DNA from: a virus
Direction: 5' to 3' (one strand)
IMG/VR virus record: IMGVR_UViG_3300029620_000021
DNA length: 36,199 nucleotides
Shown piece by piece: positions 1-36,199 of this stretch (position 1 is its first letter; each line of letters starts with the position of its first letter). The notes under the pieces are model-generated. The model was given only the letters and a program-made list of their open reading frames with translations, had not been told where the DNA came from and made no database searches. The position numbers were made by a program, and so were the translations under genes.

Positions 1-99
1 GACGCGGAAGCGGACGTCACGGGTCAAGGGTGATCGCCTCCTCTCGGTTCGTGTGCGAGATGGTGAAGGAATAGCGGCGCATGAACTCGTCGCAGTTGC
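1..99. repeat. Terminal direct repeat, copy 1 (circularisation overlap)
   Basis: By-eye comparison shows identity to 36101-36199. It lies inside coding sequence, at the overlap of the Dit-like stop and the Tal-like start. Confidence 0.95.
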
Positions 100-2101
100 T
101 CTCGAGCGACGGGAGCGAGCCGATGGCCATGTTGCCGTAGCGGTCCTTGAGGCAGACGAGGCGGCCGACAAGGGCCTCCAGCGCGAGGGCGGCGGCCCGC
201 TGCGCGTGCGGCCAGGCGCAGGCGACGGACATGGCGCGGTCGCGCTGCTCGCTGCGCTCCTCGACAGGGTAGGCAAGGCCCGCCAGATGGACGGTCGAGA
301 CGCCGGCCGAGAAGCTGGTGCGGTTGGTGCGCAGCTGCGTTTCGGACAGGCGCATCTCGAGCCAGACGCCGGTCTCGAGGTCGCAGATCATGTTGGTCTC
401 GGGCAGGATCTCTACGGTATCCGAATTGGACACGCCGTAGTTATCGCTGTCGTCGTAGCAGCCGCGGACGCGGTAGGTGACGGAGCCGATGCTGGTGTGG
501 TCGATGTACTGCTTTTGGACGGTGCGGGCGATGGCCACGCCGTCCCGCTCGACGAGGTAAAAATCGTAGCTTCCGGCGGTCTGCCAGGTGAGCACGGCCT
601 CATGGCTGGCGGTGACGGTCAGGGTGATGGCCTCGCCCTCGGTGTGCGAGATGGGCAGCGCGGCTGCAGACCACTCGGACCACATGCCGTACTTGTTCTG
701 CACGCGGACGCGGACGGTGTAGCTGCCGTCGGCGAGGTAGACCGGCGAGCGCCATGCCTTCTCCGTGCCGTAGACCGTGCCGGAGGCATAGCCGCTCGAG
801 AGCGTCAGCTGATAGGCCTCCTGCTCAGAGGTCTGCCAGGTGATGCGCGGGCGCGGGCCGGTGGACTGGATCACGATGGACGGTGCGGACGGGGCGTTGA
901 TGGCGATAAACTCGGCCTTGTCGCTCCACGCCGAGGCCGTGCCGTCGGTGTTGTAGGTGCGCACGCGCCAGTATTTTGTTCCGCTTGTGAATTTGTTCGC
1001 CGGAACGTCGTAATACTGGTTTTCTCCTGTGACGGTCGTGAGGGTGTTCCACGTCGTACCGTCGGCAGACCATTGTAGATCAGCCTTGCTCTGCGGCGTG
1101 CCGGTGGAGATGATGTGCTTCCAGCTAAAGCGGTTGACGATGGTGGCGTCGATGACGATGCCGGATGGGGAAACAGGCTTGGCCGTCGGGGTGACGTCCG
1201 TGGTCGTGATCTCCTGCCATGCGGACGTTGTTGTCGTGCCGCTGTTCGCCGTCACCTTTACGCGCCACTCGATTGTCCCGGACGGGAATGTATTTGCTGG
1301 GACTGTGCAGGCGGTCGTCGCGCCGGAGACGCTGATCGTGTTTGAGGCGCTCGCATTTTTGACGCGCCACTCGAAAACAGCGGAGGTTTGTTTCACCTCT
1401 GCGAAGCAAACCTGCGTGGGATCTGTGTCATCCTCGGCGTCCCATGTAAATGTGTTTTTTTGCGTTCGATTTACGAATGCCCCTGCCGATGGCGATAAAT
1501 TGTCTGCTTTTATGCCGACATTATCATTCGAGTATTCACACGTCAGGAATGGCTTGCGTGTTGACTTTTCTCCGTAAAAAACAGCTTCGCTTGTTCCTGA
1601 TACAGCGCCACGAAACGCAACGACAAACCCGTTTTTTATCCCTTCTTTTACTTCTTCCTTCTTGCTCCTGTATTGTGCCAGATCAAAAACCGCGTTCAGC
1701 TGCACAATTTCGTTTAGCGCAGTCCACTCTCCATCTGCATGCTCTGAAATCCCGGTATATGTTTGGCTGACTTCCGGTCGCGTTGCATACGTTATCGTGC
1801 TCGTATCAAATTGGCTTTTCAACGCATTTACATACGTCCAGATTTGCTTGTACCCATTTCCGCTATCTTCTGTCGGCTGTGCGTAAAACGAAAGCGTTAC
1901 TTTGCTTACCCGCTTAAACTTGTATGCATCTCCCGGCACAGGGAATTTAATATATATGTTATCCCCTTGTTTGACGTTTCCTGCTTCCCCCGTAAACGGG
2001 TCCGCGAACAGCTTGTACTGCGTAAGATTTGAATAGTTTGTGTTCGGGTGGTTCTTCGCGACTGCTGTCGAGCCGCTTGCCTGCACTGTAAACGTCGGCA
2101 T
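17..2101 (-). CDS. Distal tail protein (Dit)-like, enlarged with N-terminal beta-sandwich and Ig/FN3-like repeats
   Basis: 694-aa ORF that starts directly after the tape-measure stop (TAA then ATG, 2099-2104). The C-terminal ~150 aa resemble the siphovirus tail (Dit) domain. The middle contains repeated ~90-aa units with W(R/Q)V and SAW motifs. Position between TMP and Tal supports the call. Confidence 0.6.
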   Translation of the reverse strand: MPTFTVQASGSTAVAKNHPNTNYSNLTQYKLFADPFTGEAGNVKQGDNIYIKFPVPGDAYKFKRVSKVTLSFYAQPTEDSGNGYKQIWTYVNALKSQFDTSTITYATRPEVSQTYTGISEHADGEWTALNEIVQLNAVFDLAQYRSKKEEVKEGIKNGFVVAFRGAVSGTSEAVFYGEKSTRKPFLTCEYSNDNVGIKADNLSPSAGAFVNRTQKNTFTWDAEDDTDPTQVCFAEVKQTSAVFEWRVKNASASNTISVSGATTACTVPANTFPSGTIEWRVKVTANSGTTTTSAWQEITTTDVTPTAKPVSPSGIVIDATIVNRFSWKHIISTGTPQSKADLQWSADGTTWNTLTTVTGENQYYDVPANKFTSGTKYWRVRTYNTDGTASAWSDKAEFIAINAPSAPSIVIQSTGPRPRITWQTSEQEAYQLTLSSGYASGTVYGTEKAWRSPVYLADGSYTVRVRVQNKYGMWSEWSAAALPISHTEGEAITLTVTASHEAVLTWQTAGSYDFYLVERDGVAIARTVQKQYIDHTSIGSVTYRVRGCYDDSDNYGVSNSDTVEILPETNMICDLETGVWLEMRLSETQLRTNRTSFSAGVSTVHLAGLAYPVEERSEQRDRAMSVACAWPHAQRAAALALEALVGRLVCLKDRYGNMAIGSLPSLESNCDEFMRRYSFTISHTNREEAITLDP

Positions 2102-4606
2102 TTACTTCGCCCCCATTCTGGTTGTGATGCGTGCGTTTTTGGCGATGCGGAGGATGGTGTCGAGGTCTTCGACGTGGTCGACGTAGACGGTGGTGTTATA
2201 GGTGTCGCCGGAGGTGTAGCGGGTCTCGCTGGCCGTCTGGATGCGGGAGCCGGAGGGGAGATAGATCCGCTCAAGGCCGTTCTCGTTAACCCGCGTCCAG
2301 CCGCCCGCCCAGTTGTCCGTGCCGGCGGCGTTGCCGCGCAGCTTTTTGAGATATTCCTGCACCCACAAATCCTGCGACTTGCCGAGGATGGAGTTGTCTC
2401 CCGCTCGCACGAGCGCTTCATACTGCGCGTTGGCGTAGGCCTCCATATTGCCGTAGGCTTTGCCGGTGTCGGTGTCGAAGTAGCTGCCGTAGCCGTTCGC
2501 AGCGGTCGCGCGGTTCGTATCCTGCTGCATCCACTTGGTATTGAGCTTCTGTACATTCGACATCTGGCCCTTGCCGTAATTCAGGCCGAGCGCCGTTCCG
2601 ACCTTGTTAAAATCGAGCGACAGCAGGCCGGATACAAAGTCCCCTGCGTCCGCGATGGCTGCCATAATCTCTGCAAGTGGCCGCAGCGCTCTTGTCAGCG
2701 CCGGGACCTTATCGTTGGACAGGGTATCCATCGGCGCGATGATATCGCCCGCCGTTTCGAGCAGCATGCCGAAGGCGTCGACAAGCCCGGACTGCTGCAG
2801 AGTGCTGCCGATCGTCTTGATCCCGCTGGTGAGGTCGCCGTAGAATTCTTCCAAATATGGCGCGAACTCTGCGGCCAGCTGATTCTTGACGCCCTCCTGC
2901 GTATTTTGCAGGCGAGAATAGGCGTCGTCGACGCCCTGCAGGGATTTGAGCGCGTCGTTGTCAAGGACATAGCCCATATCATGCGCTTCCTGCGCGTAAG
3001 CCCGCATTTTCTCGCCGCCGAGGTCGATGAGCGGATTGAGCTCCTGCGCGGACTCAGACATGAGGTCCATGGCCAGCGCGTCCCGCTCGGTCTGGTTTTT
3101 GATCTCACCGAGCGCGTCGATGGTGTCGTAAAAGACGTCCTGCGCGCTGCGGAGGCTGCCGTCGGCGTTGGTGATCTCTACGCCCAGACGCTGGTACGCA
3201 TCATAGGCGTCGCCGGTGCCCGCTGCGGCCTCCTGCATTTTGTTGGTGGTCTCCTTGAGGCTGTCCTTGATGCGGTCCATGGAGACGTCCGTGAGGTCCG
3301 CCATGTAATTGAGCTCCTGCACGGAGTCGGTCGTCATGCCGGTCACGGAGGCGAGCGTGAGCAGATCGTCTGCATTCGAGGCTGCTTCCTTCGTCATGGA
3401 GATCAGCGCCTTTTCCGCCTTGACGATGGCCGTCGCGACGGCGGCAAAGCCGCCCGCTAGCGCCAGCGACGAGGCGTCCAGACTTCCCATGGCGTTCATG
3501 GACTGCTTCATGCTGTCCGGCAGCTGGATGCCAAGCTTGGACGTCAGGCCGTTCACCACGTCACCGAGGTTTCCCATCTCCTTGCCGGATTCGGCAATCT
3601 TCTGCTTGTTCTCATCAAACTGGTTGTTGAGGTTGTTCAGCTCGGCCTCGGCGTTGTTGAGCTGCGCCTGCCAGTCTTTTGTCCGCTCGTCGTAATCCCC
3701 GTATTGGGCTACGGATTCCTTTAGCTTCTCTGTCAGGAGTTCAACATTGCTTTTCTGGACACCAATCTTCTGACTCAGAACCTCATTTTTCGCGCTCAGC
3801 GCCTCCACGCTGTCCCCGTTTTTCGAATACTCCGAATTCAACAGGGTCATTTGGGAATCTAGCACTTTCATTTCTGCTGCGAGCTGCTTGTTCGATTCCG
3901 CGTAGGTGTCGCCGGATTCCTTGATTTTCCTGTTGTTCTCGTCTACCTGATTGTTGAGGCTGTAAAGCTCGGCTTCGGCGTTTTCAAGCGCCTTTTGCCA
4001 GCGGCTTGTTTCCACCGCTCCGAACCCATACTGTTCCGCAGCCTTGTCTACAGCCTTGCTCAGCGTATCGATTTTTTCATTTTGCAGGAAGATTTTTCTC
4101 GTTAAAAGATCGCTTTTGGCTGACAGCAGTTCCTCGGCGTTCGCATTATCTGCGTACTTTGTCGTCAGCTTCTGCATTTCAGCATCCAGCACATCCATGC
4201 TTGCGCTGAGCTTCTCGATGTTCTCCCTGTATTTGCGTTCCTGCTCCCCATTCATGCGCTTTTCGTTTTCGCGCATTTGGTTGTTCAGGGCGTTCAGCTT
4301 CGCGGTAGCATTTTGCAGGCTGGCTTGCCAATTCAGGGCGGCCTTGCTGGATTCACCCGTTCTTTCTACGGCGCTTTTGAGAGCTTCCTGCATGTAGCGT
4401 ATCTTCTCTGTCTGCGAGTAGATCTGCCGCTGCAGGATGTCATTTTGTTTGCTCAACAGCTTCGCGCTATCCGCATTTTTCCCGTAGGCAGAGGTAACCT
4501 TCCGCATTTCGGCGTCCAGGACTCGCATGCCGTCTCCGATTTTGGAGATTGCCTCTTTGTATTCTTTTTCGCCCGAAAGCGTAAATCTTGTGTTGATATT
4601 TGGCAT
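2102..4606 (-). CDS. Tail tape measure protein
   Basis: 834-aa ORF after the G/G-T chaperone pair. The N-terminus is a coiled coil with three ~100-aa repeats, followed by a Gly/Ala-rich hydrophobic segment (LALAGGFAAVATAIV). Position is canonical. Confidence 0.92.
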   Translation of the reverse strand: MPNINTRFTLSGEKEYKEAISKIGDGMRVLDAEMRKVTSAYGKNADSAKLLSKQNDILQRQIYSQTEKIRYMQEALKSAVERTGESSKAALNWQASLQNATAKLNALNNQMRENEKRMNGEQERKYRENIEKLSASMDVLDAEMQKLTTKYADNANAEELLSAKSDLLTRKIFLQNEKIDTLSKAVDKAAEQYGFGAVETSRWQKALENAEAELYSLNNQVDENNRKIKESGDTYAESNKQLAAEMKVLDSQMTLLNSEYSKNGDSVEALSAKNEVLSQKIGVQKSNVELLTEKLKESVAQYGDYDERTKDWQAQLNNAEAELNNLNNQFDENKQKIAESGKEMGNLGDVVNGLTSKLGIQLPDSMKQSMNAMGSLDASSLALAGGFAAVATAIVKAEKALISMTKEAASNADDLLTLASVTGMTTDSVQELNYMADLTDVSMDRIKDSLKETTNKMQEAAAGTGDAYDAYQRLGVEITNADGSLRSAQDVFYDTIDALGEIKNQTERDALAMDLMSESAQELNPLIDLGGEKMRAYAQEAHDMGYVLDNDALKSLQGVDDAYSRLQNTQEGVKNQLAAEFAPYLEEFYGDLTSGIKTIGSTLQQSGLVDAFGMLLETAGDIIAPMDTLSNDKVPALTRALRPLAEIMAAIADAGDFVSGLLSLDFNKVGTALGLNYGKGQMSNVQKLNTKWMQQDTNRATAANGYGSYFDTDTGKAYGNMEAYANAQYEALVRAGDNSILGKSQDLWVQEYLKKLRGNAAGTDNWAGGWTRVNENGLERIYLPSGSRIQTASETRYTSGDTYNTTVYVDHVEDLDTILRIAKNARITTRMGAK

Positions 4607-4607
4607 A

Positions 4608-5185
4608 TTACGTGCCTCCGTTTATGTAGGCCGAGAGGCTCTGCGGCGCTTCCGGCTTTTTTGGCGGCTCCAGCGCGTCCAGCAGGAGCGTCAGGCGGTG
4701 CGGGCTCATGGTCTTCCAGAAATCCCGTTCCGGCAGGCGCAGCCGGAACAGCCACATGGCGAGGAAGCCGGGGAAATCAAAGCCCAGCTGCTTCGGTTTC
4801 CCCGGCGGTGTCAGTTTTTTTCGTCTTCCGACGTTTTTTCACCGAGTTCTTCCTCCGGCGGCTCGACTGCAGCCTGAATCAGCTGGTAGATCCGCGTCCC
4901 GGCCTCGAGCGTCTGGTTCATGGTGAGCTTCCGGCCCAGCTGCTTGCTGGTAAAGCGCAGCGGAAGGCCGTTTTCGTCGGTGATGCCCTGCGTGTCTGCG
5001 GCATCGGTCAGCATGGCGGCCAGGAAGGCCAGCGTGCTTTTGAGGCCGTGCACCGTATTCAGCGCGCGCAGCAGATTTCCGTCGTATTCGTCCTGCACGT
5101 CGGCAAGGACGTTCATGTTGCAGGAGAGCCGGTAGACCCGGCCCTCAAGTTCATAGTCGACGGTGTTGAGCTTGGTCGTCTCCAT
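4608..5185 (-). CDS. Tail assembly chaperone, -1 frameshift fusion product (gpGT-like)
   Basis: The -1 frame from the A7 run is open for ~70 codons (KKLTPPGKPKQLGFDFPGFLAMWLFRLRLPERDFWKTMSPHRLTLLLDALEPP...GGT*). It stops at 4608-4610, one nt before the TMP ATG. Confidence 0.8.
4811..5185 (-). CDS. Tail assembly chaperone (gpG-like)
   Basis: 124-aa acidic ORF between the major tail protein and TMP. It ends in the slippery run GAA AAA AAC TGA. Confidence 0.85.
   Translation of the reverse strand: METTKLNTVDYELEGRVYRLSCNMNVLADVQDEYDGNLLRALNTVHGLKSTLAFLAAMLTDAADTQGITDENGLPLRFTSKQLGRKLTMNQTLEAGTRIYQLIQAAVEPPEEELGEKTSEDEKN
4814..4822 (-). promoter_or_regulatory. Programmed -1 ribosomal frameshift slippery site (A AAA AAC)
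   Basis: Seven consecutive T on the plus strand (4815-4821) sit immediately before the chaperone stop codon. An open -1 frame follows downstream. Confidence 0.75.
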
Positions 5186-5745
5186 CAGGTCTCACCCAGC
5201 TTTCCCTTGATCCAGGCAACGGCCTCCGCCGCGGTGTCGACGGTCTCGGTCTCGAGCAGCAGCTCGTCGGCGGAATCGTCCGCGAGGAATTCGCCTGTCG
5301 TGGTCGGCGTGTTGAACTGGATGTTCTCGCCCTTGGTCTTGTAGGACAGCGAGGGCGGGCCGAACAGCGCTTTCGGCACCCAGACGCAGGTGTATTTTGT
5401 CACGCCGTCGATCTTATCCGGCGCGTAAAAGCCGACGCCGACATAGTTTGCGATGTCTTTTGCCGAGAATTTCAGACTTTCCTTGCCCGTATCGGATGTG
5501 CAGCCGTAGAGCATCGCCTGTGCGGCCCTTTTGATGTACTTGACAGCCAGCGAGATCGTGCCGCCGGTGGCAAGCTTGATATACTCGGCAAGCTTGGATT
5601 CCGCGTACAGGCGGCCCTCGGCGAACTTGAGTTCCAGATGCACGTCCATGGCGTCGCCGACGTCGGTCGGCTCTGTGTAGGTCACGGTGCCGGACGTGTT
5701 TTTATACTTTCCCGCCCGGATTCCGCGTAAGTCAAAACTAGGCAT
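5185..5745 (-). CDS. Major tail protein (phi13-type)
   Basis: 186-aa ORF directly upstream of the chaperone pair. Sequence looks like Firmicutes siphovirus major tail proteins. No sheath gene is present. Confidence 0.85.
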   Translation of the reverse strand: MPSFDLRGIRAGKYKNTSGTVTYTEPTDVGDAMDVHLELKFAEGRLYAESKLAEYIKLATGGTISLAVKYIKRAAQAMLYGCTSDTGKESLKFSAKDIANYVGVGFYAPDKIDGVTKYTCVWVPKALFGPPSLSYKTKGENIQFNTPTTTGEFLADDSADELLLETETVDTAAEAVAWIKGKLGET

Positions 5746-6177
5746 TTATAATAGGCCCCTTTCTTTCAGCTTTTGTGTAAGGATCTTTTCGAGCTCCGCG
5801 TTTACGCGCTTCTGCGCGTTCCTGACGCCCTTTGTCCAAAAATAAGTTCCTGTGATCTGCCCGTGCTCCTTCGCGCGGCCGTAATTCAAAACAAAAAGCA
5901 CGGTCGCCCTGCGCGTTCCGTGCTCGTTTTTGCCGACTGCGGTGATGGAGATGTACGGGTCTCCGTTTTTGTCGCGTTTGATGGTTTTGCGGTATTTCAC
6001 GCTGGATGCATATGCCTCGGTCTGAAACCCGCTCGCCTTTACCATTTTTTGCAGTTCCTCGACGATGATATCCCCGGCGGCGTACAGGAGCTCCTGCTGC
6101 ATGTCCTCATCAAAAACATTCGCTTTCTGGAGCGTGGCCATGAGCTCGTCGACACCGGTGATGGAGATGTTAGCCAT
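5746..6177 (-). CDS. HK97 gp10-like neck/tail-terminator family protein
   Basis: 143 aa. The N-terminus MANISITGVDELMATLQK... and the pattern ...NYG...HG... fit my recollection of the HK97-gp10 family. Position is just before the major tail protein. Confidence 0.75.
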   Translation of the reverse strand: MANISITGVDELMATLQKANVFDEDMQQELLYAAGDIIVEELQKMVKASGFQTEAYASSVKYRKTIKRDKNGDPYISITAVGKNEHGTRRATVLFVLNYGRAKEHGQITGTYFWTKGVRNAQKRVNAELEKILTQKLKERGLL

Positions 6178-6493
6178 AGGCTGCTCCCTCCGTCTCGGCG
6201 ATGAGTGCGATCTGCGTGCGGCCCGTCTCCTTGTCGTAGGTTTCCATGTCGACGGTCGCGATGTAGCCTGCTGCCTCCAGCGCGGCTTTTACGCGCTTTA
6301 AAAGCCCGGCGGCAAAGCCATCGGCAAAGATGGAAACGGCGTACTGCACGCCGGTCTCGGCCTCGCCGCCCTCGGCGTAGAGCTGCCCGGACTGGCCGAG
6401 CAGCTGATAGGTGATGTAGGTTTCTTCTCCGCCCTTGTATGGCGGGTGGCAGACCGGGACGCCCAGGTCTGCCAGCGCCTCATAGATCATCAT
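6170..6493 (-). CDS. Neck / tail-completion protein (unassigned family)
   Basis: 107-aa ORF overlapping both neighbours by a few nt, within the head-tail joining block. Confidence 0.7.
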   Translation of the reverse strand: MMIYEALADLGVPVCHPPYKGGEETYITYQLLGQSGQLYAEGGEAETGVQYAVSIFADGFAAGLLKRVKAALEAAGYIATVDMETYDKETGRTQIALIAETEGAAYG

Positions 6494-6792
6494 GCGCCGT
6501 CCCTCCGTTTGCAGGTCAGCTCTACCTCTTCCGTCTCCGCGCCGTAGCTGCGGACAACGTCAAAGACGTCGGAGCCGCAGACGAGCTGCTGCTCGCCGCC
6601 GTACTCCGCGCTGTGCATGCGGAAAATTGCGTCCGTGCGCTTGCCGGCTTGCGCGGCCTGGTAATACTCGGCGCGGTTGACTGACTTGCGAGCGGCCCAG
6701 ACGGTGGTCTCGCGTTCGAGCTTTTCGGTGGTCTGCCCGCTCACGATGGGGTAGGACAGCAGGCGCAGCGTGATCTGCGTGTCAAAGATCAC
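6490..6792 (-). CDS. Head closure / head-tail adaptor protein
   Basis: A GTG start at 6792 overlaps the stop of the upstream connector gene (GTGATCTTTGA). 100 aa (VIFDTQITLRLL...). The longer 178-aa version in the track is Arg-rich and out of context. Confidence 0.7.
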   Translation of the reverse strand: MIFDTQITLRLLSYPIVSGQTTEKLERETTVWAARKSVNRAEYYQAAQAGKRTDAIFRMHSAEYGGEQQLVCGSDVFDVVRSYGAETEEVELTCKRRDGA

Positions 6793-7078
6793 AGCACGCG
6801 CCCCCTCCCTCGGCGCCCGGCGAATAGTCGTCGGACAGGCCCATCGCGTCGCGCAGCTCCTCAAAGCACGTCTTCCATTCGTCGCCGCGGCCGCAGAAGT
6901 CATGCTGCCAGCGGACGAAGGCTCGGACGGCGTCTTTGACCAGCGGGTCTTCGTCCGCCCCCTCCGCGCCCGCAAGGTGCAGGCGCAGGAGGCAGGCGTC
7001 GATCTCGTCGGCGAGCTCGTCGTCAAGGGCGTTTGTGGTCAGCCGCAGGGCGGTTTTTGCAACGTTGATCAAAGCCAT
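6782..7078 (-). CDS. Head-tail connector (gp6-like DNA packaging protein)
   Basis: 98 aa, first gene after the major capsid protein. It has the acidic helical pattern typical of this family. Confidence 0.75.
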   Translation of the reverse strand: MALINVAKTALRLTTNALDDELADEIDACLLRLHLAGAEGADEDPLVKDAVRAFVRWQHDFCGRGDEWKTCFEELRDAMGLSDDYSPGAEGGGACCDL

Positions 7079-7108
7079 TGGTTATCCCTCCCTGTTGGCC
7101 GCGCGCCG

Positions 7109-8317
7109 TCAGGCCTTCTTCTTGGTCAGCGTGACGAGGCTGTTGACGTCGGCGCACGCGCCGTCGGCGATCTCGATGGCCTTTGTGACCTCGTCGTCGG
7201 TGTCCTCGTCGGTGTAGCGCTTTACCGTCATGCCCATGTTCTCGTTCCAGAGGTAGTACGCCGGATCGAACATAAAGGCGAAGACGGTGTCGGCCGTGAC
7301 CGGCGCCGCAAAGGCCGGCAGGTAGTCGCCGGTCAGGATGACCTCGCGGCCAAGGATGTAGTTGACGGGCTTGCCGTTGATGCCGTAGTTGACGCGCGCG
7401 ACGGGCTGGCCGTTGCTGTCGACCATGCCTACGATCTGCGTCTCAAATGTCTTCTTGGACATGAACCAGACCGCGCCGTCATATGCCTGCGGCAGCGCAG
7501 CTTCGGCCTTGCACAGATCCTTGTAGGTCAGAGCAGTTGTCGCGGCGGCAATGTCGATGTTCTGGCCGGTCGGGGCGGTCTCCGCAAGGATTCCCTTCGG
7601 CTGGCCGGAACCGGTGCCGTTGATGATGGCCTGCTCCTTTGCCTTTACCATCGCATTTGCGACGTTCCGGACAAACTGTGCCTCGAACATCGGGTACGCC
7701 ATGATAGAAACTTCCAGCGACATGGAGATCGCGCAGCGCAGCTTGTGGTACGCAAAGACGATCTTGCCGGTCGAAGTCTTCTGTTTGTCGGAGCCCTCAC
7801 CCTCGGCGACCCAGGAGGCCGTCGGCTTGGCCGAGCTGGTCGGGACCTGGACGCCGCCCGCGTAGGACGTGTGTGTTACGCGCGGCAGGATCATGCCGAT
7901 GGCTTCCATCTTCTCGTAGATCTTCTGGATCGTCGTGGTCGGGATGACGCTGCCGACGTCGGTTGTCTTGGTGTTGGCGTCCACATTGGTCAGCTCTGCC
8001 GGGATCTTCTTGCCGGTCAGGACGTAGTTCATGAAGGCCCGCTTGTACTCGTCGGTGTCGTACCGGTCGAGCACGTCCGGAGTCTTTGCCGTGCCGGACA
8101 GGTCGACGGACTGCGCTGCCGCAGCCGGGGCCGCGACCTTCTGGCCCGCAAGCGCGTTGAGGTTCGCCTGGATCTTGGCTTCCTCCTCAAACTTGGCGTC
8201 GAGGGTCTCGACTTCCTTCATCTTGGCCTGCGCCTCTGCGGTCTTGCCTTCGTCCAGCAGCTTCTGGGCGTCGTCCATGAGCTTCTGGCGCTGGATGTTG
8301 TAAAATTCCTTTGTCAT
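7109..8317 (-). CDS. Major capsid protein, HK97 fold, with N-terminal delta/scaffold domain
   Basis: 402 aa with a coiled-coil N-terminus (KEFYNIQRQKLMDDAQKLLDEGKTAEAQAKMKEVETLDAKFEEEAK). It follows the ClpP-like protease. Confidence 0.93.
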   Translation of the reverse strand: MTKEFYNIQRQKLMDDAQKLLDEGKTAEAQAKMKEVETLDAKFEEEAKIQANLNALAGQKVAAPAAAAQSVDLSGTAKTPDVLDRYDTDEYKRAFMNYVLTGKKIPAELTNVDANTKTTDVGSVIPTTTIQKIYEKMEAIGMILPRVTHTSYAGGVQVPTSSAKPTASWVAEGEGSDKQKTSTGKIVFAYHKLRCAISMSLEVSIMAYPMFEAQFVRNVANAMVKAKEQAIINGTGSGQPKGILAETAPTGQNIDIAAATTALTYKDLCKAEAALPQAYDGAVWFMSKKTFETQIVGMVDSNGQPVARVNYGINGKPVNYILGREVILTGDYLPAFAAPVTADTVFAFMFDPAYYLWNENMGMTVKRYTDEDTDDEVTKAIEIADGACADVNSLVTLTKKKA

Positions 8318-9009
8318 TTCAATTCTCCTTTGAGTTTTAAAAATTTCAGTTTTGCTTCTGCCTGCGCCCGTTCGGGCATAAAAAAATCAGGCTCTGCGGC
8401 CTGACCTTTTAAAAAGTTTTCCGCGCGCCGGAGCGCGTCTTCGCTGAGCATGCCGGAATAAAAATCCGCTGCCAGCGGCTTCTGGCCGGTATCCGGCTGC
8501 ATCACGCGGTCAACGAGTCCGAGTTCTACGGCCCGCTCCGCTGTGATCCACGTTTCTGCGTCCATCATGGCGGCGATCTCCGCCTCCGGCCTGCCGGTTT
8601 TTGCGACGTAGGCCGAGATAATGGCGTGGTTGGCGTCGCGCAGGACACCGGCGGTGTGCTCCATCTGGCGGTAGTCGCCGTCGGCGCTGGACTGTACGTT
8701 GTGGATCATCATCATGCCGGTCGGCGTCATTTCCGACTCGTCCGCCATGGCGATGATGGACGCGGCCGAGGCCGCAAGGCCGACGATGCGGATGTGGACG
8801 CCGCCCGCGTAGTTGCGCAGTGCGGTATAGATCTCGCTCGCGGCGAAGATCTCGCCGCCGCCGGAATTGATCTCGACCTCTGCCCGCTCACCGTTTCCGG
8901 ATGCAAGCGCGTCGGCTACGGATTTAGGGCTCGTCGCCTCCATGCCGTACCACTGATAAAAGCGGTGCTGGTTGCTGGACACGATGGGCCCGCGAATGCT
9001 GATCTTCAT
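8314..9009 (-). CDS. Prohead maturation protease, ClpP/S14 family
   Basis: 231 aa with ClpP-like motifs GLAASAASIIAMA (Ser) and MMMIHN (His). It lies between portal and capsid. Confidence 0.92.
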   Translation of the reverse strand: MKISIRGPIVSSNQHRFYQWYGMEATSPKSVADALASGNGERAEVEINSGGGEIFAASEIYTALRNYAGGVHIRIVGLAASAASIIAMADESEMTPTGMMMIHNVQSSADGDYRQMEHTAGVLRDANHAIISAYVAKTGRPEAEIAAMMDAETWITAERAVELGLVDRVMQPDTGQKPLAADFYSGMLSEDALRRAENFLKGQAAEPDFFMPERAQAEAKLKFLKLKGELK

Positions 9010-10199
9010 GTGGTTTCATCTCCTTTCTGCGTGGTGTTCCGGTCGACCGGCTGGGTGTCCAGCCTTCGGATCGGCTTGTCTCCGCCGTCGACCGGCGCGA
9101 GGTTAAAGGCGCGGCGCCATTCGTTCGGCGTCAGCGCGCCGCGGTCGACCAGCTGCAGGAGGTTGAGCTTGGTCGAGGTCGACGCGAAGTCCCACGCGGA
9201 CGCCTCAAAGACGATGCGGTTGCCGCAGCCGCGCTCGCGACGGGAGAAGAGCTTGCGGGTGTACTCGCCGCTCAGCTGCTTTAAAACCGGCTCGATCTCG
9301 GCGTCAAAATAGGCGTTCTGCTCATCCTCCGTCGCAATGGATGTGACGATGTGCGGGTTGGTATTGAACAGGGCATAGATGCGCTGCGTGGTCTTATCCA
9401 TCTGGGCGGCATTCGGGACGTAGTCCTTGGGGTCGATCTGCTTGGCCTCGGCCTTTGCGTCGACGGCCGCGACGCCCGTGCCGTTAGTCACGTTCAGGAA
9501 ACTGTCCGCGAAGTCCTGCGCGCGCTGCTTCACGTCCTCCGGGCGCATGGACGCGGCGAACATCAAAAGCCAGCGGATGACGGCGCTATTCCGGATTGCC
9601 TTGACGATGCCCTGATCCGTCGTGGTGACGATCTCCATGAGCGGCACGATGGCCGGGGCGATGGGGTCGCCGAAGATGTCGTTCTCGTAGAAATCCCCGC
9701 GCAGGTGAATGATGTCGTCATAGGCAAACGTCAGGACGTTGCCGTTCTGCATGTAAAATTTCAGGTACAGATTCCCGCCTGCGTCGTAAACGGCGTCGGC
9801 CTGCATGGCCGCGACTGGGAAAATGGCGTTCGGCAGGCCGTTTTCATCCCGCAGGATCACGGCGAAGGCGTTGTTGTTGAGGACCAGCTGCGCGGCCAGC
9901 TTCTCCTGCAGCAGCTGGCCGGTCATGTACTGGTTCGGTTCCTCGAGCAGGAACCGGATATACGGCTCCGGATTTACGGCGATCTTCCGCGTCTGGGCGG
10001 TGATGGTCTCCCGGATGTGCTTTGCCGTCAGCTTGCCGATGGCCTTGATCTTTGGCCGGATGCAGGCGCGGACGATGTCGGACTGATACATTTTGCCGTT
10101 GTAGCTGTAAAAGCCATTCCCGCGCTCCTGCACCATCTGAACGGTCGAAACGCGCTTGGTCGTCGTGATATTCGTCAGGAGGTTTTTCAAAAATCCCAT
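9006..10199 (-). CDS. Portal protein, HK97 family
   Basis: 397 aa, immediately downstream of the large terminase. Size and sequence character are typical. Confidence 0.92.
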   Translation of the reverse strand: MGFLKNLLTNITTTKRVSTVQMVQERGNGFYSYNGKMYQSDIVRACIRPKIKAIGKLTAKHIRETITAQTRKIAVNPEPYIRFLLEEPNQYMTGQLLQEKLAAQLVLNNNAFAVILRDENGLPNAIFPVAAMQADAVYDAGGNLYLKFYMQNGNVLTFAYDDIIHLRGDFYENDIFGDPIAPAIVPLMEIVTTTDQGIVKAIRNSAVIRWLLMFAASMRPEDVKQRAQDFADSFLNVTNGTGVAAVDAKAEAKQIDPKDYVPNAAQMDKTTQRIYALFNTNPHIVTSIATEDEQNAYFDAEIEPVLKQLSGEYTRKLFSRRERGCGNRIVFEASAWDFASTSTKLNLLQLVDRGALTPNEWRRAFNLAPVDGGDKPIRRLDTQPVDRNTTQKGDETT

Positions 10200-10209
10200 G
10201 TTGTCACTC

Positions 10210-11967
10210 CTAGAGCATACTGGTGTATTCCGCCTGCTTCTGGTCGTAGATCGTGTAGGCGTCGAGCAGGGCCGCCGTGCCGTCGATGCGGCGGGTTGAC
10301 TTGCTCGTCTTGTGCGGCTGGATATTGCCGTTTTTGTCCTCGTCGTAGGCGGTGTTTGCGAGGTTCCACTTGTCGATCGGGTGGTTGTTGTAAATAATGC
10401 GCTTGGATTCCAAGTCGTTCCCGCAGCGCTTCATGGGCTCGGACAGGGTCTTGACACCCTGATGCACGGCGATCATGGCCTCGGCCCCGAAATAGTCCGC
10501 CATGCTGTCGACCCAATAAGACGCAGACCACGCATCATACCCGATAAAGGGGATAAAAATATCGAGGTCTTCCTGCACCTCGATGAACCATGCTTTGACG
10601 TCCTCATAGCGGATCTTGTTTCCCTCTGACAGTCGGAGCAGCCCTCGCTCATGCCACTTGTCGTAGGGAATCTTGTCCTCCGTGACGCGCTTTTCCAAAA
10701 GATCCTGCGGCAGCCAGTACATCTGCAGCACAAACAGGATCTCCGGCAGCTCCGGCACCTGGAACAGGACCTTCGCCGCCGTCAGGTCTGTGGTCTTGGA
10801 CAGATCCGCGCCGCCGATGCCGTAGCGTGGGTAGGACAGGACGCGCTCCTGCACATTCCCGTCCGCCATGTAATGCTGCCAGATCAGGCGGCGGTTTTCC
10901 CTGTCGAGCTGGAAGGTGTCGCGGTTGTCCAGCTGCTCAAAGTTGAGCCAGGCTTCGCTGGAGGTCTCGCGGATGTTGAAATCCTTACAGACGAGGTTGC
11001 GGACGAGAGCCGGGTTTTTCTCCGCTCGCTCGACCCGCTCTTTGAGGGCCGTGTAGGACTTGATCGTCCCGAGGCCCGGATTTGCCTTTTTCCAGCAGTC
11101 CTGGTCTGTCCACTCGCTGCGCTTGTCGAGCTCGTAAATAAACGCGATCCGGCGCGGGTCGTGGTACCCGTCCGGATCTTCGTAGCCGTTTATGATGCGC
11201 TCGGCTTCTTCGTATTTCTCGTCGTAGATGTCCTCGCGGATGGTGCCCGCGGTGGAAGTGATAAAGATCAGCGGCTGCTCACGGGCCGTCACGCCGTCGG
11301 CGATGATGTCGTACAGGGCGCGCCCGCTCTTCCACTGGTGGATCTCATCCATCATGGCCCCGTGGATGTTGAGGCCGTCGAGGGTGTCACTGTCAGAGGC
11401 CAGCGGCTTGAAAACGCCGTCGTTAAAATCGCTGTCCAGCTCAGCGACCAGACTGCGCATCCGGCGGCAGAGCGCCGGGGACTTCTTGACCATCCGCTTT
11501 GCTTCCTGCCAGATGATCTTCGCCTGGTCTCGCTTGGTGGCCACGGCATAAACCTCCGGGCCAGCCTCGCCGTCCGCCGTCTGTAAATACAGGCCGACGC
11601 CTGACGCAAGCAGCGACTTGCCGTTTTTCTTGCCGACAATGAGGATCGCTTCGCGGTACTGGCGGTTGCCCTCGATGTCGATAAACCCAAAGACAGTCGC
11701 GAGCAGTGCCTTTTCCCAGAGCTCCAGCTTGACGAGCTGGCCGCCCGCCTTGCCCTTGGAGTGGTGGCAGTAGTTCTCAAAAAACTCGAGGACGTGGTTG
11801 GCGCGGCGCGGCGAGTAGTAAAACTCGGAATCTGTGTTTTCCAGCTGCTCCACCACGTGCCGGTAGGTCTTCTGCACTTTCAGGCTGACAGTCTCGCGGC
11901 CCGACTGGATCGCGTCCCAATACTCGAGGATGGGGTTGTAGGTCTCCGGGTAGCGCGTGAGCTTCAT
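10210..11967 (-). CDS. terL: Terminase large subunit
   Basis: 585 aa with Walker A-like VGKKNGKS. It overlaps the TerS stop by 4 nt. Confidence 0.95.
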   Translation of the reverse strand: MKLTRYPETYNPILEYWDAIQSGRETVSLKVQKTYRHVVEQLENTDSEFYYSPRRANHVLEFFENYCHHSKGKAGGQLVKLELWEKALLATVFGFIDIEGNRQYREAILIVGKKNGKSLLASGVGLYLQTADGEAGPEVYAVATKRDQAKIIWQEAKRMVKKSPALCRRMRSLVAELDSDFNDGVFKPLASDSDTLDGLNIHGAMMDEIHQWKSGRALYDIIADGVTAREQPLIFITSTAGTIREDIYDEKYEEAERIINGYEDPDGYHDPRRIAFIYELDKRSEWTDQDCWKKANPGLGTIKSYTALKERVERAEKNPALVRNLVCKDFNIRETSSEAWLNFEQLDNRDTFQLDRENRRLIWQHYMADGNVQERVLSYPRYGIGGADLSKTTDLTAAKVLFQVPELPEILFVLQMYWLPQDLLEKRVTEDKIPYDKWHERGLLRLSEGNKIRYEDVKAWFIEVQEDLDIFIPFIGYDAWSASYWVDSMADYFGAEAMIAVHQGVKTLSEPMKRCGNDLESKRIIYNNHPIDKWNLANTAYDEDKNGNIQPHKTSKSTRRIDGTAALLDAYTIYDQKQAEYTSML

Positions 11968-12344
11968 ACCTCGTCACGCTCCCGGACGAAGCTGCCGAAG
12001 CCGTCGTCCTCCTGCTTCGGCGCGGTGTCCGGCTTCGGCAGGAGCGCCGTGAGCTGCTTGATGATCTTCTGGTAGTTCGCGTTCGTGGAGTTGTACGCCT
12101 GCCCGATCGGCCGGGCGCGGTCATATGGCTCCAGTCGCTCCGACTGCTGAAATTTCTCCGTCCAGCCGTTTTCCCGCAGGTCGTCTGCCATGTCCTCGCA
12201 CTCGATGCGCATAAAGGCTGCCTGATCGATGAGGCCTGCGACAGTCCCGGCCGCTTCCTTCGGCAGAAGCTTGTAGATCCTCCGGAGTCTGGTTTTCTCG
12301 GCGCGGATACGCTGTTCCTTTGTCTTTTCCTGCCTGTTCGCCAC
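11964..12344 (-). CDS. terS: Terminase small subunit (P27-type)
   Basis: 126 aa, GTG start 9 nt after AAAGGAGG. Basic N-terminus, position between HNH and TerL. Confidence 0.85.
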   Translation of the reverse strand: MANRQEKTKEQRIRAEKTRLRRIYKLLPKEAAGTVAGLIDQAAFMRIECEDMADDLRENGWTEKFQQSERLEPYDRARPIGQAYNSTNANYQKIIKQLTALLPKPDTAPKQEDDGFGSFVRERDEV

Positions 12345-12475
12345 AAAAACCGCCTCCTTTTCGCGTGATTTTTGCCGTCTGTCCGCGCGTGCGCGTAGAT
12401 TACTTATCGCCGCGCTTTTGTAGGGGGGCCTCGCGAACGGCCTGCGTATTCTTCCGAGGTAGAGCGTGCGGTGGT

Positions 12476-12808
12476 CTAGCCGGCGCCCCGGCCTCGCGCG
12501 ACGGGGGGGATCGGGTCTCCGGCGGCGTCGAAGAAAATTTTTTGCGTCAGAGATCTTGCGACGCCGTGCCCGTCAAACTGATCGTGGCAGTCTTTACAGA
12601 CGAACTCGAGGTTGGAGTAGGACAGGCTGATGTCCGGGTCGGCGATGTTGTCCGGCGTGAGCGCCCGCTTGTGATGGACGATGTAGCCCGGTTTGTCCCG
12701 GCATTCTTCGCAGAGGCCGCCGTCGATGGTCCGGCGGAACTTGATATACCCGGCGCGGCATTTCTTCCAGCGCCCGGACGCGTAAAAGCGTGCGGCCCAT
12801 GGCTGCAT
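12476..12808 (-). CDS. HNH endonuclease (packaging-associated)
   Basis: 110 aa with CxxC...HHK...CxxCH motifs (CEECRDKPGYIVHHKRAL...VCKDCHDQ). It lies upstream of TerS, as in cos-type HNH phages. Confidence 0.9.
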   Translation of the reverse strand: MQPWAARFYASGRWKKCRAGYIKFRRTIDGGLCEECRDKPGYIVHHKRALTPDNIADPDISLSYSNLEFVCKDCHDQFDGHGVARSLTQKIFFDAAGDPIPPVARGRGAG

Positions 12809-12866
12809 CCTGTTCCCTCCAATTCTTCACGCTATCACTGTAGCACAGATTTTAGGCTCTGTTAGC

Positions 12867-13277
12867 TCAACTTTTGCGGTAGCCCATTGCCCGCGCCGCC
12901 TCGTAGACAAAGCGGCTGTACATCCGCTTGGCCGTGGATGTGCTCACGTGTACCTGTCTGGCAGCGGACTCCAGACTCTCGCGCGGCCAGATCCATGTAT
13001 GCAGGCGCACGATCTCCAGCACATCGCCGCCGTCCCGCCAGGTCTGCACGGTGTTGATGGCAGACTGGATCGCCGTGTAGTCCTCGTACTCCCGTGAGGA
13101 CAGGACGCGCACCGCAATGTCCTCGACGGCGCGGCCGGAGGATTGCCCGCCTGGCTGCGAGGAATAGCCCGGCGTGATTTTCTGCCGGCTCATATCCCGA
13201 ACCTGTCGGCTCAGTTTCGGGTATTCGCCGATGGTGCGGCAGACGTTTCCGTACCACCAGTATCTCGGTTTCGACAT
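12867..13277 (-). CDS. Putative late-gene transcriptional activator (RinA/ArpU/sigma-70 region 4-like)
   Basis: 136 aa from the ATG at 13277 (RBS GGAAGGAG). The C-terminal HTH-like segment is ESLESAARQVHVSTSTAKRMYSRFVYEAARAMGY. It is the last early gene before the packaging module. Confidence 0.5.
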   Translation of the reverse strand: MSKPRYWWYGNVCRTIGEYPKLSRQVRDMSRQKITPGYSSQPGGQSSGRAVEDIAVRVLSSREYEDYTAIQSAINTVQTWRDGGDVLEIVRLHTWIWPRESLESAARQVHVSTSTAKRMYSRFVYEAARAMGYRKS

Positions 13278-13327
13278 CTGTTCAGCTCCTTCCTTCTTCG
13301 TCGCAAAACTCAACACATTTACAAGGC

Positions 13328-14098
13328 TTAAAGAAGGCGGCTCCCGGTCCGCTTATGTGTCTCGTTTTTGGGGTCCCATACATATTTGAAATATAGGAAT
13401 CCATACTGCGTGGCTCTGGACTCGACGAGGATGTAGCCGCGCGGGGCGACTGGCGGGCGCGTCTGGCTGTAGTCCCGGACCGCCTCGGTCGCGGGCTCCG
13501 GCTCCGGCCGGACGCAGCTGCGGCTGGCCTTGTACCTGTGCCCGCCGAATTCCTTTTTCCAGTGGCCGTGCAGGTAGTCGGCCAGCGCCTTATAATCCCG
13601 GCCGTGGTCGACTTTGTTTCCATTTTCGTCCATGTAATAGTTGTGTTCCCGTAAGTGTCGAACCTCGATCACGCTGCCGAGGCCCCAGATCCTGCCGATC
13701 TCATTCTCCGGAATGCCGTCCGAGATCATGTGCAGATGGAACCGGCTCGTCGACTTGCCCTGCCCGTAGACAATCACGATCTTGGCGTTTGGGTATTTAT
13801 ATAGTAGGCGGCGATAGAATCTGTTCCGAATCTGCCGCATTTCGGCAGCAGTATGTACCTCGTTCTCGGCGTCGAGCGTCAGCGTGGAATACAGGCTGGT
13901 CGGCCCGAAGTTGGCGTTGACGATCCCGGCGAACTTCCCGGCCGAGACCCTGGTGTTCAGCTCGTCGCGTTCTTCCTGCGACTGGAACCGCGGCTTCTTC
14001 GGCCGGCTGGTCTTTGGATTTGTGCCGCCCGCCACCGTGTACACGATCTGCTCGCAGACCCTCCCGGAAAACTTCCGGCGCTTGTGTCGCTTTACCAT
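13328..14098 (-). CDS. HUH-superfamily rolling-circle replication initiator (Rep)-like protein
   Basis: 256 aa with ordered motifs: I-like LYSTLTLD, II HUH SRFHLHMISDG, III-like Tyr region DYKALADYLHGH. Strong RBS GGAGGAG. Confidence 0.6.
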   Translation of the reverse strand: MVKRHKRRKFSGRVCEQIVYTVAGGTNPKTSRPKKPRFQSQEERDELNTRVSAGKFAGIVNANFGPTSLYSTLTLDAENEVHTAAEMRQIRNRFYRRLLYKYPNAKIVIVYGQGKSTSRFHLHMISDGIPENEIGRIWGLGSVIEVRHLREHNYYMDENGNKVDHGRDYKALADYLHGHWKKEFGGHRYKASRSCVRPEPEPATEAVRDYSQTRPPVAPRGYILVESRATQYGFLYFKYVWDPKNETHKRTGSRLL

Positions 14099-14116
14099 AG
14101 CTCCTCCTGCCTCGGT

Positions 14117-14938
14117 TTATTTCCCGAGGCTCGCAATGATGCCCTTTTCACGTTCAGACAGCTTCCAGACGTGCGCGGCGGCTTTCTCGGCTGCGGCTTT
14201 CTCGGCTGCGGCTTTCTCGGCTGCGGCTTTCTCGGCGGCAGCTCGGTTTGACAGCAGCAGCCCGTCGCCAAATATTCTCTTTCCCGTTTTGCGCTGACTA
14301 TCCAGTTTGGTAACGTACGTGCAGTCCTCGCGTTTAACCGCGAACTCTATACCGTAGTGCGCATATTTCTGCAGCATGGCTGCCGTCAGCACATGGTCCG
14401 GATATGTATATTTCGGCAACTCCTGTTTCGTCTGCGACTTTATCTGCCGCATCGCCCGCTCGACTGCCCTTCTGAGTGATGGGGCGCTCTGCGCGATGTT
14501 TCCTCCGAAACTTGTTACAAACGCCGTGCGAACGACTGCGCCATTTTCATACGTGATGTCTGCATCGCAAATGATATGATTCATCCTCAGCACAACTGAT
14601 CGGCCGGAGAGCGCCGTGAGCGATGGCGCAAAAAGAAAGAACGCAATCCCTCTGTCTATGTAGAATTCGCAGATTTTTGAAAGAATCGAAAAAGGCGGGT
14701 TGTCCAGCACGACGCAGCCGTCCGGATAGTCAAAACGCTCATAGTCCCCACCCGGATAGAATGGCCGCACGATGCAGGCCGGGTCAATCCCATATTCACT
14801 GCACGCCCAATCCCGGATCGCATCATAAACAAGCGGTGGCGTGTAGCAGTCGTCCGTTGTCTTTTTTTGTTTGAATTTCTCCGTGAACGCATCGTATTCC
14901 GGGTTGTCGTCGAATAAGCATCCCTGTTCCCATTGCAT
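14117..14938 (-). CDS. Orphan DNA N6-adenine methyltransferase-like protein with C-terminal (AAEKA)n repeat
   Basis: 273 aa from the ATG at 14938 (RBS AAAGGAGGG). It has a DNPPF motif (motif IV type D/N-PP-F/Y) and a CYTPP segment. No cognate endonuclease is nearby. Confidence 0.65.
   Translation of the reverse strand: MQWEQGCLFDDNPEYDAFTEKFKQKKTTDDCYTPPLVYDAIRDWACSEYGIDPACIVRPFYPGGDYERFDYPDGCVVLDNPPFSILSKICEFYIDRGIAFFLFAPSLTALSGRSVVLRMNHIICDADITYENGAVVRTAFVTSFGGNIAQSAPSLRRAVERAMRQIKSQTKQELPKYTYPDHVLTAAMLQKYAHYGIEFAVKREDCTYVTKLDSQRKTGKRIFGDGLLLSNRAAAEKAAAEKAAAEKAAAEKAAAHVWKLSEREKGIIASLGK
14178..14237. repeat. Perfect/near-perfect 15-nt tandem repeat x4 (GCGGCTTTCTCGGCT) inside the methyltransferase gene
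   Basis: Read directly from the sequence. It encodes AAEKA x4 in frame on the minus strand. Confidence 0.95.
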
Positions 14939-15002
14939 GCTGTAGCCCTCCTTTGTTTTTTTCTGCCCGCTCAAAGCGTGGCCGGAAATTCCGGCCATGC
15001 GT

Positions 15003-15275
15003 TCAGCGGTCAGTTTCCTCGCGTATTTTCATTTCTGTGTATTCTGTTGGCGTTATCGGCGGAAATCCGAACGCTGCCCTAATCTCGTTCGGGGTGTTCT
15101 TGCGCCAGACCTCCTCTTCTTGTTTGATGCTTTTCCAGGCTGCGGCGTCCAGTGTCTCGAGCACTACTTCTGCCTGACGTTTCAGGCTCCGCAGTTTGAA
15201 AAACACCAGCACGCCCAGCGCGATCCACTCCAGCGCGGCCGCAAGGTTCAGAATTTCAATCAACACGGTTGCCAC
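15003..15275 (-). CDS. Small membrane protein (N-terminal TM helix)
   Basis: The GTG at 15275 gives 90 aa (VATVLIEILNLAAALEWIALGVLVFF...). The upstream part of the 209-aa track ORF is Arg/Pro-rich and overlaps the next gene. Confidence 0.5.
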   Translation of the reverse strand: MATVLIEILNLAAALEWIALGVLVFFKLRSLKRQAEVVLETLDAAAWKSIKQEEEVWRKNTPNEIRAAFGFPPITPTEYTEMKIREETDR

Positions 15276-15325
15276 CTTCGTTCCTCTCTGGCTTTTTCGA
15301 TCCGCATTTCCATTTGATACTCCCT

Positions 15326-15745
15326 TCAAATTGTGATGATCTCCCGCCTCGACTGGCGGGCAAATTTGCGTTCCGGGCAGAAGCGGCATTCGGTGCAGCT
15401 CCAGGCGCCGCGGTAGTTGTTGCGCGTCGGGCAGAGTGGGTTGTAGCAGATCCCGGAGCCTGCCCGCTGCGGGCTGCGGCCGAATTTTTTCTTCTTCGGT
15501 TCGGCTTTTGGCTTTTTTGCTGGATCCCTCTTGGTGACGAGCGTGGCCGCGCGTTCTTTCCGGAAGCAGCCGCAGCTTTTTGCATGTCCGTTCCGGAGGT
15601 ATTTTCCGTCTTTGCTGCAGATGGCCCCGCATTTACACCGGCAGATCCAGTGTGCCGTGTCTCCTTTTTTGCTGGTATCCCGCCCGATGACGTGCAAATA
15701 TCCAAAATCCGCGCCCGTCAGATCGACTACGTGTGACATTTCCAT
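15326..15745 (-). CDS. Zn-finger DNA-binding protein (W-C-x-C-x-CG ... SCGC motif)
   Basis: 139 aa with a Cys-rich N-terminal module (WICRCKCGAICSKDGKYLRNGHAKSCGC), a basic linker and a second Cys cluster. Confidence 0.6.
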   Translation of the reverse strand: MEMSHVVDLTGADFGYLHVIGRDTSKKGDTAHWICRCKCGAICSKDGKYLRNGHAKSCGCFRKERAATLVTKRDPAKKPKAEPKKKKFGRSPQRAGSGICYNPLCPTRNNYRGAWSCTECRFCPERKFARQSRREIITI

Positions 15746-16092
15746 TCTCCTTTCGTCAGGGGCCGGTCTCCCGGCCCCTATGCAGGGCGGACTTGCACCG
15801 CCTGCGCCTGCGCGTCCCCCTGTCGCCGCAGACGAGCTGCCCTTGTCTGCTCAGGCAGCTTTCCATAAGGAGGTAACACGATGCCGCCGGGCGATCCCGA
15901 CACCCGGCGTGGGGTAACGTTGATGGTTTCCATCCGCGCGCACGTTCCACACGCGCTTTTTATCCCCGGCCCGCGGGCTTGAGGTGTCGCGGGCCGGGTG
16001 CAAAGCCGGGGTGATCCTCCCGCAGCCGTCTCATGGCGGAGCGGCCGCGGCATAAGTCCGAAAAAATATGGTTCCCCGGCTGATTGCTGACA
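15746..16092. other. 347-nt non-coding, hairpin-rich GC-rich gap inside the early operon
   Basis: No convincing ORF is present. It contains 9-bp (15758-15779), 7-bp (15884-15908) and 10-bp (15966-15997) perfect stems plus several shorter ones. Confidence 0.6.
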
Positions 16093-16296
16093 TCAATCCT
16101 CGGGCTGGCTGATGTCCTTGTGCCGCAGCCCGTCGGCGTTCTCGGTCAGCGGCAGCGCCTGCCGCCGCGCGTGCTCATCCGGGTTCCAGCCGCACCGCGC
16201 GCAAAGATCCGGCGCGGGCTTTGCATACGGACAGGCATTTCCCTGCTTCGGCAGCCCGCATGCCTCGCGCGGGCTGCTCTCGTTTTTTTCTGGCAT
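16093..16296 (-). CDS. Small Cys-containing hypothetical protein
   Basis: 67 aa. Its ATG is one nt after the stop of the upstream gene. Confidence 0.6.
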   Translation of the reverse strand: MPEKNESSPREACGLPKQGNACPYAKPAPDLCARCGWNPDEHARRQALPLTENADGLRHKDISQPED

Positions 16297-16297
16297 G

Positions 16298-16756
16298 TTA
16301 GACCTCCTGGATCTCGATCCCGAATTTGGACCGCATGAATTTGCGGTTGCGCAGATACTCCTTTGTCCGCGTCGGCTTGGACTTCACATCTTCGACGACG
16401 AGCTTGCCTCCGAATTTGTACGAAAAGTCCGCCGTGTACCGCACTGCGCGGATGCGCTCGCCGGCCTCGGTGATGTAGCTCTCCTGCAAGGTGAACTGCG
16501 GCTGCAGGCGCAGATCGGAGATGATCCCGGCCCGGAGCATCACCATCAGCTCGTCATAGCGCCGGGCTTCCTTCTGGCTGTCGAAGCGCAGCTGCCCGCG
16601 CGTATCCTTCCGGCTGCCGTACTTCGTCTTCCCGTTGCTCCCCTTGTGATGGGGAGCTGGCGCCGCAGCGCCTGAGAGGTCGATCTGCTGCCTGGCATAA
16701 AGTTCCCGCATCCTCGGCGGCATGTCCGCCATGCTCTCAAACCGCAGTCCGCTCAT
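16298..16756 (-). CDS. DUF1064-family protein (putative Holliday-junction resolvase-like nuclease)
   Basis: 152 aa from the ATG at 16756 (ATGA overlap with the upstream stop). Motifs FDSQKEARRYDEL...LRLQPQF...RAVRYTADF...VVEDVKS match my recollection of DUF1064. Confidence 0.7.
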   Translation of the reverse strand: MSGLRFESMADMPPRMRELYARQQIDLSGAAAPAPHHKGSNGKTKYGSRKDTRGQLRFDSQKEARRYDELMVMLRAGIISDLRLQPQFTLQESYITEAGERIRAVRYTADFSYKFGGKLVVEDVKSKPTRTKEYLRNRKFMRSKFGIEIQEV

Positions 16757-17055
16757 TCGGCAGCTCCGTCCATCTTCGCTCCGCAGTTTGGACAGGAATT
16801 CCTTTTCCAAAGTGCATCCTTTTTGAAAGCGTTCCGGCAGTCCGAGCATACGATTGCCGCTTTAGGAAAGCGAATCGTTTCCCCGCTCTGCGCGTCATAT
16901 TCATGCCAGTCCGCTTCTTCCCATCGTGCATGGTGCACCTCCGCAACGTCGGCGGCAGGCAGCTTCCTGATTTCTGCAAACGCCGCAGCGTAATCCCCGC
17001 ACGTCCGCGTTGTAATTTCCAGCGCCGCTTCGCGGCTGATGTATTCGTCAGTCAT
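16753..17055 (-). CDS. Zn-ribbon hypothetical protein
   Basis: 100 aa with CSDC...CPNC and RBS GGGAGG. Confidence 0.7.
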   Translation of the reverse strand: MTDEYISREAALEITTRTCGDYAAAFAEIRKLPAADVAEVHHARWEEADWHEYDAQSGETIRFPKAAIVCSDCRNAFKKDALWKRNSCPNCGAKMDGAAE

Positions 17056-17545
17056 GGTTTACCTCCCTCAACCAAAGTTCACTTGCCTTCATCTCTCCCG
17101 CATGGAATGCAGATTCCTTTGTTATTCCGCCCTCGTCCATTTTCTTCCGCAGCAGCTTCGCGTACAGGGTGATCGTCAGCGTATCCTCTACCACACCGGC
17201 GTTTGTCTTCCAGCGCGGCTTTGCCGTCAGCCCCCAGTTTGCATGGTTTCGGCTCGTGCCGATGGACATGAGGATCTTTCTTGCGCGTTTTCTGGTTTTG
17301 CCTTTGTGTTTCTTCACGAGCTCCTTCGCTAAGTTCAAGCCGACTGCAGTATAGTCAAATTCGGAGTCCCCGATAGCCGGTTCAACGCATCCTTCCGTCC
17401 CGCCATATGTGCCATGATGCTGTGCGAAGTCACTTCCGTCCGGGAAACGCACTGCATAGCCGTCGTACAGGCGCTCTATCGTGCATTTGATTCCAAGATC
17501 GACGCAAAAATGGTACAACGCGCATATTTCAGTGTATTTTACCAT
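17048..17545 (-). CDS. Hypothetical early protein (donor/partner of the 17221-17302 repeat)
   Basis: 165 aa with RBS GAGGAGG. Confidence 0.7.
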   Translation of the reverse strand: MVKYTEICALYHFCVDLGIKCTIERLYDGYAVRFPDGSDFAQHHGTYGGTEGCVEPAIGDSEFDYTAVGLNLAKELVKKHKGKTRKRARKILMSIGTSRNHANWGLTAKPRWKTNAGVVEDTLTITLYAKLLRKKMDEGGITKESAFHAGEMKASELWLREVNHD

Positions 17546-17723
17546 CCTTCTTGTCCTCCTCTACACTCGACTTAAGCCATTCTTTGATTTGCATCGCGCA
17601 GGAGCAGCAAAGCTCAATATCAGGTGATTTCTCATGGAACGCGCTTCGTACGTTTACATACGTCGCAGAGCTTGTGGGGTTTATTTCCGCCCCGCAGCGG
17701 TCACATATTCGTTTCGTTGCCAT
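17529..17723 (-). CDS. Zn-ribbon hypothetical protein
   Basis: 64 aa with CDRC...CCSC and RBS GGAGGG. Confidence 0.65.
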   Translation of the reverse strand: MATKRICDRCGAEINPTSSATYVNVRSAFHEKSPDIELCCSCAMQIKEWLKSSVEEDKKDGKIH

Positions 17724-18207
17724 CCTTCTTGCCCTCCATTTCCTGCAAAGCCTTCTCGGCTTCTTCGCGGGTTAAAAATACGGTTTTGCCGATGTCCTCT
17801 GGTCTGATCGTCCCGAGACCTAGCGTATTCAGCACAGTCCGCCCGTTCAGCGTGCTCACGTCCGATACGGTAAAACTATATACCCGCTTAACCGGTTGAT
17901 TGCAGTACGTCCACAGTTCATCTCCCTGCCTGCACGGCAGCACCACCACACGCCCGTCCTTGTCGGCCTCGGCAAGCTCTACAAGCCTGCTGATTGGCGT
18001 ATTGTTTAGCGTTTCGAGATCAACCATGTGCTTTGCACATAGCGCAAGCTTAACCGTTTCTACTGCTTCCGGTTCAAGCCCCGTGTCCTCGTAGGCTTTC
18101 AGACGTTCCCACACCTCCTTCTGCGCGCAATTCCCGTCATACTTACACGGCAGTTCGCGGCACCGCGCGATGTCGCAGAAGTTTCCTTCAAACGTTAATC
18201 GCTCCAA
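17701..18207 (-). CDS. Hypothetical early protein, paralog A (Cys-cluster + AYEDTGL + VVLPC motifs)
   Basis: 168 aa, TTG start 8 nt after AAGGAG. It shares ERL(K/A)AYEDTGL(E/S)PE and ADK(D/E)GR-VVLPC with 18455-18952. Confidence 0.7.
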   Translation of the reverse strand: MERLTFEGNFCDIARCRELPCKYDGNCAQKEVWERLKAYEDTGLEPEAVETVKLALCAKHMVDLETLNNTPISRLVELAEADKDGRVVVLPCRQGDELWTYCNQPVKRVYSFTVSDVSTLNGRTVLNTLGLGTIRPEDIGKTVFLTREEAEKALQEMEGKKDGNETNM

Positions 18208-18454
18208 AATTCCATCTCCTTCCCGACGTATTCACAATATGCTTTCTCAAGGCGCGCCTGCGCTTTCCGCTGCGTCCGGCAGGAAAACAACCGCGTCCGC
18301 CACGTCGATCATTGCAAAGCAGATCCGCATATAGTCTGCTGGGGCCATGCCCTCCGGCAGCTCGGCAGGATTGAGCACTTTGCCACCAGCCCCCAGTTTG
18401 CATGGTTCCTGCTCGTGCCGATGGCCATAAGTATCTTTCTTGCACGTTTTCTGG
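18208..18454 (-). pseudogene. Decayed mosaic gene remnant (repeat of 17221-17302 fused to DUF4406-like C-terminus, frameshifted)
   Basis: The coding signal is split over three frames. An ATG at 18447 gives MTRKRARKILMAIGTSRNHANWG (copy of an internal part of 17048-17545). A second frame gives VLNPAELPEGMAPADYMRICFAMIDVADAVVFLPDAAESAGAP*. A third continues RLEKAYCEYVGKEMEFWSD*. Confidence 0.45.
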
Positions 18455-18952
18455 TCATGGCCTGCCCTCCATCGCCCGCTCGACCTCAATGCAGGTATAG
18501 TGGCGACTGAAATAATCCCAATTTGTCACGCAGTCGCTTCCCGCATCGTCCGGCGTTGCATCCTCATAATCAAAGTAGATGTTGATATTCTCCCCAAATG
18601 GTTCCATGCTGACGATTACTGCGGTTATGCGCACCGCGCGACCGTCCTCATCTACCCATCGTTCTCCCACCTTGCACGGCAGCACGACGCACCGCCCCTC
18701 TTTGTCAGCCGCATGCAGGTTGTGTGCTCGCTCAATTCTGGATGTGTCATTGTCAAAAGCTGCTTCGACGACTTCTTTCATCCAAGAAACCTTTTCAGGG
18801 CTTAACCCTGTGTCCTCGTAGGCCGCAAGTCGCTCACACACCGCTGTTTTAAACGGGCAATCCTTGATTTTGCACCCTCTGCCGTAGCACGGTTCTTTAA
18901 AGCAGCGCGGGTAATAGGCATGACGGGTTTGTCCGCCATTCCATTCAGTCAA
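18455..18952 (-). CDS. Hypothetical early protein, paralog B
   Basis: 165 aa. TTG is the only in-frame start after an upstream TAA, and no clear RBS is visible. Paralogous to 17701-18207. Confidence 0.6.
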   Translation of the reverse strand: MTEWNGGQTRHAYYPRCFKEPCYGRGCKIKDCPFKTAVCERLAAYEDTGLSPEKVSWMKEVVEAAFDNDTSRIERAHNLHAADKEGRCVVLPCKVGERWVDEDGRAVRITAVIVSMEPFGENINIYFDYEDATPDDAGSDCVTNWDYFSRHYTCIEVERAMEGRP

Positions 18953-18992
18953 TCGTAAATTTTAAGATCATCGATCTGCGGGGTAGTCGATG

Positions 18993-19232
18993 CTATTTCG
19001 CAATGTGTTTGCGCCTCCTTATCTGGTTGTCGGCATGGACCATCTGCTTTCCCGCTGCAAGATCGGGCTGCAGGCTGTCCCTGTCGCGGTGGTTTACATC
19101 GTAGATGTGGTTCCGGATGCTCTCGTAGAGCGTCCAGGTGCAGCACCCGACGCGGCATGTGCCGCTTCGGTCCGGGCAGTTCCGGCCGCAGGGCGGCGGG
19201 ATGGGCCGCATACGCGGCGCAAAATAATTCAC
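18993..19232 (-). CDS. Cys-rich hypothetical protein
   Basis: 79 aa from a GTG that overlaps the upstream stop (GTGA), with RBS AGGAGGAAG. Contains CGRNCPDRSGTCRVGCC. Confidence 0.6.
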   Translation of the reverse strand: MNYFAPRMRPIPPPCGRNCPDRSGTCRVGCCTWTLYESIRNHIYDVNHRDRDSLQPDLAAGKQMVHADNQIRRRKHIAK

Positions 19233-19459
19233 TCCGCTTCCTCCTGTACGTGCTGCAGCCATGCCGCGAGCTTTTGCAGCGCCGTCTCGCGCTGCAGCAG
19301 GTCTTCGACCGTGTCCCGGTCGACGCGCGGCATGCTCTGCAGAATCTCCCGGTCATTGGCGCAGTCATCGGCAAAGGCCAGGACCGCGTCGATGATGTCG
19401 GCCAGCTGATCCGGCCGGAGCTCGACCGGGATCTTCGGCTCGTCCTTCACCGGCTTCAC
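19229..19459 (-). CDS. Acidic hypothetical protein
   Basis: 76 aa from a GTG overlapping the upstream stop (GTGA). Confidence 0.55.
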   Translation of the reverse strand: MKPVKDEPKIPVELRPDQLADIIDAVLAFADDCANDREILQSMPRVDRDTVEDLLQRETALQKLAAWLQHVQEEAE

Positions 19460-19701
19460 AGGATCCCGTAGGTCGTCAGGCCCAGCGCGATCGCGCCGGT
19501 CGCGACGCAGGCGTCGGTCATCTCTGCGTACCCGGCGATCACCGCCAGCACAAAGGCCGCGCCGCCCAGCCACACGCAGCATGTCTTCGCCACGCGCCGC
19601 ATGGCCTCCCGGTACCGCAGCTCCTCCAGCAGCCGCTCCTGCCGCTCCCTGGTCTCTTCCTCCGGCTCATACCCGAGCCGTTCCGCAAGGTTGGTTCTCA
19701 T
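19456..19701 (-). CDS. Small membrane protein
   Basis: 81 aa from the ATG at 19701 (RBS TAAGGAGAAG). Charged N-terminus followed by two hydrophobic segments. Confidence 0.65.
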   Translation of the reverse strand: MRTNLAERLGYEPEEETRERQERLLEELRYREAMRRVAKTCCVWLGGAAFVLAVIAGYAEMTDACVATGAIALGLTTYGIL

Positions 19702-19734
19702 AATGCTTCTCCTTATCTTCTTCCGTCCAATTTG

Positions 19735-19763
19735 TTGACACACCTCTATTCCCCTCTTATAAT
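19735..19763 (+). promoter_or_regulatory. Perfect consensus sigma-70/sigma-A promoter TTGACA-17 nt-TATAAT, plus strand
   Basis: TTGACA at 19735-19740 and TATAAT at 19758-19763, with an exactly 17-nt spacer. It points against the surrounding minus-strand operon. Confidence 0.7.
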
Positions 19764-19775
19764 GATCGTGTCAAT

Positions 19776-19940
19776 ATGAGGGGGAGGTCTGAAATTGCGC
19801 TTCAGCTCGCGATTGCCGCGATCGAAAAGGGCAATCTGATCATTACTGATTCGAGCAATGAATCTCTCGGCGACCAGATTGCTGTGCTTTTCAACCGCAT
19901 CTATCGCGGGCTCGACACTCATTGCGGCTCTGATTCCTAA
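19776..19940 (+). CDS. Possible 54-aa ORF driven by the consensus promoter (near-leaderless); an alternative 58-aa minus-strand ORF occupies 19746-19922
   Basis: The ATG lies 13 nt after the -10 box. The peptide is MRGRSEIALQLAIAAIEKGNLIITDSSNESLGDQIAVLFNRIYRGLDTHCGSDS. Third-position GC is slightly higher in the plus frame than in the minus frame (hand count), so the strand is unresolved. Confidence 0.35.
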   Translation: MRGRSEIALQLAIAAIEKGNLIITDSSNESLGDQIAVLFNRIYRGLDTHCGSDS

Positions 19941-20086
19941 AACTGCCGCAGCTCATGCAGCAGCGCAGTCAGGACCGTGATTGCGTTGCACGTTTCTGCC
20001 TTTCCGGCAGGCGATCCGCCGTTCTGGGCCAGCAACTGCAACTGCTGTTCCAGTGCGGCGATCGTTTTTTTCTTGAGCTCATCCAC
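19937..20086 (-). CDS. Small hypothetical protein
   Basis: 49 aa from a GTG overlapping the upstream stop (GTGGATGA). Confidence 0.45.
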   Translation of the reverse strand: MDELKKKTIAALEQQLQLLAQNGGSPAGKAETCNAITVLTALLHELRQF

Positions 20087-20285
20087 CCAGCGCACCCCCT
20101 TCCAGATCCAGAATCTTCTCGATCGCAGCCTTGACCTGCTTGCCCTTCCGGGCTCCATTCAGTATCTTGCTGAGATATGTCTTGTCGCAGGGGATCCCAA
20201 TCCCCCTGACCTGCGTAACCAGCCAGTCCTGCGTCTTGTCCAGATCGATCAGCCGCTTGCGCACGGTCTTCCCGAAATTTGTCAT
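20079..20285 (-). CDS. Small HTH DNA-binding protein (XRE/Cro-like)
   Basis: 68 aa. The segment KTQDWLVTQVRGIGIPCDKTYLSKILNGARKG resembles an XRE-type helix-turn-helix. Confidence 0.55.
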   Translation of the reverse strand: MTNFGKTVRKRLIDLDKTQDWLVTQVRGIGIPCDKTYLSKILNGARKGKQVKAAIEKILDLEGGALGG

Positions 20286-20497
20286 GCTGTCTCCTTCTTC
20301 GCTTCCTGCATCCGCCTGACGAGACGCGCCAGACGGGCGTTTTGTGTAACGAGCTTCTGCGCGTCCAGGTCAAGCCCCTTGCGCTTCAGCCCGTTTATGA
20401 TCTGCGCCGCCTGGCACTCACACACCATCGCCGCTTCGATCAGATCATGCAGCTCCTGCGCATCCAGCGTCAGGGTGTAGCTCTTGACGTTCGCCAT
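20282..20497 (-). CDS. Small hypothetical protein
   Basis: 71 aa from the ATG at 20497 (RBS TAGGAG). The upstream part of the 102-aa track ORF is Arg-rich. Confidence 0.6.
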   Translation of the reverse strand: MANVKSYTLTLDAQELHDLIEAAMVCECQAAQIINGLKRKGLDLDAQKLVTQNARLARLVRRMQEAKKETA

Positions 20498-20532
20498 AAT
20501 ATCGACTCCTATGTACGCGCCTTGCGGCGCGT

Positions 20533-20745
20533 TTAATTGCTGGCCGCGGGCAGACGCCCTTCGGCTGCGGCCCGCTCGAGGATCTGCCACGCCACGCGGC
20601 GGGCGGCCTGCCGGTTGGCCTCTTTCTGCTCCGGCGTCAGGCGGCGCAGGTAGTTGTCGGCGATATACGCCGTGCAGTTTGGAAAATGATACTCGGCCAC
20701 GATGTGCGGCTCTTCGTCCGCGATCGGGTCATACGGCTTTCTCAT
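20533..20745 (-). CDS. Small hypothetical protein
   Basis: 70 aa with RBS GGAAGGAGG. Confidence 0.65.
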   Translation of the reverse strand: MRKPYDPIADEEPHIVAEYHFPNCTAYIADNYLRRLTPEQKEANRQAARRVAWQILERAAAEGRLPAASN

Positions 20746-20852
20746 GGTTCAGCCTCCTTCCGGCGTTAGTTTTTCCAGATTTTACAGTCTTACGCTTTTT
20801 ACCCTTGTTCGGTCCCCGCCCACGTGGTAAGATGTTGGCGGGTGGTGTTTTT

Positions 20853-21179
20853 ATGACTGATAAACAACTTAAGATTTGCGCCGCTGTCGTTCGCAAGCAC
20901 AGGCTCGGCGACATTCTCGACGAAACCGGCTGTGGCAACTATCTGGTGCTCCAGGATGCTATGCCCGTCGGGGCGCTCATTTTCAGCGATGATGCGCAGA
21001 ACGACGATACCATTGTGACGCTGGCCGACTTCGCGCAGGAGGAATACGACAAGCACGTGCGGGACACTTCTCGGTATCGGCTCTCCATTATCCTCTCGGC
21101 GTTGGCCCTCTTGATTTCCTTCGCCGCGCTGCTCTTTTCGGCCAGCTCTCTTTTCGGCTGGCCGTTTACGCCCGCGTGA
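20853..21179 (+). CDS. Opposite-strand embedded gene: 108-aa protein with C-terminal TM anchor
   Basis: ATG at 20853. A candidate promoter TTGTTC-17-TAAGAT lies at 20805-20833. The protein is MTDKQLKICAAVVRKHRLGD...RYRLSIILSALALLISFAALLFSASSLFGW. No minus-strand ORF fills this interval. Confidence 0.6.
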   Translation: MTDKQLKICAAVVRKHRLGDILDETGCGNYLVLQDAMPVGALIFSDDAQNDDTIVTLADFAQEEYDKHVRDTSRYRLSIILSALALLISFAALLFSASSLFGWPFTPA

Positions 21180-21333
21180 AAGCAACGATGGCGACGGCCA
21201 GCGTCAGCAGCGATACGATCATCGAAGCGATCCCAATCACCAGCTGGACGGTTGCCCGACGCTTGCGCGTCCGTTCCCGATCGCGCGCTTCTTCTTGCGC
21301 CCATCTGGTGAGCTTTTCTTCCTGCGTTTCCAC
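21166..21333 (-). CDS. Small membrane protein (55 aa)
   Basis: GTG start 3 nt after the upstream stop. The peptide is VETQEEKLTRWAQEEARDRERTRKRRATVQLVIGIASMIVSLLTLAVAIVAF. It is below the ORF-track length cutoff. Confidence 0.45.
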   Translation of the reverse strand: METQEEKLTRWAQEEARDRERTRKRRATVQLVIGIASMIVSLLTLAVAIVAFTRA

Positions 21334-21336
21334 GGC

Positions 21337-21483
21337 TCACGCCTCCTTCCGCTCGTCTTTCTTGCTCTCCTGCGCCAGCATCATGCCGTAGGCGATATCG
21401 CTCAGGCGCTGGAGCTGTTCGTCGGTCAGATTCCCGGACTGTTCTTTCAGGTAGTCCATGACCTGCTTTTCCTTCTCGGACAT
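21337..21483 (-). CDS. First early gene, 48-aa acidic protein
   Basis: ATG at 21483 follows RBS GAGGTGAG. The peptide is MSEKEKQVMDYLKEQSGNLTDEQLQRLSDIAYGMMLAQESKKDERKEA. It is below the ORF-track length cutoff. Confidence 0.5.
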   Translation of the reverse strand: MSEKEKQVMDYLKEQSGNLTDEQLQRLSDIAYGMMLAQESKKDERKEA

Positions 21484-21525
21484 TGTTCTCACCTCGCGTT
21501 GTCACAACACTTTGTTTCTGTGTTT

Positions 21526-21630
21526 TGTATTGTGACTACACTGTACCACTATTCCGATGTTTTGTCAATACATATCCGTAAAATATTTTTCATCTTTTTG
21601 TATTGACAATACATCCATCGCGTGTATAAT
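21526..21630. promoter_or_regulatory. Divergent lysis/lysogeny switch: three operator-like sites plus back-to-back promoters
   Basis: A perfect 15-bp palindrome TGTATTGACAATACA lies at 21599-21613. Related sites are at 21558-21572 (13/15) and 21526-21540 (12/15). The plus promoter is TTGACA 21603-21608 / TATAAT 21625-21630 (16-nt spacer). The minus promoter is TTGACA (rc 21563-21568) / TACAGT (rc 21540-21545), 17-nt spacer. Confidence 0.7.
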
Positions 21631-21650
21631 ATAGTCATGAGGTGATTTCA

Positions 21651-22022
21651 ATGACCATCAACGAGCGAATCAAAGAGATCCGCAGATCTTCCGGACTCTC
21701 TCAAACCGACTTCGCCGAACGTCTCGGCACGACCCGCGGCGTGATCACAAACCTTGAGGGCGAGAAGACGAGCCCGAATGAGCCGTTTATTAAGCTGATC
21801 TGCCGGGAGTTTAATGTGAACGAAGATTGGCTCCGCACTGGCGAGGGCGAGATGAAGCAGAAGCTGACGAGGAATCAGGAGATCGCCGAGTTCATGGGCG
21901 TCGTCATGCACGACCCGGACGACTCGCCGCGCAAGCGGTTTGTATCGATCATCAGCAAGCTCAGCGTCGACGAATGGCAGCTGCTCGCCGAGATCGCAAA
22001 AAAAATGGCCGAGGACGGATGA
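21651..22022 (+). CDS. CI-like repressor, XRE-family HTH
   Basis: 123 aa from the ATG at 21651 (RBS TGAGGTGA). The HTH is INERIKEIRRSSGLSQTDFAERLGTTRGVITNLEGEKTSP. It is divergent from the early operon. No S24 peptidase domain is apparent. Confidence 0.85.
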   Translation: MTINERIKEIRRSSGLSQTDFAERLGTTRGVITNLEGEKTSPNEPFIKLICREFNVNEDWLRTGEGEMKQKLTRNQEIAEFMGVVMHDPDDSPRKRFVSIISKLSVDEWQLLAEIAKKMAEDG

Positions 22023-22041
22023 CCGCCCTCGGCTCTTTTTT
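22008..22041 (+). terminator. Intrinsic terminator after the repressor gene
   Basis: GCCGAGG / CCTCGGC stem (7 bp, 12-nt loop) followed by TCTTTTTT. Confidence 0.55.
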
Positions 22042-22043
22042 CT

Positions 22044-22148
22044 CTATGCGACCAGTCCGCGCAGGAAGCGCCAGACCAGATCGAGTTGTTCCGTCGTCGC
22101 AAGCCGCAGCATGCGGCGGATGTCCTGCAGGTAAAAACTTCGCGTCAT
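22044..22148 (-). CDS. Possible 34-aa ORF antisense-oriented downstream of the repressor
   Basis: MTRSFYLQDIRRMLRLATTEQLDLVWRFLRGLVA, with GGGGGA 9 nt upstream of the ATG. Support is weak. Confidence 0.25.
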   Translation of the reverse strand: MTRSFYLQDIRRMLRLATTEQLDLVWRFLRGLVA

Positions 22149-22344
22149 CCTATCCATTCCCCCATTCTTCCACAAAAAGACCGTTCATTTTTTGTTCACT
22201 TTTCCGGTTGTGCTTTCCTCGGCGGTGGCTTACAATATTTGTAGATTCCTTTTCTTGACTCGCACAATTATATTAGAACATACGTTCGTTAATTACAATT
22301 ATGAGAGTCTACAAAAATTTACATATCAAACTGGAGGTTTTGCC

Positions 22345-22866
22345 ATGAAACAGACATGGCGCAGGGTTCTGCTTGTGCTGGTCTGCTGTGTGCTGGCCTT
22401 TGTCGGCTGGGTCGGCCTGCTCCGTCTGGCGGACACGATCTCCGCCACCCGCTCTTACAAATCTTCGCCCGCAGAGCTTCGCGCGGCGGCCGACGCCGCT
22501 GTGCTCCCCGCCGCGGATCCGGCCTTTACCGGCAGCACGGAATATACAGACGCGGAACAGGCCGAGGCGCAGGCCGAGTATTACGCCAGCATCGGCGGTG
22601 ACCCGCTCGACGTGGAGCCGCTGGAATCGATCGTCGGCGATTTTGTTTCGTTCCTCCCTGGCACGCTTCCCGCAGAGGCTCCGGCCATCTCCGGTGCGAC
22701 CGGCGACAGCATCCACACGTATATCTACAACAAGTCCAGCGGCGTTTTCCATCTTCCCGGCTGCTCGCACGTCGACCAGATGAACCCCGAGAACCGCGGC
22801 AGCTTCACCGGCTCGCGTGAAGAGGCCGCCGCGCTGTACACGCCGTGCAAGGATTGTAATCCGTAG
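22345..22866 (+). CDS. Signal-anchored protein with C-terminal Ada-type Zn-finger-like motif
   Basis: 173 aa from the ATG at 22345 (RBS GGAGG). It has an N-terminal TM helix. The C-terminus VFHLPGCSHVDQMNPENRGSFTGSREEAAALYTPCKDCNP fits the H-x-P-x-C...N..F...EA...G/Y-x-PC-K-x-C pattern. Confidence 0.65.
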   Translation: MKQTWRRVLLVLVCCVLAFVGWVGLLRLADTISATRSYKSSPAELRAAADAAVLPAADPAFTGSTEYTDAEQAEAQAEYYASIGGDPLDVEPLESIVGDFVSFLPGTLPAEAPAISGATGDSIHTYIYNKSSGVFHLPGCSHVDQMNPENRGSFTGSREEAAALYTPCKDCNP

Positions 22867-22874
22867 GAGGTTTT

Positions 22875-23366
22875 ATGTACTGTAACAAATGTGGCAAGGA
22901 GATCGACGATGAGGCTCTGATCTGCCCGTACTGCGGCTGCGGGACCGTGAATTACATCCGCGACCAGGCGAAGGCCGAGTCCCGCGCGCGGGAGCCCCGC
23001 CAGCCCGCGCAGAAGAAGCGCTCGAGTGCGCTGCTGCTCTGTATCTTCCTCGGCGGCTTCGGTGCACATCGTTTTTATGTCGGCAAGATCTGGACGGGGC
23101 TTCTTTGGCTCTTTACGCTCGGCTTTTGGGGCATTGGCACGCTGGTTGATTTTTGCCGGATCTATGATAACAAGTTTACAGACGACGCCGGGCGCCCGCT
23201 CTACGATGAGTACACGGATGGCATGACGCCTGAGGAATACGAGTCCGCCGTCGCTGGTCCCCGCAGAGTCCGGAAAGTTATCATCGTCATTGCCCTTGCG
23301 CTTTGTGCCGGCTGCTTCCTGTTCGTCCGCGTCATCCCCAGCCTCATGTACGCGCTTGGTTTTTGA
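22875..23366 (+). CDS. Zn-ribbon + TM2-domain membrane protein
   Basis: 163 aa. Contains CNKCG...CPYCG, then LLLCIFLGGFGAHRFYVGKIWTGLLWLFTLGFWGIGTLVD (TM2 signature). Confidence 0.8.
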   Translation: MYCNKCGKEIDDEALICPYCGCGTVNYIRDQAKAESRAREPRQPAQKKRSSALLLCIFLGGFGAHRFYVGKIWTGLLWLFTLGFWGIGTLVDFCRIYDNKFTDDAGRPLYDEYTDGMTPEEYESAVAGPRRVRKVIIVIALALCAGCFLFVRVIPSLMYALGF

Positions 23367-23372
23367 GATGTC

Positions 23373-23408
23373 GCCCGCGCCGCTGGCCGAACAACGGCGC
23401 GGGCTTTT
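23373..23408 (+). terminator. Intrinsic terminator
   Basis: 10-bp GC stem GCCCGCGCCG / CGGCGCGGGC followed by TTTT. Confidence 0.7.
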
Positions 23409-23532
23409 GCTTGCGCAGGCGACCGGGAGCCGTCTGTAACTTTAGGGTAGCCTGTCCACGGTAGACTTGTAAAGATATGGCAGTTGCTTTTTGCAGTCAG
23501 ACGTCTTGCTTTTTTTGGGGGAATGACATGTT

Positions 23533-23943
23533 TTGAAGGAAAAATTATCTGATTTGTGCCGTGAGCAGAAGCAGACGGTCACTCCGCACAAAACAAATCA
23601 GGACGTTGCCGAAAACACCGACCTTTCCGTCGGCACCGTCTCCCAGTTCTTTCGCGGCGACATCAAAAATCCGTCTGTTTACACGGTCGGCCCGATCTGC
23701 CGGGAGATGGGCGTTTCTATGGACGATTATTTCGGCATCCCGCATGACGAGCCTGCCGAGCCTTCCGATGCTGAAAAGCTCCGCGCCGAGAACGCGGCCC
23801 TTCGTGCGCAGCTTGCCCAGCAGCAGAAGTCCCTGCGCATGCACCGGCTTGTGACGCTCATCCTCTTGGGCATTCTTTCGCTGTGTGCCCTCGCGCTTGT
23901 GGCCGACGTACTCAGCCCATCGATCGGCTGGTTCCGCGCATAA
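23533..23943 (+). CDS. Membrane-anchored XRE-family HTH protein
   Basis: 136 aa, TTG start. HTH-like NQDVAENTDLSVGTVSQFFRGDIKNPS, a coiled segment, then a C-terminal TM (LVTLILLGILSLCALALVADVL). Confidence 0.6.
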   Translation: MKEKLSDLCREQKQTVTPHKTNQDVAENTDLSVGTVSQFFRGDIKNPSVYTVGPICREMGVSMDDYFGIPHDEPAEPSDAEKLRAENAALRAQLAQQQKSLRMHRLVTLILLGILSLCALALVADVLSPSIGWFRA

Positions 23944-24014
23944 ATCAAACCGCCCCGGCCCAGCGCCGGAGCGGTATCCGTATAACCTTTTGCCCTTGTG
24001 GTGAGAATCTGCTT

Positions 24015-25604
24015 ATGAAATTTACATCTACCTGGAAAATCGCTGACCCGCTCTCGCAGTACATCATTTACCTGCGCAAGTCCCGGAAGGACATGGAGGC
24101 CGAAGCTCTCGGCCAGACCGACACGCTCAATCGGCACCGGGCCGCGCTTTTGTCGCTGTCCGAAAGCCGCGGGCTGAACGTCGTGGAGATCTGCGAGGAG
24201 GTCGTGACCGGTGACTCCATCGCCGTCCGGCCGGAGGTGCAGAAGGTCCTGCAGCTCGTCGAGACCGGGAACTATGCGGGCGTCATCGTCATGGAAGTCG
24301 AGCGTCTGGCGCGCGGCGACACCATCGACCAGGGCATTATTGCCCAGACCTTCAAGTATTCCAACACGAAGATCATCACACCGAACAAGATCTATGATCC
24401 AAACAACGAGATGGACGAGGAATACTTTGAGTTCGGCCTCTTTATGTCCCGGCGCGAGTACAACACCATCAAGCGCCGCCTGTCCCGAGGCAAGGAGGCG
24501 TCTCTGCGCGAGGGCAAATGGATCTCCGGCAAGACGCCCTTCGGCTGGCTGCGCGAGAAGCTGCCGAACGACAAGGGCTATAAGCTCGTCCCGCACCCGG
24601 AGCAGGCCCCCATCCTGCAGCAGATCTACAACTGGTACACCGGCGAGGGCTGCGCGCGCATCGGCGCGAAGGCGATTTCCACTCGGCTGAACAGCCTCGG
24701 TGTCCCGACCAACTCCGGCAGCCTCTGGCGCGCGGACTCTGTGCTGGATATCCTGCGCAATCCGGCAAATGCTGGCTGGATCAAGTCCGGCGGGCGGCCA
24801 GAGACGAAGCGCATTGTCGACGGCGCTGTCGTCGTCAGTCGCCCCCGCACCCGGCAGGAGGATTTGAAGCTTTATAAAGGGCTGCACGACGGCCTGATCT
24901 CGCAGGAGCAGTACGACAAGGCCGTTGCTCTGAGCTATTCCAGCGCCAGCCCGCGCGGCAAGGGCGCATGGGGAACCGTGACAAGCCTCGCCGGGCTCGT
25001 CCGCTGCGACCAGTGCGGCCGCGTGATGGTGCGCCGCCCGTCGTCCGGCAACCGCCGCGATACGCTCCTTTGTCCCTCCTACGGCTGCACGACCGTCAGC
25101 GCGTGGTATGATGATGTGGAGGACGCCGTGCTGGATGCCCTGCGTGGCTGGCTGCGCGAGCTGGAGCTCGGTGAGGCCGCTGCGCCAGATGACACGCCCA
25201 TGCGCACCGCGCTCGAGTCCTCGATCGCCGCCGACCGCAAGCAGCTTGCCAAGCTGGAGGCGCAGGAGGCCCGCGCGTATGAGCTGGTCGAGACCGGTGT
25301 CTATACACCGGAGATCTTCCTGCAGCGCTCGCAGGCGCTCGCCGCCGACAAGCAGGTCATCGTCGACCGCATCGAGGCAAGCCAGACCACGATCACCGAG
25401 CTGGCCCGTGCTAGACAGGCCCGCGCCCGTCTGGCCCCCGCCGTCCGCCGCGTCCTCGAGACCTACCCGCTCGCCGCATCCCCGCAGGAGAGAAACGCCC
25501 TCCTGAAAACTGTCCTGCAGAAGGTCCTCTACCATAAACAGACCAAATCCTACACCAAATCCGGCAGCGACATGCACGTCACCCTCTACCCCCTCGCGGA
25601 TTGA
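24015..25604 (+). CDS. int: Large serine recombinase (integrase)
   Basis: 529 aa from the ATG at 24015. Resolvase-type N-terminus (YIIYLRKSRKD...VVMEVERLARG), a recombinase domain, a Zn-ribbon (CDQCG...CPSYGC) and a coiled-coil C-terminus. Confidence 0.9.
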   Translation: MKFTSTWKIADPLSQYIIYLRKSRKDMEAEALGQTDTLNRHRAALLSLSESRGLNVVEICEEVVTGDSIAVRPEVQKVLQLVETGNYAGVIVMEVERLARGDTIDQGIIAQTFKYSNTKIITPNKIYDPNNEMDEEYFEFGLFMSRREYNTIKRRLSRGKEASLREGKWISGKTPFGWLREKLPNDKGYKLVPHPEQAPILQQIYNWYTGEGCARIGAKAISTRLNSLGVPTNSGSLWRADSVLDILRNPANAGWIKSGGRPETKRIVDGAVVVSRPRTRQEDLKLYKGLHDGLISQEQYDKAVALSYSSASPRGKGAWGTVTSLAGLVRCDQCGRVMVRRPSSGNRRDTLLCPSYGCTTVSAWYDDVEDAVLDALRGWLRELELGEAAAPDDTPMRTALESSIAADRKQLAKLEAQEARAYELVETGVYTPEIFLQRSQALAADKQVIVDRIEASQTTITELARARQARARLAPAVRRVLETYPLAASPQERNALLKTVLQKVLYHKQTKSYTKSGSDMHVTLYPLAD

Positions 25605-25663
25605 TGGTTATACATTTATTCGGTACACATGAATGAATCCCATCTAAATATAGATTCTATAGC
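25605..25663. other. Candidate attP core region
   Basis: AT-rich patch right after the int stop. It holds an imperfect inverted repeat ATACATTTAT (25610-25619) / ATGAATGAAT (25629-25638) around a 9-nt centre. This is where attP is expected from module order. Confidence 0.3.
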
Positions 25664-25668
25664 AAGCG

Positions 25669-25698
25669 GAAATCCCTCCTGGTGACAGGAGGGATTTC
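25669..25698. terminator. Bidirectional terminator between int and the convergent accessory operon
   Basis: 12-bp stem GAAATCCCTCCT / AGGAGGGATTTC with a 6-nt loop, and a T-rich tract on the plus side. Confidence 0.7.
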
Positions 25699-25699
25699 T

Positions 25700-26167
25700 T
25701 TATTTTGCGATATGCTCATAATACGCCATGAGCTTCTGCTCCGGCCCCGGGCCGTCCTTATCGAGCAGGAACGCCTTTGCCAGAGCAGCGTAGAACTCCG
25801 GGCGGTTGAGGCCGAACTCTACGGCGACTGGGTAGTAGTCCGAGTACATCATGTTCATGGTTACGCCCCACGCCCAGCGCGGGACCACTGGTGCCTGAAT
25901 GCCCATGCTCTCGGCCACAGCCGTTGTCTGTTCCATCGTCCAATGCGGGCCTGCCGTGCCGTCGGCGTTTTGCATGTTGGCTGCCCACTGCATCGCCGTT
26001 TCGCGATCAAATGTGGCCGCCTCCGGCTCGTCGTGGTGCCCGTGCAGCTTTTCGAGCCTGCAGATCGTCTTTGCATACAGTCCGACTTCTTCCGCGCTGC
26101 CCAGCGTCACGGGTTTCTCCATGGCCTCGTGCAGCTTTGTGTAAAGCTTTTCGATATATTCTTTCAT
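25700..26167 (-). CDS. Hypothetical protein (accessory operon gene 3)
   Basis: 155 aa from the ATG at 26167 (RBS GGAGGC). I recognise no family. Confidence 0.65.
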   Translation of the reverse strand: MKEYIEKLYTKLHEAMEKPVTLGSAEEVGLYAKTICRLEKLHGHHDEPEAATFDRETAMQWAANMQNADGTAGPHWTMEQTTAVAESMGIQAPVVPRWAWGVTMNMMYSDYYPVAVEFGLNRPEFYAALAKAFLLDKDGPGPEQKLMAYYEHIAK

Positions 26168-26171
26168 CTCG

Positions 26172-26510
26172 TCATGCCTCCTGGATATACCGGTAGAGTT
26201 TATCGACGTCGTTCTGGTCAAATCGCATATCGCCCAGCAGCGGGACGGATACGGTCAGCTTGTTTTCAAAGCGCGGCCTGGCCGCGTTGTATAGCTTGTC
26301 GAGGTCGATGTTTCCGGTGTCGTCAAAGATCTGCATCATCTTGACCGCCGGATTCTCGCGCAGCGCAAGGATCTTCTCGCGGCTGCCCTCCATGATGAGC
26401 GCCAGCATGATCCCGGCCCCGATGCCCTTGCCACCCGGCAGGTGCGGGATGACCTCATTGTCCGCGTAGCGCATCGCGCCGCGCATGGCCTGATCTATCG
26501 TCACTGTCAT
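26172..26510 (-). CDS. Hypothetical protein (accessory operon gene 2)
   Basis: 112 aa with one hydrophobic segment (GKGIGAGIMLALIMEG). Confidence 0.65.
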   Translation of the reverse strand: MTVTIDQAMRGAMRYADNEVIPHLPGGKGIGAGIMLALIMEGSREKILALRENPAVKMMQIFDDTGNIDLDKLYNAARPRFENKLTVSVPLLGDMRFDQNDVDKLYRYIQEA

Positions 26511-26559
26511 TGCAGATTTCCTCCTTTAAGGATGGGGCGGCTATTGCCGCCCCTTGCGT

Positions 26560-27192
26560 TTAGCCGTTGCAGCACCCGCACTTCGGGATCGGGTTGTAGA
26601 GCGACTGCGCTGTGGTCGCGGTGCCCGTGGTGACGTCGGCGACCTGCTTGGGATAAAAGGTCGCGTTGACGTAGGTGACGATGGCGTTGTCGCCGCAGCA
26701 GCGGCGTTCGGCCTCCATCTTGACCGCGCCAAGGGCTTCCTTGCGGACAGACTCGACGTCCTGCTTGACCAGCGCGAAGCTGTCCTCGGTGCGCTGGTTG
26801 TGGACGGCCTGCTTGCACAGCGCCTCACGGACGTCCTTGAGCTGCCCGTCGATATAACCGTACATCTCCAGCATCTTGCCGTCGTTGTACGTGTTGGCCT
26901 TGAGCAGCGCGATCTCGCTGTCCTTCGCGGCCAGCTTCTGCTCCCGGTCAAGATCGTAGCGCGTGACCGGCATGTTCTCGCTGCACGTCGGCTCCTGCTG
27001 CCGTGCGGCGAGCATGGCGGCGACCGTCATGGCAGGCGTGACCGCCGCAGCGATGTCAGCGGCTTCCGATCTCTTGTTCTGGTTGAGGCCGCCCAGCAGA
27101 TTGCCGAGCCCGCCGTTTGCCAGACCCAGCGCGGCGCCGCCGATGCCGAAGCCCAGCGCAGTCCCCGCGAGTCCCTTGCTTGCGTATTCCAT
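26560..27192 (-). CDS. Glycine-zipper membrane protein with coiled coil and Cys-rich C-terminus (accessory operon gene 1)
   Basis: 210 aa from the ATG at 27192 (RBS CCGGAGGA). It has an N-terminal GxxxG-rich stretch GLAGTALGFGIGGAALGLANGGLGNLLGGL, a central heptad-like region, and a C-terminus with RRCCG...KCGCCNG. Confidence 0.65.
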   Translation of the reverse strand: MEYASKGLAGTALGFGIGGAALGLANGGLGNLLGGLNQNKRSEAADIAAAVTPAMTVAAMLAARQQEPTCSENMPVTRYDLDREQKLAAKDSEIALLKANTYNDGKMLEMYGYIDGQLKDVREALCKQAVHNQRTEDSFALVKQDVESVRKEALGAVKMEAERRCCGDNAIVTYVNATFYPKQVADVTTGTATTAQSLYNPIPKCGCCNG

Positions 27193-27265
27193 AAAAAATC
27201 CTCCGGTAAAAGTAGTAAGCTGGCCAGCTCCTACTCTCATTCTGCCGCTCCCCCGGTTTTTATGG

Positions 27266-27305
27266 GGGACATTTCCGGGACATCTGTGTACCATTTGTGG
27301 GACAT
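27266..27305. promoter_or_regulatory. Three helically phased GGGACAT direct repeats in the divergent control region
   Basis: GGGACAT occurs at 27266, 27277 and 27299, giving spacings of 11 and 22 nt. The repeats lie between the accessory operon start and the toxI promoter. Confidence 0.4.
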
Positions 27306-27338
27306 GCTTTCCTCTTAAAAATTTTCCCAGTACCCCTC

Positions 27339-27368
27339 TTGACTTCTACACTTTTTTGAGTTTATACT
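27339..27368 (+). promoter_or_regulatory. Promoter of the type III TA locus (TTGACT-18 nt-TATACT)
   Basis: -35 at 27339-27344 and -10 at 27363-27368. Confidence 0.6.
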
Positions 27369-27483
27369 AGGGGTGCGGAGAGATCCGCGAAAGAATCCTG
27401 AAATCTGGCACCGCACGATCCGCGGCACAACCATTTCAGGAATCTACAGAGATTGAACGTCGCCGTTCATCATCTGCCCATGA

Positions 27484-27594
27484 AAGCGGAGATCCCTTGC
27501 CGTTAAATAGGGAGCTAAAAAAGCGGAAATCCCTTGCCGTTAAGTAGGGAGCCAAAAAAGCGGAAATCCCTTGCCGTTAAGTAGGGGCTTAAAA
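27484..27594 (+). ncRNA. toxI: ToxI-like antitoxin RNA: three tandem 37-nt repeats
   Basis: R1 27484-27520, R2 27521-27557 and R3 27558-27594 are head-to-tail with no spacers. Consensus is AAGCGGAAATCCCTTGCCGTTAAGTAGGGAGCCAAAA, and copies differ at 3-4 positions. They lie between a promoter and a terminator, immediately upstream of a ToxN-family ORF. Confidence 0.8.
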
Positions 27595-27611
27595 AATCAT
27601 GGGCAACTAAA

Positions 27612-27640
27612 AGCGAGACTTCTGCAGTCTCGCTTTTTCT
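27612..27640 (+). terminator. Intrinsic terminator between the repeat array and toxN
   Basis: 9-bp stem AGCGAGACT / AGTCTCGCT, loop TCTGC, then TTTTT. Confidence 0.8.
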
Positions 27641-27659
27641 TTCCCGGAAAGGTCGAATC

Positions 27660-28169
27660 TTGGAGAATCTTTTTATCTGCCACATCAGTGAGCGCTATAT
27701 TTCCTTCCTCCATTCCCGTGACTTCCGTGTCCCGTTCAACAAGGGCCAGCGTCGCCCCTATGTCGGCGTTGTTCTCACTGTCGGAAGCTTCCGCTATTTC
27801 GTCCCCATGGAATCCCCGAAGCCAAACCATGCCAATCTAAAGCCCGGCAAGCACATTCTGAAGCTTGACGGTGGCCGCCTCGGTCTTCTCGGCTTCAACA
27901 ACATGGTCCCTGTCCCTGATTCTGCGATCCTTGAATACGACATTTCCGCAGAGCCGGATGTGAAGTATCGCAACCTGCTCCTGAACCAGATCGAGCATTG
28001 CAACCGTCAGAAGCTTGCCATTCTGGATCATGCCAATCGTACATACTACGATGTCGTCAATGGAAAGAGCAGCTTCATCTGTAAGATCTCCTGCGACTTC
28101 CGCGCGCTGGAGCGCGCATGCAGATCGTATAACCCGAACTATCGTCCGAAAGCCAATCCCGGAACATAG
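27660..28169 (+). CDS. toxN: Type III toxin, ToxN/AbiQ-family endoribonuclease
   Basis: 169 aa, TTG start 7 nt after GGAAAGG. The N-terminus (M)ENLFICHISERYISFLHSRDFRVPFNKGQRRPYVGVVLTVGSFRYFVPMESPKPNH fits the ToxN/AbiQ pattern as I recall it. The genomic architecture matches. Confidence 0.8.
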   Translation: MENLFICHISERYISFLHSRDFRVPFNKGQRRPYVGVVLTVGSFRYFVPMESPKPNHANLKPGKHILKLDGGRLGLLGFNNMVPVPDSAILEYDISAEPDVKYRNLLLNQIEHCNRQKLAILDHANRTYYDVVNGKSSFICKISCDFRALERACRSYNPNYRPKANPGT

Positions 28170-28174
28170 AAAAA

Positions 28175-28200
28175 GCGCCATGAGCCGTTGCTCATGGCGC
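28175..28200. terminator. Bidirectional terminator between toxN and the convergent HTH/lysis genes
   Basis: 11-bp stem GCGCCATGAGC / GCTCATGGCGC with loop CGTT. It is flanked by an A-run upstream and a T-rich tract downstream. Confidence 0.75.
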
Positions 28201-28359
28201 TTTCTCTTTGTCCGTTTTCCCTGTCAGACGGCGGGCGATATTGTAGATGTGCGGCAGGCGGCGGGAGATGGTTTTGCGGTCGACGCCGATCTCGGCGGCG
28301 GCGTCCATCTGCGGGAGCCTGCGCACGATATAAAGTCTCACGATCTGCTGATCGATCAC
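28192..28359 (-). CDS. Sigma-70 region 4-like HTH protein; minimal 55-aa version, with a protein-like open frame further upstream that lacks ATG/GTG/TTG
   Basis: The frame reads ...ITARLALPKELEHLTRSDWERVTDEGLLDVIDQQIVRLYIVRRLPQMDAAAEIGVDRKTISRRLPHIYNIARRLTGKTDKEKAP*. The only canonical starts are TTG/GTG at LDV(28359). The gene may be truncated or use a non-canonical start. Confidence 0.35.
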   Translation of the reverse strand: MIDQQIVRLYIVRRLPQMDAAAEIGVDRKTISRRLPHIYNIARRLTGKTDKEKAP

Positions 28360-28484
28360 GTCCAAAAGTCCCTCGTCAGTGACGCGCTCCCAGTCGCTGC
28401 GCGTGAGGTGTTCCAGCTCCTTCGGCAGAGCCAGCCGCGCAGTTATGCTTTCGTCACTCCCTTCGGCCCGCCGCCGGGCGGGGC

Positions 28485-29195
28485 TTACTTTTCCTTGTGC
28501 TTCAGCACAGCGATATTGCCCTTGTTGCTCACTTCGAGATCCAGCGCGGCGGCGATATCGCGCACCTTGACGTAGTTCGTGCCGTCTTTCAGGATGCGTT
28601 CAACGGCGACTTCTTTACCGTCCACGATGATCTTGCTCTTTTCGACCACTTCTTTTTCCCCCTCTCCGTTCTTTCCATCTTCGAGTGCCATGACCGTATG
28701 GCCCTCGCTTACCAGCACGTCCCCGCGCAGGAGATTGGCGTCCGTCTTCAGATATTTGCTACCAATCAACAATTTAAAATCTCCCGTTGCGGGCCAATCG
28801 TGCAGCATGCAGTATGTCGTGCAGCTGTTGCCCTGCCGGCGGTAGAGCGCTTCGACCGACGCGCAGCCTGCAGCCACGGCGCAGAGCGTCATGAGGCCGG
28901 AGCAGTCCGTCTCCACGGGCTTTGTGATCTTGCTCACGTCCCACTGTACGGCTCTGGCGGCCTCATACGCCGTGTTCCGGTCGCTCATGTCGTAACCGAT
29001 ATTCCGGTTTTTAATCGCTGCCTCGCACGTCTGCGCGGCCCTCTCGGCCTTTTTGCGGCTCTTGTAGCGCAGGACGCCGATCCAACGCCCGTTGTACCAG
29101 CGCGAGATATTCAGTTCCCTCCCGGTCTGGTTGCCGGGCTGCTGGTTCCAACCGCCGGTCTCGCCGAGGCTGGCCTGTCCGATCTTGATGCTCAT
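28485..29195 (-). CDS. Endolysin: NlpC/P60-like cysteine peptidase + C-terminal Cu-amine-oxidase-N-like wall-binding domain
   Basis: 236 aa. It has a TDCSGLM nucleophile-type motif and a C-terminus VDGKEVAVERILKDGTNYVKVRDIAAALDLEV. It overlaps the holin stop. Confidence 0.75.
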   Translation of the reverse strand: MSIKIGQASLGETGGWNQQPGNQTGRELNISRWYNGRWIGVLRYKSRKKAERAAQTCEAAIKNRNIGYDMSDRNTAYEAARAVQWDVSKITKPVETDCSGLMTLCAVAAGCASVEALYRRQGNSCTTYCMLHDWPATGDFKLLIGSKYLKTDANLLRGDVLVSEGHTVMALEDGKNGEGEKEVVEKSKIIVDGKEVAVERILKDGTNYVKVRDIAAALDLEVSNKGNIAVLKHKEK

Positions 29196-29500
29196 GCCCG
29201 CTCACTCCCGTACAGCTCGTGGTGCAGCTGCAGCACGGCGGCCTCGATCAGCTTGTCGATCGTTTCCACATCAAATTGAATGCCCTTCTCTGCGAGGAAG
29301 TTCACAACATACGCCTTTTTCGCTGCGCCGTCCGTCGCGGTGTACAGCTGCTCCGCCGCCTTTACGCCGATCTCAATGTAAGTGCGGAGCGTTTGCAGCT
29401 TATCCGCGTCGATCTTGGTTTTGAGCCACGGGATCAAAAATGCCGAAACGAGCGCGCTGATGAGCGCGATCACTGCCGAGATGATTTGCGTGTAGTCCAT
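29192..29500 (-). CDS. Holin (LL-H / phi LC3-like: one N-terminal TM + soluble helical tail)
   Basis: 102 aa beginning MDYTQIISAVIALISALVSAFLIPWLKTK. It lies directly upstream of the endolysin. Confidence 0.7.
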   Translation of the reverse strand: MDYTQIISAVIALISALVSAFLIPWLKTKIDADKLQTLRTYIEIGVKAAEQLYTATDGAAKKAYVVNFLAEKGIQFDVETIDKLIEAAVLQLHHELYGSERA

Positions 29501-29518
29501 AAGTAATTACTCCTTTCG

Positions 29519-29782
29519 CTATTCGACTGTTTCATTTTTCTTCGCAAAAACCCGCTTGAAGGCAAGCAGGCCAAGCTCTGTGATGGTTGCCCAGCCGGTA
29601 AAGCCGAGCACGTCGGACAGGTCGACCGACGCGCCGAGCTCCGGGCTGCGGATGACTGCAATTAGGACGGCGACGGTTTTCAGAGCGCAGGCCCAGACAA
29701 TTACCGTCGTGATGAGCTGGAGCAGATATACAACAATGGTTCGCGCCATTTCGCCCTTGCTCCACTTGCCTTTTGCCCGCAT
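29519..29782 (-). CDS. Small multi-TM membrane protein (holin/antiholin candidate)
   Basis: 87 aa with two or three hydrophobic helices and charged ends. Confidence 0.55.
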   Translation of the reverse strand: MRAKGKWSKGEMARTIVVYLLQLITTVIVWACALKTVAVLIAVIRSPELGASVDLSDVLGFTGWATITELGLLAFKRVFAKKNETVE

Positions 29783-29796
29783 ATCTGCCTCCCAAT

Positions 29797-30141
29797 TTAT
29801 TGCGCACTGCTATGTTCGCACTGCGCCTCCAGCTGGTGCAAAAACTTTTTTACATCGCCGTTTCCGCCCATCTTTTTATACTTCTCTCCGGCAATCAGGC
29901 GCTCGGCCATTGGCATTTCCTCCGACATGATGGTCAGCCGGAGAATTGCGAGATATTGCTCGTCCTGATGCTCCTGCATTTTCCCGAGCTTTTTGTCGAT
30001 CTCGGCTAGGTGTGCCTCCTGCGTCGTGGCCTTGCCGCGCTTTTTCTGTATCGCGCCGACGACGGCGTTGACGACCGCCGTCAGCGCGGACGAGCCGAGC
30101 ACGGCGCAGACGAGGGTAACGATGATTGTCTTGGTGTCCAT
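29797..30141 (-). CDS. N-terminally anchored membrane protein with coiled tail
   Basis: 114 aa from the ATG at 30141, beginning MDTKTIIVTLVCAVLGSSALTAVVNAVVGAI. Confidence 0.55.
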   Translation of the reverse strand: MDTKTIIVTLVCAVLGSSALTAVVNAVVGAIQKKRGKATTQEAHLAEIDKKLGKMQEHQDEQYLAILRLTIMSEEMPMAERLIAGEKYKKMGGNGDVKKFLHQLEAQCEHSSAQ

Positions 30142-30143
30142 GG

Positions 30144-30563
30144 CTATGTACCTTCTTCCGTGATCTTCTTCCACCCGTCCGGGTTAACGGATGGGTTCCA
30201 GACGTTGGCGGCGAGCAGGGATTCGTAGAGCTCGTCCTGCCACCAGCCTTTTTCGCCTTTGGAGAAGGCAAGGCCGGCGGTGATGGTCTCGGGGATGAGG
30301 CGGAAGCCCTGCTTGTAGGCGATGTCTTCCCAGAGGGCCGGGGCGGCGTCCGGGGTGTTCTGGGCCGTGTCCCAGAGGTCGGAGGCGGCGCGCTTGATGG
30401 TGCCGCCCCAGTTGATGCGCATGCCGGCTTTGACGAGGCTGCCGGAGCCGGTCAGGCGGGTGAAAAGCTCCGGCGCGAGACTCGCGTCGGCGTCAGTGAG
30501 ACTGGCGGCGCTTTTGACGATATAGGGGCGCAGCGCCCGCGCCCGCTCGGTGTAGGTGCTCAT
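30144..30563 (-). CDS. Hypothetical tail-fibre-associated protein
   Basis: 139 aa from the ATG at 30563 (RBS GGGGAGG), Trp-rich. Confidence 0.6.
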   Translation of the reverse strand: MSTYTERARALRPYIVKSAASLTDADASLAPELFTRLTGSGSLVKAGMRINWGGTIKRAASDLWDTAQNTPDAAPALWEDIAYKQGFRLIPETITAGLAFSKGEKGWWQDELYESLLAANVWNPSVNPDGWKKITEEGT

Positions 30564-30564
30564 G

Positions 30565-30876
30565 TTATTCCGCCTCCCCGAGCAGGATCTTCGCGGCGGT
30601 CTCTGCATCCGTCAGCGGCAATGCTGCACCCATTTCCTCATAGCTGCCTTCTGGCTCAGTACCTTTCAACGTGTAACCGGCGAGATGAAACACCATGTCA
30701 GAAAGCACCTGATGTTCAGTTCCTTCTTCATCCGTAATAGTCACAGCCATCTTAGCGCAAAAACCATCAGCTTCTGCTTCCTTGCACGGTACATAGCAAC
30801 CGTTGCTGTGCAGTCGGATGGGTACAATGCTGTCCGCATACCCGGCAAATGCGCCGTCTTGTTTTACTGCATACAT
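30565..30876 (-). CDS. Hypothetical protein
   Basis: 103 aa from the ATG at 30876 (RBS GGAGGGA). Confidence 0.6.
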   Translation of the reverse strand: MYAVKQDGAFAGYADSIVPIRLHSNGCYVPCKEAEADGFCAKMAVTITDEEGTEHQVLSDMVFHLAGYTLKGTEPEGSYEEMGAALPLTDAETAAKILLGEAE

Positions 30877-31235
30877 GGCGTCCCTCCAAATTTCTCTTGA
30901 TAGATTTTCTCTAATCGCTCTGTGCTTGCTGTTCTCAACCGATTCTTCCAATACCCGTTTTCCTGCCCCGGCCATTTTTCATCCGTAAAGTCTTCACAGC
31001 AGCCGTTTTTTTCATACCAGCGGTAGAGGCGTTCAAGCATTTTCTGCCGCATCGCGCCCTCTGGTGTATTCTGCCTGAAATGCTCCCATCCGTTTTCAGA
31101 CGTCGCAGCGCATATCCGCCTGCCGTCCGCTGTAAACAGGAACCCTTCAATTTCCGATACCGCCGTTCCGTACCGGAGATTAAATTCTCCATCAATGCCA
31201 TGCCCACGGAAGCGCTTATATACGATATATTCCAT
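30864..31235 (-). CDS. Hypothetical protein
   Basis: 123 aa from the ATG at 31235 (RBS GAGGAA overlapping the upstream stop). Confidence 0.6.
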   Translation of the reverse strand: MEYIVYKRFRGHGIDGEFNLRYGTAVSEIEGFLFTADGRRICAATSENGWEHFRQNTPEGAMRQKMLERLYRWYEKNGCCEDFTDEKWPGQENGYWKNRLRTASTERLEKIYQEKFGGTPCMQ

Positions 31236-31246
31236 ACGCTTATTCC

Positions 31247-32608
31247 TCATACGCAAAAGCCGGGCGCGAAGCCGATGGAATAGTACGCGAAGATGTAGTT
31301 GACTGTCCCGTCGGTGTTCTCAATCACGAAACCGTAGGATCTGCTCGCATACGGGGAACGGAGCCACAAACGAGCGGCGGTACTCGTGCCGTTGTGCTTG
31401 TACTTGATTTTGCTATTCCCGGCGGAATAATAGGTGTACTGTGCTTGCTTGCTCGCCTCGTTCGAGTTCGCTCTCGAAATGCTCCCGAAAACCTCGTACT
31501 CCGAGAGGAGGAAAAAGTAATCCGTCGTCGCCGTGACGTTGCTCGCCGCCGTACTTCCGCCGCCTGTGTTGTCCGTGTACTTGGTAACGGGCTTGAGGGC
31601 GGCACGGAGCGCCGCCGGAATGACTGCAATAATTGTCCCGGAATAGCTCGAGAGGCTCGTCCCGCAAATAGCGGTACGCATTTGCGAGCTTTTCCACCCG
31701 CCGGAGTTGGTGTTGCTCGCGTTCATAACGAAATAGCCCGCACCCGGGGACGACCATCCGCTATCCGGGCCATATTGATTATCGCAGAAACACACGTCCG
31801 TACCGCCGGAGAGCGCGGTCTTTGCAAGCTGAAAATGGATGCGGTTTGCGCCCTCGACGCTTGCGTTATGGTTGAACCCGATGATAAATGCGTATGTTGT
31901 GTAATTAGATAACGAGAGATGTCCCACTGTTCCGTTCAGCGTTACTTCCTTTCGGTCGCCGATACTCCAATAGTTCTCGCCCTGTCCAGCATCGGAAACG
32001 GACTTGATAACGCTCCACTCGTTATTGTTGAGCGTAGAGCTCACGAAAGAGAGCGTCAACGAGTAGGAGGTGGTGCTGGACACGACATTAACGGAGTCGC
32101 TTGTCGTTTGCCCGTTCTTTGTGGCGACGATTGTATATGTGCCGGTTTCCGTGACAGTGAATACAACTTCCCCAGTGCTGGTCTTTGTCTGAATTGTTGT
32201 GCCATCCTTTTGTAATGAAACAGACGCGCCAGAGTCTACTGTAACCGTAATAGTCGCAGAGAAGAATGTGAGTGACACCGCATAATTGTCCGTGATAGAT
32301 ATCGTTTTTGTATCAGATATTTGTCCGCCCAGCGTAGCAGATACGCTCCATGTACCGGCTTCCGGCACGATAAGCGTACACGTTCCATTAACAGATGTGC
32401 CACTCACAGACAGGCTTCCTTTTGTAGCAGTAACGGTTGCACCAGATTCCACAGTTACAATGATTTGCAGTTCTGTGCCGGTCTGAATGGCCTGAATGGC
32501 TGTCACAAATCCGTCCGGGTAGACTAGCGAATCCGATGTGCCGCCTTTCTCCCGGATAGCTGATGCAACCTTTGTCAGGTCGGTTGTGTTTGTCAAATAT
32601 TCAGCCAT
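31247..32608 (-). CDS. Tail fibre / receptor-binding protein (Ig-like repeats + DUF6273-like C-terminal domain)
   Basis: 453 aa. It has two ~65-aa beta-sandwich repeats (VTV(E/D)SGA(T/S)V...T(W/Y)...). The C-terminal 250 aa end in WLRSP...GFCV, which matches my recollection of DUF6273. Confidence 0.65.
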   Translation of the reverse strand: MAEYLTNTTDLTKVASAIREKGGTSDSLVYPDGFVTAIQAIQTGTELQIIVTVESGATVTATKGSLSVSGTSVNGTCTLIVPEAGTWSVSATLGGQISDTKTISITDNYAVSLTFFSATITVTVDSGASVSLQKDGTTIQTKTSTGEVVFTVTETGTYTIVATKNGQTTSDSVNVVSSTTSYSLTLSFVSSTLNNNEWSVIKSVSDAGQGENYWSIGDRKEVTLNGTVGHLSLSNYTTYAFIIGFNHNASVEGANRIHFQLAKTALSGGTDVCFCDNQYGPDSGWSSPGAGYFVMNASNTNSGGWKSSQMRTAICGTSLSSYSGTIIAVIPAALRAALKPVTKYTDNTGGGSTAASNVTATTDYFFLLSEYEVFGSISRANSNEASKQAQYTYYSAGNSKIKYKHNGTSTAARLWLRSPYASRSYGFVIENTDGTVNYIFAYYSIGFAPGFCV

Positions 32609-32991
32609 CAGAAGCTACCTCCATTCGCGTTTGCGATCTCTACAGCCGCCCATGCGCCGGAAACAACACGCAGGAATTTTCCATTGTCCGAAGCCTTGAC
32701 AGACGGCACTTCGCGAACCGTTACAGCTCCGGTTTTCCCATTCACGCTCGTCACGGGCGCTTCCGTTAGATAATCCGTGCCGGCAACCGCGGCGCTGACG
32801 CCTCCCGCGCCGTCACCCTTGAGGATGCCAGCGGCGGTGATCTTGTTCTGCTTTTCGATGACGTCGGCGAGCTGCAGCGCCATTTCGTCGAGCGTCGCGC
32901 CGGATGGGACGGCGACGCCGTTTTGCTGCAGGTAATTGCCGAGGGTGGTCTTGGCGCCCGCGAGGCGGTCGATCTGGCTCTGAACGCTCAT
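32608..32991 (-). CDS. Tail fibre module protein
   Basis: 127 aa from the ATG at 32991 (TGAGGAGG stop/RBS overlap). Its N-terminus is similar in pattern to the two neighbouring fibre genes. Confidence 0.6.
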   Translation of the reverse strand: MSVQSQIDRLAGAKTTLGNYLQQNGVAVPSGATLDEMALQLADVIEKQNKITAAGILKGDGAGGVSAAVAGTDYLTEAPVTSVNGKTGAVTVREVPSVKASDNGKFLRVVSGAWAAVEIANANGGSF

Positions 32992-33001
32992 GTCGGCCTC
33001 C

Positions 33002-33883
33002 TCAGATCGCGGCGAGGGCCGTTTCAATCGCGTCGGTCAGGCTGACCGTGCCGCCGGAGGTATAGCCCGCAGGGATGGAGGCGCTTGTCTGCGTGAGGCC
33101 GTCGATGGTCTTTGCGATCGCGCCGTTGTTGGCCATCGTGCCCTCGACCTTGCTGCCGTCGGCCAGCACGATAAACTTGCCGTCCAGCACGTCAGCAGCT
33201 CCGGCGGTCACACCGGAAACGTCCTTGTATTTGGTCGGAATCGCGTCGACCGTGACCTTGCCGAGAACTTTGCCCTTCGTGGGCGTGATGTCCTGCGCGG
33301 CCTCGGCAGGCGTGGCGGACTTGGTTTCCAGCACGACGGATACCTTGCCCGTGCCGGAGTGCTTGCCCGCCGGGACAGTGTACTCCTGGTTCCCGGTCGT
33401 GGCGTCCAGCACCTTAGATACTGCGCCGTTGTCCGGCATGGTGCCTGCTTGTGTTACGCCGTCGGCGTCGATAAAGACCTTATTCGCCAGCACGTCGCCG
33501 GGCGCGGCCGTTGTCGCGGACACGTCCTGATAGTTCTCCGGGATCGCGCCGACGGTGACGGCGGACAGGCCGTAGTAGCCCTGATCCGGGGCGACGGACT
33601 GCTGCTCTTTGGTCGGGGTGACGGATTTGGTCTGGAGGTTGTAGTTGCCGCCGCCGGAGACGCCCTTGACCGTGCCGGAGCCGTTGTGATAGCCCGCGGG
33701 GATGGTGTAGGACTCGCCCTCCTTGACGTTGGCGTCAACCGCGCCCTGATTTTTGATGGCTGCGGCCTTGTCGGCCAGCGCGTCGAGCTTGTCGGTGCTC
33801 GCGGCGAGGCCGAGGCCGACGAGCCAGGTGCGGATCTTGTTCCGCGCAGTCTGTAATCTGGTTACTTCTGTCTGTGTGCTCAT
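33002..33883 (-). CDS. Tail fibre protein with three ~90-aa internal repeats
   Basis: 293 aa. The unit (I/V)PAG(Y/K)(H/T)(N/S)G(S/T)G.V...TP...AIP..Y.DVS..TA...DVL..K.F....G....GTM.(D/N)NGA recurs three times. Confidence 0.7.
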   Translation of the reverse strand: MSTQTEVTRLQTARNKIRTWLVGLGLAASTDKLDALADKAAAIKNQGAVDANVKEGESYTIPAGYHNGSGTVKGVSGGGNYNLQTKSVTPTKEQQSVAPDQGYYGLSAVTVGAIPENYQDVSATTAAPGDVLANKVFIDADGVTQAGTMPDNGAVSKVLDATTGNQEYTVPAGKHSGTGKVSVVLETKSATPAEAAQDITPTKGKVLGKVTVDAIPTKYKDVSGVTAGAADVLDGKFIVLADGSKVEGTMANNGAIAKTIDGLTQTSASIPAGYTSGGTVSLTDAIETALAAI

Positions 33884-33895
33884 AAAATCACTCCT

Positions 33896-34537
33896 TTAGA
33901 TTGTCGCCAGCAGGGCGTTGATGTTGCCGACCTCGGTATAGACGGCGGCAGAGGTGACGGGCTTGGTGTTGTCCTTCTCCACGGCCTCCGCCGTGTCGAC
34001 GGACAGAGTATTGGTGGCCGCGTCGAGCTTGAGGCCGTCGCCGATGGTGTAGCCTCCGCCACCAGAGCCGCCGCCGGAGCTGCGGGCCTCGTTGATGGCG
34101 TCGACGAGGTTTCCCTTGTTGTAGGTCTTGAGGTCGTCCAGATCGCCGATCTGCTTCTGCAGCTGCGCCCAGACGGGCAGGGACGGGTCGGCCGAGGCGT
34201 CGCCGGACGGATCCGCGCCGGGCTGGACCTTGCCGAGGCTCACCCAGACGGTCGGCAGGACGACGCCGCTTTCGTCCGCGCCATAGACGCCCACGCGGGC
34301 GTGGCGGCCCGGGACGGCGAGAACTTCGTGCGGGACGGGAACGGTATCCCCGTCCCAGTTCGCCGCCAGAACGTCGACGGTGGTCTTGCCGTTCGAGAAG
34401 ACGGCGGTCTTCGTCAGCCCGTCCCAATCGTCAGAAAACACGAACTCAACGGTCACGGCCTTGGCCATGCCCGCCGTCAAAAGCTCCGGCGGCGACGCCA
34501 GATGCGCGCACGCGCGGGAGCAGTGGATGGTGATCAT
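33896..34537 (-). CDS. Baseplate/fibre protein with Gly-rich hinge
   Basis: 213 aa with a GGGSGGGG linker and a C-terminus LSVDTAEAVEKDNTKPVTSAAVYTEVGNINALL. Confidence 0.6.
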   Translation of the reverse strand: MITIHCSRACAHLASPPELLTAGMAKAVTVEFVFSDDWDGLTKTAVFSNGKTTVDVLAANWDGDTVPVPHEVLAVPGRHARVGVYGADESGVVLPTVWVSLGKVQPGADPSGDASADPSLPVWAQLQKQIGDLDDLKTYNKGNLVDAINEARSSGGGSGGGGYTIGDGLKLDAATNTLSVDTAEAVEKDNTKPVTSAAVYTEVGNINALLATI

Positions 34538-34595
34538 GCGTTATCAGCTCCTTCTTTGCCGCCCGAAAGGGCGGCTTTTTCTTTCCTATTGTGGT

Positions 34596-35081
34596 CTATC
34601 CGATCACGGTTCCATTGACCAGTAGCTTCCCGTTGCTGTTACAGGTCAGCGTTGCGTGTTTACTCGCGTTGTAGCATACGTAAAATCCATTCGCGCTCAT
34701 CCCGTTAAATGGGACGTTTGCCGCGCCTACACGTTCGTTCCCGTAAATCGGCAGCACGAAATTCTGGTTCACATAGATCCCGTAATCTCCTTTTTTGATT
34801 CGATCCTGTACTGCGCTTGTTGTCCCCCCGCTGCTCGGCGGGCCGACGACGTACTCGACGACGTAGCTGCCGGAGATGCGGGCGACTTTGACGCGGTCGC
34901 CCGCGGCGAATTTGACGGACGTGTTGCACCGGTAGTGCTTGGCCGTGGCTTCGGTCTGTCCCTCGAGGATGAGGGACAGGCCATCGTCATAGACCGCGCC
35001 GACGGTCGCCAGAAAGTTTTCCGGCAGGTTTTCGTCCGGGATCTCGATATTCGTCACAAACAGGCTGTTGATGCCTTCCAT
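34596..35081 (-). CDS. Baseplate-associated hypothetical protein
   Basis: 161 aa, starting at the stop of the Tal-like gene. Confidence 0.6.
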   Translation of the reverse strand: MEGINSLFVTNIEIPDENLPENFLATVGAVYDDGLSLILEGQTEATAKHYRCNTSVKFAAGDRVKVARISGSYVVEYVVGPPSSGGTTSAVQDRIKKGDYGIYVNQNFVLPIYGNERVGAANVPFNGMSANGFYVCYNASKHATLTCNSNGKLLVNGTVIG

Positions 35082-36127
35082 TATGCGATCACCGTCCTTT
35101 TCGCAGAGTGGGTCATGAGACTGCCGGGCTGCATGGTGACAGACCAGCCGGTCTCGAGATAGATGCCGCCGATCTCGTCATGCGTCAGGGCGAGGATGTC
35201 GCCGACGCCGTGGCCCGGCTCGGCCAGCGTATAAAATGTGATCGTGCGCGTGGCCAGCAGCGATTCGTTGCGGCGCTTGTTGGCGTAGGCCTGCAGATCC
35301 TCCTGCGAGGCGATGTTGTCCACCCGCTCGACGGAGGTGATGCGCATGCCGCGCTTGAAGGTGGATTTTTTGGATGCCGGATTGTCGTTGACGGCGGTCG
35401 CCACCATTGCTGCGTCCATATCCGGGTTGTTGCAGGTCACGACAAAAACGTTCGGTGCGTCAAAGATGTCTGTCTCGTCGGACCAGTCCTGCCCGGGGTG
35501 CTTTTCCGGGAGGAACAGGTCCGTCGTGCCGTAGCGCCAGTCGATGATGGCGGCGGATGGCTCCTGGTACGGCTCGAGACGGCAGACGCCGTCGGCGTCG
35601 AACCAGAGGTTCTCATAGTTGATCTCGGAGAGCAGGGCGTTGACGATCGTCAGGTAGCTCGTGCCGATCGGCCAATCCTCGCGGTCTGTGGCGAGGACTG
35701 CGTCGTTCGGCGCCGCGGTCACCAGCGTGATGCCGCAGGCGGTCAGGAGCTTTCGGATCTCCGTGAGGTAGGACGCTCCGGCCGCAAGATGCAGGAGCGT
35801 CTCTGTTTTTTGCGTGTACACCCGCCAGCAGCGGTCGTAAGCCTCGATCTCGACGCGCGTGCCGGAGCTGCTGCCCTTGTTGCTGACGGTCGCGGCCTGA
35901 TAGATGCCGAGCGATGTTTCGACGCCGTTGATGCTGATCCACGGGCGCAGCTCGTCGGACTCCAGCTCCGCGAGATCGTTTGGCAGGAAGCTGCCCTTGA
36001 AGGAGCCGTGCAGGGTGGCTGTCCGGTCGCACATGATCTGCGGGGCGCTGCCGGTGTCCCATTGGAGGTGGGTGATGGGCGCGCCGTTTCTGAGCACGTC
36101 GACGCGGAAGCGGACGTCACGGGTCAA
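35081..36127 (-). CDS. Tail-associated (Tal / baseplate hub N-terminal domain) protein
   Basis: 348 aa. Its start lies in the terminal duplicate (equivalent to nt 27) and overlaps the Dit-like stop by 11 nt once the contig is circularised. Position directly after Dit supports the call. Confidence 0.6.
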   Translation of the reverse strand: MTRDVRFRVDVLRNGAPITHLQWDTGSAPQIMCDRTATLHGSFKGSFLPNDLAELESDELRPWISINGVETSLGIYQAATVSNKGSSSGTRVEIEAYDRCWRVYTQKTETLLHLAAGASYLTEIRKLLTACGITLVTAAPNDAVLATDREDWPIGTSYLTIVNALLSEINYENLWFDADGVCRLEPYQEPSAAIIDWRYGTTDLFLPEKHPGQDWSDETDIFDAPNVFVVTCNNPDMDAAMVATAVNDNPASKKSTFKRGMRITSVERVDNIASQEDLQAYANKRRNESLLATRTITFYTLAEPGHGVGDILALTHDEIGGIYLETGWSVTMQPGSLMTHSAKRTVIA

Positions 36128-36199
36128 GGGTGATCGCCTCCTCTCGGTTCGTGTGCGAGATGGTGAAGGAATAGCGGCGCATGAACTCGTCGCAGTTGC
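36101..36199. repeat. Terminal direct repeat, copy 2 (circularisation overlap)
   Basis: Identical to nt 1-99. Confidence 0.95.

Follow-up and report, generated by a model that had tools for sequence, protein, structure and literature searches.

The mechanism of type III toxin–antitoxin (TA) systems is well understood, but nearly all work on them has dealt with plasmid and chromosomal loci. The described locus closest to the one analysed here is ToxIN_Bt of the Bacillus thuringiensis plasmid pAW63 (4ATO), with 2.9 repeat units of 34 nt (PMC5086642). ToxIN_Pa (pECA1039; 2XD0/2XDD) and ToxIN_Ec (7D8O) are proteobacterial plasmid or chromosomal loci with 5.5 and 3–5.6 repeats, respectively, of 36 nt each, and cleave AA^AU or GAAAU. 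AbiQ/antiQ is carried by plasmid pSRQ900 of L. lactis, a Firmicutes host (4GLK), and has 2.8 units of 35 nt with cleavage in A-runs. Cleavage at A^AAAA by ToxN_Bt and at A^AAA by AbiQ has been reported, as has terminator read-through of ~10% (PMC7781912). Among phages, C. botulinum phage D-1873 was reported in 2012 as the one carrier of a toxIN locus (PMC3401426), and according to a 2025 survey, reports of type III systems on phages were otherwise lacking until the tenpIN findings of that survey (PMC12283969). Phage-borne ToxN homologues were found in GenBank in D-1873, in Fusobacterium phage phiFN37 (gene already annotated as a ToxN/AbiQ family toxin) and in two Clostridioides plasmid-phages. 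A phage-borne ToxIN is a known kind of locus with sparse precedent (D-1873, phiFN37).

The locus was analysed within a viral DNA stretch of 36,199 nt, referred to as the window, and coordinates of cassette features are given on its plus strand. The locus is carried by a temperate phage of siphovirus type whose assembly is circular and whose hosts are gut Oscillospiraceae/Clostridia. Its description as a complete temperate phage was upheld by genes for TerL, portal, protease, capsid, tape measure, tail, holin, lysin and a serine integrase, and by a 99-nt terminal overlap in the 36-kb assembly. The GenBank phages named above likewise carry a ToxN-family gene on a phage genome, which shares no more than 38% identity with the window protein; D-1873 and the Clostridioides elements differ in being plasmid prophages of ~130 kb or more, whereas the window is a 36-kb integrating siphovirus, and none of the GenBank phages belongs to that lineage. 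Judged from sequence and a structure model, the locus is probably a functional ToxIN-family type III TA cassette, a self-contained 'moron' that brings promoter and terminators along and sits in a variable cargo slot of a temperate gut siphovirus. Between 27339 and 28211 it comprises, in order, a sigma-70-like promoter, a structured leader, 37-nt units, a hairpin/T-run terminator, a ribosome-binding site, a 169-aa ORF and a bidirectional terminator. The original prediction had read a ToxIN layout of promoter, repeats, terminator and toxin here; this order is that of ToxIN_Bt and agrees with how type III loci are defined in the literature (PMC5086642).

The toxin gene, toxN (27660–28169), encodes a predicted ToxN/AbiQ-family endoribonuclease of 169 aa and begins with a TTG codon that aligns with ATG in relatives; TTG starts were found in 13 of 76 distinct loci. 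The motifs from which the family had been proposed (YISFL, RPYVGVV and YFVPMESPKP) are present in the ORF, and the assignment was borne out over the full length by Pfam PF13958 (ToxN_toxin; E = 1.2e-44, 152.7 bits against a cutoff of 25, profile positions 3–159 of 159) and by the PADLOC AbiQ model (4.7e-40); a search of NCBIfam returned no model matching the window ToxN. PDB sequence matches were 4ATO (the best, E = 9e-23), 7D8O, 4GLK and 2XD0. The AlphaFold2 model (pLDDT 92.6) has the predicted ToxN/AbiQ fold, in which helices are added to a MazF/Kid-like core, and its top four Foldseek matches in the PDB, at TM 0.77–0.82, were ToxN of B. thuringiensis (4ATO, the best, TM 0.81), P. atrosepticum (2XD0) and E. 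coli (7D8O), and AbiQ (4GLK, TM 0.80). A CptN or TenpN identity was rejected: PF13958 was the only Pfam match at E ≤ 1, and CptN (4RMO) lay far behind at E = 1e-2 and TM 0.52. At the level of sequence and modelled structure, membership of the ToxN/AbiQ family is unambiguous, with identities of only 29% to ToxN_Bt (over the structural alignment), 24–25% to ToxN_Pa and ToxN_Ec, which share the Pfam family and fold, and 23% to AbiQ. The active-site residues of E. coli ToxN, K33/T52/S53/K55/Y110/Q117 (PMC8860590), correspond to R32/E51/S52/K54/Y103/Q110 in the window protein, all invariant or nearly so in 30 homologues, among which 46 columns are invariant, including the catalytic Ser, Lys and Arg; the Ser and Lys are conserved with ToxN_Pa and ToxN_Ec. 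The active-site Thr of ToxN_Pa, ToxN_Ec and ToxN_Bt is replaced by Glu (E51) throughout the subfamily, invariantly in the 30 homologues, and this Thr is not essential or universal, because AbiQ has Leu at the position.

The toxI antitoxin array (27483–27596) was delimited by repeat finding and a covariance model. Tandem Repeats Finder gave a period of 37, 3.1 copies and 92% matches over 27483–27596, and a covariance model (R1) built from 136 related distinct units found exactly three units at ~50 bits each (E~1e-12), at 27483–27519, 27520–27556 and 27557–27593; the junctions are AAAAAA, and AAA follows the last unit. On the whole 36-kb window it gave no further significant unit. Three head-to-tail 37-nt repeats with A-rich junctions had been predicted and were found, in a register one base off from the predicted one (27483–27593 instead of 27484–27594). 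An upstream tandem array on the same strand, with units of ~34–36 nt, is expected of such loci (PMC5086642); the 37-nt unit is 1 nt longer than in the three characterised examples. The A-rich junctions are consistent with the A^AAAA specificity of the B. thuringiensis system (PMC7781912). The repeat belongs to a family with units of 36–37 nt, a length seen throughout the subfamily; more than 130 fetched loci have such repeats upstream of a ToxN homologue. Where ToxN identity is at least 48%, almost every fetched locus carries them in 2–3.3 copies, 39–78 nt upstream of ToxN. The repeat had not been recognised as one from ToxI, antiQ, CptI or TenpI, and consistent with this, Rfam covariance models run on 27000–28400 at E ≤ 10 matched no type III antitoxin family; the matches at this permissive threshold were chance ones on the terminators and left the repeats unmatched. 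The repeat, which is unrelated to that of ToxIN_Bt at a level detectable with Rfam, belongs to an RNA family not yet curated there, and the 36–37-nt unit model could join RNA family libraries for genome annotation.

Covariation supports, in silico, the folding of each repeat RNA as a hairpin with a pseudoknot, the latter a known feature of the ToxIN_Pa and ToxIN_Ec repeat RNAs. Across the 136 distinct units, 90.9% of cells were paired, against 74.8% in shuffled alignments and 40–50% when partners were slid, and the covariation score was 0.487, against 0.177 in shuffled alignments (none of 500 shuffles as high) and 0.05–0.11 with slid partners. Compensatory changes were found at all hairpin pairs of the unit, and at columns 5–20, the pseudoknot pair, 107 units have CG and the other 29 have AU, so that no unit lacks the pair. 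A candidate helix bracketing the array is tentatively proposed between GCCCAUG (27476–27482) and CAUGGGC (27598–27604). Within the 37-nt sub-clade its length is 6–9 bp and a single compensatory variant occurs, GCUCGUG/CACGGGC (L116, L145); it was rejected as a family-wide feature, since outside this sub-clade the complementarity of the two sides is about that of shuffled sequence (median p about 0.33).

A rho-independent terminator (27609–27640) lies between the repeats and the toxin gene and is predicted to attenuate toxN transcription, as in ToxIN_Pa and ToxIN_Ec. The anticipated stem and U-tract were confirmed by inverted-repeat search and direct folding (z = −3.4) as a hairpin with arms 27609–27620 and 27626–27637, a loop of 5 nt and a following T-run; the stem has eight G/C-rich pairs and an A-U extension. 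Compensatory variants of the stem occur in relatives (GCGGGAC/GUCCCGC and GCGAGGC/GCCUCGC), and 59 of 76 distinct loci have a T-rich tail behind a hairpin of 6 bp or more. A consensus terminator scanner did not report the toxI–toxN terminator, because the A/T stem extension absorbed the T tail. The ribosome-binding site, GGAAAGG (27646–27652), was read from the sequence 7 nt before the start codon and is conserved in relatives as G(A/G)AAGG.

The predicted promoter (27339–27368) was present as described, with a −35 element TTGACT (27339–27344), an 18-nt spacer and a −10 element TATACT (27363–27368). It matches the consensus at 10 of 12 positions and is the only sigma-70-like match in 26900–28600 (1.7 kb; 0.7 expected by chance). 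Divergent alleles (L113, L116, L117, L119, L145, L147 and L158) keep the −35 and −10 elements at the same positions, and a comparable promoter lies 5′ of the array in most of 93 distinct family loci. By this consensus match and conserved position, it is a candidate for a single promoter upstream of the repeats driving both toxI and toxN. The leader that follows is ~108 nt long and structured, in which it differs from ToxIN_Bt. Its 5′-terminal hairpin, GCGGA-GAGA-UCCGC (27375–27388, RNA fold), may stabilise the 5′ end and shows compensatory changes to GCAGA/TCTGC (L117, L119, L147, L158) and GCAGG/CCTGC (L145). It is followed by an allele-specific hairpin insertion of ~52 nt (27392–27445; inverted-repeat arms 27392–27404 and 27433–27445), with which the leader folds at z = −4.49; the insertion is missing in L116, L117, L119, L145, L147 and L158, whose leaders are ~53–57 nt long. 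A second leader hairpin (27447–27476, RNA fold), with inner stem UGAACG/CGUUCA, recurs in every aligned allele, in altered form in some (for example CGAACA/UGUUCA). Degenerate repeat units hidden in the 108-nt leader were considered and rejected, as the covariance model finds none there.

The insertion slot was compared across 80 sister phages. Homology of the window to empty-slot phages leaves at 27308 and returns at 28165 (CATAGAAAAAGCG), and by these break points the inserted cassette spans about 27308–28164; the empty-slot sequence runs through TTTGTGGGACATGCGGGC directly into ATAGAAAAAGCGCC. The slot is empty, filled by divergent toxIN alleles or occupied by unrelated cargo, and the comparison shows the cassette to sit in a hypervariable cargo slot. 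The flanks are 80–95% identical where alleles have been replaced, and ToxN is ~61% identical; the promoter, both leader hairpins, terminator and ribosome-binding site are conserved with compensatory changes between alleles whose ToxN is only 60–70% identical. Presence and absence together with allelic replacement form the pattern that would be expected of defence cargo. When the alternative cargos were searched with Pfam, all matches stayed below threshold (RHH_10, BrnA, MqsA-like, DUF2283), and the label 'TA hotspot' is not yet warranted for the slot. In IMG/VR contigs the locus has ~35 near-identical copies, alongside dozens of divergent alleles, which shows that integrating phages of gut Clostridia commonly carry canonical ToxIN.

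The locus had been placed in an accessory slot next to attP, between the integrase/attP and the lysis cassette. The accessory slot stood, and more firmly than before, as it varies among sister phages; the position relative to the integrase was corrected, the large serine recombinase (23883–25604) lying 2 kb from the cassette with three minus-strand ORFs in between. Relatives in contigs of at least 60 kb were searched for attP, which was not located; a homology break at 23363 in L106 was rejected, because it leads into another phage-type module (a Cro/C1-like HTH ORF) instead of host DNA, and another long contig is colinear across the position. The bidirectional terminator that had been predicted to isolate the locus from the lysis genes was confirmed at 28164–28211 as a hairpin acting on both strands, with a 14-bp stem, an A-run on one side and a T-run on the other. 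It is part of the phage backbone, outside the cassette, is shared with the convergent HTH/lysis transcription unit, and is kept in empty-slot relatives directly after GGGACATGCGGGC. A small HTH gene (28192–28365) adjoins empty slots too and was rejected as a cassette member.

By analogy with the described systems, the host-type promoter would, in a lysogen, transcribe the leader and the three toxI units; most transcripts would end at the hairpin/T-run, a minority would read through into toxN, and the weak TTG start would lower ToxN synthesis further. The precursor would be cut by ToxN in the AAAAAA junctions, and the released units would each fold into the hairpin-type pseudoknot backed by covariation and hold ToxN inactive in a cyclic complex. 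If a superinfecting phage depleted the labile toxI RNA, by host transcription shutoff or otherwise, free ToxN could cleave A-rich RNA and abort the infection, which would protect the lysogen population. From membership of the family of ToxIN_Pa and AbiQ we infer an abortive-infection (Abi) role, which is proven for AbiQ itself; a variable cargo slot on a prophage would be a fitting place for it. Abi systems make a population resistant to phage through the death or arrest of its infected cells. How the carrier's own lytic cycle coexists with labile toxI is probably no paradox, since ToxIN activation has been tied to phage-imposed host transcription shutoff (Guegler & Laub 2021, as cited in PMC12283969) and the cassette has a host-type promoter; on the assumption that the phage keeps the host polymerase, toxI synthesis would continue and its own cycle would be spared.

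Abi is one of several roles known in the ToxIN family, since ToxIN_Bt is reported to stabilise its plasmid (PMC4615649). The same module could accordingly have been selected for prophage addiction, in which cells without the prophage succumb to post-segregational killing, and not for defence against other phages. The plasmid retention promoted by ToxIN_Bt speaks for this, as does the previously reported phage toxIN, the only one, being that of a plasmid prophage (PMC3401426), and the logic of stable toxin and labile RNA would suit any replicon. We nevertheless consider addiction unlikely: the large serine recombinase integrates the phage, which should make spontaneous loss a rare event and leave little to gain, several phages that otherwise resemble the carrier closely have an empty slot, and replacement of toxIN alleles within one slot fits an arms race better than maintenance. 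It is highly improbable that the cassette is an inactive relic, passively carried. The non-canonical TTG start, the Glu in place of the active-site Thr and the 52-nt insertion missing in other alleles might be read as decay, but TTG starts recur among the distinct loci, and E51, being invariant across the subfamily, is a lineage feature and no lesion. The ORF is moreover full length, with the invariant columns described above, and promoter, terminator and repeats are intact in a cassette that is 98–100% conserved in about 35 viral contigs.

Orphan toxI arrays provide the most novel lead. Five sister contigs (L168, L226, L254, L265 and L237) keep the promoter and toxI array and are missing toxN, out of about 55 assessable three-unit arrays of this repeat type in viral contigs; the toxin gene is reduced to MEKLSI* in one orphan and replaced by opposite-strand cargo in four. 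The toxI-only types are represented by IMGVR_UViG_3300045988_055770 and 3300029380_000012. That these phages lost toxN shows that the phage can do without the toxin, a point against the functional-cassette reading. One reading holds that the phage benefits from the toxI RNA itself, a decoy that would neutralise the cognate ToxN of resident prophages or hosts and allow superinfection, with toxN secondary or being lost. The five orphans point this way, as does the promoter-to-terminator module of the four replacement-type contigs, 98.4–100% identical to the window between backbone genes of 80–99% identity, and there is precedent in PhiTE, which escapes ToxIN via expanded pseudo-ToxI repeats or toxI capture (PMC3475682). 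As an account of the window this is quite unlikely, however: its toxN is intact with conserved catalytic residues, toxN is kept in 50 of the 57 arrays, any TA module would be expected to decay neutrally by way of antitoxin-only remnants, loss of the antitoxin first being lethal, and the high module identity could reflect recent exchange alone. More broadly, and still doubtful in our view, orphan arrays might be naturally occurring phage-encoded anti-ToxN decoys, temperate phages fighting with matched toxIN (exclusion) against toxI-only (counter-exclusion) cassettes while toxI and toxN co-diversify to escape cross-neutralisation.

The defined insertion slot, the covariation-supported antitoxin RNA family missing from Rfam and the natural variants with toxI and without toxN offer a tractable natural system for asking whether prophage ToxIN mediates phage–phage exclusion and whether antitoxin-only phages represent counter-defence. 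PhiTE resembles the orphans in carrying ToxI-type repeats without a toxin on a phage. It is a lytic myovirus, and the 1.5 imperfect repeats of its wild-type locus required expansion under selection, whereas the orphans have full three-unit arrays with promoter and terminator, derived from a resident toxIN cassette. The deletion-type orphan carries another allele, and only ~180 nt of it align, at 83%.

The module in the window is a textbook ToxIN: its toxin belongs to the ToxN family, its elements stand in canonical order, its RNA fold and regulatory hairpins are conserved with covariation, and the cassette is mobile. Sequence reading of 27100-28500, combined with mechanical scans, recovered every element of the original prediction, namely promoter, three 37-nt repeats, terminator and 169-aa ORF. 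The plus-strand promoter TTGACT-18-TATACT (27339-27368) was the sole sigma-70-like match within 26900-28600. The toxI repeats (27483-27596, plus strand) were called by Tandem Repeats Finder with a period of 37 nt, 3.1 copies and 92% matches, and scored highest of all tandem repeats in the 36-kb window; the second-highest score belonged to a perfect 15-nt tandem repeat of GCGGCTTTCTCGGCT (3.9 copies, 14175-14243) in the early/replication gene region. The plus-strand toxI-toxN terminator, a stem-loop (27609-27637) followed by a T-run, folded at z = -3.4 and was not reported by the consensus terminator scanner because an A/U stem extension absorbed the T tail. The RBS GGAAAGG (27646-27652, plus strand) precedes the TTG start of toxN (169 codons, 27660-28169, plus strand), and a bidirectional terminator with a 14-bp stem (28164-28211) lies between toxN and the convergent minus-strand genes.

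The proposed ToxN/AbiQ identity was confirmed by profile search, in which the protein matched Pfam ToxN_toxin (PF13958) end-to-end with E = 1.2e-44 and 152.7 bits (cutoff 25); the PADLOC AbiQ model was matched at 4.7e-40. The best match in a PDB sequence search was B. thuringiensis ToxN (4ATO, 9e-23), followed by E. coli ToxN, AbiQ and P. atrosepticum ToxN at ~1e-11. An AlphaFold2 model from 30 homologues had a pLDDT of 92.6, and Foldseek ranked those same four crystal structures at the top (TM 0.77-0.82), with CptN far lower (TM 0.52). The active site of E. coli ToxN comprises Lys33 (or Arg), Thr52, Ser53 and Lys55, with Tyr110 and Gln117 holding the RNA (PMC8860590). The equivalents in the window, taken from the PDB sequence alignment, are R32, E51, S52, K54, Y103 and Q110, all invariant or nearly so in the 30 homologues. 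The sole departure from the E. coli set is Thr to Glu at codon 51 (27810-27812): ToxN_Pa, ToxN_Ec and ToxN_Bt carry Thr in the motif PLTS and AbiQ carries Leu (PLLS), whereas the motif here is PMES. Glu51 was found in 30/30 aligned subfamily members and, as judged from the alignment, is a trait of the whole subfamily.

Clostridium phage D-1873 provides a precedent for phage-borne toxIN (PMC3401426). ToxN homologues were present in four GenBank phage records, at no more than 38% identity and with one already annotated as ToxN/AbiQ, and phage ToxN homologues are already grouped in PHROG family phrog_9764 ('unknown function'). A 2025 survey, which detected tenpIN in viruses, stated that reports of any other type III system in phages were lacking (PMC12283969). 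What is added here is the size of the gut-phage ToxIN subfamily, a toxI RNA family that Rfam does not yet curate, and a clearly delimited variable slot whose natural occupants include toxI-only variants.

The repeats, which had not been recognized as ToxI, antiQ, CptI or TenpI, likewise matched no family in an Rfam search, even at E <= 10. ToxN relatives numbered 763 proteins at E <= 1e-5, and 160 genomic loci were fetched: IMG/VR viral contigs supplied 80 of them, and genomes, almost all of which are MAGs of gut or rumen Clostridia/Oscillospiraceae, supplied the other 80. Nearly every locus with ToxN at least 48% identical had a 36-37-nt repeat in 2-3.3 copies, placed 39-78 nt upstream of the start codon. 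An alignment of 136 distinct units was tested against one specified structure, in which the loop of a 5-bp hairpin is base-paired to the 5' GCGG. Paired cells amounted to 90.9%, versus 74.8% in column-shuffled alignments and 40-50% with partners slid, and the covariation score was 0.487 versus 0.177 shuffled, with 0/500 shuffles reaching 0.487. Compensatory changes were seen at every hairpin pair, and the pseudoknot pair of columns 5-20 was C-G in 107 units, A-U in 29 and unpaired in none. A covariance model built from these units (R1) detected three units and no more across the window, each at ~50 bits. ToxI and antiQ share with these units a hairpin-type pseudoknot, comparable length and A-rich junctions (PMC5086642; PMC7781912). 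At five loci of low-GC Clostridia (L065, L068, L075, L076 and L079; ToxN ~39% identical), no arrays were called by Tandem Repeats Finder, and arrays there may be more divergent or differently organized; units of the form CAAGAGGAAATCCCTAGCCTAATAAGTAGGGTAACGT at these loci retain the hairpin and pseudoknot pattern.

The window allele was aligned with the same-slot alleles of loci L116, L117, L119, L145, L147 and L158, in which ToxN identity is just 60-70%. Kept throughout were the promoter -35 and -10 elements, the second leader hairpin, the repeats, and the RBS and start codon position; the start codon is ATG in these relatives and TTG in the window and in relative locus L113. The 5'-terminal leader hairpin was kept as GCGGA/UCCGC, GCAGA/UCUGC or GCAGG/CCUGC, and the terminator was kept with compensatory stem changes. 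Across the 76 distinct loci of the family, 59 had a hairpin with six or more base pairs and a T-rich tail at the terminator position, and toxN started with ATG in 55, TTG in 13 and GTG in 5. The leader in the window is ~108 nt long, versus ~45-70 nt in most loci, because of a ~52-nt hairpin insertion (27392-27445), which is also present in L113 and in the orphan type of L168 and is absent from six other same-slot alleles; the entire leader folded at z = -4.5. A possible 7-bp helix brackets the array (GCCCAUG, 27476-27482, with CAUGGGC, 27598-27604), with a compensatory variant GCUCGUG/CACGGGC in L116 and L145, and was not seen beyond the 37-nt sub-clade.

The placement of the locus in an accessory slot was well supported by 80 sister-phage loci fetched with the neighbouring 244-aa gene as bait. 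In nine loci the 57-aa HTH gene lay 46-88 nt from the 244-aa gene (eleven loci if the range is extended to 46-165 nt), and the slot there is empty; the distance was ~900 nt in 18 loci, in which the slot holds toxIN, and ~760 nt in 22, in which it holds a different, two-ORF cargo (RHH-like 81-aa ORF and 128-aa ORF). The remaining distances of 1.2-2.3 kb corresponded to several further cargos, including triple Zn-ribbon plus HTH proteins. None of the Pfam matches to the alternative cargos reached the curated cutoffs. Empty sites read GGGACATGCGGGC up to the junction and ATAGAAAAAGCGCC beyond it, which sets the cassette bounds at 27308-28164. A CATTTNNGGGACAT-like motif is present in copies ahead of the 244-aa gene (27270-27305 region), and one copy sits at the toxN 3' end at the right cassette junction (28154-28167); these copies may be operator or recombination sites marking the slot boundaries. 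In L147, L119 and similar loci, flanking genes are 80-95% identical to the window, ToxN is only ~61% identical and the repeats are divergent to match; over a wider set (L147, L148, L158, L117-L120, L119, L124, L127, L128 and L116), flanks are 65-95% and ToxN 60-70% identical. Whole toxIN alleles have therefore been exchanged at one site. In many unrelated loci, both genomic and viral (L007, L015, L038, L045, L053, L133, L135-L137, L140-L142), toxN is followed 0.55-1.2 kb downstream by a serine recombinase gene, so that the tie to integrative elements is general; the edges of such elements appear to be a common site for toxIN.

The carrier was assembled as a whole circular or terminally redundant phage genome, since the window ends (1-99 and 36101-36199) are identical over 99 nt. 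It resembles human faecal phage contigs and encodes large terminase, portal, protease, major capsid, tape measure and tail proteins, together with a holin, an endolysin-like protein and a large serine integrase. The plus-strand toxIN is flanked on one side by three minus-strand genes without assigned function (25700-27294) and on the other by a small minus-strand HTH gene followed by the lysis genes. An attP was looked for and not located. The start of the called integrase (23883-25604) is overlapped by a 136-aa ORF (23533-23943) whose N-terminus is HTH-like and whose C-terminus is hydrophobic; the true integrase start is probably downstream of 23883, because the first residue of its resolvase domain is residue 61.

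By analogy with the family, ToxN would process the toxI precursor within its A-run (the closest relative cuts A^AAAA and AbiQ cuts A^AAA; PMC7781912), and the terminator, for which ~10% read-through is reported in ToxIN_Pa (PMC7781912), would attenuate toxN transcription. ToxN and toxI would form an inactive cyclic RNA-protein complex, and the toxin would be released once the labile toxI RNA was no longer replenished. Activation of ToxIN has been linked to invading phages that shut off host transcription (Guegler & Laub 2021, as cited in PMC12283969). The phage's own lytic cycle would probably be spared, since activation is linked to such a shutoff, the cassette has its own host-type promoter, and no phage RNA polymerase gene can be seen in the window. 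Given that the phage integrates and that its slot behaves as expected of exchangeable defence cargo, prophage addiction is a less likely role than defence (exclusion).

Three-unit arrays were found with model R1 in 3/80 sister loci that lack a toxN match, and inspection revealed two independent situations. At L237, the promoter, leader hairpins, three units, terminator and RBS are all kept, and toxN is cut to ATG-GAA-AAA-CTG-AGC-ATT-TGA (MEKLSI*), directly followed by the backbone terminator. At L168 and L226, the window-type promoter, leader, units and terminator are kept, and ~1 kb of small opposite-strand ORFs stands in place of toxN. An IMG/VR pattern scan for the window unit type returned 60 stretches, of which 57 were assessable: toxN lay downstream in 50, five were orphan three-unit arrays and two were single-unit matches. 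The orphan contigs were IMGVR_UViG_3300029380_000012 (L237/L281, deletion type), 3300045988_055770 (L168/L283), 3300029231_000021 (L226/L274), and those of L254 and L265. These arrays could be ordinary remnants of toxin-antitoxin decay, in which the toxin can go and the antitoxin cannot go first; they could also be decoys selected to neutralize ToxN, for which phage PhiTE offers an experimental precedent (PMC3475682). Identity to the window in the four replacement-type contigs is 98.4-100% for the non-coding toxI module and 80-99% for the adjoining backbone genes; the deletion-type contig has a different allele, and its module aligns over just ~180 nt, at 83%.
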